The notes below the pieces were generated by a model. The model did no database searches, was not told the DNA's origin, and saw only the letters and a list, made by a program, of their open reading frames with translations. From IMG/VR virus record IMGVR_UViG_2667527966_000006: DNA of 64,000 bases. The stretch is one strand, 5' to 3'. Below, in pieces: positions 1-64,000 of the stretch (within the stretch, counting starts at the first letter, position 1; each line of letters starts with the position of its first letter). Source of the stretch: an uncultured virus (IMG/VR IMGVR_UViG_2667527966_000006). Lineage: Duplodnaviria > Heunggongvirae > Uroviricota > Caudoviricetes. The translations under genes were made by a program, and so were the position numbers.

Positions 1-3000
1 AAAAATGAGAAAGCGATTGATGCGACGTCCAATGCATTATCAACCCTCAACAGCACCGTGACCCAGCAGGGAAAAGACATTACGTCGAACTCCAACAGCA
101 TCACTTCGCTGTCAAACCAGATGGTTAACGGCCGCCAGAACATGTGGGTGCGTAGCGTATACAACGTACAACTGGCGAACAATACCACTGAGCCGACCTT
201 TAGCGATATCAACGGTAAGGCGCCAATCTCGATCGATGAGGTTCCTGACGCGGCAAAACTGGACTTTGCGAGCGCCGGCAGTTACGTGATCGCGCATTAC
301 AAAGCCTTCGTGAAAGTCAATGCTGATACCACCATCACTATGGCACCAGGTTCTCGTGTTTTTGATGATACGGGCGCCGTGTACGTGAACGGTGTTAGGG
401 TTGCCTTTGGTAATGCGAGCTGGAATACGGTTAGCTTTGATCTGAAAGCTGGCTGGAGCACGGTTGAGTTCCTGGTGAACCAATGGACTGGTCAGGCTTA
501 CATTAACCTCGGTTTTAAACTGTCCGAGAAGGTAGCCCAGCTGAATTCTGCTCTTGGGATGAACGCGCTTTCGAATGCCATTAGCGCCGTCACCTCAAAC
601 GTCAGCACCGTAGGTGATCGCGTCACGAGCACCTCACAGAGCGTTACTGATCTGCGAAATAGCCTCGAACAGACCAACGCTAATCTGGCGAATAAGGCAG
701 ATGCACAGGCGCTGTCTACGCTGCAAAATACGGTCTCCAAGCAGGGGGATACGATTTCCAGCCAGGGTAACAGCATCACGAACCTGAATAACACCCTGAC
801 CGCTGCCAGAAACGCTGGTGACAACCTGATCCCGAACTACGATTTCCTGCAGGGTGCAACTGCGTGGGATACCCAGTATCCGGCGGGCGTCACTTTCGGC
901 AACTTTGGTGATGGTAAGGCTGGGGTTAAGCTGAACCGGACGACCACTACCAGCCCAGGCATCTTCTCCAACAACAACAAGCCGCTGCCGCTTAATGGTC
1001 AGCGCAAATATCGTGTTGTGGTTAAAGCCAAGGGCGTGTCCGGGGCGATGAACATGTTGATCCGGCGCCAGAATAAAATCGGCCAGACCGACAGCAATTA
1101 TGAAGATAAAAACGTCACACTAACCAGTGAGTGGCAGACCATTACCTGGGAGACTGGACTTACTGCCTCTAACGCTGATGGCCAGAACTTTAAGCTTTAC
1201 GCGCACCCGGCTAATGCCGAAATCTGGGTTGATACATTTAAGGTCTTTGATATCACGGATGAGGTGAAGATCAAGGCTAATAGCGATGCGCTGTCTACGT
1301 TGTCGAGCACGGTGACACAGCAGGGTGACAAGATCATCAGTCAGGGCAACAGCATCACTAAGTTGACCAATGACCTCGAAGCCGCTGACGCAAACATCGC
1401 GAAAAAGGCCGATCAGTCGGCAGTCACTACGCTGACAGGTCGGGTAGAGAAGACGGAGTCCGGTCTGACGGCGGCGAACAGCAACATTACGTCGCTCAAC
1501 AGCTCTCTGAACCAGCAATCCAAACGCGGCGCTAATCTGCTTCCTGATGGCACTTTTGAAAGCTACGCGGTTGGGCACAATCTATCAAATAATCGCGTTA
1601 TCGTGACCACTGATGACTCGCATGGCGGTAATAAGTGCATCCGTGTGACGCGTCCGAATGATTACAACGCTAACGCAACTGATAACAGCGATAATCACAT
1701 TTTCAGCGGTTTCCAGGTACGCGATAACGCAGTCTTCTATATGGAATGCTGGGTTAAGCGGGATGCCAAGAGTACCGCTATGGCCGAGAATGCGCAGATC
1801 TCCATTGGCTTATCGCTCCAGTATCAGGACAACTCCTGGCAGTGGCCGGCAGTTACCAAAGCGGCAAAGGATCTCTCTTCAACTCAATGGACGAAGGTTT
1901 CTGGTTACCTGAAATCAACGAAGAGCGGTATTAAGCAGGCAATGGTCAGGATTTCTATTCCTAACGTTAGCAGCGTTAAGGCGGGTAACTCATTCCTCAT
2001 TGATGACCTGGTCATTACCGAAGTGACTGATGCCTACAATGCGCAAAGTACAGCAGACGCTAATGCCAATGCGATTTCGACACTGGACTCGACCGTCTCC
2101 CAACAGGGTGACCAGATCACCAGTCAGGGTAACAGCATCACCAAACTGACAAATGACCTGGCAACGACCAATAACAACGTCAGTAAAAAAGCTGATCAGA
2201 GCGCTTTAAGCGTGTTGTCCGGGCGCGTCGATCAAACAGAATCGGGTTTATCCTCTGCGAATAGCAGTATCACTGCGCTTAATTCATCTGTACGCGCAGG
2301 GAATGCGACAAGTGGCGATTTGATTAGCAACCCGACATTTGACCCAGAGTTTAGTCAGATGGGCTTCACTGTGGTTTCCAGCTCGTCTGAGGGCGTGCCA
2401 GCCAATTGCCCATACGCTTATGTCGCACGCATTGCGGCTCGCGACCATCACCCAAATTTTGCTGCTATTCCGGCGACATTGGGGGATGTCTATGAAATGT
2501 CTGCTCTCGTCGCGTGTGGTACCGGCTCCGCTGATTTCAACCTGTATCTCGGAACCGCAACAAGGCCAAGCGGCAGCGTGGGCGCGCCTCTGTCATCCGG
2601 CGGCAACCGCAAGGCGTCGGCCACATGGCAGCGAGTAACCTGGCGATTCAAAATTACTCAGGGGATTGTCGATCGCGGCTTCTTCCGTCCATTCCTGCAA
2701 ATTAACCAGTCCAGCCCATTCGGCACCGTCTGGTATGTGACTGACTGGCATCTGCGGAACGTAACCGACTCCTCCAAAGTCCAGGATTCCCTCGACGCCA
2801 CGGCGAAAGCGGTTGATTCGCTGACCTCTACGGTAAATCAGCAGGGGGAGAACATCTCAAGTATTGGTACACGCACTACCAATCTTGAGAACAATTTGAG
2901 AACAACAAATGCAAACGTTGCTCAAAAAGCGGACGCAAATGCTCTGACGGCACTGACCAACCGTGTTACCCAGACCGAAAAAGACATTAACTCAACGAGT

Positions 3001-6000
3001 TCTTCTGTCACGAATCTGAACAACAAGGTTGATGCAATTTCTGTCGGCGGTACAAACCTGATCAAGAACTCCGGCGATATGGTCGGCTGGTCGAACGTTG
3101 TCAGCGATACGTATCGTGGTAACGCGGTAATTGGCGCAACTGTAAAAGCCGGCTCCGGTTACAGGGATTTGCGGGAAATCACGCTTGAGTCGCCGGTCGA
3201 TGCAGGTGAGTACGTTTACAGCTTCTATGCGAAAGGTGGTGTTGCCGGCCAGACGATGACGGCGTTCTTCTACAATCCGAACACCACAACGTCTATCGAG
3301 ACCAGCCAGGGTGCGAAAGGTAACAACAGTGATGGTCGTGCGCAGTTCACGCTGACCACTTCATGGGCCCGCTATTGGGTTAAGTGGAAACAGACACCTA
3401 CCACGGGCACCAAGCGCCTGATTCTGTGCCGTATCGAGAGCAATACCTCCAAAGACCAGACGGTGTACATCAACAGTCCGAAGTTTGAGGTAGGTAACGT
3501 TGTTTCCGACTGGAACGAGTCTCCGTCTGATAGCGCCAGTGCGTCGGCTGTGGATTCGCTGACAACGAAAGTGAATCAGCAAGGCACTTCCATTAGCTCT
3601 ATCGGAAATCGCACCACATCGTTGGAAAACGGGCTATCGACAGCTCAGAACAACATTGCCAAGAAGGCTGATGCTTCTGCATTGCAGGATCTCCGGAACA
3701 CGGTGACATCTCAGGGGGGCGATTTAACTGCGGCGAACAGTAGCATTACCAGCCTGCAGGCCTCGATGAACCGTCGCACTGTGTTTACTGTCACTGCACG
3801 GGGGAATGGCAACAGCGTAACTCCTGGGGTTTTTGATGAAAGCGGCAAGAACCTGTTTACCCCTGGTCGCAGCTGGGCGCTGGTCACTTTTGCAAAACAC
3901 AGCGACGGATCAACGGTGATTGCGACATCCAAAACATACGATGTCTTTGGCAGCGCGAATAATGGTGCCACGATGTCGGCTGATATCGAGGCGTTGGCCA
4001 GTGGCACTTACGTTTGCGTCCTGACATTCGATGAGCCATCTGGCAACCGAGGTAAGATATTGTCTGCTCTGGAATCTCTTGGTGGTACATCCGAAGTCGT
4101 CAACTCCTTGCCGTATCGTGGTGCCTACATTCTCCTTGGCCGCAAAGGCATGAAGCCTGGCGATGGTCTGGAGCTGCGTGCGCCAACCGGTGGCGACGGC
4201 ACCGCCCACATCTCGACCTCAGTCGAGTTTGTGAACGGGGTAATGATGGGGTTGGGCGCCGCCGGCGGTGTGATGATGAAGGCTGATGCGAACGCGTCGG
4301 CAATTACCACGCTCCAGAACACAGTGAAGACCCAGGGGGATAATATTGACTCCCTGAGCTCCTCGACAACGGCGCTGGAAAACAGCCTTGCGTCCAGTAA
4401 CGCCAGCGTGGATGCAGCAAGCCAGATCCCCGGGAACCTGATCGTAAACCCGTCTTTTGAGCGTGGTACGGAGGGCTATACAGGCTGGAGCGGGATTGCC
4501 ACGGTGGTAACGCTGCAGGTTCCACATCTTGGCACCAAAGCCGCCAAACTGGCGGCGGGCGGTTCTGCAGGCGTGGGCCAGAAGATCTCCTTCAAAAAGG
4601 ATCGGTCGTACAAAATTGGTATCTGGGCAAAGCAGGACCCTAATACCACCATTCAGTCGACTGACAACACAAAATTCCGTGTGGCAGAAGGTAACGGTCT
4701 AATCGCAAGTAAGGCTTATGGCCCGTTTACTTCGAACTGGCAGGAAGTGTCCTGGACCTGGAAGGCGACAAAGGATGTCGTTGCTGACGTTCAGTTCACT
4801 GCTTTCTTGTCCGCAGGCGCGATGTACTTTGATGATTTTTATGTCGTCGATGTGACCGACTCTGTTGAAACTCAGGCGAACTCGAGCGCGATCACTAAAC
4901 TCGATAGTCGTGTGACCAAAACAGAGAATGATATCACCAGCCAGGGCAGCCAAGTTACGCAACTTAAGAATGACCTTGCGACCACAAACACAAATGTTTC
5001 GAAGAAAGCTGATGCGGCTGCGTTAACGGCATTAACGAATCGCGTCACGCAGAACGAGAAAGAAATTGAAACCCAGAGCAGCCAGACAACTTCGCTCAAA
5101 AACTCTTTGAGCACTGTTCAGGCAATGGGTAGTAACCCGTGGTTTGATGGTTCTCTGGAGACGTACTCCGAAAACCAGCAGATCAGCGGCTCGCGTGCGG
5201 TCGTCGTCAGCTCTCAGAAACGAAGCGGAACGAAGTCGTTGCGTGTTTCCCGCGGCGCCGGTGAGGGCGGAAACAGCGATAAATCCATTGGTAAGTGGAT
5301 TGCTCTGCGAGAAAATGCGGTATTCCGCATTGAACTCTGGGCGATGATGCCGACAGATCAGTCGCCATCATCCGGGTGGTCAACAATCGTTGGTTTGCAG
5401 ACCCAAAACGCTGCCAACAATAACAACTGGCCGTCGGCGATCACCATCACTGAAGGTTCGTTGGGGGGCAGAGGGACCTGGAAGAAATTCACCGGCACGC
5501 TCCGTGTAGCGACTGGTCACACTCGCGGCGTGTTCTGGATTTCTACCCGCGGATCAACTGGCGCCGGTACGCCGGGGTATGATCTGTATATCGATGATGT
5601 AGTTGTCACCGATATCACGGACGCAAAAGAGGCACAGGATTCGGCTAATGCGAACGCATCCGCTCTCACCAGCCTTACCTCACGTGTTACCAATGTGGAA
5701 GGGCAGGTAACATCCCAAGCGTCTCAGCTGTCCTCTTTGACGTCCCAGGTGAATGATGCGTCTTCGAAGGTTGATCAGATGGCACAGACCATTACCAACA
5801 ACGAGAAAACGCAGTCGTCGCTGAACACCAGTTTGCAATCGCAAATTGACGCGCAGGCATCGGCAAACATCAAGAACCAGACGGAGTTGAATAATGCCAC
5901 CACCTCGCTGGCGGCAATTAAGTCAACTCAGCAGACCCAGGCTACGACGATTAGCGCACTGTCTCAGCAGCAGACGAATTTAACGGCCCAGGTAGGAGGC

Positions 6001-6867
6001 CAGTCAGCCGAGCTGCAGGAGCTGAAGAAAACGGTTGTTGAAAACGGCAACGTTAACAGCACCTGGATGGTCAAAATGGAAACCAACAGCAACGGTAAAA
6101 AGTATGCTGCTGGTATAGCTTTAGGTATCGATGGCAAAAATTTGCAGAGCCAGTTTCTGGTTCAGGCTGATCGCTTCGGCTTAATCAACACCTCTAACGG
6201 GAATACGACTACACCTTTCGTTATCGAAAATGGCGTTGCGTATATTAATGCCGCTGTCATTAAAGATGGCTCGATCACCAATGCGAAAATTGGAGGCGAA
6301 ATCCGTTCTGACAATTTCGTTAATGGTTCAAATGGCTGGAGAATTGGAAAAGACGGTAGTTCACAGTTCAACAACGTAGTTATTCGTGGTGAAGTTCACG
6401 CTAATACTGGTGTACTGAACAACGTGACTATTAATGAGAACTGCACTGTGCTTGGCACTGTTCAAGCCAATAAAATTGTTGGTGACGTTGTGACAATGAC
6501 CGACCGTGTAGTTAAGAACTGGCCGCCTACCGCCGACACCTCATCAGGCACTCGTTACCCTATAGCTTCAGTGCAGGGTATGCCATTTGAACGCCGTATG
6601 GTGTTTAACGGTTCAATTAGCATTCAACAGACTTGGCGTCAAAACGTAACAATCCGCGTTGATGAAACAGTCGTATGGACGTTTGACTCTGGAAATGATG
6701 GTAGGGATTTTGAAACATCAATTTTCTCCATCCGTATACCTGCATCGAATTACGGACAAACGCAGAATATTACGATCCAATGGCCTAACCGCGGTGACAG
6801 CGGACAGTTCCGATTTACAGGGGTTATCTCGATGTACAGAACTACTGGCTCCATCTCTCTGGCTTAA
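1..6867 (+). CDS. Giant tail tip/host-specificity protein (J-like), 5' part outside window; repeated carbohydrate-binding-like domains, ILEI-like domain and C-terminal DUF1983-like region
   Basis: Frame is open from base 1. Globular 'NL(I/L)xNxxF...W' modules alternate with coiled-coil spacers (KKADxxAL..L). C-terminal 'KYAAGIALG..SQFLVQADRF..ITNAKIG..IRSDNF' is typical of phage J proteins. Confidence 0.85.
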   Translation, partial: KNEKAIDATSNALSTLNSTVTQQGKDITSNSNSITSLSNQMVNGRQNMWVRSVYNVQLANNTTEPTFSDINGKAPISIDEVPDAAKLDFASAGSYVIAHYKAFVKVNADTTITMAPGSRVFDDTGAVYVNGVRVAFGNASWNTVSFDLKAGWSTVEFLVNQWTGQAYINLGFKLSEKVAQLNSALGMNALSNAISAVTSNVSTVGDRVTSTSQSVTDLRNSLEQTNANLANKADAQALSTLQNTVSKQGDTISSQGNSITNLNNTLTAARNAGDNLIPNYDFLQGATAWDTQYPAGVTFGNFGDGKAGVKLNRTTTTSPGIFSNNNKPLPLNGQRKYRVVVKAKGVSGAMNMLIRRQNKIGQTDSNYEDKNVTLTSEWQTITWETGLTASNADGQNFKLYAHPANAEIWVDTFKVFDITDEVKIKANSDALSTLSSTVTQQGDKIISQGNSITKLTNDLEAADANIAKKADQSAVTTLTGRVEKTESGLTAANSNITSLNSSLNQQSKRGANLLPDGTFESYAVGHNLSNNRVIVTTDDSHGGNKCIRVTRPNDYNANATDNSDNHIFSGFQVRDNAVFYMECWVKRDAKSTAMAENAQISIGLSLQYQDNSWQWPAVTKAAKDLSSTQWTKVSGYLKSTKSGIKQAMVRISIPNVSSVKAGNSFLIDDLVITEVTDAYNAQSTADANANAISTLDSTVSQQGDQITSQGNSITKLTNDLATTNNNVSKKADQSALSVLSGRVDQTESGLSSANSSITALNSSVRAGNATSGDLISNPTFDPEFSQMGFTVVSSSSEGVPANCPYAYVARIAARDHHPNFAAIPATLGDVYEMSALVACGTGSADFNLYLGTATRPSGSVGAPLSSGGNRKASATWQRVTWRFKITQGIVDRGFFRPFLQINQSSPFGTVWYVTDWHLRNVTDSSKVQDSLDATAKAVDSLTSTVNQQGENISSIGTRTTNLENNLRTTNANVAQKADANALTALTNRVTQTEKDINSTSSSVTNLNNKVDAISVGGTNLIKNSGDMVGWSNVVSDTYRGNAVIGATVKAGSGYRDLREITLESPVDAGEYVYSFYAKGGVAGQTMTAFFYNPNTTTSIETSQGAKGNNSDGRAQFTLTTSWARYWVKWKQTPTTGTKRLILCRIESNTSKDQTVYINSPKFEVGNVVSDWNESPSDSASASAVDSLTTKVNQQGTSISSIGNRTTSLENGLSTAQNNIAKKADASALQDLRNTVTSQGGDLTAANSSITSLQASMNRRTVFTVTARGNGNSVTPGVFDESGKNLFTPGRSWALVTFAKHSDGSTVIATSKTYDVFGSANNGATMSADIEALASGTYVCVLTFDEPSGNRGKILSALESLGGTSEVVNSLPYRGAYILLGRKGMKPGDGLELRAPTGGDGTAHISTSVEFVNGVMMGLGAAGGVMMKADANASAITTLQNTVKTQGDNIDSLSSSTTALENSLASSNASVDAASQIPGNLIVNPSFERGTEGYTGWSGIATVVTLQVPHLGTKAAKLAAGGSAGVGQKISFKKDRSYKIGIWAKQDPNTTIQSTDNTKFRVAEGNGLIASKAYGPFTSNWQEVSWTWKATKDVVADVQFTAFLSAGAMYFDDFYVVDVTDSVETQANSSAITKLDSRVTKTENDITSQGSQVTQLKNDLATTNTNVSKKADAAALTALTNRVTQNEKEIETQSSQTTSLKNSLSTVQAMGSNPWFDGSLETYSENQQISGSRAVVVSSQKRSGTKSLRVSRGAGEGGNSDKSIGKWIALRENAVFRIELWAMMPTDQSPSSGWSTIVGLQTQNAANNNNWPSAITITEGSLGGRGTWKKFTGTLRVATGHTRGVFWISTRGSTGAGTPGYDLYIDDVVVTDITDAKEAQDSANANASALTSLTSRVTNVEGQVTSQASQLSSLTSQVNDASSKVDQMAQTITNNEKTQSSLNTSLQSQIDAQASANIKNQTELNNATTSLAAIKSTQQTQATTISALSQQQTNLTAQVGGQSAELQELKKTVVENGNVNSTWMVKMETNSNGKKYAAGIALGIDGKNLQSQFLVQADRFGLINTSNGNTTTPFVIENGVAYINAAVIKDGSITNAKIGGEIRSDNFVNGSNGWRIGKDGSSQFNNVVIRGEVHANTGVLNNVTINENCTVLGTVQANKIVGDVVTMTDRVVKNWPPTADTSSGTRYPIASVQGMPFERRMVFNGSISIQQTWRQNVTIRVDETVVWTFDSGNDGRDFETSIFSIRIPASNYGQTQNITIQWPNRGDSGQFRFTGVISMYRTTGSISLA

Positions 6868-6874
6868 GTTTCAG

Positions 6875-6893
6875 GCGGCTCTTTGAGAGCCGC
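6875..6893 (+). terminator. Hairpin between tail genes
   Basis: GCGGCTC-tttga-GAGCCGC; weak U tract. Confidence 0.4.
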
Positions 6894-6919
6894 TCATTAA
6901 AATTACAAGGAATGTAATT

Positions 6920-8365
6920 ATGGCAATGTATGAAGTTGGCACCGTAACGGGTGCAGCAAACCAGGCAAAGGTTACTGGTATTTCAACAAAGTGGTCGGAG
7001 CCCGCACTTGGTATTCAAGAGGGTTCAATTTTAGTCATTTATCGCAATGGAAGTGCTGATCTGTATGCCATCAAATCAGTAAATAATGACACTCAACTGA
7101 CCCTGACGAGAAACATAACAACTGCTTTTTCTGGTGCGAAATATGGAATTATTACGTCAGAAACTGCCAGCACATCGTCTTTTGCGAATCAGCTTGCCAG
7201 CGCATTTACTCTTTGGCGTAACGTTGTCCAAGGATGGTCTACAGCCCTGACCGGAAGCGGCGACATTACGATGACAGACCCTATAACAGGTACGTCTGTG
7301 ACTGTTCCTGCTGTATCTGGGATGGCGAGAGCATCTGACCTCGCGGAACTCAGGAACTCACTGAAAGATTCAGCGAAGACGAGCGCAGCAAACACGTTCA
7401 CACAGACGCAGATATTCAGTAAGGGGGTTACTTTCAGTGCCACTATAACGGCTGCAGGGCAAATTCTCAGGAAGAATAGCAATACACAGTTCACTGCCAT
7501 CGACGCCGGCAACCTTGAAATTAGCAGCGACACTACGCCGTATATTGATTTTCACCACAAAGGTAGCTCTGCAGATTATACGCATCGAATTATCACCGAA
7601 GACGGGGCTTTAGCGGTTTATCCGGGGCTGCGAGTCCGTGGCGGTCTCGGGGTTTATGGCATTGCTACGCAGTACGGCGATCTGTACGGGCAAGCCTTCA
7701 TTGCCAGATTAAACACTGACCCTGGAAACATAGCAAATGGCACCGTGTTACAAGCGCCACGTTTTACGTCAAGATTTAATACGCGCGGTAGTGATGGCAA
7801 CGTTGATGGCGGACAGGCGGCTATGTGGTTCGAAGAGCAGGTAGGGACAAACCACCGACTAATTCTTTCTGTTGGTGGATTTTCGCAACCAATACAGTAT
7901 TGGCAATTCCTGGCCGACGGCAATATCTACGGAAGCCAGCGCGGTAGCGTGCAGTTTCTGGGGACGTCTGACGCTCGCCTGAAGCACGATATCACGCCTA
8001 CTGATGGGCAGCAGTCAGTAGACCGCATAAAGGCGCTGGAGCTGGTGACGTTCGTCTATAACGACGACGAACAGAACCGCGTCCGCCGGGGGATCATCGC
8101 GCAGCAGGCCGAGGAAGTAGACGAGCAATACGTGAAACACGTTAATATTTCGTACCTGGATGGTAATAAGCAGGTTAACAGTGAGCGCCTTCAGCTCGAC
8201 AACAACGTGATAATGATGGACACGCTGGCGGCGGTGAAGGTCCTGATTAAGCGAGTTGAAGCGCTGGAGAATAAAATTAACTCATCAGAAGGGGGCGACG
8301 CCATAAATACAAACCAGAATACCTTCGATACAGGCGTGGCCATGAGTAGTGAGCAATTAAATTAA
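6920..8365 (+). CDS. Tail fibre protein with C-terminal intramolecular chaperone (peptidase S74-like) domain
   Basis: N-terminal 'MAMYEVGTVTG..VTG..TKW' fibre start, 'TPYIDFH..DY..RI' fibre motif, and 'SDARLKHDI...GIIAQ' chaperone motif followed by a coiled coil. Confidence 0.85.
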   Translation: MAMYEVGTVTGAANQAKVTGISTKWSEPALGIQEGSILVIYRNGSADLYAIKSVNNDTQLTLTRNITTAFSGAKYGIITSETASTSSFANQLASAFTLWRNVVQGWSTALTGSGDITMTDPITGTSVTVPAVSGMARASDLAELRNSLKDSAKTSAANTFTQTQIFSKGVTFSATITAAGQILRKNSNTQFTAIDAGNLEISSDTTPYIDFHHKGSSADYTHRIITEDGALAVYPGLRVRGGLGVYGIATQYGDLYGQAFIARLNTDPGNIANGTVLQAPRFTSRFNTRGSDGNVDGGQAAMWFEEQVGTNHRLILSVGGFSQPIQYWQFLADGNIYGSQRGSVQFLGTSDARLKHDITPTDGQQSVDRIKALELVTFVYNDDEQNRVRRGIIAQQAEEVDEQYVKHVNISYLDGNKQVNSERLQLDNNVIMMDTLAAVKVLIKRVEALENKINSSEGGDAINTNQNTFDTGVAMSSEQLN

Positions 8366-8377
8366 TCCAATTTGTAT

Positions 8378-8389
8378 GTAAGTACTTAC
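8378..8389. promoter_or_regulatory. Operator family A site GTAAGTACTTAC upstream of lysis cassette
   Basis: Perfect palindrome; recurrent intergenic motif; TATGAT -10-like hexamer at 8409-8414. Confidence 0.65.
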
Positions 8390-8455
8390 CTACAATAAGT
8401 TTCTAATTTATGATATAAATCTGCCATCCGATTTGACTTATTCATGGAGGAAGAC

Positions 8456-8779
8456 ATGTCAAACGAGATGGCAGGCGTGACGCCAGAGCAGGTGGAACGT
8501 ATTGCCGCCATTGTTGCGCGCGAAGTCGTAGGAAAATTAAGTAAGGAGCTTCGCGATGATATTGGCCAGGAGGTCAACGATCAGCTGCGAACCTACTTTG
8601 GTGATATGACTCCGGCGCAACATAGCATTCAGCATTCTAACCTGGACAAACTTCTTAATCGGCTCGACACGATTTCAAGCGGGTTCTTTGGAGGCATTAT
8701 TTCCAAGATTACCTCGTTCCTGATCACCGTGCTGCTTTTGGGTTTGGCCGCTTATGGCGTGAAAAATGGACTGCAATAA
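8456..8779 (+). CDS. Small membrane protein, putative holin-like lysis gene
   Basis: GGAGG RBS before ATG 8456; C-terminal hydrophobic segment; first gene of the lysis cluster. Confidence 0.5.
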   Translation: MSNEMAGVTPEQVERIAAIVAREVVGKLSKELRDDIGQEVNDQLRTYFGDMTPAQHSIQHSNLDKLLNRLDTISSGFFGGIISKITSFLITVLLLGLAAYGVKNGLQ

Positions 8780-8792
8780 CAGGAGAACAAGG

Positions 8793-9485
8793 ATGAGTAC
8801 TCCAAGAGGCATTCGTAACAATAACCCTGGTAACCTGGATAAGGGGTCGCCGTGGCAAGGGTTAGTAAACAACCCGGCGGAACCGCGGTTCTGCACTTTT
8901 AAAGACCCCGTATGGGGGATTCGAGCACTGACAGTAACGCTCATCACCTACCATGATAAGCGCCGCGCAAAAGACGGTTCCAGCATCGATACGATCCGCG
9001 AAGTCATCGAGCGTTGGGCGCCGCCACATGAAAACAACACGGCCGCCTATATCAATGAGGTATCTAAAGCCGTAGGCGTGACGCCGGACATGATCATCGA
9101 TCTGCATGATTACAATACTATGCGGCCGCTGGTGGAGGCGATCATCCGTCATGAGAACGGTCGTGGCCCGTTGAAAACACTCAATAGCTGGTATTCGGCC
9201 GAAGTTATTGACGAAGGTATGCGTCGCGCCGGCGTCGTTAAACCGGTAACTGCAGTGAAAGCCGTACCCGTCACGAAAGAAACTGCAGGCGCAACGGTGA
9301 CTGCAGGTATCGGTATTGCGCAGCTGGCGGACGTAATGCCGCAGATCTCCGTTGCGATGGATAAGGCCCAGGGACATATCACCAGCGGGGATACCGTTCG
9401 CATTATCTTCGGTATTGCGACCATTGTTGTAGCCGGCTTTATTGCCTGGTCGCAAGTTCGTAAGCATCAGGCAGGAGTGGTGTAA
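8793..9485 (+). CDS. Putative endolysin/muralytic protein (lysozyme-like, 'RNNNPGN' family) with C-terminal membrane segments
   Basis: 'RGIRNNNPGNL...F..P..GIRA...I.RWAPP.ENNT.AY...AII.HENG' motif set; hydrophobic C-terminus. Confidence 0.7.
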   Translation: MSTPRGIRNNNPGNLDKGSPWQGLVNNPAEPRFCTFKDPVWGIRALTVTLITYHDKRRAKDGSSIDTIREVIERWAPPHENNTAAYINEVSKAVGVTPDMIIDLHDYNTMRPLVEAIIRHENGRGPLKTLNSWYSAEVIDEGMRRAGVVKPVTAVKAVPVTKETAGATVTAGIGIAQLADVMPQISVAMDKAQGHITSGDTVRIIFGIATIVVAGFIAWSQVRKHQAGVV

Positions 9486-9487
9486 CC

Positions 9488-9739
9488 ATGAACGGCAGCC
9501 TGCTTTCAAAGGTCAAATCGACCATCATGACTTTGGCTGCCGTCTTCTTTGTGCTCGTTGGGGCGTACACCTGGGGTGGACGCGCTGCCCGGCGGGCCAT
9601 GGAAGAAAAGGCGCAGAGAGAAAACAACAAACGGCTTCAAGGCACAGTGGATGTGAAAAATGAGACGATTAATGAAGTCAGGACTAAGGATGCTTCTGCC
9701 GTTCATCGCGAGCTTCGCGATAAGTGGATGCGTGATTAA
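9488..9739 (+). CDS. Putative i-spanin (Rz-like)
   Basis: N-terminal TM helix plus charged helical tail; follows the endolysin and overlaps a lipoprotein gene. Confidence 0.6.
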   Translation: MNGSLLSKVKSTIMTLAAVFFVLVGAYTWGGRAARRAMEEKAQRENNKRLQGTVDVKNETINEVRTKDASAVHRELRDKWMRD

Positions 9740-9875
9740 ACCTCAGACCGTGGGCGTACAATTCTGCGATGGGGCTAACCCTATCTACATCAGCAAGGAC
9801 GACGCCCTGACAGAAGAAACTGAGAGAGAAATCCTGATCCACAACACGCTCGGTGAGCGGTTGTGTAATTGGTGA
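9660..9875 (+). CDS. Putative o-spanin lipoprotein (Rz1-like)
   Basis: Signal peptide with lipobox 'ISGC'; overlaps the i-spanin in another frame; start may be 9660 or a later ATG. Confidence 0.6.
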   Translation: MRRLMKSGLRMLLPFIASFAISGCVIKPQTVGVQFCDGANPIYISKDDALTEETEREILIHNTLGERLCNW

Positions 9876-9935
9876 TTGCATTACTATCAATATCAGGTAG
9901 AAGGCGCTTTGGTTAACACCAAAGCGCATTTTTTA

Positions 9936-10493
9936 TCAGCTATCTGTAAGGTCGTACCAGTCGCTGTCAGGATCTGCATTTGAGTCTGAAGATATTATTT
10001 CGATACCTTCTTCAGCGATTAGCCAATTATTATCACGATATACAAGAGGAACATTTGCTGTTAAGAAGAATGATGTACCTGAGAAAAAATGGTCTGGCAT
10101 TTGAACACCTTCATAACTGAATGACACAGTCATTTTCAATAGCCCCTTTTCCTCGTCATAATGAACTTCAGTTGCCTCGAGGTCATATATTGCAAAATCA
10201 TTAGCATTAGTTGAAGCAACCGCATCAGATAAAAGTTCGTCAACAGCCATCTCAAATTGAACGTACACATCACTCGAAAAAATGACGTTATCGAAGTGCG
10301 TCTCACCAAAAGCGGCCTTCATTAACCGAGGTTCTAATGGAAATCGCTTCGCCACAGATGAAAGTTCATGGTAGTTCGAAAAAGCTGCATCGATAGCGAT
10401 GGCTTCAAGAGCTTCCGTTAGCTTAATTCCTTGTTTTTTAGCTAATTCTTTAGCATTGCTTTTGAGAATGTTTAAACCAGAGTAGTTAGACAT
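9936..10493 (-). CDS. Hypothetical accessory protein (N-terminal small helical 'LK..AK.L.K..GI....ALE.IA...F.NY' domain, acidic C-terminal domain)
   Basis: AT-rich 185-aa ORF, antisense to flanking genes. Confidence 0.65.
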   Translation of the reverse strand: MSNYSGLNILKSNAKELAKKQGIKLTEALEAIAIDAAFSNYHELSSVAKRFPLEPRLMKAAFGETHFDNVIFSSDVYVQFEMAVDELLSDAVASTNANDFAIYDLEATEVHYDEEKGLLKMTVSFSYEGVQMPDHFFSGTSFFLTANVPLVYRDNNWLIAEEGIEIISSDSNADPDSDWYDLTDS

Positions 10494-10766
10494 GGCTATG
10501 TTTCCACACATTAGACGCATACCGATAGCCTGTTAACCGGGCAGCGTCATAATGATGGCGGCCAAGTGTTGGGGGTACTGCAGAATGATGGGCTATTGCT
10601 TTGCGAGACAGGCGCCAGGTGACCATCACCACCTGGTGAAATACTAACCTGTTAATGTAGAAGCGTCAATGTAGGCGCAAGACGATTTTATACACTCGAT
10701 ATGAACTACCTACCATTTAACCTTTACACCGAAGCCGTAGGCATTTAGGCTATATCGCATATAAGA

Positions 10767-10779
10767 AAACAAGTTGTTT
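10767..10779. promoter_or_regulatory. Motif family B site AAACAAGTTGTTT upstream of parA
   Basis: Palindrome AAACAA-n-TTGTTT, also found at 13583, 29519 and 41977. Confidence 0.55.
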
Positions 10780-10814
10780 CATACGACGATAAATCACACG
10801 TAGGGATATCACGA

Positions 10815-11480
10815 ATGACTCAGATCATTGTGGTGGGCGGCACCAAGGGTGGCCCAGGCAAATCGACTGTTGCTCAGCAAATTGCAGCCTGTCTGAAAAT
10901 CAAAAAGAAAAAGAAAGTCCAGATCACTGATATCGACATCCAGCGCACCACTACAGGGTGGTGTGAAGACCGCCGGCACAATGAAGAACTGGAGTTGATC
11001 CCGTTCGCCTATGTCCAGGATGACATCATCAAACACATCACTTCGCTTCGTGGCCGTTTCGATTACGTCGTCGTTGACGCTGGTGGTTTCGACTCCGAAA
11101 TTCAGCGCCAGGCTATGCTGATGGCCAACGTGATCCTTATCCCGCTTCGCCCGAAACGCCGCGATCTGAAATCCTTACGTGACATCGACCCCATCGTCGA
11201 CAGCGTTAGCAGCGTGAATGACCAAATCAAAATCCGTGCTGTAATGAACCAGTGCCCGTCTCTGCCTTCTCAGGCTGCGCGCATTATCGCTGCAAAAGAA
11301 ATTGTCGAAACCTTTGGCATCGAGGCGGTACCTGTGAATCTTTACAACCGCAACGTGTATGACGATGCCGAAGAGGCGGGTCGTTCCATCTTTGAGATGA
11401 CCGGAGCCGAACGCGACAAAAAGGCTGAGGCCGAGATTGAAGCATTAGTAGAATACGTAATGACCTTGGAGGGTGAATAA
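10815..11480 (+). CDS. parA: ParA partition ATPase (type Ib, no HTH)
   Basis: Deviant Walker A 'KGGPGKST', 'DIDIQ' and 'YVVVDAGG' motifs. Confidence 0.9.
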   Translation: MTQIIVVGGTKGGPGKSTVAQQIAACLKIKKKKKVQITDIDIQRTTTGWCEDRRHNEELELIPFAYVQDDIIKHITSLRGRFDYVVVDAGGFDSEIQRQAMLMANVILIPLRPKRRDLKSLRDIDPIVDSVSSVNDQIKIRAVMNQCPSLPSQAARIIAAKEIVETFGIEAVPVNLYNRNVYDDAEEAGRSIFEMTGAERDKKAEAEIEALVEYVMTLEGE

Positions 11481-11842
11481 TGTCCATGAAAATGGGTGAT
11501 CTGGCAAAACGTCCGGCTGCGGAAGCTGCTGCGCCTAAAAGCAGCACCCCGATGCGCCAGCCCGTCCGTCCACAAGGCCGTCCAACACGTGGCAAAGAGA
11601 AAATCAAAAGCCGCACGATGTCGCTCGAAGACGAGTATTTTGAATTACTGGAGATGATGAAGTTCATCCCTCGCTTCGAGAAGTTCACCCGTTCTGATGT
11701 GATACGTGCAGCTATTTTCCATCTGGCAGAGAAGTCCCCGCAGGAAATTGAGGACATCGTAAAGATGAACGAGGCGATCACCGCAGCCGATGTGACGATG
11801 CGTACTGACGAAATTAAACGCGAGTTGATGAAAAAAAGTTGA
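11480..11842 (+). CDS. Partition adaptor, ParG/ribbon-helix-helix-like
   Basis: Coupled to parA; flexible N-terminus then 'SRTMSL...TRSDVIRAAI' RHH-like segment. Confidence 0.65.
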   Translation: MSMKMGDLAKRPAAEAAAPKSSTPMRQPVRPQGRPTRGKEKIKSRTMSLEDEYFELLEMMKFIPRFEKFTRSDVIRAAIFHLAEKSPQEIEDIVKMNEAITAADVTMRTDEIKRELMKKS

Positions 11843-11848
11843 TTCATC

Positions 11849-11870
11849 AGGCGCCAAATGGCGCCTTTTA
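11849..11870 (+). terminator. Rho-independent terminator after par operon
   Basis: AGGCGCC-aaat-GGCGCCT followed by TTT. Confidence 0.55.
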
Positions 11871-11887
11871 ACAAAGGGATTTTGCAA

Positions 11888-12622
11888 ATGCTGTATAAAT
11901 ATATCGGCAATCATGACAGTGAAGAAACGATAAAATGCCTTAAACACTTTCTGGAAGATGGAACAATTAAAGCAAGTGACCCCTTCTCATTTAATGACCC
12001 ATCTGAATTAAAAATAGACCTAGGACTCGATACTACCAGGGAGATAGCAAAAAAACGGTATCGCAAAGATAAGCCTAAAGAATCCAATTTTGATCAATGG
12101 TTTTCTGGCTTAAAACAGGCCAGGTGGCACATAATAAATGCGACAAGAGAACAAATGATGTCAAAGTATGGGATCGTTTGTTTAACACCCAACCCTGACA
12201 ATTTTCTCATGTGGTCTCACTACTCCGCATCCCATACGGGCTTCTGCATCGGATTTGATGATGATTTTGTTCGAACGATAGGTGATGTAGCGTTAGCCGG
12301 TTCAGTTCAGTATCGTGAAAATGTTCCCTTATTTAATTTCTTTACTGACCCAAAAGAAGAATTTGCTCACAAGATATTTTTTACGAAGCATAATTGCTGG
12401 AGTTATGAAAATGAGTATCGAGTAATTTGTGATCCTCAAGGGATTAAAAAATTTGATAAATCGTTCATCAGAGAGGTGATTTTAGGCTCACATGTTTCCT
12501 ATGAGCTAGAACACTACGCAAGGAGTTTTCTTAACACTGGTATTAAAATATACAAAATGATTTCTCCATATAACACCTACTCAGTAGTTAAAAAAGAAAT
12601 TACAGACGAATCGTTTTTTTAA
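11888..12622 (+). CDS. DUF2971-family protein (accessory, possible anti-phage effector)
   Basis: 'LYKY', 'FNDP.E', 'LMWSHYS..HTGFCIGF' and 'K..W.YE.E.R' motifs; AT-rich. Confidence 0.8.
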   Translation: MLYKYIGNHDSEETIKCLKHFLEDGTIKASDPFSFNDPSELKIDLGLDTTREIAKKRYRKDKPKESNFDQWFSGLKQARWHIINATREQMMSKYGIVCLTPNPDNFLMWSHYSASHTGFCIGFDDDFVRTIGDVALAGSVQYRENVPLFNFFTDPKEEFAHKIFFTKHNCWSYENEYRVICDPQGIKKFDKSFIREVILGSHVSYELEHYARSFLNTGIKIYKMISPYNTYSVVKKEITDESFF

Positions 12623-12658
12623 ATTCAATCTGGCGGTTGTTTGTAGTTCATTTCATAA

Positions 12659-12714
12659 ACCTGCTTCCGTATATAATTAATTACTGTCATATTATTTAAT
12701 ATACAAAAGTAGGT
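12659..12714. repeat. Inverted-repeat element with AT-rich centre (copy 1)
   Basis: ACCTGCTTCCGTATAT...ATATACAAAAGTAGGT; homologous to 62027-62083. Confidence 0.6.
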
Positions 12715-12828
12715 GGTTTGAAGTCCTCAATCGCCAGAACACATCCCTTCTGATTCCTCTTTCCAAACTGCTTTCCAATCGCTATGATCTGCCAAATAGT
12801 AAGTAAGTAGTTACCTATCGGTGAGAGC

Positions 12829-13554
12829 ATGAGCCAGATCTTTTTTGACACCATAAACAACGGCCAGTACGACTTCATGACGGAGTGGGACACGGTCGCC
12901 ATGGACAAGTGGGTTGCGGAAAACATCGGTCTTTCACGATGCCAGGGAGAGGCTGAGCTCTTTGATACAAAGTGGTTTGACTATCGCGACATGCACCCGC
13001 TGATGGCAACCTGCCTGTTCACCGAAGCCTATAAGCGCGCATACTCACAGATCATGCTGTCTCATGGCCGCGAGCATTTCGAGACGGCTCCATTCAGTAC
13101 TGGTCTGAAACGTCTGCCTTACCAAGAGCTCTCGGTGGTGAACAAAACATCTCTCTGGAAAGCTCGCCAGTTTGCAGATCGGTATTGCTGCTCTTATGAC
13201 TATTTTATATCAACTGTTCTCTCTGCAGCTGCACGCCGGCTCTGGGACAAATTACCTCGCCCTCAGCATCTTTGGCAGCCAGAACTGATTGAGATCTTCG
13301 AAAGCAAACTCGCCAATCGTGCGGGAACGCGTCTGGATGACTCTGTAGTGAGTTTTAAGCACTTAGGAGACATGCAGCATGACCCAATTCAGGAACGTTA
13401 CTTTGAATGGGTTCTGGAGCGTTTGAAGCACATCACCCGTGATAAGCGTATCCGCACCATCTTCTCTGCTGTCTGGCTGATGGAGCTGGTGCCTGAACGC
13501 GTTATCTATGCCCATTACCCGGAAGAACTGGAAGAAGCACGGCGACTGTGTTGA
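12829..13554 (+). CDS. Hypothetical replication-module protein (possible helicase loader/initiator)
   Basis: 241-aa ORF directly upstream of the helicase, preceded by an operator-A site at 12803-12814. Confidence 0.6.
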   Translation: MSQIFFDTINNGQYDFMTEWDTVAMDKWVAENIGLSRCQGEAELFDTKWFDYRDMHPLMATCLFTEAYKRAYSQIMLSHGREHFETAPFSTGLKRLPYQELSVVNKTSLWKARQFADRYCCSYDYFISTVLSAAARRLWDKLPRPQHLWQPELIEIFESKLANRAGTRLDDSVVSFKHLGDMQHDPIQERYFEWVLERLKHITRDKRIRTIFSAVWLMELVPERVIYAHYPEELEEARRLC

Positions 13555-13618
13555 TTGCCTGCTCCATATTTTTACGATTAGAAAACAACTTGTTTAAGCA
13601 CCAAAGGATAACAAACAC

Positions 13619-14959
13619 ATGACCGAACTTTGCCACACGGGACGAGGGTTGTCTGAAGAGTTCGACGACGACTTCCAGAATCGTCTGGCGGCATATTTTT
13701 GCCGCGATCATGAGTTTCTGACTCGTGCCGGCGATCTGGTTGCCCCCAACCAATTCTCCAATGCGGCGAACGCCATACTGGTGAACATGGTATCGGGCTA
13801 TTTCAGAATGTATAAGAGCGCGCCTTCATCGGCGGCCATCCTCGATATGTTGAAGCGTGCTAAACGCGATAAGACGATCAGAGAAGAGATGTTCCCGGAT
13901 GTTGTGGCGGCGTTTAAGCGAGTGCTCTCGGAAAAACTCTCTGATACGGCTTACATGGTCGACCAGGTCGCGACGTTCGCTAAAAGTGTAGCGTTCGACG
14001 ATGCGTTGATTAAAGCGGCCGAGATGAAGGAGAAGGGCGACTTCCAGGGAGCGATGGCCATCATGGCCAAAGTGCAGCAGATCGGTTCTAACGAAGCGAC
14101 GGGCATTTATGACTATTTCGCCTCTGCAGCGGAACGTTACAAGGCTCGTGAATATGAAGCCTCAGATGATTACGTGCCGAACAGCATCACCACTGGCCTG
14201 CCGCTGCTGGATCGTATGCTCTATCAAAAAGGGTGGGCGAAACGTGAGATGGTGCTCTTCATGGGGTTTGCGAAATCAGGCAAATCGACAGCGATGGGGG
14301 AATTCTCCATTAACGCAACGCTGGCCGGCTACAACGTTCTGTATCTTTCTCTCGAAGTACATACCTCGATTCTCTCCGATCGCTTCGATGCGCGGCTGTC
14401 TGAAACGGAGATGTCAAAGCTGGTAGAGCAGCGTGACGACGTTCACCGGAAACTCGCGGAGCTTGGCGCGACGAAAGGGGTGGGGAATCTCTGGGTGGTT
14501 GAGCGCCCGTCAGGAAGCATGTCGCCTGCAGATTTGGATCGTATGCTCAATAGCATGAAAGCGAATGGCATGATCCCGGATATGGTGGTGGTCGACTATG
14601 CGGACTTGATGCGTGCCAGTTACGACCTCCGTGACGACCGGGCGAACATCCGTTCTATCTACACCGATCTGCGTGCTCTCTACGATAAGCACAACGTTGC
14701 AGGAATCACGGCATCCCAGACCAACCGTGAAGGTGGCTCATCCGAAGTGGCCACCATGATGCACGCCGCGGACAATATCGAAAAAGTCCGTATTGCCGAC
14801 TTAGTCATCACTATCAACAAGACTGAGGAGGAAGAAGCCAAAGGCGAAGCACGTCTCTATTTTGCTGGTTCTCGTAACCAGAAGGGCGGGGTGAGTATTC
14901 GCGTTAAGCAGAACCTCGAACAGATGCGCTTCATCGAGCGGATCATGGAAGTTCTTTAA
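13619..14959 (+). CDS. dnaB: Replicative DNA helicase, DnaB/SF4 family
   Basis: Walker A 'GFAKSGKS', 'VLYLSLE', 'VVVDYADL' and 'TASQTNR' SF4 motifs. Confidence 0.9.
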   Translation: MTELCHTGRGLSEEFDDDFQNRLAAYFCRDHEFLTRAGDLVAPNQFSNAANAILVNMVSGYFRMYKSAPSSAAILDMLKRAKRDKTIREEMFPDVVAAFKRVLSEKLSDTAYMVDQVATFAKSVAFDDALIKAAEMKEKGDFQGAMAIMAKVQQIGSNEATGIYDYFASAAERYKAREYEASDDYVPNSITTGLPLLDRMLYQKGWAKREMVLFMGFAKSGKSTAMGEFSINATLAGYNVLYLSLEVHTSILSDRFDARLSETEMSKLVEQRDDVHRKLAELGATKGVGNLWVVERPSGSMSPADLDRMLNSMKANGMIPDMVVVDYADLMRASYDLRDDRANIRSIYTDLRALYDKHNVAGITASQTNREGGSSEVATMMHAADNIEKVRIADLVITINKTEEEEAKGEARLYFAGSRNQKGGVSIRVKQNLEQMRFIERIMEVL

Positions 14960-14964
14960 AAAAT

Positions 14965-15000
14965 GGGCGTGGGGCAAAGACGGATAACAGCCCCACGCCC
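14965..15000. terminator. Strong GC hairpin after helicase
   Basis: GGGCGTGGGGC...GCCCCACGCCC 11-bp stem. Confidence 0.55.
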
Positions 15001-15040
15001 TTCCAAATTACCTTTTGTTTAATCACAAAAGGAAAAACAC

Positions 15041-15109
15041 ATGAGCCTCTATGGTATTCAAAAACCGAGGCTTATCAAGATATTGCCTTTTAAAAACTGC
15101 GGTGAATGA
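15041..15109 (+). CDS. 22-aa leader ORF coupled to primase
   Basis: AAGGAAAAACAC-ATG start context as in other genes here; TGA overlaps primase ATG (ATGA). Confidence 0.4.
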   Translation: MSLYGIQKPRLIKILPFKNCGE

Positions 15110-16230
15110 CAATGAGTGACCTCAAAGAGTTACTGTCCGAGCTGGATTTCGAACAATGGCTGGATATGGAAGGCATCATCTATCGTCGCGGCGGTGTAAG
15201 CGCCCGCGGCCGCGAAGTGAATATCAAAGAATGTCCGGTATGTGGAAGCACAAACTGGAAGGTCTATTTCAACCTGACCAACAACGTCGGGAAATGCTTC
15301 GCCGGCGATCACCCAGAAGAAATTCAATTTAATAAGCTGGTTTTCCTCAAACACTACAGCGGTAAGTCTCGTCGTGCCTTTGAGGAGTACGTACATAACG
15401 CACTCCTGTCTCAAGGTTGGGCGCCAAAAAAAGAAGAGGTTGTGCTGGCCAGTGCTGTGGAACTTGAAGGCCCGGTGGCTTTACCGCGGCATTATGAACT
15501 GCCAATTGACGGTCGGCTGCCGGACTATCTTGTTGAGCGGAACATTACCCCGGAGCTGGCCAAATATTTTGACCTGCGTTACTGCGTCGAGGGAAAACAT
15601 GCTTATGTCGACCCATATACCGATCAGGTTAAAGGGCAGGCATTCGATATGCGCATCCTGATACCGATTTACGATCTGAATGGGGTGATGAAGACATTCC
15701 AGGGGCGTGACGTCACCGGCGCAGCAGAACGCCGATATCTCTTCCCTATGCAGCTGCCGGCATCCGGGAGGTTTCTCTATAACGGTCATAACGCAGTTGG
15801 TAAGCAGACCGTCGTCGTCTGTGAGGGGGCTTTCGATGTCATGGGGGTTAAGCGAGCGATATTCGACGAGGAAACACTGCGGGACTACGTAGAGCCCATT
15901 GGCACGTTCGGGATGCATCTGTCCGGAAACACGACTGTAGACGCAGAAGACCAGCTGGGCGCGTTTCTGTCGTTAAAGGCTGATGGTCTGCGAAACGTCA
16001 TCATGATGTGGGATAGCGAGAAGCAAGCGATCCGCAACACAATGGCGGCCGCCAGACGATTAACCAGTATAGGGTTAAATGTAAAAATAGCCTGTCTTGG
16101 AGAAGAAGGGCTAGATCCCGGGGAGGCCACCCAGGAACAAATTCTCAAAGCCTACTATCGTGCAAAACCCTACTCTAAGCAGCTGGAGCTGCAGAGCAAG
16201 GTTCTCGGTATAAAAGTGTTTAATTCGTGA
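15106..16230 (+). CDS. DNA primase (Zn finger + TOPRIM)
   Basis: 'CPVC...C..GDH' Zn finger; 'VVCEGAFD' and 'MWDSE' TOPRIM motifs; 'DPGE'. Confidence 0.88.
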   Translation: MTMSDLKELLSELDFEQWLDMEGIIYRRGGVSARGREVNIKECPVCGSTNWKVYFNLTNNVGKCFAGDHPEEIQFNKLVFLKHYSGKSRRAFEEYVHNALLSQGWAPKKEEVVLASAVELEGPVALPRHYELPIDGRLPDYLVERNITPELAKYFDLRYCVEGKHAYVDPYTDQVKGQAFDMRILIPIYDLNGVMKTFQGRDVTGAAERRYLFPMQLPASGRFLYNGHNAVGKQTVVVCEGAFDVMGVKRAIFDEETLRDYVEPIGTFGMHLSGNTTVDAEDQLGAFLSLKADGLRNVIMMWDSEKQAIRNTMAAARRLTSIGLNVKIACLGEEGLDPGEATQEQILKAYYRAKPYSKQLELQSKVLGIKVFNS

Positions 16231-16235
16231 GGGGT

Positions 16236-16270
16236 ATTGTTAGCTGCCTAAGCGGCGGGCAGCTAACAAT
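16236..16270. terminator. 13-bp hairpin between convergent genes
   Basis: ATTGTTAGCTGCC...GGCAGCTAACAAT. Confidence 0.55.
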
Positions 16271-16272
16271 GA

Positions 16273-17439
16273 TTATTTTGAATCTTTGGACAATACTTTT
16301 CCGGCTAACTCGGCAATAGATGATGCACCATCCAGTATAGACGGTATGTTTTCAGAAGTAACCTGTATTGGGCTGAAAATTAACTTCTCAAACAGCGACC
16401 AAGATTCCTTTTCAGCTCCAGAGCTATTTTTGGTCTCCACGTAATCATGTATAAACTCACATAGACTGAGCCTCTGTTCTATTTGAAGTATTTGTGCCTT
16501 AATAGCTTTTTCTTCAATATAATAAAGGCGCATAAAATAAAAGAATAATAATTCCAGTGAAAGAATAGGCAGGTAATAAGATAATGCATTCAGATTTAAA
16601 TCAACTGAATACCATTTAAAAATGTGGTTAAGCAAAGCTAGTAAAGGTGTGCCAATTAATAAGAGTGAAAATGTTATTATGCGAGTGTGGTTTGAATCAC
16701 ACTCTGATTTTTTTGTCCTCAACAGATTTGAAAACGCCTTACTCAACAGAACAAAGTTGTACTCACTTTTGTACTGTTGGAGTTTTTCATCATATTCTTG
16801 GAGAGATTTTATGGACGAATCGGCATTGTTAACGAGAGTCTCAATTTTTTCTTTTAACTGTTCTGCTTCATTTTGCGCCGCGTTGATACCATTTTTGATT
16901 TGCTTCGAAATTTCTTCCTCAAAGCCTCCTACATTAGTTGCAATGTTTTTAAAAAGAGAGAATTTATCTGACCGCAATAGGTGTTTAACCAATGCTGCGG
17001 GCATTGTTTGTTCTATCCAGGTGAATGAAATTGGAATGTTATCCTTTGGGGATAATCTATCTAATCTTTCTAAAATGGAAGAATCCAAAAAAAGTGGCTG
17101 TCTTGTGTCGCTCACTGTCCAAAAATTGTATTCATATATTAACCTGAGTATTTTGAATAAAAAGAAATATTTATCAGTTTTTAATTCTGAAAAGCTCGGG
17201 AGATAACCACCTTCTAAATTTACTTGGTTAAATGATGTGTGTTCGTTGAGTAAATCTCTATGCTTAAAAAACAAGTTTATAAAATATTGCCATGACAGTG
17301 TAATAATTACATCTGAAAAAATTGAATCGTCGGCAGCAAACGGATTATTAGATACATCGTTTGGATTGGGGAAATTGCTAGCTATATAAGTCGTGATGGA
17401 AGTAACTTCATTTTCATAAGACTCATCAAAAAAATTCAT
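16273..17439 (-). CDS. AT-rich accessory membrane protein (coiled coil + 2 TM), function unknown
   Basis: AAGGGG RBS before ATG 17439; heptad-rich middle and two hydrophobic helices. Confidence 0.75.
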   Translation of the reverse strand: MNFFDESYENEVTSITTYIASNFPNPNDVSNNPFAADDSIFSDVIITLSWQYFINLFFKHRDLLNEHTSFNQVNLEGGYLPSFSELKTDKYFFLFKILRLIYEYNFWTVSDTRQPLFLDSSILERLDRLSPKDNIPISFTWIEQTMPAALVKHLLRSDKFSLFKNIATNVGGFEEEISKQIKNGINAAQNEAEQLKEKIETLVNNADSSIKSLQEYDEKLQQYKSEYNFVLLSKAFSNLLRTKKSECDSNHTRIITFSLLLIGTPLLALLNHIFKWYSVDLNLNALSYYLPILSLELLFFYFMRLYYIEEKAIKAQILQIEQRLSLCEFIHDYVETKNSSGAEKESWSLFEKLIFSPIQVTSENIPSILDGASSIAELAGKVLSKDSK

Positions 17440-17728
17440 AAAATCCCCTTTGATATAATACCTGTTATTATTTGTTTTCTGCAAAGTTACACTCTCTACT
17501 GAAAAGCAAATCGCATAACCCTTGTCTTTTGCTTCATATTATCAGAGTACGAACAGCTTTAGTAAGGTTAAGTCTTGGTAGGTGCTTCGCTCCTAGCCAA
17601 ACGCTTTTGTAGTCTATGCATTGTTGTATTGGTCTGTTGCCATCATGTACCTCTGCGCCTCTTTTTGATAAGTAGCTACTTACATACTTTAATGTAATAA
17701 TTTACTCTCTGGTTGTGGAGGACGTCAC

Positions 17729-18517
17729 ATGAAAGAAGATATCGAACAGGCAGTTTTAGAGATGATCAAGAAGTCAGGCGTAGAGCTTGGCGAGGGAGAA
17801 CTGGAGAGCATCATCGATGCCTCATTCAACACGGCATCAGAGCACATATCGAATGCGCTATCCTGCATTCCTCTCAAAGAAGGGGCGACACATACGTCGG
17901 TGTTAGTGTGGTACGCAAAGACGCCTGAAATGCCCGGTACTGTTCAAAAGCGTGTAGCTTTGGTTGCGTTCATCGTCCCGTCGTTTGAGACCGGCATTGG
18001 GCCAGTCGCGCGTTTTGGCGCCTGGTATGACGACAAAATCATCTTCTCAAACTGCTACCAGATGGAAAGCAGAGAAACGCTTGAGAAGAGCGTGGACGTG
18101 ACTCTAAGAGCCGTAGAAAGCAAATGCGAGACAGTAGGAGAGGCTTTCGTCAGCGTCATGACCTCTCCCGATGTTGAAAAGCGCCATGTAGATCTGGTGG
18201 CACCACCAGGCTTGTTGGAAATGATTGTCTCTGGAGATTACAACAAGGCTATAGCGCGTGTTCGTGAGCTGGACTATGGGCGTATCTGCGACTTGTGTCG
18301 TAGTGATCTGGATTTAATCAACGTTATCGTTGAGGCTGGCCGCATCTGTGATGGGGTTTTGGCTCAATACGCAAGTAAGATCAGTCGTTTGGCCAATGAA
18401 ATGCCTATGCTGATTCAGGAAGCCAAATCCCACGCCGTTCATGCTGCAAACGACCTGCTAACCCCTTATCGATACGAAACCGCAAGTGACAAGATGACCG
18501 GCTGGGCCACCTGGTAA
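17729..18517 (+). CDS. Hypothetical protein ending in GWATW
   Basis: GGAGG RBS; 262-aa ORF; operator-A-like site at about 17668-17683. Confidence 0.7.
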   Translation: MKEDIEQAVLEMIKKSGVELGEGELESIIDASFNTASEHISNALSCIPLKEGATHTSVLVWYAKTPEMPGTVQKRVALVAFIVPSFETGIGPVARFGAWYDDKIIFSNCYQMESRETLEKSVDVTLRAVESKCETVGEAFVSVMTSPDVEKRHVDLVAPPGLLEMIVSGDYNKAIARVRELDYGRICDLCRSDLDLINVIVEAGRICDGVLAQYASKISRLANEMPMLIQEAKSHAVHAANDLLTPYRYETASDKMTGWATW

Positions 18518-18596
18518 GCCGTGACTATGTACTGTGTCCCCGTACAGAGTTATTTAAACTGATTAGTAAGTAAGTACAAGATTATCGTTTAGAGAA

Positions 18597-19064
18597 ATGG
18601 CTACCAAAACTGACTTATCAAAAATCCCTTCGATCTCTGGACTCAACGGCTACTCGCTGCGTTGCCCGGAAGTGAAGCTTAACGGACATGACTCGTACTG
18701 CAGCTACACCGTCTGTCAGCACACGATCCTTGCCTTCAAAGAGAAGCGACTGCCGGCGTCATCGTTCACCTCCTGTGCGAACGCCATTTCGGCCGGAAAA
18801 TGCCAGGCGCTGAAAATGATGGTGGAGGAAATCCGGCAAGGTGAGTCGCTGTATTTCGTCGATATGCCGGCGCTCATTGAAGAGGTGGAGGAAAGAAACC
18901 GAACAGCAAGAACTCTGCAGCCGAAGAGAGGCAGTGCATCTATCTACAGTGGAATTAAGGGGAAGCGCCAATCTTCGACCGTTGCTGACACTGGCAGACT
19001 GCCCGATGCCAGCGAGATTTATTCAGAACTTATCAAAGAAACCTTCAAGGAGAAGACCGACTAA
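18597..19064 (+). CDS. Hypothetical Cys-rich protein
   Basis: 155-aa ORF coupled to ligase; several Cys residues. Confidence 0.65.
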   Translation: MATKTDLSKIPSISGLNGYSLRCPEVKLNGHDSYCSYTVCQHTILAFKEKRLPASSFTSCANAISAGKCQALKMMVEEIRQGESLYFVDMPALIEEVEERNRTARTLQPKRGSASIYSGIKGKRQSSTVADTGRLPDASEIYSELIKETFKEKTD

Positions 19065-20386
19065 TGGAGAAGCTGATCGCGCTTAAACATAAGCTGGACG
19101 CCATTAAAACAATGGGAACGAACGCCAAGAAAGAGGCGTTGGCCAGTATGGATCACTTCGAACAAAGAATGGTGTCACTCATGCTGAACCCATTTGTTCG
19201 TTTCGGGGTGAAGAAATACAAAGTGGCCGATCCACTTAGCAAGTCCGTACCCAGTGATCAGAAGGCGATAGAGCTGCTGGAGAAACTGGCTGCCCGGGAG
19301 CTTACGGGGAACGCAGCCATTACTGCGGTCGAGTCTTTGGTTGCTTCGATGTGTGCAGACGGTCAGGACGTATTTCGCCGGTTCCTGCTGAAAGACCCGA
19401 AAGCCGGCGTCGGCATAAGTCTATGCAATAAGGTATTCGCCAACCCGATCCCGAAGTTTGAGGTGCAGCTGGCCACCGCCTATAAAGAAAAAGGCGACAA
19501 GTACCCCTTCAAGGCAAATCCAAAAGCCAGATGGCCAATGATAGGCAGCCTCAAACTGGATGGTCTTCGGGTTATTTGTGAAGTGATCGTGGACGAGGAA
19601 GAGGTTAACTTTCTGTCGCGTACCGGAAACCCGATTACATCTCTCGATCACCTGAAACCTGCCATGCTGGAGCTGGGCAAGCTCTCCGGCTACAAACACA
19701 TCTTTTTCGATGGTGAAGGTACTGCAGGTTCTTTTAACAATTCAGTCTCAGCGCTACGCAAGAAGAAAGTGAAGGCGGTTGGCGCAATCTATCATATCTT
19801 CGATTTCTTCCTACCAGAGTGGCGCGTACAGGCTAAAACAGTCGAATACCAGAAGAACGGTATGAAGCTGAAACAGCGCCTTTCACTGTTGGTGGCCTGG
19901 TTCAGAAATACACGCGGCCAGGATTACGCGGCTGACATTCATATGCATCCCTTCTACATCATCTACAGCCATGAAGACTTTGTAGAGCGGTTTATGAAGC
20001 GTCTGGACGATAACGAAGAAGGAGAGATGGGCAAAGACCCGGATTCTGTATACGAGTTCAAGCGCACCCGCAGCTGGTGGAAACTAAAAGATGAAAACGA
20101 AGCTGATGGGGAGATTATCGGCTTTCTTCCCGGAGATCCGGATGCCGGCTTTGCTCATACGCTCGGCAAAATCGTTATTCGCCTCGAAGATGGAACCGAG
20201 GTTCGCGCTTCTGGAATCAAACATCGCTACCTCGATGAGATCTGGCATAACCAGGACAAGTACATGGGCCGTATTGTTAAGGTGAATTTTCACGAGTACA
20301 CGCCAGATGGCAGTCTGCGTCATCCGCGGCTTAAGTGGCCCAAATGCCTTCGCGATACCGAAGAACGTGTCGGAGATAAAGAATGA
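19064..20386 (+). CDS. ATP-dependent DNA ligase
   Basis: 'KLDGLR' (KxDG), 'FDGE', 'EGEMGK', 'Y..KR..WWKLK' and 'SLRHP' motifs. Confidence 0.92.
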   Translation: MEKLIALKHKLDAIKTMGTNAKKEALASMDHFEQRMVSLMLNPFVRFGVKKYKVADPLSKSVPSDQKAIELLEKLAARELTGNAAITAVESLVASMCADGQDVFRRFLLKDPKAGVGISLCNKVFANPIPKFEVQLATAYKEKGDKYPFKANPKARWPMIGSLKLDGLRVICEVIVDEEEVNFLSRTGNPITSLDHLKPAMLELGKLSGYKHIFFDGEGTAGSFNNSVSALRKKKVKAVGAIYHIFDFFLPEWRVQAKTVEYQKNGMKLKQRLSLLVAWFRNTRGQDYAADIHMHPFYIIYSHEDFVERFMKRLDDNEEGEMGKDPDSVYEFKRTRSWWKLKDENEADGEIIGFLPGDPDAGFAHTLGKIVIRLEDGTEVRASGIKHRYLDEIWHNQDKYMGRIVKVNFHEYTPDGSLRHPRLKWPKCLRDTEERVGDKE

Positions 20387-20505
20387 TGCTCAGCTGCATC
20401 AACGATTACGTGAAGCGCGGGCTGATGGAAAGACGTGGCCGCGTATACCGCATCATCGACATTACTGACACGCTAAAGGAGACTGGCGATGATCGTCCTG
20501 AGTAA
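20383..20505 (+). CDS. Small hypothetical ORF (40 aa)
   Basis: ATGA overlap with ligase stop; MMLSCINDYVKRGLMERRGRVYRII...; below the ORF-track cutoff. Confidence 0.35.
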   Translation: MMLSCINDYVKRGLMERRGRVYRIIDITDTLKETGDDRPE

Positions 20506-20704
20506 GCGAGAGAAGGAAACCCTGCGTGAAATCAGCCAATGGTCATGTTTCTACGCTAACTGGAAACCCAAGACACGAGCCAAGCTCGAGCAGATGAACC
20601 TGGTGGCCAATGTCGAACCGGAAGGAAAGGCAGAGAACTACCAGTTAACGAATAAGGGGCGAGAGCTGCTTGAGCAACTGATTGAAGCAGGAGAATACTC
20701 ATGA
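20489..20704 (+). CDS. Small winged-helix-like protein
   Basis: AAGGAG RBS; 'LSKREKETL...L....LV......YQLTNKGRELL' pattern. Confidence 0.6.
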   Translation: MIVLSKREKETLREISQWSCFYANWKPKTRAKLEQMNLVANVEPEGKAENYQLTNKGRELLEQLIEAGEYS

Positions 20705-20916
20705 TTCCATACATCGTATTGTCTTTTTTTGGAGGCGTCGCCCTTGGCTTCATCATCTGTCATGACTTGATTAAGAAGTTTGCCCGTAACTTACATTTCT
20801 GTAGCTCCACGGGGCGACTCCTACAGAGCATATCTGAAGATGGTATAATTAATGTCATCAACCAAAAGAGTGCTTCATATGACACTAGCTCAACTGAAAG
20901 ATATTTATGCTCGTAA
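20701..20916 (+). CDS. Small membrane protein, 3' end possibly replaced by an insertion
   Basis: N-terminal TM 'IPYIVLSFFGGVALGFII'; tail runs into the AT-rich insert. Confidence 0.4.
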   Translation: MIPYIVLSFFGGVALGFIICHDLIKKFARNLHFCSSTGRLLQSISEDGIINVINQKSASYDTSSTERYLCS

Positions 20917-21268
20917 TGATCTCACCGCAGATGAACTTCGTGTTGTTGTTGATCGGCTTAACCAACAACGTACTAAATTTGATACTGAACTGCCTGAAAT
21001 TAAGCCACCAGTTACTGGTGGTTGGTTGTCTAGGAGTCGGTCGTTGCAGCAAGCCCAAATAAATAAAAATCTTTGTAATCATTATAAAGAGCAAATTCAG
21101 CAGTGGATTACTCTGATTGAGTATTACGAGGGATCACTGAGTAAATATGAAAAGGTGAAAAGATTTGTGGGAAAGCATAAATGGTTCTTTGTAATAGCGA
21201 CAACTGTTATCGCGAAAAGCTATGTGGCCTATGATGTTATCGAAGGATGGATAAGTAAAATTGTGTGA
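20852..21268 (+). CDS. AT-rich accessory protein with C-terminal TM
   Basis: 138-aa ORF; helical with hydrophobic 'WFFVIATTVIA'. Confidence 0.55.
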   Translation: MSSTKRVLHMTLAQLKDIYARNDLTADELRVVVDRLNQQRTKFDTELPEIKPPVTGGWLSRSRSLQQAQINKNLCNHYKEQIQQWITLIEYYEGSLSKYEKVKRFVGKHKWFFVIATTVIAKSYVAYDVIEGWISKIV

Positions 21269-21445
21269 ATCACTTATACGTTCATAGACGACAAAATGTA
21301 TTAACAACGTAGAACAGGTGACTGCTACAGATCTAAGAAAGTGCGATTGATCAGAGTCAAACGTTTAACGGCCACAATCCAACGGACGCAGGATGAGAAG
21401 CCAGTACTGATCAAAAAATGATCAAACTGACGTATGAAATAATAG

Positions 21446-21481
21446 GTAAGTATTTACTTATTAAATTGATACAACTATGAT
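21446..21481 (+). promoter_or_regulatory. Putative sigma70 promoter of ncRNA cluster overlapped by operator A
   Basis: TTTACT (21453-58)-17 bp-TATGAT (21476-81); GTAAGTATTTAC at 21446-57 covers the -35. Confidence 0.55.
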
Positions 21482-21489
21482 TGGCTTGT

Positions 21490-21615
21490 TTTCGTTGAAA
21501 CGCGACTGTTTGAACGTTTAAAGATAACTGCAAACGACAATCAGTACCTGGCAGTAGCCTAAAAAGCTAAACACCAGCGAGGTCAGTTTCCAGCCTCGTC
21601 ACCGAAATGGGACAC
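21490..21615 (+). ncRNA. tmRNA-like mRNA domain (tag ANDNQYLAVA*) lacking a tRNA-like domain
   Basis: ATAACT-GCA AAC GAC AAT CAG TAC CTG GCA GTA GCC TAA at 21524-21562; stop codon in a hairpin loop; possible pseudoknots on both sides. Confidence 0.65.
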
Positions 21616-21642
21616 ACTAAGCGAGTGTGATTGCAAAACGCA

Positions 21643-21674
21643 GGTAGGGCATCTGGTTAACCAGTGCCCTTACC
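21643..21674 (+). ncRNA. Structured element 1 of ncRNA array
   Basis: GGTA-GGGCA-t-CTGGTT/AACCAG-TGCCC-t-TACC near-perfect hairpin. Confidence 0.45.
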
Positions 21675-21675
21675 G

Positions 21676-21759
21676 ATGAGGTAACAGAATGGGCGGTTGG
21701 GTTTTATGTCCAACACATCCCGGCTCCCAAAGGCCCGACCGTCTATCCTGTTACGTCAT
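21676..21759 (+). ncRNA. Structured element 2 (long hairpin)
   Basis: ATGAGGTAACAGAATGGGCGGTTGGGTTTT pairs with AAAGGCCCGACCGTCTATCCTGTTACGTCAT using several G-U pairs. Confidence 0.5.
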
Positions 21760-21832
21760 TTCTGTTACTTATGTCGTTTAGTTTTGGGTTAAAAATGGCG
21801 ACGTAACACGGCTGGTTAGGTGAGCCAGCACG

Positions 21833-21925
21833 CAACGTTGAGACCACTGGTTTTTGCATCACAGAGGCAGAACCGGCAGACATGTAGGGCCAAGTACATT
21901 AATCCGTTCCGTGGTCTCAACGTTG
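21833..21925 (+). ncRNA. Structured element 3 (15-bp closing stem, two internal hairpins)
   Basis: CAACGTTGAGACCAC/GTGGTCTCAACGTTG perfect; inner CTGGTTTTTGC/GCAGAACCGG and ATGTA/TACAT. Confidence 0.55.
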
Positions 21926-21985
21926 TGGTCACGGATTCATTATCCTTCTGGTTATAGCCATTGTTGTCACTGCCCCGTGGCCACA
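21924..21985 (+). ncRNA. Structured element 4 (11-bp stem, 40-nt loop)
   Basis: TGTGGTCACGG/CCGTGGCCACA with one G-U pair. Confidence 0.5.
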
Positions 21986-22197
21986 GCGATTAAATGATTC
22001 CATACATCTAATTTGATCTGAATGAAAACTCTCCTCAACCCTCGGAGAGTATTTGAAGGTCTTGGCTTGTAAGCGTTTGGTGAACACGTAAAGCACAAGT
22101 GGCAGAAAACGGTAGGACTGCTGCGAACGACACCGGTGAATCGGCGATACGGCCCCACAAGTCCGTAAATCGACAGAGGCTGACGGTGTCAACCTTA

Positions 22198-22272
22198 GAT
22201 GGTGTAGCTCAGTGGTAGAGCGGTTGACTGTTAATCAGCTGGTCGGTGGTTCGAATCCACCCACCATCGCCA
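22198..22272 (+). tRNA. tRNA-Asn (GTT)
   Basis: Cloverleaf: GATGGTG/CACCATC acceptor, GCTC/GAGC D stem, CT-GTT-AA loop, GGTGG-TTCGAAT-CCACC T arm, encoded CCA. Confidence 0.95.
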
Positions 22273-22363
22273 CAACGGTAAGGGTATTTGGACGACAGCA
22301 AGGAAGGCGCGCTCTTTGGCTGTTCGCGACGGATCTGATTCCCTGAATGCCCTTACCGTTGTG
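22271..22363 (+). ncRNA. Structured element 5 (18-bp closing stem, internal hairpins)
   Basis: CACAACGGTAAGGGTATT/AATGCCCTTACCGTTGTG. Confidence 0.55.
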
Positions 22364-22416
22364 ATGAATTGCAGCTCGTTGAAGCAACCAGAAGATAAGC
22401 ATCTGGCGTCACAACG
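22357..22416 (+). ncRNA. C4-like antisense RNA
   Basis: 10-bp closing stem CGTTGTGATG/CGTCACAACG with two inner hairpins; 'CCAGAAGATAAGCATCTGG' resembles the C4-family 3' hairpin. Confidence 0.5.
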
Positions 22417-22419
22417 AAC

Positions 22420-22506
22420 GGAGGATAGAGGGCATGGCGCCCAAGCGGTCTTGAAAACCGTCCCATTGCGAAAGCGATGATGGTTCGATTCCATTATCCT
22501 CCGCCA
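22420..22506 (+). tRNA. tRNA-Ser (TGA), probable 8/4 fold
   Basis: GGAGGATA/TATCCTCC acceptor, GCGGT-CTTGAAA-ACCGT anticodon arm, long variable arm CATTGC-GAAA-GCGATG, ATGG-TTCGATT-CCAT T arm, GCCA end. Confidence 0.88.
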
Positions 22507-22507
22507 A

Positions 22508-22586
22508 CACAGCGTTGAGCGGTTTGGTTTGATTTCTTATCGAAAAGACTCCGCCTGTCACCATGGCCAGACCGCTCAACGCTGTG
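22508..22586 (+). ncRNA. Structured element 6 (21-bp stem, 37-nt loop)
   Basis: CACAGCGTTGAGCGGTTTGGT/GCCAGACCGCTCAACGCTGTG with G-U pairs. Confidence 0.55.
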
Positions 22587-22658
22587 ATAGACATTACGGC
22601 AGACGTTCTTTAACCATAGCTTCTAGTATCTTAGCAACACTTTTTCAGCGCAAAATCC

Positions 22659-22680
22659 AAAGGGGCTTCGGCCCCTTTTT
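22659..22680. terminator. Bidirectional Rho-independent terminator closing the ncRNA cluster
   Basis: AAAGGGGC-TTCG-GCCCCTTTTT. Confidence 0.85.
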
Positions 22681-22682
22681 GC

Positions 22683-24218
22683 TTAGTTAGGCCGTTGTTG
22701 AATTGCCGATACAATTGCTGCTCTAAACTCCGGTGCATCGCTCTTTAACCGATAATCATCAAGCGAGTCATATATATCTAGTAGCATTTTGCGGTAATTA
22801 GGACTTGCTGAGTTTAAATGCCCCTTTGTCACAAAATTTAATAATGAGAGCTTAATATCCTCTAATTCTTCATGTCTGTTTAATCTAATGTAAGAGGAAA
22901 CAACCGAGCCCAAGATATTTCTTCTAGTTGACAAGCTCAATTTGTTATTGGGTATAACTTGCTGCAACATATCACTCAGTAATTTTGAAGCCTGCTTCGG
23001 AATGTAGTGAATATCGAAGTGATCTTTATTCAAATTTTGCTGAGGGATTTCTGCCTTATCAATATATATGCTTTGCTCCATCCAGTCTGTAGAAATATAA
23101 AACAAACGGCATAAAATATAATGAAAAGGAGTCTCCCACCCACCAATATAATTATCTGTTTGCCTGTCCATGTTCTTTAATATTTTAGCCGCAAAATGGT
23201 CATAATAATGAAGCCACAGATGATCTTGATGCCCCTGATGAATAGCCTCATGAACCATGATTTGAAACATAGACACCCCAGAGTAAATGGGGCATCTATA
23301 CTTCGAGATATCGCTATAGAATCCTAATGGTTTATTGAGCGATTTAATAAGATTTTCATCCTCCTCGAGGATACATAAGATATTATCGCCAATATCACGA
23401 TAGATCTGTGTTTTCTCAGCAAACGCAGCGTTAGAGAAGAAAAAGTGTAAAATACGGTTGCTTTCAGGAATCAACAAGCGATGCCCTAGTCTTATATTAA
23501 TATTATTCTTAAGTTCAACATATAGACGACTATTAGGTGAACTGAGCAATGCTCTGATGAAATTATAAGAAAAATCAGAACGAACTGTTGGCTCAATCTT
23601 GATTAACTCTAGGCAGAGAGAGGGGTGTGCTAGAGCAAAATGATTTGTGAGTTCAGGTGAGGAAACAATATTTATTAATGCTTCGCGTGAATGTTCGGCA
23701 GCTGTATCACTGTTAGTTAACCGAAGTTTTTCGGCAATTTTATTAAGAAAGCTCCGCTTTGCTGGTTTATCAATTATTGATATTAGCCTCCCTAATTGCG
23801 GCGCAAGCAATTGAGCAAGATCATCATATTTTTTAGTTAGGTGTAAATTTTCGACTAATTCGAGAAATATTTTTGTCCTGCTAGATGATAGTTTTGGGTT
23901 TTTTAAGCGTGCTAAAAGATAAATTGAAACAGTAAGTAATATAAGATATACGGCACTTGAACTATCTAATCCCCACATCCAAGGGCCAAAACTAAAATAT
24001 AAACCCAATGCTTTCAAAGTTGGTGCGAACACTAAGTAATTACTTAGGATAAATGAAGTAACAATAATTGCCCAATCCCACCAAGCCAGACAAAATCGCA
24101 AGCGAAGACGTGCATTTGGGGTTATAAGAGCCCAAACCGCAGCGATGACGCCCAGTATGGTTAGTAGACTTGTGGTATCAATTTTGTCTGGAGGTGTCAT
24201 AATTAATTGCAATCCCAT
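22683..24218 (-). CDS. AT-rich accessory membrane protein (3 N-terminal TM + large helical domain with HExxH)
   Basis: 511-aa ORF antisense to backbone; 'HEAIH' motif; start may be 24200. Confidence 0.75.
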   Translation of the reverse strand: MGLQLIMTPPDKIDTTSLLTILGVIAAVWALITPNARLRLRFCLAWWDWAIIVTSFILSNYLVFAPTLKALGLYFSFGPWMWGLDSSSAVYLILLTVSIYLLARLKNPKLSSSRTKIFLELVENLHLTKKYDDLAQLLAPQLGRLISIIDKPAKRSFLNKIAEKLRLTNSDTAAEHSREALINIVSSPELTNHFALAHPSLCLELIKIEPTVRSDFSYNFIRALLSSPNSRLYVELKNNINIRLGHRLLIPESNRILHFFFSNAAFAEKTQIYRDIGDNILCILEEDENLIKSLNKPLGFYSDISKYRCPIYSGVSMFQIMVHEAIHQGHQDHLWLHYYDHFAAKILKNMDRQTDNYIGGWETPFHYILCRLFYISTDWMEQSIYIDKAEIPQQNLNKDHFDIHYIPKQASKLLSDMLQQVIPNNKLSLSTRRNILGSVVSSYIRLNRHEELEDIKLSLLNFVTKGHLNSASPNYRKMLLDIYDSLDDYRLKSDAPEFRAAIVSAIQQRPN

Positions 24219-24416
24219 ATGTTCATATACAGACTTCCCAGAAGGTTCCTACGAGCAAAAAGAAGTTCGCGAAGAATATACGCAAGATACCTCTTTTCTT
24301 TTTGTATAGCACTACTAGGATAAAGATAGATATTTAGCATATAAGTAATTACTTACTTACTTTTTCTGTCGATTTTAGGTATAGTTCTTCCGGTTACTCA
24401 CTTGAAAGGACTCAAT

Positions 24417-25193
24417 ATGGGAAACAAACGTAAACAGGCGCGACGTGCAGCTCGCCAGGCGCTTAAGTCAAAATCGCGTATCCTCGGCTACGAGATCGAC
24501 ACTATTATCGTAGACGAGCTGGCCTCCGCCGCCCCTGCTCTGCCCCCAAAACCGAAGCGTGATACTTCCCCCATAGAGGCACGCAATGAGGCCCAGGCCC
24601 ACTATCTTATCTCTCTTGATAGCAAAGCACTGACGTTCGCCACTGGCGAAGCCGGCTGCGGTAAAACCTTCCTGGCGACGGCCGTCGCCGCACAGCGATT
24701 ACTCGATAAGGAAGTAGAGCGAATTATCGTTACGCGCCCCGTACTGCAGGCAGAGGAGGATTTGGGCTTCCTGCCTGGCGATATGGCTGAGAAGTTCGCT
24801 CCGTTCTTTCGTCCCGTCTACGATGTGCTCCAGAAGCGCCTTGGCGCTTCATTTCTCGAATACTGCCTAAAGCCAGAGGTGGCCAAAGTCGAGATCGCAC
24901 CCTTCGCATACATGCGCGGCCGCACCTTCGAAAACGCTGTGGTGATCCTCGATGAGGCCCAGAACGTGACAGCGTCACAAATGAAGATGTTCCTGACCCG
25001 GATGGGTGAGAACGTAACGGTCATCGTGAATGGTGATGTAACCCAATGCGATCTGCCGGGTAATGTTAAATCTGGTCTTGAGGACGCCCTGCAGCGGTTC
25101 CAGCCATCTCGCCAGATAGGGCTCATTGAGTTCACGGCCGAAGATTGCGTGCGCTCAGAGCTGTGTAAAGTGGCGCTTCAAGCCTATCTGTAA
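24417..25193 (+). CDS. phoH: PhoH-family ATPase
   Basis: 'GEAGCGKT', 'RP......LGFLPG', 'AYMRGRTF', 'ILDEAQN' and 'GD..QCD' motifs. Confidence 0.93.
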   Translation: MGNKRKQARRAARQALKSKSRILGYEIDTIIVDELASAAPALPPKPKRDTSPIEARNEAQAHYLISLDSKALTFATGEAGCGKTFLATAVAAQRLLDKEVERIIVTRPVLQAEEDLGFLPGDMAEKFAPFFRPVYDVLQKRLGASFLEYCLKPEVAKVEIAPFAYMRGRTFENAVVILDEAQNVTASQMKMFLTRMGENVTVIVNGDVTQCDLPGNVKSGLEDALQRFQPSRQIGLIEFTAEDCVRSELCKVALQAYL

Positions 25194-25321
25194 GGAAAAT
25201 GATTGTTATGGCGATTTCGAAAGAATTCTTACCTTTACCGTTCGGTGTGGCTGGCTACTATCCACCTGGATCAGAGATCGGCCGCAACCCCCAGTTGTGC
25301 GAGGATAAACGAGAGAAAACA

Positions 25322-25567
25322 ATGAAGTTTGTGATTTATGGACGAGAAAATTGCTCCTTTTGCAAGCGAGCCGTTGAGCTGGCGAAGCAGCTGCAGGGGC
25401 ATGGATATGGCGAATATCAGTACATCGATATTGTCGCTGCCGGGATCGATAAGCAAAAGCTGAGTGGCATGGTTGGGAAGCCGGTAGAAACCATTCCCCA
25501 GGTGTTTTTGGACGATGTTCCAATCGGCGGTTACACAGAATTTGCTGCTTTCGCAAGCACTCTGTAA
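25322..25567 (+). CDS. grxA: Glutaredoxin (Grx1-like)
   Basis: 'VIYGR..CSFC.RA', 'VETIPQVF' and 'IGGYTEF'; start chosen at ATG 25322. Confidence 0.88.
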   Translation: MKFVIYGRENCSFCKRAVELAKQLQGHGYGEYQYIDIVAAGIDKQKLSGMVGKPVETIPQVFLDDVPIGGYTEFAAFASTL

Positions 25568-25573
25568 TACAAT

Positions 25574-25596
25574 ACGGCTCCGTTTGGGGCCGTTTT
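25574..25596 (+). terminator. Rho-independent terminator
   Basis: ACGGCTCC-gttt-GGGGCCGT followed by TTT. Confidence 0.6.
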
Positions 25597-25661
25597 GATT
25601 TGTCGCTTTTGATAACAGAGCGTACACTTAGGTACGAGCCATTTAGCTGTAAAGAGGTTTT

Positions 25662-26279
25662 ATGCATTTAGAAAATTGCCTGGAAGATATGAATGTCATT
25701 AGCAATGCTCTTGCTACCGTGACTTCTAACGCTTCACGCTTTTCGAATGCAAATAGCACTCCGAAAGCATTCCCGAAGCGTGTACACACAAAATTTAAGA
25801 TGCGTCCTCGTTTCGGCGGCATCACAAGGTCGACGAGGCCCGGTTTTGCAGATTCCCATGAGTTCAGACTGCCGCAAACGGAAGGTATTCCGGTTGCTGA
25901 GAGTGACACCGCAGCTCAACTTGCGGATATTGAACAAAGGCTCGCAGAGCTGACGGCGAAACACGTCCAGTTGACCCATAACATTTCAGGTTACAGCGCG
26001 GAACAAATCCGCGATACTTTCGGTGAAAGCCGTTACGAGGACTTGAAGAACGTTGACCTGTCCATACGCGGTTTAGAAGGCTTCGTTAACAAGTTCATCC
26101 GTGATGCTGAACAGCCACATCCGTACCTGAAACGCTTGAGTGATGCTATCACTGAGTACCGTCTGGCGGTTTCTGACCTCCTGATGATTTTAAATCAGTG
26201 CTTTAACGAAGTTGAGGTTATCGAATCGCAGACAGGTCTCATTGATGAGGACGTCTTCGCAAACTTCTCCTTCCATTAA
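25662..26279 (+). CDS. Hypothetical protein, putative antitoxin of downstream YafO-like toxin
   Basis: Directly upstream of the toxin (9-bp gap); acidic C-terminus. Confidence 0.55.
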   Translation: MHLENCLEDMNVISNALATVTSNASRFSNANSTPKAFPKRVHTKFKMRPRFGGITRSTRPGFADSHEFRLPQTEGIPVAESDTAAQLADIEQRLAELTAKHVQLTHNISGYSAEQIRDTFGESRYEDLKNVDLSIRGLEGFVNKFIRDAEQPHPYLKRLSDAITEYRLAVSDLLMILNQCFNEVEVIESQTGLIDEDVFANFSFH

Positions 26280-26288
26280 GGCTGATCG

Positions 26289-26699
26289 ATGAAAGTCACA
26301 TGGAACAGTGATAGTTACGCCCAATTTTTGGAGCCGGTCTTCAGAGTAATGCCTGATCTGGAGACCTCATTACTTACTGATTTTGTGAGTTTTAAGAACG
26401 GCTTTTATCCGGCCGTTTTTGGCAAAGATGGCCCCTATACCGAACCAGGTTCTGTAGTTTCATCTCGTGTTTACCACGTTCATCTCTTATTCACCAAGCA
26501 AGAACGAAATAGTCACCGCAACAGGTTCAACTGTACAAGCGACCGCGCCCTCGTTTATACCCAGCACGCCAAGTTTCAGGACGTGTATAGTCTGCTGGCT
26601 ATCTTCCCGAAAGAGGCACACAAAACAGCCAGTGATCCAGTCAAAATGAGCGACATCGCCAAATACGCGGCAGCCTTCCAGAAATTAACAAACCCGTAG
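26289..26699 (+). CDS. YafO-family mRNA interferase toxin
   Basis: 'FGKDGPY', 'HVHL', 'TSDRALVY' and 'LLAI.P..AH' YafO motifs. Confidence 0.78.
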   Translation: MKVTWNSDSYAQFLEPVFRVMPDLETSLLTDFVSFKNGFYPAVFGKDGPYTEPGSVVSSRVYHVHLLFTKQERNSHRNRFNCTSDRALVYTQHAKFQDVYSLLAIFPKEAHKTASDPVKMSDIAKYAAAFQKLTNP

Positions 26700-26763
26700 T
26701 TACCTGCAGCTCCATGCCTTTCTCATTCGTAGCGTGGTTATATTGCGATAATTTTCATATTTT

Positions 26764-27123
26764 TTAGGCACTTAATCTAGTCTTTGCGCGTATGCATAAA
26801 TATACGAGAAATAACGGTACAGAAAGCGGCAGGCAAAATAACCACAAAATAATGAACATGCCATACACACCGCTATTCACGCCAATGTGACGATCCCAAA
26901 AGGGTTTGGTCATTATCTTAAGGGCTAGTTTCTCCGAAGTATAATATGAGAATGGGTACAGAATGGCGCTTAAAACAAGATATGTAACCACAAATGGCAT
27001 ATAAGGAGCATAGGCAGGAAAAATGAGTCCGTCATTCATATCGCGCACTATAAAATAGATCAGATAGCCATAACCACACCATCCCCATAAGCAGTGCCGT
27101 AAATAATATTTTAAGGTCATCAT
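26764..27123 (-). CDS. Colicin E1-family immunity protein (orphan)
   Basis: 'M.LKYY....LWG', 'S.ILYPFS.Y..E..A......FW' and 'LFCL.L..P' with 3 TM, resembling ColE1 Imm. Confidence 0.7.
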   Translation of the reverse strand: MMTLKYYLRHCLWGWCGYGYLIYFIVRDMNDGLIFPAYAPYMPFVVTYLVLSAILYPFSYYTSEKLALKIMTKPFWDRHIGVNSGVYGMFIILWLFCLPLSVPLFLVYLCIRAKTRLSA

Positions 27124-27342
27124 CTATGATTCCTTCATAGCTATACCATTAAAGCTATCATAACATGAATTGACGAATCCCCCTTCGAGACCAAGCGGCA
27201 TCGAGACAGCCATAAACGCAAACATGACTAAACTGGCACCGGACAACGATGGGACATAACGCAAAGACAAGGGTGATGTCGCAAACAAACAAGCGGGAAA
27301 TGGCACGGCCCTGATGACTAATTTTCAAAAAAAGGCCTTTCT

Positions 27343-27373
27343 ATGATTCCATACTTGGTAGGTATGGAATCAT
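27343..27373. other. Candidate recombination site (12-bp inverted arms, 7-bp asymmetric spacer)
   Basis: ATGATTCCATAC-TTGGTAG-GTATGGAATCAT, 100 bp upstream of a tyrosine recombinase. Confidence 0.55.
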
Positions 27374-27424
27374 TAGACAAAAGAGGGTATTTTAGGTTGA
27401 TCTCAATAAAAACAATGCCTAATA

Positions 27425-27444
27425 TACTGTATATAAATACAGTA
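27425..27444. promoter_or_regulatory. LexA (SOS) box
   Basis: TACTGTATATAAATACAGTA, near-consensus CTG-N10-CAG. Confidence 0.88.
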
Positions 27445-27471
27445 TAACAAGCGTCATACAGTGGCCAGATT

Positions 27472-28572
27472 ATGAAAAACACGTTTGACAGAGCACGCGC
27501 AGCGGAAAACACGTCACAGGAAGCGATCACCTATCTGGATCGGGCATCGCAGATGGATGCCAGGTCGGTCTCGATGCAGGGTGCCGATCTGACTTTCGCC
27601 GACGCATTCATGTTATTCACTCGCTTATCATTATTGATAACTCGCCGCCGGCCAGAGATAGCTGTCCATTGTGTTTTGATACATGTTCTCCCGCATATCG
27701 CTCAGGAAAAAGTAAGTAACCTGAATAGAATAATGGTGAATCAGCTGGTCAACCCGCTGATCCTTGAAGGGAAGATCGTGATGGGTCGCCGTGTTTTTTC
27801 CATCATGAAGCAGTTCCTGGGATGGTGTGCCTTCCAGGGGATTATCGAAACATCGCCCCTGAATGATATGTCGCTGAACAAAGTTGCCGGCGGCGCGAAG
27901 ACGGCCCCGCGGGAACGATGCCTGACGGACGCTGAGGTTTGGGTATTCTGGAATGTCTGGGACTATTTCGACGTATGTCCAGGCACGAAATGGGCGGCAA
28001 GGCTTTGCCTCGTAGCTGCCAGACGTCCAGATGAAGTGCTGCGGGCCAGAGTAAGTGAGTTCGACCTTAAGCTAAATGTATGGAATCAAGGGTCTCGCAA
28101 CAAATCGGCCCGGTCGCACACCCTTCCGATGAGCTCACTGATGCGGAAGTGCGTAGAAGAATTGATTGAATATGGCGCCGGCAGCCAGTGGCTCGTCCCG
28201 TCGAACAAAAAGAAAGCTGATACGCCAATGTCAAAGGTGGCAATAGCCCAGGCGTTGAGGCGGATTCTGGAGCGGCCGGAGCTTGGGGAAGTGGAGTCGT
28301 TTACCCCACGTGATCTGCGTAGAACGGCACGCAGCTACTTTCCAGCCCTTAATATTTCTCAGGAAGTATCACGTAAGATCATGAATCATAGTCTGGAAGG
28401 TATCGACCGTGTATACGACCGATATGACTACATGGATCAGATGCGAGAAGCCCTTGAGAGCTTCTCATCGTACATCTCGTCGATTGTTGAGCAACCAGAT
28501 TTAGAAGAAATTGACCACAAAATGAAGGGAGATCGCCTATCCACCGAGCTGATCAGAGTAAACTTCTCATAG
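27472..28572 (+). CDS. Tyrosine recombinase/integrase
   Basis: 'ARRPDE' (R), 'RDLRRT', 'MNHS' and 'VYDRY' catalytic motifs. Confidence 0.88.
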   Translation: MKNTFDRARAAENTSQEAITYLDRASQMDARSVSMQGADLTFADAFMLFTRLSLLITRRRPEIAVHCVLIHVLPHIAQEKVSNLNRIMVNQLVNPLILEGKIVMGRRVFSIMKQFLGWCAFQGIIETSPLNDMSLNKVAGGAKTAPRERCLTDAEVWVFWNVWDYFDVCPGTKWAARLCLVAARRPDEVLRARVSEFDLKLNVWNQGSRNKSARSHTLPMSSLMRKCVEELIEYGAGSQWLVPSNKKKADTPMSKVAIAQALRRILERPELGEVESFTPRDLRRTARSYFPALNISQEVSRKIMNHSLEGIDRVYDRYDYMDQMREALESFSSYISSIVEQPDLEEIDHKMKGDRLSTELIRVNFS

Positions 28573-28947
28573 CTTTTTAATTGCTTCGACAACCTGCTCA
28601 ACACCATCAGTTTGAGCCGGAAAGCGGTTGCGGAAAGCTGCGAGAACCTCACGTTCTTCCGGAGTCAGCGGCGCGATGCCCTGGTCTCGTAAAAAATCTG
28701 CCAGCTCAGGCTGACGGTCTTCAAGAACCATCATCATGAGACGTACTGGGTCTGCATTCAGTGCTTCTGCCAGTGGTAGCACTTTCTCTACCGGCAGCGG
28801 AATTCTTCCCTTTTTTATCAGGGACAAAATGTTGGGATTCTTGTAACCAATCTCACGGGAGATCGCCGACTGACTTTTCGGCGAAACAGTGATTAAAGAA
28901 TCGATGTAGGCGACGTAACGAGCGGTCTTCTCATCGGCCATTGTCAT
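28567..28947 (-). CDS. XRE-family HTH repressor (no peptidase domain)
   Basis: 'KSQSAISREIGY.NPNILSLIKKG..PLP......LAEAL' HTH; operator A at 28982-28993 upstream. Confidence 0.8.
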   Translation of the reverse strand: MTMADEKTARYVAYIDSLITVSPKSQSAISREIGYKNPNILSLIKKGRIPLPVEKVLPLAEALNADPVRLMMMVLEDRQPELADFLRDQGIAPLTPEEREVLAAFRNRFPAQTDGVEQVVEAIKKL

Positions 28948-28981
28948 TGTAGTTACTATCCTCGTGTGATCTTATTGTATG

Positions 28982-28993
28982 GTAAGTACTTAC
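28982..28993. promoter_or_regulatory. Operator A in repressor control region
   Basis: GGTAAGTACTTACC perfect palindrome. Confidence 0.7.
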
Positions 28994-29220
28994 CGATATT
29001 ACAGCAACGGTTATTATTGTAAAGTCTTACATCCGGCTATTTGTAGGCAATTATCGCACATAAATCACGCGAAATAAGGTATAAATTAATAAAATCCGGT
29101 ACTTCTGTTGATTTTTTTGATTATTTTTGTTTAAGACATTACGATACATTTTTATTAACTTTTATATCAATAGGTAGTACCATCACCTCCAAATGAAACC
29201 TGTTGATTAGGATGCTATTA

Positions 29221-29433
29221 ATGGAAAAATTGTCATCTAATTTACTTGCTCTGAATGTAGGCAATGTTTTCGCGCTGACACACCTGGAAGCTGCAGAAGT
29301 ACTATCTGAGTTACCAAATCACCAGGTAAACGTTAGAGCGCGCGACGCTACTGTTTTCCGGTTCTCCCTGGAAAATGGCTCTTTCACGCTGATCAATACT
29401 GGCGACCTCTCTTTCGCGGTTCGAATCAACTAA
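29221..29433 (+). CDS. Small hypothetical protein
   Basis: 70-aa ORF divergent from the repressor, AGGA RBS. Confidence 0.5.
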   Translation: MEKLSSNLLALNVGNVFALTHLEAAEVLSELPNHQVNVRARDATVFRFSLENGSFTLINTGDLSFAVRIN

Positions 29434-29549
29434 AATTTATAACCCGCCTATAACTCATTGATCCCCTGCGCGAATTGCTTCCTCCCCTGTTCGCGCAGTG
29501 TTATTTTTTTATATCTGAAAACAATTTGTTTACTCGATAAGGAAAGCAC

Positions 29550-31829
29550 ATGGCAACCAAACCCAGCAAAACTGTACTCAAAGAGGTACAGGACTTCCGC
29601 GATTCCGTAAAACGCGTCGTTGGTCTTCTTTCGGGCAAGAATATTCCTGTAGCTGAATGCGGAGACACAGCATACGTTCGCTACAATAAAAAGGGTGAGC
29701 CAGTCATGGTTAACATCCCATCCATACCAGATGACGCAAGCCCTGCGCTTATGAATGCCATACGTGGATTCCTTGATCACGAGGTTGGCCATCTCCTTTT
29801 CACAGACGAAAAAGTCGTCAAGAAAATGCGCAACACAAAGGCATTCGGACTCTGGAACGCCCTGGAAGACGTCTACATCGAACGTCGCATGAGTGAAGTG
29901 TTCACCGGCAGCCGGCGGAACCTATTGTCCACACGTAACCTAATGATTGATAAATATTTTAATCCCCACATTAAAAAGGCGGTAGCGATGTGCCGCGGGG
30001 ATCAACGCGAGTTGTTTCTAAAGTTCTTCCTCTGTCCGGTTCTACGGGCGTGGGATGGCCAACCAACTTTTGCTGATTTCATGGAGGAGCACTGGCGCCT
30101 CATCGATAAACCTATTGCCGTTCTGAAAGAGTTTGGCGTCGATGAAGCTGTCCGTCGTATGGATAGCACTGAGGATTGCGTCAAGGTTGCAGCAGCAATG
30201 GCTAAGATCCTGCGTGAAATGACTGAGATGCCAGAAGGCCCGTTACCTGAACGTGAATCCTCTGTAACCAAAAAGACCGAACCAGAAGAAGACAGTTCAG
30301 ATGAGCCGGCTGCTGGAGACGATACTGAGGTTTGTGACGAAGAGGGGCTCGATAGCACTCCTGATGAGTTTAGCTCTGACGATGAAGATGATGAAAAATC
30401 AGACAAATCGATAAGTAAGTACATACCTAACAGTGATGAAGTAATAAATGATACAGAAAGTAAACCTGACGATGGCGATTTAGGCCATGAAAATGTTGAC
30501 GACTTGCCTGACAGCGAAGAAACGACAGCTGATGATCCTGTTACATCTCTGGGCTCGGATGTAGGGGAAGAAGTAGATGATGAAGGGGATTACAGTCCGT
30601 CCACGGATGATGGCTCAGAGGACAGGCATGGCAGCTCCTCTGATGACAGCGAAGCTATCGAAGACGGTGAAGGTAAGGCAGATAAAGACGGTGGCAAGGA
30701 GAAGGATGAAGGGGATCGGGACACCTCAGATGAAAGCGATGCCGGCTTTGCCCCACACGCTGACGATATGTCTCTTGATGATGCTCTCAAGGCATTAGAA
30801 AACGTCGATGAAGAGATAGGTTCTTCAACCGAAGATGCGCTGGCGTCGGCGATCAAGTCGGAGCTGGCCAGCGCGTCACTATCTGATTACCGGCCATACA
30901 ATCGTTCCTACGACTTCCTGGGGCCAATTGACGAGGCAGAAGAGCATATTAAGCGCGCCAGAAAAGCTTTTGGCGCAATCCCTATGTATTCGCCCGTAGA
31001 TCGCTACCGCATTGTTCCAGAGGGCAGAAAACTGTTTGAGATGAAGGTGGAGAGACATCTGTCTTCCTCGGTGTCATCTACCTTGGCCAAAGACCTGGAG
31101 CGCGCGATCGCCAGTCGTAACCGTGTTCAGTTCATCCCTGGCCAGCGTCGTGGACGCGTACATGGGGCGAGTCTTTACCGACTGTCGATGAATGACGATC
31201 GGGTATTCCGGAGAAAAGAAGACCACAAGGCCGTGAACGCGTGCGTTCAACAGGTCATCGATTTGTCAGGTTCAATGGGCGGTCGAAAAATCGAGCTCGC
31301 GCTGGCATCCGCATACACACTGGCTGACGCCCTAGATCGTATCCACGTTCCGAACGTCATTACCGGCTTCACTACTTATGGCAATCCGGATGTAGCAACT
31401 ATGTCGAAACGTGGGTTTAGCCGCTTTGAAGCGCTTATGCTGCCGATTATTAAAAACTGGCATGAGAAAGCGAACTCCCCAGAGATACGTGCTCGTATGG
31501 GCTGTGTGGCGGAGACTTTCCCCCTGCTAAACAACGTGGATGGCGAGAGCATCGCACAGCTGGCTTCTCTGTTTGCAGGGCGTATGGAAGACAAGAAGAT
31601 CATGATTGTGCAGAGCGACGGCGCCCCATGCGCTGCGGGGGATGGCTTTAGTAACCATCTGCGCTCTGTAACGAATGACATCGAAAACACAAGTGACATC
31701 AACCTGTTGGCCATTGGCATTCTTACGGACGCGCCGCGCCGGTATTACAAAAACTATGCACTGGTGAATAAGGTCGAAGAGTTGGGTACGTCAGTTGTCA
31801 GTGAGTTATCTCGTATCATTTTAGAGTAA
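29550..31829 (+). CDS. CobT-like protein: N-terminal HExxH domain, long acidic linker, C-terminal vWA
   Basis: 'DHEVGH..FT', 'N.LED..IE', MIDAS 'DLSGSM' and 'SDG.P'. Confidence 0.82.
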   Translation: MATKPSKTVLKEVQDFRDSVKRVVGLLSGKNIPVAECGDTAYVRYNKKGEPVMVNIPSIPDDASPALMNAIRGFLDHEVGHLLFTDEKVVKKMRNTKAFGLWNALEDVYIERRMSEVFTGSRRNLLSTRNLMIDKYFNPHIKKAVAMCRGDQRELFLKFFLCPVLRAWDGQPTFADFMEEHWRLIDKPIAVLKEFGVDEAVRRMDSTEDCVKVAAAMAKILREMTEMPEGPLPERESSVTKKTEPEEDSSDEPAAGDDTEVCDEEGLDSTPDEFSSDDEDDEKSDKSISKYIPNSDEVINDTESKPDDGDLGHENVDDLPDSEETTADDPVTSLGSDVGEEVDDEGDYSPSTDDGSEDRHGSSSDDSEAIEDGEGKADKDGGKEKDEGDRDTSDESDAGFAPHADDMSLDDALKALENVDEEIGSSTEDALASAIKSELASASLSDYRPYNRSYDFLGPIDEAEEHIKRARKAFGAIPMYSPVDRYRIVPEGRKLFEMKVERHLSSSVSSTLAKDLERAIASRNRVQFIPGQRRGRVHGASLYRLSMNDDRVFRRKEDHKAVNACVQQVIDLSGSMGGRKIELALASAYTLADALDRIHVPNVITGFTTYGNPDVATMSKRGFSRFEALMLPIIKNWHEKANSPEIRARMGCVAETFPLLNNVDGESIAQLASLFAGRMEDKKIMIVQSDGAPCAAGDGFSNHLRSVTNDIENTSDINLLAIGILTDAPRRYYKNYALVNKVEELGTSVVSELSRIILE

Positions 31830-31925
31830 ATCTTGCGCCCTATAAAATAAGTAACTAGTTACTATAAAGCCTGATACATTCGTATAGAATAGAGCCAAGA
31901 AACGACAACAAGTAAGGAAAAACAC

Positions 31926-33158
31926 ATGACCGCGACTGCGCTACCACAAGACGCCCACTCTGATGCCGTCACCTGCAAATGGTGCGGAAAATCATTCCAT
32001 CACCTCAAATCCCACATTTCGATGGGTCGTTGCGAAGGAATTCCGGAAGAAGCCAAAGGGCTTGGTGTGGATGACGTAGTGAAAATGTACACCACAGCAT
32101 TCCCCGGGGAACCAACGCTGTCTCCAAAGGCCATTGAGGCGTTAAAGAATAAACGCTCTGAGAAGGCTGGCGCAGACGGCAAAATCGCGGATATCAGTTC
32201 CCACCCTGGCTATGCAGGGACAGTCGAATACAAAACAGAGCTTGTCGCCGCGCACGAGCTGCTTGGCCTGACTATCAAGGAACTTGGCACGCCCCGAGGC
32301 AAACCCCTTCAGGTGACGGTCAACATCAACACGCCATATCCGGAGTTCGTGCCAGAAGTGAAAGCCGGCTATGTATACGGCGACTTCGATCTGATTAAAG
32401 ACATCTTCATGATGCTGGAGATCGGCATTCCTGGTTATCTGTGGGGTCATGCTGGTACGGGGAAAACCTCCCTGCCAACCCAGCTTTGCGCGCTCCTGAA
32501 TCGCCCGGTTATCCGCTCACAGCATACGGCATCAACTGAGGAAGCCCATATTACGGGCCAGATTCTGGCGCGAGAAGGCACAACCTACTTTGAACCTGGG
32601 CTTCTGTCGCTGGCGATGAAGAACGGTTGGGTCTATCTGGCAGACGAATACGATTTTGCGTTCCCGCAGATTCTGGGGATCTACCAGCCAGTTCTGGAAG
32701 GCGAACCACTCGTAATCAAAGAAGCGACGCCAGACTGGCGCCGCGTGGCTCCGCATAAGCGCTTCGCCTTCATCGGTACAGGCAACACTAATGGTTCAGG
32801 TGATGAAACGGGGCTTTATCAAGGAACGAACATCCAGAACGCGGCTAACTTCTCTCGCTTTGGCATCGTATCTCACGTCAAGTACATGAAGCCTGGTGCT
32901 GAGGTGAACATGCTGGTTGAAGCGGGAATCATCCGTGAATACGCCGAAAAAATGGTTAAGTTCGCCAATCTGGTACGAGACGGGTATGAGCAACACCTGA
33001 TCAGCCAACCAATCGGCCCGCGTGAGCTGCTTCTGTCCGCAAAAATCGGAATGATGCGAGGTGATTTCGCAGCCGGCATCGAGAAGTCATTCATCAATAA
33101 ACTCCCCTCCACCTCTGCGCAAGCGGCGCGTGAAGTGGTTCAGAAAATCTTCGGTTAA
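31926..33158 (+). CDS. CobS/MoxR-like AAA+ ATPase with N-terminal Zn finger
   Basis: 'CKWC..H..H', Walker A 'GHAGTGKT', 'LADEYD', 'TGNT.G.GD' and 'RF'. Confidence 0.85.
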   Translation: MTATALPQDAHSDAVTCKWCGKSFHHLKSHISMGRCEGIPEEAKGLGVDDVVKMYTTAFPGEPTLSPKAIEALKNKRSEKAGADGKIADISSHPGYAGTVEYKTELVAAHELLGLTIKELGTPRGKPLQVTVNINTPYPEFVPEVKAGYVYGDFDLIKDIFMMLEIGIPGYLWGHAGTGKTSLPTQLCALLNRPVIRSQHTASTEEAHITGQILAREGTTYFEPGLLSLAMKNGWVYLADEYDFAFPQILGIYQPVLEGEPLVIKEATPDWRRVAPHKRFAFIGTGNTNGSGDETGLYQGTNIQNAANFSRFGIVSHVKYMKPGAEVNMLVEAGIIREYAEKMVKFANLVRDGYEQHLISQPIGPRELLLSAKIGMMRGDFAAGIEKSFINKLPSTSAQAAREVVQKIFG

Positions 33159-33160
33159 TC

Positions 33161-33364
33161 GTGCGTAAAGGTTGTTTTGGATCTCTTATCGCAGCTTCTG
33201 AAACTGGCGCGGCCTGTTTGTCATGCGCTCACAGGCCTGACTGCCACCAGGCAGCCAAAGGAGTTGCGATTTCGATATACGGGAAGTTCGTCGGCTTCCC
33301 CAACGACAAAATTAAGAAAAAACAGAAGGTAAAAACACATGAAAGCACTGATGGTCAGGACTGA
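33161..33364 (+). CDS. Small Cys-rich protein
   Basis: 'GCFG......C..C.....C'; GTG start. Confidence 0.5.
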   Translation: MRKGCFGSLIAASETGAACLSCAHRPDCHQAAKGVAISIYGKFVGFPNDKIKKKQKVKTHESTDGQD

Positions 33365-36300
33365 TTTTTCCCTGGGAGAATCAGCACTGAAAGCAGAGCA
33401 CGCAGTAAAGGTGGCAAAGGAGGCTGGCTATACCGCGGTTATCTCTGCTGACACGATGAATATCGCCAGCGTTATCCCCCTGCAGCGAGCAGCTGGCGAT
33501 GAGATGGCGGTGATCTGTGGTGTTAAGCTGAATGTTGTCGACGATCCAACATACGAGTACCGGGCTAAACTGGCTAAAGAGTCTAATGGATGTATGGAAT
33601 CATTGGAGCGTGGACGTAACTACTGCTTCACCGCACTGATTAAAAACGAGCAAGGTTATCGCGACATTTGCGAACTAATGACTTTAGCCAATACCCGCGA
33701 GCAGTTTTACTTCGTGCCACGCCTGGCGCTCGACCAGTTGGCAGCTACTTACGCTAAAGGCAATATACTGTTGCTGACTTCGGATATCGGCAGCGTATTC
33801 CAGCGCCCGGACTTCGCTAAAATTATTAGCGCGCTGATTACTGCCGGCGGACGCGAGAATTTCTACAGCGTAGTTTATCCGCACCCTACGCCATTCTATG
33901 ACCAGATCAACGTGCGAGCCATGAAAGTGGCAAGCGCACTGAAAATCGAGCCCGTTGCGTTTTACCCAGCTTATTACGAAGGGGTTGATGACGCTGATAT
34001 CAAAGACATCGCCCACATGGTGATGAACAATATCAAAGTCGATCAGCCACACCGGCTGCGTATCCCCCACCAGCGCGACAATGCAATAAATGGTCGTCGT
34101 CATCTGCTGCAGGCTCTGAAAGAGTTTTCTGTCCGTATGGGCGTATCTGTGTCTGCCGCCATGGCTTCTACAACGCAGGACTCCATTGTTAAGGCGTGCG
34201 AATGGCGCTGGCACGAGATGGCGCCGGCGCTGCCAAAAATGGCAGACGATGAGCCTGCAACGTTGATGAAACTGGCTGTCGCAGGGCTTCGAAAACGTCT
34301 CAGCAACAAAGAATTTGGCTACACGCCACCAGCTTCCGAGCACCGCGTTTACGTCGATCGCCTCAAGTATGAAATGGAGACGCTCACTCGCCTGGGATTC
34401 TGCGGTTATTTCCTGATGGTTCGCGATCTGATGAATCATAGTCGCGAGACAGGTATTCCGGTCGGGCCAGGTCGTGGTTCATCCGCCGGCTCTCTGGTGG
34501 CATGGTGCATCGGCATTACCAACGTTGACCCTATCCGTCATGGCCTGCTGTTCGAACGTTTCATTAACCCTGAACGTCTCGACTTGCCGGATGCTGATCT
34601 GGACTTTAGCCAGGCCCGGCGCCATGAGGTGATCGAGTATCTGAATGCCCGATATGGCGAAGAGTATGTTGCAGGCATTCCGAACTTCACTTATCTGGGC
34701 GCCGCTTCCGCGCTGCGCGACACAGCTCGTATTTATGGCGTCGATGCGGCTGATATGGCTGTTTCCAAGGAGCTAAAGACCCTGGAGGATGACAGTCTGT
34801 CTCTGTCGGAGCTGCGTGAGCAGCTGGCCAGCCTGGACAAATACGCCACCAAACATCCGGACGCATTTAAGGCGGCGAGCAAGTTGCAAAACCTGATGCG
34901 TGGCTTCGGCCGTCATGCTGCAGGGATGATTGTCGCTGGCGTACCTCTGACGGAACGTACCCCTGTAGAGCGACGTGGAGACGCGCGTTGCATCGCATTC
35001 GATAAACGATACTGCGAGGCCATGGGGTTAATCAAACTGGACGTTCTGGGCCTGGCCACTCTCGATCTGCTGGATAGCGCAAAACGTTACATCAAAGAGA
35101 GCACCGGTAAGGACATCAACCTCGATGCCATCCCACTGGATGATCGCAAAGTACTTGATGGATTCGCCGCGGGGTATACGCAAGGTGTGTTCCAGCTTGA
35201 GTCCGGCCCCATGAGGAAGCTACTCAAAGATCTGGGTGGTGGTATCGAGCCAATGAGCTTCAAAACCGTTGTGGCCACAACTGCGCTTTTCAGACCAGGT
35301 CCAATTCAGTCAGGCATGTTGGACGACTATGTTGCTGTGGCCAAGGGCTTCATGCCACCGCAATCACTTCACCCGGTACTTGACGAGCTGACTGCTGAAA
35401 CAAACGGCGTCATTCTCTATCAGGAGCAGACGATGAACGCTACGCGACTGCTGGCTGGCTTTACCATGGCCGAAGCTGATGGCGTGCGTAAGGCGATCGG
35501 CAAGAAGGATATGGAAAAGATGAAGAGCATGGGCGAGAAATTCATCGTTCAGGCTCAGGCTGGGTGGATCGACGTCGTTATGGAGGATGGCACGGCGCAG
35601 CGCATACACCGCGCAGAACATTTTAAATGTGAAGATGGCAAGTTGCGGACAGTAGAAGAGGCACTGGATGCCGGCGTTAAGCTGCCGATGGCAGTTGTTA
35701 GCGTGACAGGGTCACATCCTGGGTTATCTGAAACAAAAGCCAGTGAAATCTGGCAAGCCTTTGAGAAGAACGGTGCGTACCAGTTCAACAAATCTCACTC
35801 AGTAGCGTATTCGTTGATCAGCTATCAATCCATGTGGCTGAAAACGCATTTCCCTGCAGAGTTCTTCGCCGCAGCGCTCACCATTCTTGGCGAGGACAAG
35901 CACCAGGGACTGGTAAAGGATGCTTTAACCTATGGCATCCGCGTACTGCCACCCGACATTAATATGTCCTCGAATCGCATCGAGATCCGCACGCTCGAAG
36001 ATGGCAGCCAGGTACTTTACGCCCCGTTCTCTGCGGTTAAAGGATGTTCTGAAAATGGGTGCCAGGCAATTATGCGAGCGCGTGAGAAAGTTGGTGGCAA
36101 GTTCGAGTCGCTGGCGCAATTTGAGGAAGCGGTCGAGAAGCGAGCCTGTAACAGCCGAGTACGTGAGTCTCTACAAAAGGTTGGTGCATTCGCCTCTATT
36201 GAACCTGGCAGTATGCCGGCGACCGATCCGGAACGTCTGCGCGATCAGGCAGAGCTGATGGGCAATCTGGTGATCGATGCGGTGAAAGCTTCACGCCCAT

Positions 36301-36857
36301 TTGAAATGAACCCAAAACGCTCTGCAGAGGTCAATGTGCTGATGACTCGCATGGCCGCAGAAATGGGTCTGGGCGATGAGTTGATACGACCAAGCATCGG
36401 CATTAAGCCAAAAATTATGGTCATACTCGACAATGCCAATGGCAATGATGCACGTACCGGCTACTTCATGGAGAACGGCTACGATGACTTCAAAGCCAAG
36501 TTGCTGGTTTCTGGTGACCTGCGTATGGGTGATTTGTATGTCACTGGCGTGTGTAAAAAGGTAAAGGATAAGGAAAAAGACTACACCAAAGATGAGATCG
36601 GCCAGTTTATCGACTTTATGCGGGAAGAGATAAATCTGGTTCGTCCAACCTACGTGCTGACGTGCGGCAGCCGGGCGACATCGCTGTTTAACAATAAGAG
36701 CAAGCCATCCGATCTTGTTGGGCGCAAAGAATATCTGCCAGACCTGGACGTGACCGTGTTCTATGGATTTAACCCGAATATTTTGTACTTCCGTCCAGAG
36801 GAAGGAGAAAAGCTGGAAGCCATTCTGGCAGAGGTAGCGGAGACTATTAACAAATGA
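33339..36857 (+). CDS. dnaE: DNA polymerase III alpha subunit with C-terminal UDG-like domain
   Basis: PHP-like N-terminus; 'GPGRGSSAGSL', 'FERFINPER..LPDADLDF', 'HAAG', 'KLDVLGL' and 'YQFNKSH'. Confidence 0.95.
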   Translation: MKALMVRTDFSLGESALKAEHAVKVAKEAGYTAVISADTMNIASVIPLQRAAGDEMAVICGVKLNVVDDPTYEYRAKLAKESNGCMESLERGRNYCFTALIKNEQGYRDICELMTLANTREQFYFVPRLALDQLAATYAKGNILLLTSDIGSVFQRPDFAKIISALITAGGRENFYSVVYPHPTPFYDQINVRAMKVASALKIEPVAFYPAYYEGVDDADIKDIAHMVMNNIKVDQPHRLRIPHQRDNAINGRRHLLQALKEFSVRMGVSVSAAMASTTQDSIVKACEWRWHEMAPALPKMADDEPATLMKLAVAGLRKRLSNKEFGYTPPASEHRVYVDRLKYEMETLTRLGFCGYFLMVRDLMNHSRETGIPVGPGRGSSAGSLVAWCIGITNVDPIRHGLLFERFINPERLDLPDADLDFSQARRHEVIEYLNARYGEEYVAGIPNFTYLGAASALRDTARIYGVDAADMAVSKELKTLEDDSLSLSELREQLASLDKYATKHPDAFKAASKLQNLMRGFGRHAAGMIVAGVPLTERTPVERRGDARCIAFDKRYCEAMGLIKLDVLGLATLDLLDSAKRYIKESTGKDINLDAIPLDDRKVLDGFAAGYTQGVFQLESGPMRKLLKDLGGGIEPMSFKTVVATTALFRPGPIQSGMLDDYVAVAKGFMPPQSLHPVLDELTAETNGVILYQEQTMNATRLLAGFTMAEADGVRKAIGKKDMEKMKSMGEKFIVQAQAGWIDVVMEDGTAQRIHRAEHFKCEDGKLRTVEEALDAGVKLPMAVVSVTGSHPGLSETKASEIWQAFEKNGAYQFNKSHSVAYSLISYQSMWLKTHFPAEFFAAALTILGEDKHQGLVKDALTYGIRVLPPDINMSSNRIEIRTLEDGSQVLYAPFSAVKGCSENGCQAIMRAREKVGGKFESLAQFEEAVEKRACNSRVRESLQKVGAFASIEPGSMPATDPERLRDQAELMGNLVIDAVKASRPFEMNPKRSAEVNVLMTRMAAEMGLGDELIRPSIGIKPKIMVILDNANGNDARTGYFMENGYDDFKAKLLVSGDLRMGDLYVTGVCKKVKDKEKDYTKDEIGQFIDFMREEINLVRPTYVLTCGSRATSLFNNKSKPSDLVGRKEYLPDLDVTVFYGFNPNILYFRPEEGEKLEAILAEVAETINK

Positions 36858-36871
36858 ATAAAGGAAAACAC

Positions 36872-37297
36872 ATGAGCGCAGCGGATAAAATTGCTCAAGA
36901 GCTCACAGCAATACCACAGGAGTTTCAGGAGAATGCGATTGAAGCCACTCTGCGATCCCAGTTCTGGGAAATCATTGACTGCCCTGTCACGCTCGATCTG
37001 GCATTGGCGTTTGCAAAGCAGGATGGCGCCGACCCTATTTGTCGATTACGGAAATGCGCGCGGGCGCTGGCATTAAAAACGCAAGATCCAAAGGCGTGCC
37101 AATATCTGCTGGAGATTTATGAATCTGACAAACCAGAAGAAGAGCTGGCTTCATTTAAAGCGTTCCGTGCCCGTCTTGTCCTGAAGGTGGCCAAGGAGTT
37201 CATGGAGGTGAGCAAGATAGGCGACGTCAGAAGATACCGGCTTAAGAGGCAGACCAGAGTCACTCTATCAAACATTTTCGGTAGAAAAGTAGCATAA
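36872..37297 (+). CDS. Hypothetical protein
   Basis: AAGGAAAACAC-ATG start; 141 aa. Confidence 0.6.
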   Translation: MSAADKIAQELTAIPQEFQENAIEATLRSQFWEIIDCPVTLDLALAFAKQDGADPICRLRKCARALALKTQDPKACQYLLEIYESDKPEEELASFKAFRARLVLKVAKEFMEVSKIGDVRRYRLKRQTRVTLSNIFGRKVA

Positions 37298-37298
37298 A

Positions 37299-37323
37299 GA
37301 AACCCGCCATATGGCGGGTTTTC
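37299..37323. terminator. Rho-independent terminator
   Basis: AAACCCGCC-atat-GGCGGGTTTT. Confidence 0.8.
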
Positions 37324-37449
37324 TCATGGAGTTAGTAGAGAAGCCGTCCAGATCTAACGACCTTTAACTCCTTCCAATAATCCTTCCAAACTGACTACTC
37401 AGGCTCAGGCCGTCATCGTTATCGCAGCGGATAGATTACCGAAATGAAA

Positions 37450-37665
37450 TTAGCTCAACGTAACTACGTTTGAAGCAGCAGGGCCTTTAGCACCGTTCTC
37501 AATAGAGAACTCAACTTTTTGGCCTTCTTCCAGGGTACGGAAGTTGTTGCTCTGGATGGCAGAGAAATGTACGAACACGTCTTTGCTGCCGTCTGCTGGG
37601 GTAATAAAACCGAAGCCTTTATCAGCGTTAAACCATTTTACTAAACCAGTCATTTTGTTAGACAT
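37450..37665 (-). CDS. CspA-family cold-shock protein (CspB/CspG-like)
   Basis: [36 protein letters not shown] (RNP1/RNP2). Confidence 0.95.
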
Positions 37666-37875
37666 AGAGATTACCTTCATTATTTGAGAGCCACACAACG
37701 CGGCGAAATTGGTCTGAGAGATTGGTACTTACTTGGGCACTTAGGAGGAGACTCACGGAGAAGGGTAATCTTTGGATAACACCTGAACTTCGGACTGCTT
37801 TACTAAAACTGCTTTCATAAGGTCTGTCTTGCAAACCGACGCAATCATTAACGCATGGCCTTTCTGTTTGTGCAA
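37666..37875 (-). promoter_or_regulatory. cspA/cspB-type promoter and long 5' UTR (cold-responsive leader)
   Basis: TTGCAC-17 bp-GTTAAT on the minus strand, then CGTCGGTTTG...AGTTTTAGTAAAGCAGT..TTCAGGTGTTAT resembling the E. coli cspB leader. Confidence 0.7.
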
Positions 37876-38014
37876 CATTTATTTTCCTTTTCACAGCGTC
37901 GCCACATAAACGTCTCTACCCAACCTACCCCCTCTCATCTTCACGACACATTCTCCACCAGCTGATTTCTTCATGGTACTATTGATATAAATTAGTAAGT
38001 GGATACATAACAAA

Positions 38015-38446
38015 ATGAGCACCGAAATTTACGAAAAAATCATGACCGATCTGGAGTTCGATCGCGACAATCTGGAAGAGGTTTGGCGGCAGCAACCGAG
38101 GCTGTTGATGGAGTACGGCGCAAGACTAGCGCGCGCGGAACGAGAGGTTGCAGATGCTAAACTATCCCTCGATGCCATAGAGGCAAAAATTTACGACATT
38201 GAACGTAAGAACTTGAGTATGAACGGAATAAAGTTCAATGAATCAGTACTGGAAGCTAAGGTTCGCACAAGCCCACAATACCTTGCGAAGCGCCAAAAAC
38301 TGGATGACGCACGTCTGATCGCTGACATCTATAAGCACGCTGTCACCGCCTTCTCTCACCGTAGAGACATGATCGTGCAGGCCTCGAAAATGGCCATCGT
38401 AGAGATTGAACGACTGGGTGCCGAACGCTACGCACCCACCCGATAA
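38015..38446 (+). CDS. UvsY-like recombination mediator (putative)
   Basis: Helical 143-aa protein heading the SSB-exonuclease-recA operon; T4-like context. Confidence 0.5.
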   Translation: MSTEIYEKIMTDLEFDRDNLEEVWRQQPRLLMEYGARLARAEREVADAKLSLDAIEAKIYDIERKNLSMNGIKFNESVLEAKVRTSPQYLAKRQKLDDARLIADIYKHAVTAFSHRRDMIVQASKMAIVEIERLGAERYAPTR

Positions 38447-38565
38447 TTTTTGATAGATAGTAAGTAAGTACTGATCTATTATTATGTACGCTTTTAAGAG
38501 CCACGAACAAGCGAATGCCCCAAGCGCAAAGCGCCCATGGCCATAATCACAACAAGGAGAAATAC

Positions 38566-39573
38566 ATGTCTAAGTCATTACTTGATCTGCTTAACAAGAC
38601 CCGCGGCGATATTGCTTCCAAACGAGGCAACAACGTCGACCTAACCCGTCTGAAAGACGGTAATAACTATCTGCGCATCTTCCCCAACAAGGAGGATCAG
38701 AACGGTGTGTTCTTCCAGACTTTCGGTATGCACTACGTTAAGCATCAGAATGAGGAGGGCAAAGAAGTTACCACTGCCTATATCTGCGAACAGCACACCC
38801 ACAATCGTGCGTGCCAGCTGTGTGAGATGGTGATGGAAGGTCGCGCTCGCTACAAAGGCAACAAGGCAATGGAAGAGCGTATCGGTCAAATGCGCGCTAC
38901 TCCACGCTACCTGGTCAATGGCGTACTTTCAGCTCGTGAAGACTTTGGCGACGCAGAAAAATGTCAGCTGATTGAGCTCCCGTCCACTGTGTTCGACGAT
39001 ATCTGCAAAGTGATGTCTGAGGATATCGCAGATGATATCGGCAACCCGTTAAGCAAAGAAGAAGGCTATGCGTTCCTGATCAAACGCACCGGCTCCGGTC
39101 GCGATACCAAGTACGACGTATCCCCAAAACGTAAAGTCTACAAGGGCGATATCCCTGAAAAACTGTGGTCGACCCAGCATGACCTGATCGCTTACGCCAA
39201 TCAGGCTGATGAAACTCGTCTGCTGTCCACCGTTCGCACCATGGGGCGTCTCATTGGTATTGCTGCACCTGCCGCCGCCACCGCTGCTATTTCCTCACCA
39301 GCTGCTGCCAGCGCAGCTACTCTGCCTGGTTTTGGCACCATCACTGGCCATACGGAAGGTGCAGCCGCTGTAGCCACGACCTCTACCCCGGAACCAGCAA
39401 AAACATCTCTGGTAGACGAAGAGATCTTACGTGCCGCAGAGGCAGAGTTCGTACCAGAGCCGGAAGAAGTTAAAGCATCAGCCGCTGCCGCCACTACCAC
39501 TGCGGCCGCGACCAGCACCTCTAATGACGATGAAGGTCTTGACGATCTGCTGGCGGAATTAGAATCGCTTTAA
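38566..39573 (+). CDS. Single-stranded DNA-binding protein (T4 gp32-like)
   Basis: 'LRIFP', 'H', 'C....C.LC', 'G..F.IKR.G....T.Y' and acidic tail 'DDEGLDDLLAELESL'. Confidence 0.72.
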   Translation: MSKSLLDLLNKTRGDIASKRGNNVDLTRLKDGNNYLRIFPNKEDQNGVFFQTFGMHYVKHQNEEGKEVTTAYICEQHTHNRACQLCEMVMEGRARYKGNKAMEERIGQMRATPRYLVNGVLSAREDFGDAEKCQLIELPSTVFDDICKVMSEDIADDIGNPLSKEEGYAFLIKRTGSGRDTKYDVSPKRKVYKGDIPEKLWSTQHDLIAYANQADETRLLSTVRTMGRLIGIAAPAAATAAISSPAAASAATLPGFGTITGHTEGAAAVATTSTPEPAKTSLVDEEILRAAEAEFVPEPEEVKASAAAATTTAAATSTSNDDEGLDDLLAELESL

Positions 39574-39633
39574 TCCCAGGCCATGACTGTTAAGGCGTCT
39601 ACGGACGCCTTACTTTTTGGAAGGAGTTTTACG

Positions 39634-40578
39634 GTGAATTATCTCTTAGTGGATGGTAACAGCCTGGGCTATTACCACCAGCAATCTGACAAATTACATA
39701 ACGGCGAAATGGAAGTTCAGGCGGTGTTTGGCTTCGTCAAAAACGTTCGTCGCTATGCTTCTATTCTTCACGCTCGCCCCATGATCCTGTGGGACGGCTT
39801 TAGCGACAAGCGTCGCGACTATTACCCGGATTACAAAGCAAATCGCGATGAAGATCCGGAAATGAAGAAGATGAAAGAAGGCTTTTCAGTCCAGAAGCCT
39901 TACATCCTGAAAATGATGGCAGCCCTTGGCGTCAACCAGCTGATCGCCAAAGACGCCGAGGCCGATGACCTGGCGGGGATGCTGGTTGGTCGTCTTGCGC
40001 CACAACCAACGGTCGATCATATCTACCTGCTCACCGGCGACGGCGACTGGCTGCAGCTGGTTCGAGAAAAAGTCAGCTGGGTGAGCCTTCGTGAAGACGC
40101 CAAACACAAGCAGGTGAACTTTGAGCAGTTCCCAGAGCTGATCGGCCTGCCTACTCCTCGTGCTTTCCTCGAAGCCAAAGCTCTGCAAGGGGATACCTCC
40201 GACAACATCAAAGGTGTAGGCGGAATTGGTGACGGCGGCGCCAAGGAGCTGCTGCACGAATGGGGAAGCGTCGCCGCTATGGTGCGCGGCATTAACGACG
40301 GCTCGATCGTCATCAATAAAGGCCGATACAAAACGGCATTCAACAAACTGGCCAAAAATGCCTTCAACGAGAAGACCGGCTGCCGGATGCTGGAAGCCTT
40401 CAAGCGCAACATGACGCTGATGAACCTCATCGATACCAAGTTCCCACCCAGCGAAATCGAAAAGATAAAAGGCGCACGTGATTTGAAAGCCTTTGAACTG
40501 CTCTGCCATGAGCTGAACTTCCGGTCATTCCTGGAAGATCTGGACGTGTTCGTTTTGCCTTTTGAGAGGTACTGCTGA
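39634..40578 (+). CDS. 5'-3' exonuclease/flap endonuclease
   Basis: 'LVDGN', 'YKANR', 'EADD', 'GDGDWLQL' and 'GD.SDNI.GV.GIG'; GTG start after AAGGAG. Confidence 0.9.
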   Translation: MNYLLVDGNSLGYYHQQSDKLHNGEMEVQAVFGFVKNVRRYASILHARPMILWDGFSDKRRDYYPDYKANRDEDPEMKKMKEGFSVQKPYILKMMAALGVNQLIAKDAEADDLAGMLVGRLAPQPTVDHIYLLTGDGDWLQLVREKVSWVSLREDAKHKQVNFEQFPELIGLPTPRAFLEAKALQGDTSDNIKGVGGIGDGGAKELLHEWGSVAAMVRGINDGSIVINKGRYKTAFNKLAKNAFNEKTGCRMLEAFKRNMTLMNLIDTKFPPSEIEKIKGARDLKAFELLCHELNFRSFLEDLDVFVLPFERYC

Positions 40579-40844
40579 TGTTGAAATCACTCATCAACGG
40601 CAATACGACCACGCCTACGATGCTGGCTAAGGAGATTGTCTTCTTCCATGGAGAACATGCCGTTGTTGCGCTACCGCGCATTCTCGGCGCGGCCGGCATG
40701 AGCGTGACAGAGCGAGAGTACGGGCTGATTAGCGAACAGGTCGTCAAGATCCTCTCTCGTATGGCCAAACACCTCAACCACGACGCAATAAAGTTTGATG
40801 AAGCCGCCGCTTCCAAACGCATCAACGAGACAAAAGGAGCCTAA
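40578..40844 (+). CDS. Hypothetical protein
   Basis: Coupled ORF between exonuclease and recA. Confidence 0.6.
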   Translation: MLKSLINGNTTTPTMLAKEIVFFHGEHAVVALPRILGAAGMSVTEREYGLISEQVVKILSRMAKHLNHDAIKFDEAAASKRINETKGA

Positions 40845-40846
40845 GA

Positions 40847-41923
40847 ATGGCAAAAGGAAAATCAGCACTGGCAATGGCATTAAAAAAGAAAATCGGCAGC
40901 AATGACGAGATCCAAAAGGTTTCACACTGGATTGATTCCGGCTTCCCTCCGCTGAATAAAGCCATCTCCGGGCGCTATGACGGCGGTTTCCCAAGCGGAC
41001 GTATCGTTGAGATCTTTGGGCCGCCAAGTGCTGGTAAAACCTTCCTGGCGACGGCCGCCATGGTCTCCGCTCAGAAACAGGAGGGTCTGGCTGTATTCCT
41101 CGACCACGAAAACAGCTTTGACGTTGGTCTGGCGGTGGCAAACGGGCTGAATGCGGATGAGGATGACGGCCAGTGGGTCTATAAGCAGCCGGACACGTTC
41201 GAAGAATCGGTTGAGCTGATCGGCACCATCCTGAAACTGGTGCGGGACGAAGAGCTGATCCCCGCAGACGCCCCTATTTGCATCGTAGCCGACTCCCTTG
41301 CGTCAATGGTGCCAAACTCCAAAGCCGAGAAGTTCGACAAAATGGCGGAAGGTACAGCGAAGGATAAAGATCAGCTAAACATGAACGACAATACGGCCCT
41401 GGCTCGTGCTACGAGCGCCAACTTTCCGACGCTGGCGCTCTGGGCGCGCAAGTACAATGCCTGCATTATTTTCCTTAACCAGGTTCGTACAAAAATCGGC
41501 GTGATGTTTGGCGATCCAACCACCTCCCCTGGTGGTGATTCTCCGAAGTTCTACGCCTCAGTACGTATTCGTCTTGGCGCTTCTGTCATGAAGGATGGCA
41601 AAGATAAGATCGGTCAGGACGTTGGCGCCGAGTGCATCAAAAACAAAGTGGCACCGCCATTCGGCAAATGCTCATGGAAATTCTACTTCGACCCGACCCG
41701 CGGTCTGGACGTTATCGAGTCACTGGTTGAGCACATGCTCGAAGAAGGATACCTGCCAAAGAATGCCAGCGGCCGCGTAGAGATTGGCGACAAGAAGTAC
41801 ACCAAATCGCAGATCGTCGATATGTATCGTGATAAGCCCCTTCCGGAGATCATTGCGGCGCTACAGGCGATCGACGAACGTCGAGCTAAAGAGTCTGCTT
41901 CAGCCGAAACAGAAGAAGCGTAA
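40847..41923 (+). CDS. recA: RecA/UvsX-family recombinase
   Basis: 'GRIVEIFGPPSAGKT', 'DHE', 'IFLNQVRTKIGVMFGDP.T.PGG', 'FYAS.R' and 'KNKVAPPF'. Confidence 0.93.
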   Translation: MAKGKSALAMALKKKIGSNDEIQKVSHWIDSGFPPLNKAISGRYDGGFPSGRIVEIFGPPSAGKTFLATAAMVSAQKQEGLAVFLDHENSFDVGLAVANGLNADEDDGQWVYKQPDTFEESVELIGTILKLVRDEELIPADAPICIVADSLASMVPNSKAEKFDKMAEGTAKDKDQLNMNDNTALARATSANFPTLALWARKYNACIIFLNQVRTKIGVMFGDPTTSPGGDSPKFYASVRIRLGASVMKDGKDKIGQDVGAECIKNKVAPPFGKCSWKFYFDPTRGLDVIESLVEHMLEEGYLPKNASGRVEIGDKKYTKSQIVDMYRDKPLPEIIAALQAIDERRAKESASAETEEA

Positions 41924-42093
41924 TCACAGGGCGTCCATTGGACGCCTTTATATTTTGTTTATTATCACCAATAAGAAAACAACTTGGTTACTAATATGAA
42001 ATTAATCCCAATTCCAACGTCAAATGTGACAGTGCCACGTAGTTACCAGGTAGCCATCGTAGACGCCTGGTGGCTGGTGAAGGAAGAATCAAA

Positions 42094-42270
42094 GTGAAGA
42101 GGCTCTGGGATGCGGCCAATGCCGCGCTCGATGTTATCGACGCAGAAATCGCCCAAGGCTTACCTGAGCCTGAATGGGCCGCTCAGCTGCGCGAGGTCAT
42201 TGCTCTAATAGATGAGCCATCACCTGAACAGGACGATTGCTCCCCTTATCTCGATCTGAATAATAAGTAA
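42094..42270 (+). CDS. Small hypothetical protein
   Basis: GTG overlaps the stop of a 33-aa ORF (41996-42097). Confidence 0.4.
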   Translation: MKRLWDAANAALDVIDAEIAQGLPEPEWAAQLREVIALIDEPSPEQDDCSPYLDLNNK

Positions 42271-42456
42271 GTACATACACCACAAAGGAGAAACACATGA
42301 GAATATTAGTTTGGATATCTGCCAGTACTGAAAGTGATGCTTAGCCACTGCTTATGGTGAATGGCTCTGGACTGGCCATCTTTAGGGAGTTTCAGGCCTT
42401 AGCGCTCTTCCGGAGCCATTTACAGCTCAAAATAGATAAGTTAGTATTTACCTATT

Positions 42457-42636
42457 ATGAAGATATACATAGATATCCTGTTACTCATCTTTTCAATACT
42501 GTTTATGTTGGACTGCCTGATGATCGGGACACTCAAGAAAGCTCTGTCTCCTGTCAACGGAACCACTGTGAACATGCTCGCACTGGTGCTGGTCGTCACC
42601 TCTACAGCACAGGTCTACACAGAGATAGTGGTATGA
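42457..42636 (+). CDS. Small two-TM membrane protein (59 aa)
   Basis: MKIYIDILLLIFSILFMLDCL...MLALVLVVTS; stop overlaps the next ATG. Confidence 0.5.
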   Translation: MKIYIDILLLIFSILFMLDCLMIGTLKKALSPVNGTTVNMLALVLVVTSTAQVYTEIVV

Positions 42637-42968
42637 GAAAAATAACGCTACTGCTGGCCGCCCTATCCTTCTCTCTGCTGGCGGATACCCGAATTTACCA
42701 ATGCGATATGACCGTATCGCAGGTGAAAAATGATCAAATCAGCAGACCTACTAAAGCTGACTTCGGCGCGCTGGTCGTTGATAGCGGAGATCAGTTCTAT
42801 GTCGTCCGCGGCGATGAGGTTCTCTCATCTCCATATCTGGCTAAACGCAACGGTAAACTGGTTGGCGTTGGCGAGGACAAGCTTATCTACAACAAATCCC
42901 ACGACGTCTACGGCGTTCATAGCAAAAACCAAAGTTTCTTTTTCGACGGATGTAAGGAGGTTGGTTAA
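42633..42968 (+). CDS. Exported protein with signal peptide
   Basis: MRKITLLLAALSFSLLA signal; two Cys. Confidence 0.65.
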   Translation: MRKITLLLAALSFSLLADTRIYQCDMTVSQVKNDQISRPTKADFGALVVDSGDQFYVVRGDEVLSSPYLAKRNGKLVGVGEDKLIYNKSHDVYGVHSKNQSFFFDGCKEVG

Positions 42969-43180
42969 TGGCTCTCACAATGACTGGTCTTGAGATTGAG
43001 AAAACAAGCGGCTACTGGAGAGCGAAAGGCTTCAGAAAACCGGACATGCTGGAGCGTCTGGAACGTGAAGACGGTTACATCATCCACCAGCGTCGGGAAT
43101 GGCGCATGTTTGATCCTGAAACCGGGAAACTCACATCGAAAGCACAAACGCTTTGGGGTTTGCTCAAGCAGATTCACTAA
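42968..43180 (+). CDS. Small hypothetical protein
   Basis: Coupled ORF with AAGGAGG RBS. Confidence 0.6.
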   Translation: MALTMTGLEIEKTSGYWRAKGFRKPDMLERLEREDGYIIHQRREWRMFDPETGKLTSKAQTLWGLLKQIH

Positions 43181-43364
43181 CCGATGTTTCTGCAGCGCGT
43201 TTTAAGTGTGACGGAATAACATTTGTTAGTAACCACTAACCTAGCATTCATGCGGGTTAGCAGGTTAGTGACCACTGGGGAAGCCATATTGTTATCTACA
43301 CGGGCCTGGCGCAAATCAACGACTGCGTCGTCCGTTTTCAGGATATCTAATTCAGTGCTGAATT

Positions 43365-43631
43365 ACCGCTCACAGCATACGTTGCCAGTGAATTACCGCT
43401 GGCAGCATACCTTGTACCGTTCACAGCATACGTTTTACCGCTGACAGCATATCTTTCACCGCTGACAGCATACATTCATAGGGCAACAGTTGCTCTTAGA
43501 CGTTAGCCATGTCGATTTATAAAGACCGCAGATAGTGGAAATGTACCGCTGACAGCATACTTTTTACCGCTGACAGCATACATTGAGACAAAAGAACCGC
43601 TGACAGCATATGTTGAACCGCTGACAGCGTA
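43365..43631. repeat. Copy-control iteron array (9 copies of ACCGCTGACAGCATA) downstream of repA
   Basis: Copies at 43365, 43395, 43416, 43437, 43458, 43545, 43566, 43596 and 43617. Confidence 0.88.
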
Positions 43632-44729
43632 TCAAAGCAACTTGAGGCTATTGGTGAGTATCTCGATCAGCTTGATATTCTCTGGCGTCAGGTTCTGCGA
43701 CAGCTCAGAAATTTTGTTTTTGAGGTTCTGTTTCGCATCAATTTCACCCTTCGCTTCTTCTGCCTGCTTAGGCGCCTCTGGCTTCTCGGGTTTGCTCGAT
43801 GTGACTTTCAGTTTTGGGTTACGACTGTGGATCTGGATGTAGACAGAACGGCCACGCTTAACCTCGCTATATTCGAGATAGCCCAGCTCTTGCAGTGACT
43901 TCAATCCGTTCCTGATAGTCTGGTTTTGCGAGCTGACGTTGCGCGTGCTCAGATTGAGCCTGGCGCGCAGCCGGGCAAGAGATACCGGTGCCGGCTTAGG
44001 AGGAAGACTTTCGATGAAAGTATACAGCGCCTGTGCCGTCTCTTTGCGCGGGAGCTTGTTGATGACCTTCAACTGCAGCAGAACTTTGTGGTCAAAGCGA
44101 TAGAGCTCAGACAGCTTAGGTTCAGCATAAAAGACAATGGAGTCTTTCTTCTCGTTGTAATCAACGCTGTTTATGAGGTGAACCATCAACAGGGATATCT
44201 TGTTGGTGTCGTCGACGTTCTTCTCTTCATGAGTGCGCTGGAACGACAACGTCGTGCGCATGATCTTGAGCAGGCTGTTTGTCAGGCGGTCTCGCAGGGT
44301 CTTGCGGATCTGCGAGGACGGGTAGCCGCAGAACTTGGCGAACTTCGTGATGCTCAGCTCTACGCGCCCTGTTGGCTCGCCGTATTCAGCCAGAGAGCGA
44401 ACAACACCAACCCAGGTTTTGAAGTCATGATCCATATCCAGCCGCGGACCGGTGATTTTAATGTTTGAATAACCCTCTGACCGCGCGACTTCAAGCTGGA
44501 CAAGCTCCCTGGATGCGTCGATCATGTTGGACTTGTTGCGAGAGCTATTCTTCGTTCCCTTGAGCGTTGGAACAAAGAGGCCAAGGCGCATTAAAGCGAT
44601 TGGCTGCACCGTATTGTTGCTGTTAGGAACTAAGTCACCTGTGTACAAATTGAGAGCATCTTCCTCAAGAATTTCGTTATCTTCAGGTATTTCTTTGATT
44701 TCACTCTCTTTTTTATTTTTTGTGGACAT
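43632..44729 (-). CDS. repA: Plasmid replication initiator, IncFIB/P1 RepA family
   Basis: 'NNTVQPIALMRLGLFVPTLK' and 'GPRLDMDHDFKTW.G' motifs; flanked by iterons; AAGG RBS before ATG 44729. Confidence 0.92.
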   Translation of the reverse strand: MSTKNKKESEIKEIPEDNEILEEDALNLYTGDLVPNSNNTVQPIALMRLGLFVPTLKGTKNSSRNKSNMIDASRELVQLEVARSEGYSNIKITGPRLDMDHDFKTWVGVVRSLAEYGEPTGRVELSITKFAKFCGYPSSQIRKTLRDRLTNSLLKIMRTTLSFQRTHEEKNVDDTNKISLLMVHLINSVDYNEKKDSIVFYAEPKLSELYRFDHKVLLQLKVINKLPRKETAQALYTFIESLPPKPAPVSLARLRARLNLSTRNVSSQNQTIRNGLKSLQELGYLEYSEVKRGRSVYIQIHSRNPKLKVTSSKPEKPEAPKQAEEAKGEIDAKQNLKNKISELSQNLTPENIKLIEILTNSLKLL

Positions 44730-44749
44730 GTGGATACCTTTTGGTTCTA

Positions 44750-44972
44750 ACCGCTGACAGCATACGTCAATTACCGCTGATAGCATACACAAAACCGTTG
44801 GCAGCATATACCGTACCGCTGACAGCATATCGTTTACCGCTGACAGCATACACGGATCAGTCCTTAGCCCAGGCGTGGCGCGGCCTGCGGCGATCGGGGA
44901 TCTCTTTGGATCTATATGGGGATCTGTATAGGGATCTTATTATTGGGATCTAACCAGTGGATAAGTGGATAA
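44750..44972. other. Plasmid origin: 5 iterons (21-23 bp period), GATC cluster, tandem DnaA-box-like GTGGATAA
   Basis: Iterons at 44750, 44773, 44794, 44815 and 44836; GGATC repeats 44855-44950; GTGGATAA twice at 44957-44972; P1 oriR-like layout. Confidence 0.85.
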
Positions 44973-45049
44973 GTAAAACAGGCATTTGCGATTACAGGTG
45001 TGCCTAGTAAGCTATCGTGGTTCCGGTCAATAATCACTAAAACGAGAAC

Positions 45050-45694
45050 ATGGACTTAAAACGCACACGTTGGGTACGCCGTCTGGAAGACGGAACCTAC
45101 ACCATAGAATCAAACTCCACACTGAGCAACGAGAAGGTTCTCTGCAGCCTGTGTGGCATAGCCTCGAAGTGCAACATCAACGAGACCCGACTCAAGTTGC
45201 GTGACGCCGGCGTTAACTTCCACCTGAACAGCTGTGCCAGATACGTACCGCTGCTGGCATTTCGAAAACCGATCATCGGTCTGGATACCCCCTACTTCAA
45301 CACTATGCGTTCAGGCGTTACCTGGCGTGACAGATTGACCGAGGGGAAAATTGTCTGCCTGGTTGAAGCTGATACTGCGAAGATCCTTCGATTCGGTGTC
45401 GTGGATAAAGTTTACTCTGGGCCAGTTGATGAGATGCTGAGAAAGCACAGTCGATTCAATCACCTCTGTATGGGCGGAGAGAAGATCGAAAAAGTGGGTG
45501 AAGTGATCCGCCGATCCTATGGCCACTTCCTGAAAGAAGACAGCCTGCTCACAGCGATTTACATCAGACACATCAAACGGGACTTTGATATCGAGTATCA
45601 CAGCGAAGAAGAACTCGATTTAGTCGACCCTCGGCCAAAAGCAGAAGTTTTTAGCATCGCAAATGCGCGTCAGAAGCTCTCTGACGAACCCTAA
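45050..45694 (+). CDS. Hypothetical protein (Cys motif; possible ASCH/PUA-like domain)
   Basis: 214-aa ORF; 'CSLC....C' and 'FNTMRSG..W'. Confidence 0.6.
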   Translation: MDLKRTRWVRRLEDGTYTIESNSTLSNEKVLCSLCGIASKCNINETRLKLRDAGVNFHLNSCARYVPLLAFRKPIIGLDTPYFNTMRSGVTWRDRLTEGKIVCLVEADTAKILRFGVVDKVYSGPVDEMLRKHSRFNHLCMGGEKIEKVGEVIRRSYGHFLKEDSLLTAIYIRHIKRDFDIEYHSEEELDLVDPRPKAEVFSIANARQKLSDEP

Positions 45695-45769
45695 GCGAAC
45701 AAAGGGGTCTTTACGCGAATACAAAATAGCGTAGCTTAGAATGCATCTGAGAAGCCAAGGGAGTGATAT

Positions 45770-46264
45770 ATGGACGATTTTTACTCAAGAGAGATTACTC
45801 TGGCTGATATGCCCTTTCTGATGCATGAATTCGAGGAAGGAGCACGTCTTGGTCACTTTACAAATGAGATCATCACGCAAGCCGGTGGGAAGAAGTTTGA
45901 AAAACAAATGCGTGAAGCCATTAAGATTCGCGACGCTAATGGTGAGTCAGGCCATTTCATCTTCATCCTGCTTCGTCGTTCAGACGATAAAAAAATTGGC
46001 CTGATCTGGTTTACTCCTGAGATTGATCCGGCTGGATATCAACGTCTTGAACTCCGTACCTTCTGTATCACCAAATCTATGCAGGGTAAAGGATATGGTT
46101 CGATGTTCCTGTCGGATATGATTGACTCAAACGCACCACTACCAATGATGGCAAAGTGTTACGTCAAATCGACAAAAATGGCTGAAATGCTTAAACGCCG
46201 AGGTTTTCACCTTGTTGATACCAGCCCCACAGGTACTCAACTGCTTTTCCGCAACCCACGCTGA
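45770..46264 (+). CDS. GNAT-family acetyltransferase
   Basis: 'FCI....QGKGYGS' acetyl-CoA motif; 'L...GF'. Confidence 0.8.
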   Translation: MDDFYSREITLADMPFLMHEFEEGARLGHFTNEIITQAGGKKFEKQMREAIKIRDANGESGHFIFILLRRSDDKKIGLIWFTPEIDPAGYQRLELRTFCITKSMQGKGYGSMFLSDMIDSNAPLPMMAKCYVKSTKMAEMLKRRGFHLVDTSPTGTQLLFRNPR

Positions 46265-46452
46265 GACCACACCTAGAGCCTAGATCTTACTTAAGGGTCT
46301 AGCTCTACCTTATAAAAATAGGTATGTACTTACTTATCTATTTTGCCATAATATCCCGCCTGTAGATTTTCTAATGTGCCGTGTTTACTTGGTTGCTGGC
46401 CTGTTTTACATGCTTAGAATCTATATCAAAATAACCACAAAGGAAAATACAC

Positions 46453-47538
46453 ATGACGTTGCCATATGGGGTGATCTCCGATCCCCATTATCACAAATGG
46501 GATTCATTCTCGACGACCGATGCAGATGGTCTCAACTCTAGGCTGGCCATTCAGCTGGAGGCCACAAAAGAAGCGGCCATAGCTATGAAAAAAGCGGGCT
46601 GCAGCCACATGCTGGTGGCCGGCGACACATTCCACGTCCGCGGAACCGTATCCCCTACCGTACTCAACTACGTCTCCGATGCCTATGAGTGGATCGTCAA
46701 AGATCTGGGGCTCAGCGTTGCTATGCTGGCCGGCAACCATGACCTGGAAACAAACGACTCTGTCTACAGCGCTAACGCCGCAGCGGCGCTGAAGTCGATT
46801 GGTGTACAGATCGTCTGCGGTCGTAAGCCACACAGCATCAAATTGGGTGACGTCACCGTCCATATGGTGAGCTGGCGAAACAACCACGCCGAGTTAATTA
46901 GCGACCTGAAAGCACTTCGTGCGCGGCTTGACGGGGATCTGCACGACGTCGTGATTCATACCGCCATCAACAAAGCTATCCCAACAATGCCTGATGTTGG
47001 CATCGATGCGCAGGAGCTGAAAGACATAGGCTTTCGCCTGGTGCTGTCCGGCCATTACCACAACCACAAGGAGGTAATCCCCGGAGTTATCAGTGTCGGC
47101 GCGCTGACGCACCAAAACTGGGGGGACGTAGGTTCGCTGGCGGGCTACATGATTGTGAACCCTGACGGCTCGTTCAGTCATTTCGAAACCTCGGCGCCGA
47201 AATTCGTAAACCTGGAAGACGATGTGGATGACAGGCAGATACACGGCAATTACGTGCGCTTCCGGGCCGTCGTCGAAAACGATGAGGAAGGCATCAAGTT
47301 GCAGAACGTCCTGAAATCCATGGGAGCGAAAGGTGTTGTATGCAACTTCATTCGCAAGGGCTCAATGATGGAGGGTACCGCCAGTACCTCAGAGACCAGC
47401 AAAATCGACAGCCTTGGCGAGTCTGTTTCTGCTTACTGCAAAATCGTTCATGACACAGACGGTGGATTTGACCTAACCAAACTGAATGCCTTGTGTCAGG
47501 AGATCCTCACCGAAGCGGAAAGTGCGGAGGCGGTGTAG
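46453..47538 (+). CDS. sbcD: Mre11/SbcD-like metallophosphoesterase nuclease
   Basis: 'SDPH', 'AGDTFH', 'GNHD' and 'SGHYH'. Confidence 0.85.
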   Translation: MTLPYGVISDPHYHKWDSFSTTDADGLNSRLAIQLEATKEAAIAMKKAGCSHMLVAGDTFHVRGTVSPTVLNYVSDAYEWIVKDLGLSVAMLAGNHDLETNDSVYSANAAAALKSIGVQIVCGRKPHSIKLGDVTVHMVSWRNNHAELISDLKALRARLDGDLHDVVIHTAINKAIPTMPDVGIDAQELKDIGFRLVLSGHYHNHKEVIPGVISVGALTHQNWGDVGSLAGYMIVNPDGSFSHFETSAPKFVNLEDDVDDRQIHGNYVRFRAVVENDEEGIKLQNVLKSMGAKGVVCNFIRKGSMMEGTASTSETSKIDSLGESVSAYCKIVHDTDGGFDLTKLNALCQEILTEAESAEAV

Positions 47539-47771
47539 TGACTTCCTCCCACAATAATTTCTGGGATTTCATCCAGATGATTAAACGGCTTGAAAGCGGG
47601 GAGCCCGTTTTATTCCAGAAGCCCTATCCGCCAGAAGGAAACCCACAGGCGTTTTACCTTGGTCAACTAACGAAACGTGGCCTCTTGTCACGCAACTCCT
47701 TCCCGGCACATACGGAATACCGCCTTCGCAAAGGGCAGAAATTGACTAAAGCAATTCGAGGCAAAGCATGA
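47538..47771 (+). CDS. Small hypothetical protein
   Basis: Coupled between sbcD and sbcC. Confidence 0.45.
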   Translation: MTSSHNNFWDFIQMIKRLESGEPVLFQKPYPPEGNPQAFYLGQLTKRGLLSRNSFPAHTEYRLRKGQKLTKAIRGKA

Positions 47772-49684
47772 AATTTTTAACGCTCGAAGTGGAAAACTTC
47801 ATGGCGCTGGCAAACGCCAAGGTCGAGCTTGATCAGCGTGGGCTGGTGCTCATCCAGGGTGTTAATGCCGGGGACTCATCGGCCGCCAGCAATGGCGCTG
47901 GCAAATCAACCCTCATGAATAGTTTGATGTGGTGTATTTATGGCGAGACATCCCATGGCGTTAAAGGTGACGACGTTCTCTCTACGGGCCATGAGAAGAA
48001 CTGTCGAGTAAAAGTCACCATTGAAGACGAAGGTAAACGCTACGCCATTATCCGTCACCGCAAGCATAAGGAATTTAAAAACCGGCTTATTGTCCGTGGC
48101 GAAGACGGCGACATGACAAAGGGTAAAGATTCGCTCACCCAGGAGTTTGTAGAGCGACTGATCGGTGCGTCAAAAGAAGTATTTATGGCATCGATCTATG
48201 CCAGTCAGGAGGCGATGCCTGATTTGCCTGGCATGTCGGATAAAAACCTCAAAACCATCGTAGAAGAGGCTGCCGGCGTCGATCGTCTCACCAAAGCCTA
48301 CGCGATTGCTCGCGAACGAGCCAACGCAGCTGCCGCACGCATGGAGACCACAAAAACCAAGATGGACGCCTGCTTGTCTCTGGTCGAATCGGCCCAGAAT
48401 GAGCTGGAGTCTGCTAAAACCTCTTCTGAAGCCTGGGAGCGAGACCGCAACGAACGGCTTGATGTCGCCCGTGCCGATCTGGTTGGAGCGGAAGTCACGC
48501 TCACTGAGGTCGAAATGGAGTTGCGCAGTCTGCCAGAGCAGATCCGTGATACTGAAAATGCCATCGGTAAAGAGCGGGAAAAACTTGCGTCCAAAGAAGA
48601 ACATGACGCCAAGCTGGTTAAGGTTCGTGGAGCGATCACTGATATACGCGCCAGCATCCGCATTACCGAAAACATCCAGAAGGAAGCGATGCAACGTGCT
48701 CGCGCATTCAAGGTGAAAGCGGAAGAAGTAAATACCAAAGTCGGGGAGCCGTGCCCTACCTGTGGCAAGGCTTATTGCGTTGAAGATCTGTCTACCGTGA
48801 AGGAGAGTTTTGTTGAACAGGCGCGCAGTGAGATCAGCCAAGCGCAGGCATCTGCAACGTCAGTGGCTAAATACCAAGAGCATCTTGAGAAGGCGCTCAA
48901 AATTGAATCATCACTTGTCGCCAGTACACCAGATGTGTCTGCCATTATTTCCCGAATCGAACAACTGACTAAAGAGCTGGGAACGCTTCGTCATCGGGAA
49001 AAAGAAGTCGTGGCTGTAGAAGCTTTGGTTGCCCGGGCGCGGAGCGAAGTAGATCGCATTACCAAAGAAATTAACCCATTTCTGGCTGTCATCAAACGCC
49101 ATGAAGAAAGCCTGGCTGCCAATAAATCTAACTATGGTGTACTTAAAACTGAGTTAAAGAATATACAGGAGCAGGCTCTGCTGCTTGATAAAGCGCGCCT
49201 GGTCTACTCTCCTGCCGGCGTTCGCTCGCATATCCTGACCTCCGTGACGCCTTTCCTGAATGCCCAGACAGCGGAATATCTCAATACACTGTCAGACGGA
49301 AACATTGTTGCGGAATGGTCAACGATGGAATCAACCAAGAAGGGCGAGTGGCGCGATAAGTTCAATATCAGCGTGCGCAAGATCGGCGCCAGCAAAACCT
49401 TCCAGACATTGTCAGGTGGCGAAAAACGCAAAGTGCGCATTGCGTGCTCCCTAGCTCTGCAGGATCTGGTGGCCAGCCGCGCGAGCAAGAACATCGAGCT
49501 GTTTATCGGTGATGAAATTGACGATGCGCTGGATACTGCCGGACTGGAGCGTCTGATGGGGATTCTGGAAGCAAAAGCGCGCGAGCGCGGCACGGTGATG
49601 ATCATTTCTCACAAAGAAATGAAGTCATGGTTCCGGGAAACCATCACAGTGGAAGTGAAAGAGGGCCGCAGCTATGTCGTTTAA
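47768..49684 (+). CDS. sbcC: Rad50/SbcC-like ATPase
   Basis: 'NGAGKST', zinc hook 'CPTCG', 'LSGGE', 'DE..DALD' and 'ISH'. Confidence 0.9.
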   Translation: MKFLTLEVENFMALANAKVELDQRGLVLIQGVNAGDSSAASNGAGKSTLMNSLMWCIYGETSHGVKGDDVLSTGHEKNCRVKVTIEDEGKRYAIIRHRKHKEFKNRLIVRGEDGDMTKGKDSLTQEFVERLIGASKEVFMASIYASQEAMPDLPGMSDKNLKTIVEEAAGVDRLTKAYAIARERANAAAARMETTKTKMDACLSLVESAQNELESAKTSSEAWERDRNERLDVARADLVGAEVTLTEVEMELRSLPEQIRDTENAIGKEREKLASKEEHDAKLVKVRGAITDIRASIRITENIQKEAMQRARAFKVKAEEVNTKVGEPCPTCGKAYCVEDLSTVKESFVEQARSEISQAQASATSVAKYQEHLEKALKIESSLVASTPDVSAIISRIEQLTKELGTLRHREKEVVAVEALVARARSEVDRITKEINPFLAVIKRHEESLAANKSNYGVLKTELKNIQEQALLLDKARLVYSPAGVRSHILTSVTPFLNAQTAEYLNTLSDGNIVAEWSTMESTKKGEWRDKFNISVRKIGASKTFQTLSGGEKRKVRIACSLALQDLVASRASKNIELFIGDEIDDALDTAGLERLMGILEAKARERGTVMIISHKEMKSWFRETITVEVKEGRSYVV

Positions 49685-50420
49685 TCTTAGCCGCACGCAG
49701 TTTTTGCAAATGTTTGCTGTGATGCAGTCATTCAGGCTGATTAACAGCTATACCGCTGCTGGGGCGGCTCCTGGTGTCGGTTGGCAAAATCTCAATATTG
49801 AGACGGAGCAGTTTACGGCTCTGAAAGATCTACTTTTCAAGACCCCGTTGATGCCAAGTCTGAAATCGATGCCGTCAGGAAGTACAGCGCCCATTCTGAT
49901 CAACCCATTTTCGGAAGGTGGCTATCTTCCACACACTGGGCCTGGGTTCGTGGTGATCCCGGAATCACCTGAGATGGTTATCAAAGATGATGCGCAGTAC
50001 GGGGCTATAGAGGCGCATACCAGCAGCGCGTTTACTAACCTGACTCGACTGGCAAATGCACGTGCTGGGCAGGTTGCAATGCCAGGCAAGGCATTTGCTG
50101 GCATCGATTTCAATTACGATACACTTGAGACATTTCCAGGAAGAGGCAAATTAAGCTTTGAGACTGAAGATGGCGATAAGGCAATGGTTGAGCCCTCTGT
50201 CCCCTATGTACTTCGTTTTAACGGGATGGTTGCGCGTAAGCTGATAGATATCATGTCCTACTTCATCGGGCAGAGCATGATCGACGCAGACATAGAAAAT
50301 GGTGTGCTGACCAGTGACAACATACATGTGGTGAGCCGCATTCCAGAGCCCGTTCGCAAGTCTCCAGTTAAAACCCTGGAAGAGAAATTAATGGAATGCC
50401 CGGTATGGGCAACATGGTAA
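49674..50420 (+). CDS. Hypothetical protein ending in VWATW
   Basis: 248-aa ORF within the operon. Confidence 0.65.
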   Translation: MSFNLSRTQFLQMFAVMQSFRLINSYTAAGAAPGVGWQNLNIETEQFTALKDLLFKTPLMPSLKSMPSGSTAPILINPFSEGGYLPHTGPGFVVIPESPEMVIKDDAQYGAIEAHTSSAFTNLTRLANARAGQVAMPGKAFAGIDFNYDTLETFPGRGKLSFETEDGDKAMVEPSVPYVLRFNGMVARKLIDIMSYFIGQSMIDADIENGVLTSDNIHVVSRIPEPVRKSPVKTLEEKLMECPVWATW

Positions 50421-50429
50421 GGAAACTCT

Positions 50430-50999
50430 ATGAGTAAAGTGATCAAAGTAGTTGGCGTCGACCCTTCAATGAGCAACTTCGGGCTGGCCATTGGTACGCT
50501 GGATCTGGATACAGACAAACTTGAAATCCATGGTCTTGAACTGGTTGAAACCAAAGCCGGCGGAACGAAGAAAACCGTCAGAGTAAACAGCGATGATCTG
50601 CGCCGGGCCAAAGAGATCTGGCGCACCGCCAGGCCCATCATTGAACAGGCCCACATAGTGTTTTGTGAACTGCCGGTAGGTAGTCAAAGCTCTCGCGCGC
50701 AGACTTCTTACGGTGTGTGTATCGGAGTTCTTGCTTGCGTTGATAAGCCACTTATCCAGGTTACGCCAAATGAAATTAAGCACTACGTCGGGAATAAACT
50801 GACCACATCTAAAGAAGAGATCATCCAGTGGGCGATTACAAAACAGCCTGATGCCCCTTGGTTGCGTCGGAAACAAGCGGGGAAAGATGTACTCGTTGCC
50901 AAGAATGAGCACCTGGCTGATGCCATAGCTTCGATATATTCTGGAATGCAGACAGACCAGTTCCGACAAGTCCGCGACGTTCTTAAAGGGATTTTATAA
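50430..50999 (+). CDS. RuvC-like Holliday junction resolvase
   Basis: 'VGVDPS..NFG', 'E.P', 'P.E.K...G.....K' and 'EHLADA'. Confidence 0.75.
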   Translation: MSKVIKVVGVDPSMSNFGLAIGTLDLDTDKLEIHGLELVETKAGGTKKTVRVNSDDLRRAKEIWRTARPIIEQAHIVFCELPVGSQSSRAQTSYGVCIGVLACVDKPLIQVTPNEIKHYVGNKLTTSKEEIIQWAITKQPDAPWLRRKQAGKDVLVAKNEHLADAIASIYSGMQTDQFRQVRDVLKGIL

Positions 51000-51074
51000 T
51001 CCTCAATTGATAGGTAAGTACTTATTTAATACTATAGGCCACTACATTTAGTGGCCTTTTTTGATGGGTGATAC

Positions 51075-53378
51075 ATGATAAGGATTGTCAAACGTAATGG
51101 CTCCACAGAGCCGCTATCCGAAGAGAAGTACAACCGCGTCGTGATGTGGGGGGTAGAAGGTATACGTAACGTAAGCGCCTCTGCCGTAGCCATGGGCGCC
51201 GCCGCGAGCATTTTTGACGGCATGACAACTTCGCAGCTTCATGAGGCATTGGTTAAGTCGGCTGCAGATCTGATTTCGCCTGAAACTCCGAACTACTCCC
51301 AGGTCGCAGCACGCCTGAACATGTTCAAAATTCGCAAAGATGCCTTCGGCGAATACGCTTACCCAAGTTTCTATCATCATATCGTCAGCAACGTCAGCCG
51401 CGGCGTTTACGATGAGGATTTGCTTAAGTTTTACTCCCGCGAAGAGATCGCAGAACTTGGCGTGTATATCAAACCCATGCGTGACGAACTCTTTGGTTAT
51501 GCCGCGACTGTTCAGCTGGCGAGTAAGTACCTCGTCCAGAACCGAGTCACCGGCGAAATCTACGAAGCCCCGCAGCAGCTGTATATGCTGGTGGGTATGT
51601 GTCTTTTCCAGAATTGGGAAGATGGTTGTGCCGGCAAAACACGTCTGGAAATGGTGAAGGGGTTCTATGACGTCACCAGTACATTCAAATTGTCTCTGCC
51701 CACCCCAATCATGGCCGGCGTCCGTACCCCGACGCGCCAGTTCTCCAGCTGCGTTCTGATTGAGTCCGAAGACAGTTTGAAAGGGATCAGCGCTGCATCC
51801 TCTGCCATTATCGATTACGTGTCGCGTCGTGCTGGCATTGGGATTGGTTTTGGCCGCCTGCGTGCATTGGGGAGTGAGATCCGCAATGGAGAAGCAACCC
51901 ACACTGGCGTAATCCCATTTCTGAAACACTTCCAGACCGCTGTGAAATCATGCTCGCAGGGTGGCGTTCGCGGCGGCGCAGCGACGGCTTTCTACCCTAT
52001 TTGGCATCTGGAAGTTGAAAGTCTGCTGGTGTTGAAGAATAACCGTGGCATCGAGGAGAACCGTGTTCGTCATCTGGACTATGGCGTAATGATCAACCGC
52101 CTTATGTATCGCCGCCTGGTACGCAACGAGAATATTACGCTGTTCAGCCCGCATGATGTGCCGGGGCTCTATGATGCTTTCTTTGTCGATCAGGACAAAT
52201 TCGAAGCGCTGTACCTGCAATATGAAGCTGATGAGAGCATCCGCAAGAAATCCGTTCCCGCTGTTGATCTGTTCTCAACCCTGATGCAGGAACGAGCCTC
52301 TACCGGCCGCGTGTATATTGCGAACGTTGACCATATGAACGAACACGGCGCCTTCGATCCGAAAGTCGCTCCAGTTCACCAGTCAAACTTATGCATGGAG
52401 ATTACGCTGCCAACTAAACCGCTGGCGTTTACCGATGACGCCGATGGTGAGATCGCCCTTTGCACGCTGTCTGCGTTTAATCTGGGGGCATTACGCTCAC
52501 TGGATACGCTGAAAGAGGTCGCCTTCTATGCGGTGGCTGCGCTCGATTCCCTACTCGACTATCAGGATTACCCGATGGCCGCAGCGGAAATTCCGGCAAA
52601 AGCACGTCGTAGTTTGGGCGTCGGCGTTACCAATCTTGCGTACTATCTGGCGAAGAACGGATTTAACTACTCTGATCCGGCCGGCAACCAGCTGGTGCAT
52701 GAAACGTTTGAAGCGATCCAGTATTACCTGCTTGATGCAAGTTGCCGGCTGGCGGAAGCCAAAGGCGCCTGTGATTGGTTTTCCCAAACTAAATATGCCC
52801 AGGGACAGCTGCCGATTGACCATTACCGCAAGTCGCTTGACGCTAACCCTGATACGTCCTTTGAGCTGAAAATGCCGTGGGAAGAGCTGCGTGGCCGCAT
52901 ACGCGAATATGGTCTGCGTAACTCTACCCTGACAGCTCAGATGCCGTGCGAAACGTCCAGCCAAATCACCAACTCCACAAATGGTATCGAACCGCCGCGT
53001 GGCCCTGTTTCCGTGAAATCATCCAAAGACGGCATTGTGAAAATGGTGGTTCCGGACTTTGCGGCACTGAAAGATCAGTACGAGTACCTTTGGGATATGC
53101 CGGATAACCGCGGCTATCTGACCAAAGTTGCGATCATTCAGAAGTTCTTTGACCAGGCTATTTCAGCCAACACCAACTATGACCCTACTCGCTTCCCGGG
53201 CGACAAGGTTCCAATGATGAAGTTGCTTGAAGATCTGCTCTTCGCTTATCAGCAAGGCGTGAAGACGCTTTATTACCACAACACACGAGATGGTGCCGGT
53301 AAGCGTGAAGACGATGATCTGGCCTCTGTTGCGTTGGTTGAGCCAGAAGATGAGTGCGATGGCGCATGCAAAATCTAA
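51075..53378 (+). CDS. nrdA: Ribonucleotide reductase class Ia alpha
   Basis: ATP cone 'IVKRNG', 'TRQFSSC', 'SQGGVRGG', 'QSNLCME' and C-terminal 'C.GACKI'. Confidence 0.97.
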   Translation: MIRIVKRNGSTEPLSEEKYNRVVMWGVEGIRNVSASAVAMGAAASIFDGMTTSQLHEALVKSAADLISPETPNYSQVAARLNMFKIRKDAFGEYAYPSFYHHIVSNVSRGVYDEDLLKFYSREEIAELGVYIKPMRDELFGYAATVQLASKYLVQNRVTGEIYEAPQQLYMLVGMCLFQNWEDGCAGKTRLEMVKGFYDVTSTFKLSLPTPIMAGVRTPTRQFSSCVLIESEDSLKGISAASSAIIDYVSRRAGIGIGFGRLRALGSEIRNGEATHTGVIPFLKHFQTAVKSCSQGGVRGGAATAFYPIWHLEVESLLVLKNNRGIEENRVRHLDYGVMINRLMYRRLVRNENITLFSPHDVPGLYDAFFVDQDKFEALYLQYEADESIRKKSVPAVDLFSTLMQERASTGRVYIANVDHMNEHGAFDPKVAPVHQSNLCMEITLPTKPLAFTDDADGEIALCTLSAFNLGALRSLDTLKEVAFYAVAALDSLLDYQDYPMAAAEIPAKARRSLGVGVTNLAYYLAKNGFNYSDPAGNQLVHETFEAIQYYLLDASCRLAEAKGACDWFSQTKYAQGQLPIDHYRKSLDANPDTSFELKMPWEELRGRIREYGLRNSTLTAQMPCETSSQITNSTNGIEPPRGPVSVKSSKDGIVKMVVPDFAALKDQYEYLWDMPDNRGYLTKVAIIQKFFDQAISANTNYDPTRFPGDKVPMMKLLEDLLFAYQQGVKTLYYHNTRDGAGKREDDDLASVALVEPEDECDGACKI

Positions 53379-53508
53379 TAAGCGTGGGGAGATATCCCCA
53401 CCTTTCACTTCATTGAATGCCTCATTTTAACCAATAAGATAATAATTTGTTTAGAAGCGCATCTAATTAAATTGTTTAATAATACCGATAACATTCAAAG
53501 GGAAACAC

Positions 53509-54651
53509 ATGAGTTACTCCACTTTCCGTTTGGGCGCTAACGACGCAACCAAAGAGCCTATGTTCCTCGGGCAGTCTGTCAACGTTGCGCGCTACGATCA
53601 GCAGAAGTACCGCGATTTCGAAAAGCTGATCGAAAAACAACTCTCCTTCTTCTGGCGCCCGGAAGAAGTCGACATAACCACCGATCGCATCGATTTCAAT
53701 ACGAAGCTGCAAGAGCATGAGCGACACATTTTCCTGAGCAACCTCCGTTACCAGACTCTGCTGGATTCCGTTCAGGGACGCAGCCCAAACGCAACGCTGC
53801 TGCCGCTTATTTCAATTCCAGAGCTCGAAACGTGGGTGGAAACATGGTCGTTCTCTGAAACCATTCACAGCCGCAGCTACACCCACATTATTCGCGGTAT
53901 GGTGGATGATCCGAGCATTGTCTTCGATGGCATTGTGACCGACGAGGAAATTATCAGCCGGGCTATCAGTATCTCTACAGAGTACGACAAGCTCTATGAG
54001 ATGACCTGCGCGCGCCAGCACCTGGGAGAAGATGAATTCGAACGGCTCTACGTCTCCGAATTTGACGGAAAGCCCTACCCTCTCCAGCGCCAGCTGTTCC
54101 GTACTTTGGTATCCATCAACGCTCTGGAGGCCATTCGTTTTTACGTTAGCTTCGCCTGTACGTTTGCTTTTGGAGAAAGGAAATTACTTGAGGGCAACAC
54201 CAAAATCATGCGTTTCATTGCGCGCGATGAGGCGCTTCATTGCGAAGGCACAGAACGAATGCTCCGGTTTATGCGTACAGGCCGCGAAGGCTTGCTATGG
54301 GCCCAGATCGCTGCGGATGAGGAACCATTCATCTATCAGACCATGATGGACGTTGCCGAACAGGAAATGCGCTGGGCAGATTATCTGTTTAAAGACGGCT
54401 CAATGATTGGTTTAAACGCCGATATCCTGAAAAGCTATGTTAAATACCGAACCAATCTTGCGATGCGCCGTCTTGGCCTGAAACCACTGTACCCGGAGAT
54501 AAAAGATGACCCGCTGGTGTGGATGAACAAATGGCTGTTGTCCGACACCTTGCAGATTGCACCGCAGGAAGCTGAGCAAAGCACTTATCTCGTTGGCCAG
54601 ATTGACTCCGCTGTTGATCGCGCTGGCCTAAGCCAGTTTGCCGATTTGTAA
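53509..54651 (+). CDS. nrdB: Ribonucleotide reductase class Ia beta
   Basis: 'FFWRPEEVD', '[10 protein letters not shown]', '[11 protein letters not shown]' and 'RDEALH'. Confidence 0.97.
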
Positions 54652-54728
54652 GCCTGGATAAAGATTTTGTGGCCTGGTCGCTCTGGGCCACAATGAACGC
54701 GAAAAAAAGCACTAAGGAAAGATAAAGC

Positions 54729-55604
54729 ATGAAATTAACGAAACTGACCGACCATCTCAAGCTGGCCACCGATAAACTGGTGGGCTTCAAACCAGAGCCA
54801 TATGAGCTGAACCCCGGTTTTGGAGAAGCGACAGAGAGTATTTACAAGATGGTTGACCAGTTCCACGAGCTGTTTCAGCACCCGCGTCGTGTAATGCCCA
54901 CTCCGGAGCTGCTGCGCCTGCGCGCTAAGCTGATCCATGAAGAGGCGGTAGAAGAAGGGCTGCCTGCAGCGAAAAAGGGGGATATGCAGGGATTGCTGGA
55001 TGCAATGGCTGACTTCCTGTATGTGGGTGTCGGGACGATGGTAGCCATCAAAGGTGGGCTATCAACTGGCATGAGCTATTACACTCAGGAGCAAAGCGTC
55101 GATCGCTTTATTCATACCATTATGGTGCCTGGAAATACCGTCTTCGACGATATGGCCATCCCCTTCAATGAAGCAGAAGAAGCTGCGCTTATGTTGGCCG
55201 CGCTGGCCGATAAACTTGAACATAACAAGGTAGGTGATGCTGAGCTGATTCAGGATCTGCGCCGCGTGATGAACAAAATCTATGTGGCGTGCATGATGGT
55301 GTATCGCCTGGCTGAATTCCTTGGCGTCGACGTCGTGGAGCTGGTGGCGGAGATCCACCGTTCTAATATGACAAAGCTGTGGCCGGCGGATGCTGAAGCG
55401 CGTCGTCTTGCCGTTGAGAACTATAAATATGATAAGAATGATCTCGGATTCCGCCATGCTGACGGCACTGACATGATGATCGGCTATCGCCTGTCTGATG
55501 GAAAAATCCTTAAATCGCCGACATATAGCGATGTCGATCTGTCTCGTTTCCTTGAGCAAGCACAGGCATCTTCGCTGTATGAAGTGGTTAAAAACAGCTT
55601 GTAA
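54729..55604 (+). CDS. MazG-like/PRA-PH nucleotide pyrophosphohydrolase
   Basis: 'LI.EE..E', 'DA.AD..YV', 'IH.SNM.K' and 'DGKILK.P.Y'. Confidence 0.75.
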   Translation: MKLTKLTDHLKLATDKLVGFKPEPYELNPGFGEATESIYKMVDQFHELFQHPRRVMPTPELLRLRAKLIHEEAVEEGLPAAKKGDMQGLLDAMADFLYVGVGTMVAIKGGLSTGMSYYTQEQSVDRFIHTIMVPGNTVFDDMAIPFNEAEEAALMLAALADKLEHNKVGDAELIQDLRRVMNKIYVACMMVYRLAEFLGVDVVELVAEIHRSNMTKLWPADAEARRLAVENYKYDKNDLGFRHADGTDMMIGYRLSDGKILKSPTYSDVDLSRFLEQAQASSLYEVVKNSL

Positions 55605-55797
55605 GTACTAACTTATCAATATATATTGAAATGGACGTGTGATCTATTGTCCATTTCTATCCTTATCAATCTTTATTTTCGATAAAGTTGAGCGTTGGTG
55701 GCCCCGTGGCCACCATTTTTTTACTTAATTTCTAGCCTGGATGTCTTCTCTGTGTTTAAAATGATAGGTATGTACTTACTTATTATTTGAGGTCATC

Positions 55798-56901
55798 TTG
55801 TCTTTTTTACTTAATCGAGAATTCAGTAACGGTCAGCTGGCTTCGAGCTCTTATGGCCGTGTCATTCAGACCGTTGTTGATACCGGCGTTCCTTCCGAAG
55901 ATCGCACCGGCACCGGTACGCTTGGCGTTTCTTATGTGCCTTCCTACTACATGCTTACCGGCGGGGCTGTTCCGCTCATTTCTTCAAAACAGGTAAACCT
56001 TAAACCGCTACTGGTTGAGCTTGAATGGTATTTACAAGGTTCAGGCAACATTGGGTTCCTTAAAGAGCATGGTGTGAAGATCTGGGATGCTTGGGCCGAC
56101 GATAATGGCGATTTAGGGCCTGTATATGGCAAGCAATGGCGCCGATGGGAGGACACCAGGATTGTCCCTTACAGTGAGTATCGCCTTAAGGAGGACATCT
56201 TCATGGAACGTGGTTATCGCGTTGAAGGTTACATTGGGCTGAATGAAGACCGCGTCGTTATCACCCGTGAAATCGATCAGTTACAACGTATGGTTGATCA
56301 GTTGCGCAACAACCCGACCGATCGCCGCATCCTGCTTAATGCCTGGAATGTTGGTGAGCTGGAGGATATGAAGCTTCCACCTTGCCACTTTGTGTTATCC
56401 GTATGGAGTCGTGAGCTCGATTTCCAGACCCGTTTGTCTATGGCCACCGATATTGGCATCCAGCATAACCGGCATGGCTATGAATCGATCTATACCCAGA
56501 TGCTTTGCCTGATAGAGCAGCGAGGCAGTATCTCTGAGCCAATGCTGGATGAGCTTGGTATCCCTAAACGTATCCTGAACTCCTGCCTGGTGCAGCGGAG
56601 TGTCGATACTTTCCTTGGTATGCCATTCAATATTGCCGGTTACGGCATCCTCACGCAGTTCATTGCGAAGATTACGGGTCACATGGCTGGCGCCTTCGTC
56701 CATTTCGGCTTTGATGTTCACATTTACAACAACCACTTGGAGCAGGTTGAAGAGCTACTGGCTCGCGAACATCCGGAGTCGTCCGACCCCATCGTCGTCT
56801 TCCCGCACGAATGGGAAGAGCTGGATGACTTCAAATGGGACGGCGTGCAGATCTTCGGCTACGAACCACTTCCATGGATTAAGGCTCCAGTGGCGGTGTG
56901 A
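55798..56901 (+). CDS. thyA: Thymidylate synthase
   Basis: 'DRTGTG', 'IWDAW', 'GPVYG.QWR', 'LPPCH', 'QRS.D.FLG.PFN' and 'HIY.NH'; TTG start after GAGG. Confidence 0.93.
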   Translation: MSFLLNREFSNGQLASSSYGRVIQTVVDTGVPSEDRTGTGTLGVSYVPSYYMLTGGAVPLISSKQVNLKPLLVELEWYLQGSGNIGFLKEHGVKIWDAWADDNGDLGPVYGKQWRRWEDTRIVPYSEYRLKEDIFMERGYRVEGYIGLNEDRVVITREIDQLQRMVDQLRNNPTDRRILLNAWNVGELEDMKLPPCHFVLSVWSRELDFQTRLSMATDIGIQHNRHGYESIYTQMLCLIEQRGSISEPMLDELGIPKRILNSCLVQRSVDTFLGMPFNIAGYGILTQFIAKITGHMAGAFVHFGFDVHIYNNHLEQVEELLAREHPESSDPIVVFPHEWEELDDFKWDGVQIFGYEPLPWIKAPVAV

Positions 56902-56902
56902 T

Positions 56903-57316
56903 ATGGCCAGAGGCATGTATGTGTTATGTGAAATTGAAGATGTGCTGGCGAGAGCCGGCCATCGTAAAGCCGCTGCTGATGAAAACGCAGACACTCTCGT
57001 TGCAGGTGATGAGCTCATATTCCCCACCAGCCGCATGTTGCGTGGCTTTGCTCGCTCCGGTGCTGAAGTGGTGCTTATCAGCCACCGTCCGGAAGCGCTC
57101 GAAAGCGCAACCAAAAAATGGCTGAGAGATTTCGGCATTGATTATGACTGGCTGCACCTGGCACCACGTGGAGTCAATTACGAAACCCATATAAAGCGCA
57201 CGCTTGCCGCGCATAAAGATGATCTGATGATCGCGGCACTGGTGAGTTCGTCACGCCTACGAGCCGCTCTGTCTGGTTTCCACCAGCGCCCGGTATTGTA
57301 TGAGGTGTCTCAATGA
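56903..57316 (+). CDS. HAD-like (PNK-phosphatase-type) protein, degenerate motif I
   Basis: 'VLCEIEDVLA...HR', 'S.RPE....T..WL' and 'YD.L.L.P'. Confidence 0.55.
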   Translation: MARGMYVLCEIEDVLARAGHRKAAADENADTLVAGDELIFPTSRMLRGFARSGAEVVLISHRPEALESATKKWLRDFGIDYDWLHLAPRGVNYETHIKRTLAAHKDDLMIAALVSSSRLRAALSGFHQRPVLYEVSQ

Positions 57317-57789
57317 AGATGATTGCAGCTGTCGGTCGCAATTATGAGATCGGTAGAGGAAACGAACTCCCCTGGCGCTGCCCCTCAGAGTTAAAACTGT
57401 TCAGGGAGCTCACCACAAACGCCACAGTCGTCATGGGCAGAAAGACAATGGAAAGTCTTAAGCGCCCGCTTCCGGAGCGCCACAACGTCGTTCTGACGCG
57501 CTCATCTGGGTTCATGCCCAATGGTTTTTACCCTGCCACTATGGACGATGTAATGCAGCTTGATGGTCCCGTTTGGGTTATCGGCGGTGCGCAGATCTAT
57601 TCTCTGTTTCTGCCTCACGTCGAGGAACTCTGGTTATCGCATATGGGCGTAGACGTTCCTGACAGTGATGCTCATTTTCCGCGGCAAATGATGCGTAATC
57701 TCGGCTTCTTTCCTGTGTTAACGGCTCATACACAACGGGGAACGGAGGATGAGCCCGGCTTCAAACAGATTGTTTACAGAAGGTGGTAA
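57313..57789 (+). CDS. folA: Dihydrofolate reductase
   Basis: 'IG..NELPW', 'VMGRKT.ES..RPLP.R.N.VL', 'VIGGAQIY' and 'D..FP'. Confidence 0.93.
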   Translation: MKMIAAVGRNYEIGRGNELPWRCPSELKLFRELTTNATVVMGRKTMESLKRPLPERHNVVLTRSSGFMPNGFYPATMDDVMQLDGPVWVIGGAQIYSLFLPHVEELWLSHMGVDVPDSDAHFPRQMMRNLGFFPVLTAHTQRGTEDEPGFKQIVYRRW

Positions 57790-58433
57790 TGGATTACCGA
57801 ATTGGGATCACTGGCGCTCAGGGCAGTGGAAAAACAACCCTGGCAAAGTTTATCGACGAGCATTACGGCATTCCGTATGTGGATGCTGGCGTCGGCGCAC
57901 TGATGACAAGGCTTGGAGTCAACGTAGGCGATCCAATGCCGCTCTTTGAGCGTCTGCAGGTGCAGATGGAAGTTGCCCGCCATATTGAGCTGGTAACACG
58001 CGGAGCGGAAGGTTTTGTAATAGACCGTACGCCTGCTGATGTGATGGCTTATACGCTCGATTTGGTAGGCCAGACCAATGACAAACGATGTATTGATCTG
58101 GCGCTGGAAATTGAGCGCTTTTGCCACAAGACCGCGTTGTCCAATTTTAATGCCATTGCGGGGCTGCGCCCGGGCGTGAATTTGAGAGCACAAGATTATG
58201 AACGAGCCCAGAGAGGTTCGCTTGATCGTCTTTATGTCGCTCGTATCGACTCGTTGATGTGTGGCGAGCTGACAAAAATTAACTCTCTGGCCAAATCCGG
58301 AGATCTGCAGGTTTTCGTCCTGTCGGGAACCTGCATTTCCGTTGACGCAAGAGCACGCTCGATCATGCGAGTAATCGACCGCCATGTGGAACGTATAGAG
58401 AGCCGTATCTCAAATCGCGTCACCTTCCACTGA
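57789..58433 (+). CDS. P-loop nucleotide kinase-like (AAA_28) protein
   Basis: 'GITGAQGSGKTTLA' and 'DRTPAD...Y'. Confidence 0.7.
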   Translation: MDYRIGITGAQGSGKTTLAKFIDEHYGIPYVDAGVGALMTRLGVNVGDPMPLFERLQVQMEVARHIELVTRGAEGFVIDRTPADVMAYTLDLVGQTNDKRCIDLALEIERFCHKTALSNFNAIAGLRPGVNLRAQDYERAQRGSLDRLYVARIDSLMCGELTKINSLAKSGDLQVFVLSGTCISVDARARSIMRVIDRHVERIESRISNRVTFH

Positions 58434-58496
58434 TTCTTGTTCCCCTGTGAAGGAATGCCAGAATAACGTCACCAAAAATAGTTTCAGGAAAACAGA

Positions 58497-58916
58497 ATGT
58501 TAGGCGAAATATCTCTGGCTGATGAGTTAGATCGTAAAACGATAGAGGCGCTTACACGCATCGCAGAAGAGCAGTCCCGATCGTTGATGACAGAACGAGA
58601 GGCCAGGCTGGCTATCAGAGCTGTTTTTGAGTCCGTTCAGGGATTGGTAGGCGATGATGTGGGAGAGGTTCTGAATGTGGCAATGTCCCAGTTCAGCGAA
58701 CGCGGCAAGCGACCTATCTTCCCCATGCATATCAAAATGGCTGCCGGCACGGTTCTGTATGTGTCGATTTGTCTGGATACAAATGAAATTCGCATTCTCA
58801 ACGTCACCACTGGTGAGTGGCATGCGCCGGTAGTGTGCGAATCGCAGGAGGAGACCATCAAAAAAGCAGCTCAATTCGTGCGTAGCGCACTGCTTAAAGG
58901 TGCCAAAAAGCTGTAA
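58497..58916 (+). CDS. Hypothetical protein
   Basis: 139-aa ORF, AGGA RBS. Confidence 0.6.
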   Translation: MLGEISLADELDRKTIEALTRIAEEQSRSLMTEREARLAIRAVFESVQGLVGDDVGEVLNVAMSQFSERGKRPIFPMHIKMAAGTVLYVSICLDTNEIRILNVTTGEWHAPVVCESQEETIKKAAQFVRSALLKGAKKL

Positions 58917-58925
58917 GGAGTAGTA

Positions 58926-59720
58926 ATGGGACAACCAGTAAATATAGCAGGCAAACGTTTTGGAAAGTTGGTTGCACTTAAATATTCCGGTATTTCAAAC
59001 AAACAGGGGCGACTTTGGGATTGCATCTGCGATTGCGGTAACACCTGCCAAGTTAGTTACGGGAAGCTAAATCACGGGGCGACAATATCGTGTGGCTGTG
59101 TCTACAACGCACATCGTCGTAGCATAAAGCCTCATGGTATGAGTAAAACGCCAATTTATCGTATATGGCTGGGTATGCGGGAACGATGTGAAAAAACAAC
59201 CCATCACGCCTATAAGTGGTATGGCGGCCGAGGTATCAAAGTCTGTGAGCGGTGGCAAATCTTTGAAAATTTTTATGCTGACATGGGAGAGCGACCAGAA
59301 GGGATGTCTCTTGATCGCAAAGATGTGAATGGTGACTACGAACCTGAAAATTGCAGATGGGCGACTTTTGAAGAGCAGGCCAATAACACGCGTTCAAACT
59401 TAATTTTGGAGCATATGGGGGAAAAGCTGACTCTCTCACAATGGGCTAAAAGAGCTGGGATTCAGGCATCTACTCTTCACTATCGAATCAAGAAGGGGTG
59501 GCCATTAGGTCGCGCGCTTAACGCCAGCGTCGACACATATGCCAACCGAGATAGTAAGCGTCTGATCGAGTGTCGTGGCAGAACTCAGCGGATTACCGAA
59601 TGGGCAAGAGAGGTTGGCTTGACTGCGACCATTATCTCGCAGCGAATTTTGAGGGGATGGGATGTTGAAGCTGCCATTTTCACACCATCCAAACGACCAG
59701 TAAAAGGAGATAAAAAGTGA
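58926..59720 (+). CDS. HNH homing endonuclease-like protein
   Basis: 'G.RFGKL...W.C.CDCG', 'SCGC', 'YGGRGI.VC..W', 'SLDR.D.NG.Y.PENCRWA..EQ.NN' and two C-terminal repeats. Confidence 0.85.
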   Translation: MGQPVNIAGKRFGKLVALKYSGISNKQGRLWDCICDCGNTCQVSYGKLNHGATISCGCVYNAHRRSIKPHGMSKTPIYRIWLGMRERCEKTTHHAYKWYGGRGIKVCERWQIFENFYADMGERPEGMSLDRKDVNGDYEPENCRWATFEEQANNTRSNLILEHMGEKLTLSQWAKRAGIQASTLHYRIKKGWPLGRALNASVDTYANRDSKRLIECRGRTQRITEWAREVGLTATIISQRILRGWDVEAAIFTPSKRPVKGDKK

Positions 59721-60265
59721 TTGCTACAGGGGTGGACATCGAATCTACAGGTATTGATTTTCTCTCAGGCCATAAGATCATTGAAATCGCAATGGTGAAG
59801 TACGAAATTGAGACCCAGGCAATGGTTGATAGTTTTGTAATGCGGTTCAACCCGCGTCGCAGTATCGATCCTAAAGCGCAAGCTGTACACGGTATCTGTC
59901 TTGAAGATTTAGCCGCTGAGCCGTTACTAGCCGATCACGCTTCATCTGTCGCTTCATTCCTCTCTTCTTCCGATATTTGGATAGCCCACAATGGCGAAGC
60001 ATTCGACATTCCGTTTATTAGGCATGAGCTGAAAAGTTACGGTTTTTCGCTTCCAGACGTCCCATTGATTGACACTGTATTTTCCCTGTGGGCGACAGAA
60101 GACGGCAAACGGCCGCGACTGGAGGAACTCGCCTTCTCATTGGGTTTTGTCTATGACAAGACTAAGGCGCACAGCGCGCTCTATGATACCGATCTGATGA
60201 TGCACTGCTTTTTCAAAGCACGGGAAAAATACGGCTTCTATAAGCTCCCATTCGAAAGCGCCTGA
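59717..60265 (+). CDS. dnaQ: DEDDh 3'-5' exonuclease (Pol III epsilon-like)
   Basis: 'DIESTG', 'IIEIA', 'HNG..FD..FI' and 'HSALYD'. Confidence 0.85.
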   Translation: MIATGVDIESTGIDFLSGHKIIEIAMVKYEIETQAMVDSFVMRFNPRRSIDPKAQAVHGICLEDLAAEPLLADHASSVASFLSSSDIWIAHNGEAFDIPFIRHELKSYGFSLPDVPLIDTVFSLWATEDGKRPRLEELAFSLGFVYDKTKAHSALYDTDLMMHCFFKAREKYGFYKLPFESA

Positions 60266-60390
60266 CGGCGCTTTCGCCCCTCTCATTATCCCAACTGCCT
60301 GTATTTACTTCTTTTCCACCTAATAGGTTTTGACAAAATGCTCTCAACCCAAAAACGTATAAACGCTCACACAACGTAAAGGAGAGAGAC

Positions 60391-61224
60391 ATGAGCAACC
60401 TCAACAATACAGTCAAAAAAGATGATCTGGATGAGCTGACCGCCATGCTGCAACTGCTCGATGAGCCTGAAAAACTGGCTTCGGAGGCCGTTGTAGGAGA
60501 CGAAATAGACGACCTGCTGGCAGATCTTAACGATGAGACGATCGTGCCGGTGCCGGCTGTTGCTGAAACTGTAATGGAAGCGAAAGACGGCGGCGATCTC
60601 ACCGGTGTGTTTGAAGAGTTGGAAAACGAACATGAGTCGCTGAAGGTGGTTGATGTTGAGATACCTCAAGTCGAGTCGATCTCCCCTCTTCCTAAGATCG
60701 ACTCGACACAGGGTGATAAACCTCAGACTGATGAAAAAAAGGAGAAACACGCCAAAGAATCGTCAGTTGCGGCTCAGCCAAAAGAGTCGAAGGCAGCGAA
60801 AAAAGAGCGCGCAGCACCCAAGCCTCGATTCAGTCTGAACGAAAAGGGCGATGATTTTTATGCTGCGGCTGGCCTGAAACGTGAGGTCTTTATCGAAGCT
60901 CTGAATTCGGCGCCGGTCAAGGCAAAAGACAAGATCTCTAACCTGCTAAATTGGTTCAATGGCGGACCGGATATCAGCATCTACACGGTGATTGCATTGC
61001 GGCATCTTATTGACACAAAAGAGGCAAGCAGCAATAGCATTAAGCTGGCGTTAATGAGCTATCCGGAAAAGCCATATCCACTCAGCACCGCGTCGACTCA
61101 GGCTGGCCAGATGATGGCTGTTTTCCCAGTCACGGGAATCGCTACGAGGGATGGTGGAAGATTGCTTCTTAATGAAGAGTCCCCGATCGTAAGGAAATTT
61201 ATCGCGGAGTATTCCATTGGCTGA
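60391..61224 (+). CDS. Hypothetical protein with acidic N-terminus
   Basis: AAGGAG RBS; 277 aa. Confidence 0.65.
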   Translation: MSNLNNTVKKDDLDELTAMLQLLDEPEKLASEAVVGDEIDDLLADLNDETIVPVPAVAETVMEAKDGGDLTGVFEELENEHESLKVVDVEIPQVESISPLPKIDSTQGDKPQTDEKKEKHAKESSVAAQPKESKAAKKERAAPKPRFSLNEKGDDFYAAAGLKREVFIEALNSAPVKAKDKISNLLNWFNGGPDISIYTVIALRHLIDTKEASSNSIKLALMSYPEKPYPLSTASTQAGQMMAVFPVTGIATRDGGRLLLNEESPIVRKFIAEYSIG

Positions 61225-61376
61225 CGATCCGTTTCGCGCTCTGAAGCCCCCTGATAGTTTTAGAGCGTTGGACAGTTATTCGTATGCCCCAACAGTAAAA
61301 AACACGCCAGAGCGTCTCCCGTTAAGCAATCTGGCGTGTTTTTTCTTTATTTGCCATTCGTAAAATGACATGAAAA

Positions 61377-61398
61377 AATAGGTAAGTACTTACCTATT
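61377..61398. promoter_or_regulatory. Operator A, perfect 22-bp palindrome
   Basis: AATAGGTAAGTACTTACCTATT upstream of the MTase. Confidence 0.75.
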
Positions 61399-61408
61399 GG
61401 ATTGTAAA

Positions 61409-62002
61409 ATGATAGCAGCCGAAAAAATCAAAAAGCGAGAGCGAGATGCCTCTCTTCGAGACCTTTGGCGCACACCGAAATGGTTGTTTGTCGCCATTCA
61501 GCGATATCTCGGCATTACGTTTGATGTTGATGTCGCCTGTAACAAAGAAAACGCGCTTCTTCCGAGCTACATAGGTGTGGAACGAGATGCTCTTAAGTCC
61601 AGCTGGGGTGATCCTGGTACGGTGGCCTTTCTCAACCCGCCCTACTCCAAAATAACCCCCTGGATAGAGGCGGCTATCCGAGAGCAAGCGCGTGGTGTAA
61701 CCACCGTTATGCTCATTCCGCAATCGCTCGACACGATGTGGTATGAGCGCGCCACCGAGTGCGCAAACCAGACGGTAGTTCTGTCTGGCGGCCGCGTAGC
61801 GTTCATGGAACCAGACGTCACTTTGGGTTTGGTTGAGGTCAATATCAACCCTGGCGGAAGTATGCTGGTGGTCTTTCGCGGATTCTGTCAGAACGCTGGT
61901 CACTTCATGAATAAAGTCCCGCTGACGGTGATGAAAAGTCTGGGTGGTTACGATCCTGCCAAAGTGATCAGGAAAAAAAGACCACGGAAACAGGCTGCTT
62001 AA
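61409..62002 (+). CDS. Phage DNA N6-adenine methyltransferase
   Basis: 'D.WRTP..LF', 'F..DVA' and 'FLNPPYS' (T1/phage Dam family). Confidence 0.85.
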   Translation: MIAAEKIKKRERDASLRDLWRTPKWLFVAIQRYLGITFDVDVACNKENALLPSYIGVERDALKSSWGDPGTVAFLNPPYSKITPWIEAAIREQARGVTTVMLIPQSLDTMWYERATECANQTVVLSGGRVAFMEPDVTLGLVEVNINPGGSMLVVFRGFCQNAGHFMNKVPLTVMKSLGGYDPAKVIRKKRPRKQAA

Positions 62003-62026
62003 TCCGAGTCTGGGAGCGTTTCATAA

Positions 62027-62083
62027 CCTGCTTTCGTATATATAAATAACTAAGTACTAATTATAAACATATACGAAAGCAGG
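62027..62083. repeat. Inverted-repeat element with AT-rich centre (copy 2)
   Basis: CCTGCTTTCGTATAT/ATATACGAAAGCAGG perfect 15-bp arms. Confidence 0.65.
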
Positions 62084-62199
62084 CTTTTCCTTGTCGATTC
62101 CAGACCACTCCCAGACCGAAACAAGACGCCCAGACCACTCTGGAACCCCTTTCCAGACGCTATAGAATCGTTTTTGTGAAGACAAGTAAGGAAACCATC

Positions 62200-62433
62200 A
62201 TGGCATACCCGACCAACGTTGTAGCGCTCGTTGAGAGCGATTTTTTGGCTAACGCTCGCGAACTCATGAAGGATCGTGAAAAGGCATTCAGTCTTTACGA
62301 GTGGTCACTGAAATGTTTGCACACTGGCGAACACAAAGACCTGATTGAGCAGCTCCTTGGCGAGCTAATCAACGAGGTTTTTGCTCTGCAAGTTCAGCTT
62401 CATGGTAGACAAAATGATCAGTCAGGAAAGTAA
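62200..62433 (+). CDS. Small hypothetical protein
   Basis: TAAGGA RBS, 77 aa. Confidence 0.6.
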   Translation: MAYPTNVVALVESDFLANARELMKDREKAFSLYEWSLKCLHTGEHKDLIEQLLGELINEVFALQVQLHGRQNDQSGK

Positions 62434-63005
62434 GTAAGTAGTTACCGTTTACGATGTATCATAGTGGTTGTAGAATGATGTCGATTTCGACCTGAGTCGA
62501 AATCTCGGTCTGGTGGGTGGAGGATAGCGTCACTGGCACCAGACTTAAAAAAGCCCACAACCAGCGCAGAACCAGCCCTTTTGGGGTCTGGGGAAGGGGG
62601 AACCAAAGTGGGCAGAGAGAAGGGTCACTTTATGATTGTCGAGTCTGGGTATTTTGAGAGGTTGAATCCAGTACTCCCCTTCATGAAGTGTGGGAAGATC
62701 TCGGTTCTGGGGTGCTGTCATCCATAACTTCCCAAGCCTAAGCTGGCAGTAGACTTAGGTCATAACTTTTCAGGTTATGAAACGACCAGGTTGGTGAGGA
62801 TTTTTTACTCACCTCCCTGGGAGAGTATTACCTGAAAAGACAACCTCTCACTTCGTTCGAGGTGAACTTCACTCACTTCGTTCGCTCAGTTCAGGTAAAA
62901 ATAAACCCGATCTGGGAAGTAATTCATTGAAAATAAATATGTATAAACACGCGTGCGCACACGCGCGAGGAAAAACGGGCGGCGGCGCACGCTTTGGAGT
63001 TAGAG

Positions 63006-63593
63006 ATGACGACAAGCACACACGCCAGACGAAAAACGGCAGCCGGCCGTGCGCAGCACCAGTATCAAAAACACCCCCGCAAAAACTTCAAAACGCCAGT
63101 TGTCGAATTTAATCCCCGGTTTAAGACGGTCAAAGTTTTCAGTGATGGCTCTTGTCTCAGAAACCCAGGCGGGCCCGGTGGATATGGCATCGTCTTTCAG
63201 TTCCGCGGCGAAGAACGCGAGTTTTCCGACGGCTTCCACAGCACCACAAACAATCGCATGGAGATGATGGGCGCCCTGATAGCTTTGGAACGCCTTAAAT
63301 TCTCCTGCAACGTGATCCTGCACTCAGATAGCCAGTATCTCAAAAATGGTATGACCCTCTGGATGAAGGGGTGGAAACAAAATGGTTGGATCACTGCTGA
63401 CAAGAAGCCTGTTAAGAATGTCGACCTCTGGAAACGACTCGATTTAGCCGCCAGTCGCCACAATGTCAGGTGGAACTGGGTAAAGGGCCACGCCGGGCAT
63501 CGAGAAAACGAAATATGCGACAGGCTGGCCAAGATCGCAGCATATGCGGCAGCGGATACTCCACACAAAAAAGATGCTGGTTTTTTGGTATAA
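63006..63593 (+). CDS. rnhA: Ribonuclease HI
   Basis: '[14 protein letters not shown]', 'TTNNRME', 'DSQY', 'VKN.DLW' and '[12 protein letters not shown]'. Confidence 0.93.
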
Positions 63594-63750
63594 AATGATA
63601 AGTAAGTATTTACCTATCATTTTGTATCATGTATCTTACCCATCGTCAGGATGACAACGTGCTGGTTAGGCACGGTTCCAAGGATGGAACGCAAAAAACG
63701 GCGGCTGGACATTCCAGCCGCAACTCTTTCTGACATTGAAAGGATTTCAA

Positions 63751-64000
63751 ATGGCACATCAAACGCCTTCCTCTTCTCTTAAGAAACACCCCCGTTCGCT
63801 ACGACTCATCCTGGCGGAGTTATTCTCCGGCCGTGTGTCTGCACGCCTGTCCGAACTGGAAGAGAAAGTAGGTCAAATGGAGCATCGTCTGGATGACCAT
63901 GCGGTGGCCATCTCTAACCTGGGGGCTCGTGTGGCAATGGGGGAAGTGATGAAGACCCGAACCGCAAAAATCCTGCGAGACACCTGGGGCGTGCGAGCCA
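63751..64000 (+). CDS. Hypothetical protein, 3' end outside window
   Basis: AAGGA RBS; open to the window end. Confidence 0.5.
   Translation, partial: MAHQTPSSSLKKHPRSLRLILAELFSGRVSARLSELEEKVGQMEHRLDDHAVAISNLGARVAMGEVMKTRTAKILRDTWGVRA

Follow-up and report, generated by a model that had tools for sequence, protein, structure and literature searches.

A widespread phage RNA built from the message half of tmRNA and predicted to target the host tmRNA

A tag-coding element upstream of phage-plasmid tRNA genes

The DNA analyzed here (the window; 64,000 nucleotides) lies in a replicon that, by sequence identity, is a Klebsiella pneumoniae SSU5-like phage-plasmid of 108.9 kb. NZ_CP032225.1 (108,879 bp) matches the window at 99.995-100% identity over nearly its whole length, and virion, helicase, primase and ligase genes are annotated around the window in the SSU5-like phage-plasmid. 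The element under study sits in an unannotated gap between the end of a small open reading frame (ORF; 21268) and the start of tRNA-Asn (22198). Searches at Rfam gathering scores returned cspA and one tRNA as the sole matches in the window. The locus comprises the following features.

21441..21462, no strand: imperfect palindrome overlapping the -35 box, member of a dispersed family
21453..21481, plus strand: sigma-70-like promoter (9/12; -10 box ends 7 nt before the arm)
21488..21497, plus strand: antisense block A, predicted to pair over 10 bp with nt 95-104 of the host tmRNA (tag codons 2-5)
21502..21511, plus strand: antisense block B, predicted to pair over 10 bp with nt 82-91 of the host tmRNA
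21509..21522, plus strand: linker or hairpin from the arm to the element's own resume signal; site of the pk1-pairing extension in longer variants
21520..21529, plus strand: frame-setting sequence (T21525 and A21526 as equivalents of tmRNA U85 and A86)
21530..21562, plus strand: tag frame ANDNQYLAVA*, without a start codon (from the sequence and its relatives)
21548..21577, plus strand: hairpin resembling helix 5, its loop holding the stop codon (covariation)
21577..21612, plus strand: pseudoknot A (per-sequence stems and covariation)
21613..21642, plus strand: pseudoknot B (stem 1 firm; stem 2 short and uncertain in the window copy)
21643..21674, plus strand: hairpin directly 3' of the module, like stems flanking the module in other phages
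21676..22197, plus strand: structured non-coding leader, in the SSU5 group only, outside the shared module
22198..22272, plus strand: tRNA-Asn(GTT), downstream of the module
22420..22506, plus strand: tRNA-Ser(TGA), downstream of the module

An initial annotation of this DNA had read 21530-21562 as ANDNQYLAVA*, preceded by AAGATAACT, and had reported no ATG, GTG or TTG back to the stop at 21467; we obtain the same frame, with none of these codons in the 20 codons back to the TGA at that position. An A stands at -4 in all 48 distinct upstream-plus-tag sequences (from 236 copies), and the -5 position is U or C in every one; these two positions were absent from the patterns that found most copies but formed part of the profile used to collect some. 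Frame setting on tmRNA has A86 as its main determinant, while U85 tolerates C (PMC2481249), and Tyr55 of SmpB stacks on A86 (PMC8363625).

The 43 distinct 10-codon tags contain no internal stop, make use of TAA, TGA and TAG, and encode 26 different peptides. Codons 4-6 vary freely (codon 5 is represented by 16 different codons), and across 38 aligned copies the frame shows a single indel, a full codon in length. Conservation of codons 1-3, codon 10 and the stop is partly selected, since these were in the search patterns, and codons 7-10 are doubly constrained, being also paired in the stop-codon hairpin. Half of the peptides (13/26) end in Ala-Ala, as the host tag does, and 13/26 in Val-Ala; the GCA that the host uses at codon 9 is kept in only 5 of the 43 tags. 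N-terminal residues that bind SspB are, we presume, largely kept. Six of 235 loci were left out of the tag counts (L238, L276, L296, L322, L350 and L358; all E > 0.02), three of them being complete permuted tmRNAs according to ARAGORN. More broadly, viral contigs L322, L350, L358 and L405 carry apparently complete permuted tmRNAs; three of the four are called by ARAGORN, and L405 has both acceptor halves.

Alignment of homologous loci supports the structures downstream of the resume codon as well as the kept frame. The stop-codon hairpin described in the initial annotation is paired in 81.6% of cells over 38 relatives, with two-sided changes in 6 of 7 pairs and none of 500 shuffles as good. 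The pseudoknot proposed after it (21577-21612) also holds, and it is directly followed by a second one, missed at first, that carries the element from the originally given end at 21615 to about 21642. Together, pseudoknots A and B are paired in 94.1% of 714 cells, with two-sided changes in 14 of 20 pairs, 0/500 shuffles as high and slid controls reaching at most 44.4%, although the alignment of the 38 relatives was fitted to the two first stems only and kinship can beat such shuffles. Stem 2 of pseudoknot A, which was not fitted, is 97.8% paired and shows two-sided changes in 3 of 4 pairs; a per-sequence comparison of stems agrees with the alignment covariation for both pseudoknots. A further pseudoknot had been placed upstream of the tag as a counterpart of pk1 (TCG/CGA with AAACG/CGTTT). 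We reject it: 57.7% of cells are paired, 39/500 shuffles score as high, stem 2 reaches 35.8%, and the segment is antisense to the host tmRNA instead of being conserved as a pseudoknot. Folded alone in a pseudoknot-free model, the window RNA does no better than shuffles (z -1.0). The hairpin at 21643-21674 is a possible processing signal, by analogy.

Beyond the module, the leader (21640-22197) folds better than all of 100 shuffles (z -5.0), contains long inverted repeats at 21676-21759 and 21833-21925, belongs to no Rfam family and may harbor further small RNAs. Its portion 3' of 21643 matched 10 phage records, all SSU5-like by name and size; because this portion is confined to the SSU5 group, the unit exchanged among phages is the module of ~155 nt. 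Other long inverted repeats with variable loops flank the tRNAs (22271-22363 and 22508-22586), and similar stems flank the module in many phages. The tRNA-Ser(TGA) gene (22420-22506) has tRNA-Sec as its top model (44.1 bits) and falls below the Rfam tRNA cut-off. Elsewhere on the phage-plasmid, the minus strand at 37417-37840 encodes a cspA-type thermoregulator 5' UTR and a cold-shock gene. The ORF just upstream of the module in SSU5 (L003, 2198-2503) and in plasmid relatives is annotated as a 'C-type natriuretic protein', probably a misannotation.

The promoter placed immediately upstream by the initial annotation (21453-21481) is, taken alone, not above chance (one such site found vs 2.6 expected); a promoter-like site occupies the same position in SSU5-type relatives. 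The palindrome that overlaps it belongs to a dispersed family, with 13 copies (up to four mismatches) in the window and more elsewhere on the plasmid, and is probably the repressor operator of the phage-plasmid. Other sites of ~20 bp include those at 12799, 24341, 42436, 46318, 55764, 61378 and 63598. The copy in P1 sits after the C1-controlled P1ban promoter (ban operon) and that in HK633 after the late promoter pR'. From these two settings and the operator over the promoter, we infer transcription in lytic growth. The stretch is present in 14 RNA runs from 5 studies, and contigs span the element in 4/4 RNA libraries; these contigs indicate presence only, carry no strand, end or level information and may include DNA carry-over. 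One metatranscriptome contig (20898-22166) has a depth of 18.8 against 0-12 in its flanks, a weak hint only.

Resemblance to tmRNA and spread among phages

The initial annotation described a tmRNA tag module without a tRNA-like domain, and this description proved right. ARAGORN calls no tmRNA within the window, and relaxed searches of Rfam return tmRNA_permuted (21.7 bits, E 0.053; cut-off 47) and alpha_tmRNA (18.2 bits, E 0.0047; cut-off 50), both driven by the tag region. Throughout the 108.9-kb replicon, the only T-arms are those of tRNA-Asn and tRNA-Ser, neither with alanine identity, in a scan that found 3/4 control tmRNAs. A 5'-acceptor/D-loop pattern that recovered 12/12 controls matched the replicon loosely at three places, none of them closer than 38 kb to the element. 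RF00023 had no match above 47 bits in 10 records (best 11.9 bits, over model positions 83-140 only), RF04321 none above its cut-off of 47 in 5 records (best 29.8 bits), and smpB was found in none of the 5 records searched. The replicon yielded neither SmpB nor an alanine-acceptor piece; the presence of such a piece is what the initial annotation had named as fatal to its 'headless' reading.

Two ARAGORN calls were rejected. A relaxed permuted call over the element itself is sub-threshold, one of 29 such calls in the plasmid, and its supposed tRNA domains fall in the upstream gene and spacer. Among 228 loci, a tmRNA was called in one, phage Moogle, whose genome paper reports ssrA (PMC4319497); the predicted gene extends across three tRNA genes and borrows its 5' domain from the interior of tRNA-Lys, and the module lies in a 277-nt gap between two tRNAs that is too small for a full tmRNA. 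The Moogle locus also has, at 1940-2150 (L009), a T-arm and acceptor 3' half followed by a long tRNA-like element without alanine identity; this half is the part used in the false call.

We compared the element with the two known tmRNA architectures. One-piece tmRNA (SsrA, RF00023) shares with it the U85/A86-like signal, a GCA resume codon, an AND/ANE tag of 10 codons, a stop codon in a helix-5-like hairpin and pseudoknots downstream (two here vs three in tmRNA). The phage RNA differs in lacking both pk1 upstream of the resume codon and the paired-end tRNA-like domain (G3.U70 acceptor, T-arm, CCA), in its length (~155 vs 363 nt), in having a 5' end antisense to the host tmRNA, and in matching RF00023 at positions 83-140 only, far below the cut-off. 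The coding piece of two-piece, or permuted, tmRNA (RF04321, RF01849) is its best Rfam resemblance and is likewise a tag-coding RNA base-paired to another RNA; two-piece tmRNA also occurs in marine phages such as Melnitz (PMC9004378). Here, however, no acceptor piece was found in the gene or replicon, the RNA does not begin with a 5' acceptor strand and D-loop, and the predicted partner is an intact host tmRNA bound at its message. We conclude that the phage RNA is real and widespread and that, while not a tmRNA by membership, it is built from the message half of one.

The 801-nt region around the module matched 775 of 72,556 plasmid records, and, with E allowed to reach 1, its core matched 507 of 50,697 phage records (407 at 1e-5, with a longer query). 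A variant query detected it in 691 of 5,426 E. coli genomes, or about one in eight. We read the module directly in SSU5, P1, HK633, Roufvirus, phage 7-11, N4-like Gamaleyavirus, an Alteromonas autographivirus, four genera of Ackermannviridae, three of Ounavirinae and two Chaseviridae; named carriers also include Felix O1, Vi01 and marine phages. It usually lies inside or before tRNA clusters. A loose pattern search of contigs produced one true copy (L185) among 120 loci, and a match in Campylobacter phage CP220 was discarded as it has no tag. In the P1 record, a 'dicF-like region' just upstream is the sole annotation at the module.

Papers on the tmRNA database list complete phage tmRNAs together with the RNA of mycobacteriophage DS6A, which consists of a tRNA-like domain (TLD) only, and describe pipelines that reject genes missing an end (PMC4131195, PMC11915505). 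The element is the reverse of the DS6A RNA, with a tag frame and no tRNA-like domain. A tag-only phage RNA antisense to tmRNA was not found in a full-text literature search, outside which subscription papers largely fall.

One tRNA-like gene in the Ounavirinae has unusual features. At ~2726-2807 in Felix O1 (L004), 150 nt past the tag, lies a tRNA-Arg(TCT)-like gene that lacks a D-arm; its variable region is long, acceptor position 3 is a G.U pair and the discriminator base is A. The gene recurs in L029 and L039, and in L039 the anticodon stem covaries. An ordinary tRNA-Arg occupies this site in other Ounavirinae. From its sequence, the D-arm-less gene could be charged with alanine.

Complementarity to the host tmRNA

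The arm of the window copy (21488-21511) is computed to form two 10-bp helices with K. pneumoniae tmRNA, at -26.3 kcal/mol. Block B is directed at U85, A86, the -1 triplet and two resume-codon bases of the host molecule. When 30 representative arms were paired with the E. coli tmRNA (363 nt), the top-scoring duplex of every arm overlapped the resume region; compared with 60 shuffles each, 21 arms beat all, 3 were matched once, and 6 (short arms) were matched 3-17 times. E. coli K-12 and a K. pneumoniae chromosome each contain a single exact copy of the bipartite target, in both cases within ssrA; in two lysogen genomes, the arm of the prophage itself is the only additional exact match. Of 11,856 background windows, one pairs as well as the window arm, and that one is another tmRNA; the next best reaches -24.4.

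Arms bind the host tmRNA more strongly than their own tag region in 35/35 cases (mean -22.8 vs -11.2), and the phage upstream sequence and tag codons diverge from those of the host at positions paired by the arm. Long arms, which make up 35 of 65 distinct ones, stretch the pairing over pk1 to host nt 56, and in all 35 the CC that pairs with pk1 stands 12 or 13 nt from the element's own resume codon (13 in E. coli). The whole-molecule gain on co-folding is only -7.7 kcal/mol in a pseudoknot-free model, and two copies (L313, L339) lack block A. The data do not support a universal switch in which the phage keeps its own A at -4 masked before binding; such masking appears in 23 of 65 arms, mostly short ones. 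By this computed, conserved and specific complementarity, the phage RNA is predicted to be aimed at the host tmRNA, and the antisense arm would provide a physical route for action of the module in trans.

Complementarity of this kind invites comparison with AgvB and AsxR, prophage anti-sRNAs that target Hfq sRNAs and have no reading frame. Like these, the element is a small phage RNA located in late or tRNA leaders, with a non-coding RNA of the host as its predicted pairing partner. Unlike them, its predicted target is a housekeeping RNA, and it carries a conserved tag frame and pseudoknots.

Whether the arm follows the host can be judged in a few pairs. In one marine copy (L406), both blocks are altered, and the arm pairs at -31.8 with ANDDNY-type tmRNAs (L416, L421) vs -20.5 with that of E. 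coli; the window arm shows the reverse (-19.4 vs -26.7). No metagenome record contained the strict host sequence that L406 predicts. At one pk1 position, G.U and U.G are swapped between two prophage-host pairs (G361, G134). The arm of the Alteromonas phage scores -24.1 on E. coli and, with four ANDETY tmRNAs, between -26.9 and -28.2, but also -27.2 on one ANDENY tmRNA; this is only suggestive of a fit, the compared tmRNAs not being that of its actual host. Arms of the Salmonella-infecting SSU5 and Felix O1 fit Salmonella tmRNA worse (-22 vs -27), so arms do not track their hosts closely. Overall, these sequences suggest that the arm partly follows the host tmRNA, in few independent cases. Searches for further host pairs gave 2 of 151 genomes, 1 of 201, 0 of 401, and, in a search of 401, 6 true copies among 12 matches; a search for arms fitted to non-enteric hosts gave one true copy among 4 matches, and two further such arm patterns retrieved known copies only.

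Possible modes of action

We favor, with about an even chance of being right, trans-translation in trans: a phage RNA without a tRNA-like part would hybridize to the host tmRNA, borrow its tRNA-like domain and SmpB, and supply its own tag, to be decoded by the rescued ribosome. A trans-acting alternative tag had been among the initial proposals and ranks first here; that annotation had missed the antisense arm, which would serve as the docking part. Its other suggestion of a pure SspB/ClpXP decoy leaves this arm unexplained.

Under trans-translation in trans, an RNA of ~155 nt would share its transcription with the tRNA cluster, most likely during lytic growth. As computed, its 5' arm would pair with host tmRNA nt 82-104 through two short helices, masking U85/A86 and the resume codon, and the phage strand would exit the duplex where the host message exits pk1; long-arm variants would, in addition, replace the 3' strand in stem 2 of pk1. 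SmpB and the tRNA-like domain of the host would presumably enter the stalled ribosome as usual, SmpB would set the frame on the phage A86-equivalent, and the phage tag would be read to its stop. Rescue would go on, with the phage picking the tag and its last codons and thereby perhaps altering protease choice and RNase R-linked mRNA decay. A change of the penultimate Ala raises the KM of ClpXP (PMC7652416), which would suit the 13/26 Val-Ala peptides and not the 13/26 Ala-Ala ones; since the latter end as they do, escape from ClpXP cannot be the general purpose. The last two tag codons also affect RNase R recruitment (PMC4176180). We found no precedent in the literature for a ribosome resuming on an RNA merely base-paired to tmRNA.

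Such a template swap, if true, would be a new means of redirecting ribosomes, in which the resumed message is picked by RNA-RNA pairing, with no covalent link to the tRNA-like domain. The tmRNA tag template would then be exchangeable by base pairing alone, many phage families would reprogram the C-terminal tag, and even such intensively studied phages as P1 and Felix O1 would manipulate the main bacterial ribosome-rescue and degradation pathway through an RNA missed by annotation. What phages gain from manipulating tmRNA becomes directly testable in E. coli K-12.

A simpler possibility, to which we assign a smaller though still substantial likelihood, is an antisense inhibitor: the arm would silence the host resume site, the body would stay untranslated, serving only to stabilize the RNA or to help it bind the ribosome, S1 or SmpB, and stalled ribosomes would pass to ArfA/ArfB rescue without a degradation tag. 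All the computed evidence on the arm fits inhibition too. Antisense oligonucleotides against tmRNA cut trans-translation by >95% in vitro (PMC7038980), a helix over the resume region has been proposed to block frame setting (PMC2481249), and arfA is repressed by trans-translation (PMC10107115). The TLD-only RNA of DS6A, reported to inhibit tmRNA, is likewise a phage-borne half-tmRNA thought to interfere with the host system (PMC4131195, PMC11915505). Inhibition leaves unexplained the invariant A86-equivalent, the frame of 10-11 codons with interchanging stops, the hydrophobic C-termini and the conserved 12-13-nt spacing. Even this weaker, blocking reading would amount to a natural antisense inhibitor of trans-translation in about one-eighth of E. 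coli genomes (691/5,426).

Two other explanations appear improbable. The RNA could be a splint that anneals to host tmRNA cut in its message by a defense or toxin nuclease and restores rescue, on the model of phage tRNAs thought to replace cut host tRNAs. The location of the module in tRNA clusters or leaders of many phages and the many tags that remain Ala-Ala degrons agree with repair, but block A needs host nt 95-104, and the target must thus be intact past the resume codon. With similarly little likelihood, the arm matches tmRNA incidentally and is directed at something else (an mRNA or its own transcript), or the element is a decaying relic. The six arms matched by 3-17 of 60 shuffles and the next-best background window at -24.4 leave some room for this, against which stand an exact target unique to ssrA, the same site in 30/30 copies and arm changes that track another tmRNA type. 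The relic, already raised in the initial annotation, is excluded by conservation across unrelated phage families, covarying stems and a kept frame. Least probable of all, and already largely refuted, is the coding piece of an ordinary split tmRNA with its acceptor piece elsewhere in the phage: its support is the weak Rfam matches to the permuted and alpha models and the ARAGORN permuted call in Moogle, published as ssrA (PMC4319497), and it is opposed by the T-arm scan and the RF00023 and RF04321 searches described above, by a sole call in 228 loci that borrows tRNA-Lys, and by a module without a 5' acceptor strand.

Two loci on plasmids assigned to Yersinia add minor observations. The Yersinia pestis plasmid NZ_CP033692.1 (L448) holds an intact copy of the module, with the tag ANEDTYLAVA, ~400 nt from caf1R. 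NZ_AP028969.1 (L452; 502 kb), named a Yersinia pseudotuberculosis plasmid and possibly a misassigned sequence, carries smpB and a 381-nt tmRNA with the unusual tag ANDSQYESAALAA.

What the first reader, a model, noticed from the sequence alone, without database searches (positions are those of the whole stretch)
21643..22680. Operator-controlled polycistronic array of long-stemmed small RNAs interleaved with tRNAs
Seen: about 1.2 kb with no credible CDS between one promoter and one terminator. It is tiled almost end to end by elements with 10-30-bp closing stems: 21643-74, 21676-759, 21833-925, 21924-985, 22129-190, 22271-363, 22357-416 and 22508-586. Mismatches are mostly G-U on the + strand, which indicates RNA rather than DNA structure. 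Stems are unrelated in sequence, so this is not CRISPR, and the loops are variable. Two loops are complements of RBS/start-like strings (TTCATTATCCTTCT and GCCATTGTTGT at 21936-21968; CACATCCCGGCTCCC at 21714-21728). Inference: a cassette of antisense or decoy RNAs released by RNase P/RNase III processing, with tRNAs as punctuation. I know of no description of this array.
Basis: partly seen in the sequence, partly recalled or inferred. Interest (0 to 1): 0.82.

Follow-up and report, generated by a model that had tools for sequence, protein, structure and literature searches.

The report
Phage RNA array targeting host tmRNA
This gene-free stretch of a Klebsiella phage-plasmid is a real string of folded RNAs and two tRNAs, headed by an unannotated RNA that can pair with the host's ribosome-rescue RNA (tmRNA) and carries its own copy of the protein-degradation tag, so phages may rewrite or jam the host's rescue system.

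Summary
The stems are real and favour the + strand. The window is an SSU5-group phage-plasmid. The unit starts 160 bases before the flagged range, at a promoter overlapped by a dispersed operator palindrome.

Its 5' arm can form 20 base pairs across the host tmRNA resume site. It also occurs in P1, FelixO1, Det7, HK633 and Chaseviridae.

Two stems belong to a family shared with lambda's late leader that carries swappable cargo; RNase III cutting is inferred. The idea that loops are antisense to ribosome-binding sites found no support.

Most likely: a lytic-phase polycistron whose head RNA lends the host tmRNA a phage tag template, or blocks it. No expression data. This scan found the head RNA and the stem family before on other DNA, and the antisense-arm lead came from those notes; I re-tested it. 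My ten literature searches found no description.

The parts
21447..21460 (.). Operator-like palindrome overlapping the -35 hexamer; member of a family dispersed over the element
   Evidence: 30 matches in the window against 1.6 expected; present over the -35 in 91 of 93 SSU5-type loci. Repressor binding is inferred.
21453..21481 (+). Sigma-70-type promoter (TTTACT, 17 nt, TATGAT); predicted start near 21487
   Evidence: 9 of 12 consensus bases; -10 variants in relatives lie closer to consensus. Start site is inferred.
21487..21641 (+). tmRNA-like RNA without tRNA-like domain (head RNA)
   Evidence: Weak Rfam tmRNA-family hits below cut-off; 507 phage records match; covariation; no ARAGORN tmRNA.
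21488..21511 (+). Antisense arm: two 10-bp blocks (21488-97 and 21502-11) complementary to E. coli tmRNA nt 95-104 and 82-91, covering U85, A86 and part of the resume codon
21525..21562 (+). Resume context (U85/A86 equivalents at 21525-26) and tag frame ANDNQYLAVA-stop (21530-62)
   Evidence: Direct reading; A86 equivalent invariant in 28 of 28 aligned sequences; coding signature.
21548..21577 (+). Helix-5 equivalent with the stop codon in its loop
   Evidence: helices 1 and 2
21578..21641 (+). Two tandem pseudoknots (21578-21613 and 21613-21641)
   Evidence: Compensatory variants in all four stems across phage lineages; three of the four stems counted.
21643..21674 (+). Type-A stem A1, minimal member of the stem family shared with lambda's late leader; probable RNase III punctuation
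   Evidence: 20 of 24 bases match lambda's 3' part by direct comparison of the strings printed.
21676..21759 (+). Module B1: about 26-bp stem with a pyrimidine-rich loop and a conserved CCCGG core; SSU5 group only; target not found
   Evidence: 6 of 23 pairs change on both sides in 6 sequences, mostly from the Cronobacter element.
21760..21832 (+).
   Evidence: z -2.7; conserved in the SSU5 group.
21833..21925 (+). Module C1: 15-bp closing stem with multibranch cargo; ends paralogous to C2
   Evidence: 2 of 15 positions change on both sides in 22 variants.
21924..21985 (+). Module D: 11-14-bp closing stem with two single-stranded stretches; target not found
   Evidence: G-C/A-U switches between lineages; null target searches.
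21994..22008 (+). 15-mer repeated elsewhere in the element; probably a DNA recombinase half-site rather than RNA cargo
22129..22190 (+). Module E: weak stem around a cargo that sits inside a type-A stem in E. coli relatives; probable pseudoknot
   Evidence: compensatory variants read by eye from those outputs.
22198..22272 (+). tRNA-Asn(GUU)
22271..22363 (+). Type-A stem A2 (21 bp) with hairpin cargo
   Evidence: 3' arm 15 of 19 identical to lambda's stem; z -6.5.
22357..22416 (+). Module F: small two-hairpin RNA shared with P1, D6, Sashavirus, other Salmonella phages and lambdoid phages
   Evidence: 116 phage records match the A2-F query, most of those listed over F.
22420..22506 (+). tRNA-Ser(UGA) with an 8-bp acceptor stem and 4-bp T stem (8/4 form)
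   Evidence: stems read directly; class described in PMC5389517.
22508..22586 (+). Module C2: 20-22-bp stem with a C-rich loop motif; target not found
   Evidence: 2 of 20 positions change on both sides in 12 variants; null searches.
22658..22681 (+). Intrinsic terminator-like hairpin with a T run
   Evidence: Direct reading; same hairpin in 39 of 93 SSU5-type loci, many truncated or with longer arrays; not listed by the scan.

Best explanation
The stretch 21487-22681 is one non-coding transcript of an SSU5-group phage-plasmid. It is held down by the element's repressor in the plasmid state and made on lytic induction (inferred). Host RNase III cuts the long stems and RNase P cuts in front of the tRNAs (inferred), releasing tRNA-Asn, tRNA-Ser and several small RNAs that phages swap as modules (modularity shown). 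The cassette serves to keep translation under phage control. Its head RNA pairs through a 5' arm with the host tmRNA across the resume site (complementarity shown, pairing in vivo inferred), which silences the host's tag template. The phage RNA's own resume site and tag frame follow directly behind the duplex. The ribosome loaded by the host tRNA-like domain and SmpB then resumes on the phage template, as in a hybrid two-piece tmRNA (inferred, the least certain step). This gives the phage control of the degradation tag, or restores rescue when the host template half has been cut. My odds: processed array 0.75, arm pairs with tmRNA 0.85, template swap about 0.5.
For: Structure: 12 of 23 pairs change on both sides, 92.9% of cells pair, 0 of 500 shuffles reach this, slid controls pair 34-41%; six variants of one pseudoknot stem all pair. 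Tag: 47 distinct tag DNAs in 211 loci give 28 peptides; codon 10 is Ala in 47 of 47; close pairs differ by 94 synonymous against 51 non-synonymous changes where 26% of possible changes are synonymous. The A86 equivalent is invariant in 28 of 28; A86 sets the frame in E. coli (PMC2481249 passages). Arm: -26.3 kcal/mol with E. coli tmRNA, reached by 1 of 200 shuffles, against -12.2 with its own template; the best site spans the resume codon for 19 of 22 distinct arms against 49 of 440 shuffles; the site is the only match in the E. coli chromosome; block 1 is exact in 94 of 107 arms while the RNA's own codon 3 varies. No tRNA-like domain or SmpB in five whole phage or plasmid records. Punctuation: 69 type-A stems in 96 loci enclose 32 cargo classes; 107 of 150 head RNAs have a type-A arm on at least one side. 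In P1 the homologue lies in the C1-repressed ban operon before trnA.
Against: No expression, end-mapping or pairing data: the RNA runs were contigs that also covered flanking genes. Single-sequence significance of the arm is modest, and one of 50 other 27-mers of the array scored better against tmRNA (-29.6; not identified). With 60-nt windows and unrestricted loops the SSU5-type arms were not significant (z near 0 to -0.9). Arm windows were anchored on the complementary motif, which biases. A wobble test was inconclusive (11 wobble against 17 broken cells). Arm-host covariation could not be tested because the host site hardly varies and no member outside Enterobacterales was found. The K. pneumoniae tmRNA itself was not fetched. 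Aligned sequences are related and the structure was drawn from them. Close-pair counts are not independent, and the search pattern fixed tag length, stop and part of codons 1-3. Two loci carry a broken tag. RNase III cutting of type-A stems is not shown; E. coli K-12 has no intact copy to check against published cut sites. Many tags still end in hydrophobic-Ala-Ala, so the gain from a swap is unclear.
Confidence: 0.5

Rival explanations
1. The head RNA is an anti-tmRNA: it pairs over the resume site and blocks tagging, so that rescue passes to ArfA or ArfB and truncated phage proteins escape degradation. Its template half only titrates SmpB, S1 or ribosomes, or stabilises the RNA.
For: The duplex covers U85, A86 and the resume codon, and a helix over this region is proposed to block tagging in PMC2481249. 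Lambdoid, Det7 and P1 arms extend over pseudoknot 1, nt 56-110. A tRNA-like-domain-only tmRNA of phage DS6A is a published inhibitor form (PMC4131195, PMC11915505 passages). ArfA rescue does not degrade the product (PMC8012679).
Against: A blocker needs no tag frame, yet the frame shows synonymous excess, an invariant final Ala and an invariant A86 equivalent.
Confidence: 0.27
2. The head RNA is a splint or decoy that protects tmRNA from, or soaks up, a tmRNA-cutting defence nuclease, in the way phage tRNAs replace cut host tRNAs. Translation of its tag is incidental.
For: It sits in or beside tRNA clusters in unrelated phages. Phage tRNAs counter tRNA-cutting defences (PMC11555353 passages). 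RelE cuts tmRNA and tmRNA is the main RtcB target (PMC9650030 passages). CoCoNuT systems are predicted to engage tmRNA (PMC11090510 passages).
Against: No defence system cutting this site was found in the papers seen; the RtcB ligation sites cluster in pseudoknots 3 and 4; masking the resume site would itself stop host tagging.
Confidence: 0.12
3. One reading: the stem loops are antisense RNAs against ribosome-binding sites of host, own or competitor mRNAs, like DicF or P1 C4. This can hold for modules B1, D and C2 alongside the best explanation.
For: Loops keep short C/U-rich cores across lineages. [quoted passage not shown]
Against: Own start regions: shuffles did as well or better in 29 of 30, 6 of 30 and 21 of 30 cases. 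Host pattern searches at or below chance.
Confidence: 0.25
4. The elements are DNA palindromes or decayed remnants (tmRNA fragment from an integration site, tRNA debris) with no RNA function.
For: One motif in the array does look like a DNA site. Real tmRNA fragments occur at prophage ends (L181).
Against: G-U strand bias, pseudoknot covariation and coding signature. The head RNA lacks the tmRNA 3' end that integration duplicates, and host tmRNAs score only about 20 bits against 80-138 for members.
Confidence: 0.04

Closest known systems
tmRNA (SsrA; Rfam RF00023, RF01849, RF01850, RF04321), including full phage tmRNAs
   Same: Resume context with A86, a 10-codon tag starting AN(D/E) and ending in Ala, helix 5, downstream pseudoknots.
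   Different: No tRNA-like domain, no CCA end, no SmpB; an antisense arm to the host tmRNA stands where the 5' half would be; all Rfam scores are below cut-off.
Coding piece of two-piece (circularly permuted) tmRNA
   Same: A separate RNA carries the tag template and would be held to the acceptor part by base pairing.
   Different: No acceptor piece and no half of the tRNA-like domain was found in the element; the predicted partner is the host's one-piece tmRNA.
tRNA-like-domain-only tmRNA of mycobacteriophage DS6A (PMC4131195, PMC11915505)
   Same: A phage-borne half tmRNA proposed to act on host trans-translation.
   Different: It is the opposite half; DS6A's form is thought to titrate SmpB, with no antisense arm described in the passages seen.
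dicBF operon of prophage Qin and the P1 ban operon leader (dicF-like region, trnA, trnT)
   Same: Repressor-controlled polycistron from which small RNAs or tRNAs are released by host RNases; P1 carries the head RNA and module F.
   Different: No DicF family match here; modules B1-D are confined to the SSU5 group.
Stem in phage lambda's late leader (44.79-44.86 kb); RNase III sites of the late RNA (Daniels et al. 1988, title seen only in a reference list)
   Same: Type-A stems A1 and A2 match its arms.
   Different: I did not verify that the published cut sites lie in this stem; cargo differs.
(8/4) tRNA-Ser of bacteriophages (PMC5389517)
   Same: 8-bp acceptor stem, 4-bp T stem, long variable arm, G73, serine anticodon.
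   Different: Nothing found; this part is already known.

Membership tests
tmRNA (one-piece) | tRNA-like domain with alanine acceptor stem, T arm and CCA end | tested here: not met
   No ARAGORN call; no half-domain pattern near the element other than the two tRNAs; RF00023 under cut-off in 5 of 5 whole records.
tmRNA (one-piece) | Resume site with A86 and an internal tag frame ending in a stop codon | tested here: met
tmRNA (one-piece) | Helix 5 and pseudoknots after the tag | tested here: met
   Helix and two pseudoknots with compensatory changes.
tmRNA (one-piece) | Pseudoknot 1 and helix 2 before the tag | tested here: not met
   Only about 43 nt lie between predicted start and resume codon, filled by the arm and a short hairpin.
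tmRNA (one-piece) | Tags non-stop proteins in vivo | not testable with these tools
   Needs a reporter assay.
Two-piece tmRNA | Permuted gene with an acceptor piece and a coding piece that together rebuild the tRNA-like domain | tested here: not met
   RF04321 21.7 bits against cut-off 47, matching only the tag part; no acceptor piece.
RNase III substrate stems | Intramolecular stem of about two helical turns | tested here: inconclusive
   Met by B1, A2 and C2 (20-26 bp); A1, C1, D, E and F are shorter. The length rule is recalled; the position score of PMC6212723 (passages) was not applied.
RNase III substrate stems | rnc-dependent double cut with 2-nt 3' overhang | not testable with these tools
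   Only contigs were available; no intact type-A stem in K-12.
Antisense sRNAs of the DicF or C4 kind | Match to the family model | tested here: not met
   No DicF or C4 hit in the array up to E 10; DicF was found in the control locus L172.
Antisense sRNAs of the DicF or C4 kind | Loop complementary to a cognate ribosome-binding region | tested here: inconclusive
   Null in own start regions and in the genomes searched; low power; no Klebsiella chromosome or competitor phage set searched.
CRISPR array | Identical direct repeats at regular spacing | tested here: not met
(8/4) tRNA-Ser | 8-bp acceptor stem and 4-bp T stem, long variable arm, G73 | tested here: met
   Direct reading of 22420-506.

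The most novel reading that the evidence does not exclude
Many unrelated enterobacterial phages make a trans-acting tag-template RNA that docks on the host tmRNA by base pairing and is translated in place of the host tag, forming a hybrid two-piece tmRNA. It is delivered from modular, RNase-punctuated small-RNA cassettes in which a standard stem carries exchangeable cargo RNAs.
Probability: 0.45. Interest if true: 0.93.

Novelty: categorically new. Interest (0 to 1): 0.8.

Why it matters
If true, trans-translation, the main bacterial ribosome-rescue route, can be re-templated or switched off in trans by a 155-nt viral RNA. That would be a new kind of phage-host interaction, hidden in unannotated DNA of P1, FelixO1, Det7, HK633 and the SSU5 phage-plasmids. 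It is directly testable in E. coli K-12 with standard tagging reporters, and would give a natural tool to change the tag. The novelty rating refers to the head RNA. The array as such is a new variant of known phage tRNA and small-RNA polycistrons, and the tRNAs are known.

Tried and rejected
No whole genome is held for the window; a near-identical plasmid record supplied 40 kb of the rest of the element, about 5 kb was not fetched. Rfam found only tRNA at cut-off in the array.

Expression: 11 runs on record as RNA, in 4 studies, hold the stretch; I laid 4 of them; all were contigs that also covered flanking genes, so nothing follows.

Loop targets: no excess in own start regions, none in E. 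coli K-12, three enterobacterial hosts, SSU5, Cyrano, P1 or lambda, each searched with some of the four patterns. The E. coli near-matches were read and were fewer than chance would give.

Host covariation: model R1 found 3 of 150 family genomes and 2 of 150 order genomes, with only 24 candidates scored per genome; one hit is the seed genome, one overlaps a host tmRNA, one weak hit (L215) was not examined. The genome scan gave 5 loci, 3 real.

A 60-nt duplex test was too noisy for SSU5-type arms. The wobble test was inconclusive. Stem D counts had an offset error and were redone; the 8 of 24 figure is an off-by-one and was recounted by eye; the acceptor check was also offset. The module E pattern returned nothing, so E rests. 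PMC6212842 was a wrong identifier. The supplement of PMC6212723 was listed, not read. Considered and rejected: CRISPR, DNA cruciforms, integration-site remnant, a conserved mini-ORF at 21994.

Full report
Context. The window is part of an SSU5-group phage-plasmid of Klebsiella. The 1.6-kb query matches Klebsiella phage-plasmids at 88-100% and SSU5 and Cyrano at 77-83% over part of its length. The array lies between the DNA ligase block and a variable gene on the opposite strand.

Observation. All eight stems are present. Seven fold better than shuffles (z -3.0 to -8.1), one does not (-1.4), and the whole stretch scores z -10.4. Long stems are four times denser than in the rest of the window. 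The + strand is favoured in 6 of 8 elements and in most variants from relatives. Rfam finds only tRNA at cut-off. Stems keep pairing through changes on both sides: B1 6 of 23 pairs, C1 2 of 15, C2 2 of 20, D several G-C/A-U switches. The order of modules is conserved in the 5' half across the SSU5 group and variable after tRNA-Asn.

Control. A promoter-like site at 21453-81 is overlapped by a palindrome that occurs 30 times in the window against 1.6 expected and over the -35 in 91 of 93 SSU5-type loci. In P1 the homologous RNAs follow the annotated C1 operator of the ban operon. Repression in the plasmid state is inferred from this.

The missed head RNA. Directly after the promoter, 21530-62 reads ANDNQYLAVA-stop in a tmRNA-type resume context. 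I noted this before consulting earlier notes. It gives weak hits to tmRNA models and matches 507 phage records and 258 of 5426 E. coli genomes. It lies in the tRNA cluster of FelixO1, upstream of that of Det7, in the late leader of HK633, in P1's ban leader and in Chaseviridae; none of the records I opened annotates it as an RNA. Across 211 loci there are 47 tag DNAs and 28 peptides; the last residue is Ala in 47 of 47; close pairs show 94 synonymous and 51 non-synonymous changes where 26% of possible changes are synonymous (pairs not independent, pattern fixed length and stop). The A86 equivalent is invariant in 28 of 28 sequences collected without requiring it; A86 sets the reading frame in E. 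coli (PMC2481249, passages). Helix 5 and two pseudoknots are supported by compensatory changes: 12 of 23 pairs, 0 of 500 shuffles, slid controls 34-41% paired, and stem variants listed. The sequences are related and the structure came from them, so these are not probabilities. No tRNA-like domain and no SmpB were found in five whole records.

The antisense arm. Earlier notes of this scan suggested that the 5' end is complementary to host tmRNA. I tested it. The window's arm forms two 10-bp helices with E. coli tmRNA nt 82-91 and 95-104, at -26.3 kcal/mol, reached by 1 of 200 shuffles, against -12.2 with its own template. A two-strand fold gains 15 kcal/mol and leaves host helix 5 intact. For 19 of 22 distinct arms the best site spans the resume codon, against 49 of 440 shuffles. 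Lambdoid, Det7 and P1 arms differ in sequence and reach further, over nt 56-110. The site is the only match in the E. coli chromosome; in three other hosts the only second match is the element itself. Against: one of 50 control 27-mers scored better, 60-nt windows were not significant for SSU5-type arms, arm windows were anchored on the motif, the wobble test was inconclusive, and the host site gave the same score in 15 of 33 tmRNAs of the order, so host tracking could not be tested. The K. pneumoniae tmRNA was not fetched.

The stems. A1 and A2 belong to a family also present in lambda's late leader. In the fetched loci 69 such stems in 96 loci enclose 32 different cargoes, and 107 of 150 head RNAs have one on at least one side. 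The cargo of module E sits in a type-A stem in E. coli relatives, and module F recurs in P1, D6 and lambdoid phages. This shows exchangeable cargo in standard stems. RNase III cutting is inferred from stem length, from the title of Daniels et al. 1988 (seen only in a reference list) and from the DicF precedent (bioRxiv 2023.04.14.536235, passages). It is not shown.

Loops of B1, D and C2 keep short C/U-rich cores, but paired with 192 own start regions no better than shuffles, and pattern searches in hosts and phages were null. The idea stays open at low odds.

Mechanism. The arm masks the host's resume determinants while the phage RNA presents the same determinants 18 nt behind the duplex, next to host pseudoknot 1. 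A conserved, apparently translated tag fits use as a replacement template better than pure blocking. Most tags end Ala-Val-Ala; changes at the last two alanines raise the KM for ClpXP (PMC7652416, passages), so tagged products may be handled differently, but other members end in Ala-Ala. The tRNA-cluster setting fits a role in keeping translation going against RNA-cutting defences (PMC11555353, PMC9650030, PMC11090510, passages). All functional steps are inferred.

Literature. Ten searches listed no paper describing a template-only phage tmRNA, an RNA antisense to tmRNA, or this array; I saw listings and abstract starts for these, and passages of the papers cited. The 2025 tmRNA database paper lists standard, permuted, intron and tag-less forms and 79 phage sequences, and rejects truncated forms (PMC11915505, passages); its supplement was not seen. 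A 2025 review of phage small RNAs does not mention tmRNA (PMC12197685, term count). The library lacks most subscription papers, including the P1 genome paper and the 1988-1994 lambda and dicF papers, which could bear on the stems.

Verdict. Observation confirmed; interpretation partly supported; the main finding is the head RNA, which fits no family tested and was seen before by this scan on other DNA. Interest 0.8.

Noticed in passing
window 20701, 21994, 27343-27373, 28075, 33589: A 15-mer occurs as an inverted pair (12-bp arms, 7-bp spacer) just upstream of the tyrosine integrase at 27472, and as single copies on + before it and on - after it. The same 3-4 copies occur in SSU5, Cyrano and the Cronobacter and Kluyvera elements.
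   Followed up: partly
window 20701-20916: Small hydrophobic ORF (phrog_6302) whose first five codons are that same 15-mer in all relatives seen.
   Followed up: partly
L283 (E. coli K-12 2545721): One exact copy of the 15-mer in the E. coli chromosome; chance not excluded.
   Followed up: no
window 21936-21949 and 22420-22427: The loop of module D is complementary over 8 bases to the 5' strand of the array's own tRNA-Ser; only in the Klebsiella lineage.
   Followed up: no
L092, L144, L160, L162: Several type-A cargoes in lambdoid-type phages carry a tRNA T-arm-like hairpin, some resembling mini-tRNAs.
   Followed up: no
L004, L175, L037: Longer arrays hold a further two-hairpin RNA type with a conserved 3' hairpin, not matched by Rfam in L175 and L037 at E 0.5.
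   Followed up: no
window 22683-24218 (-): A variable 511-aa gene (phrog_13820, unknown function) converges on the array's terminator; this slot holds different genes in relatives.
   Followed up: no
window 58-6867: Long tail protein with internal repeats, extending beyond the window start.
   Followed up: no
window 37417-37840 (-): cspA thermoregulator RNA match, 188.6 bits, inside the phage-plasmid.
   Followed up: no
L176: A Klebsiella relative has lost the 3' half of the array, with tRNA-Asn cut, and has a stop codon inside the tag frame.
   Followed up: no
plasmid hits H71, H72: Yersinia pestis 100-kb plasmids match the 5' part of the array (query 148-556, 82%), so they carry the head RNA region.
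   Followed up: no
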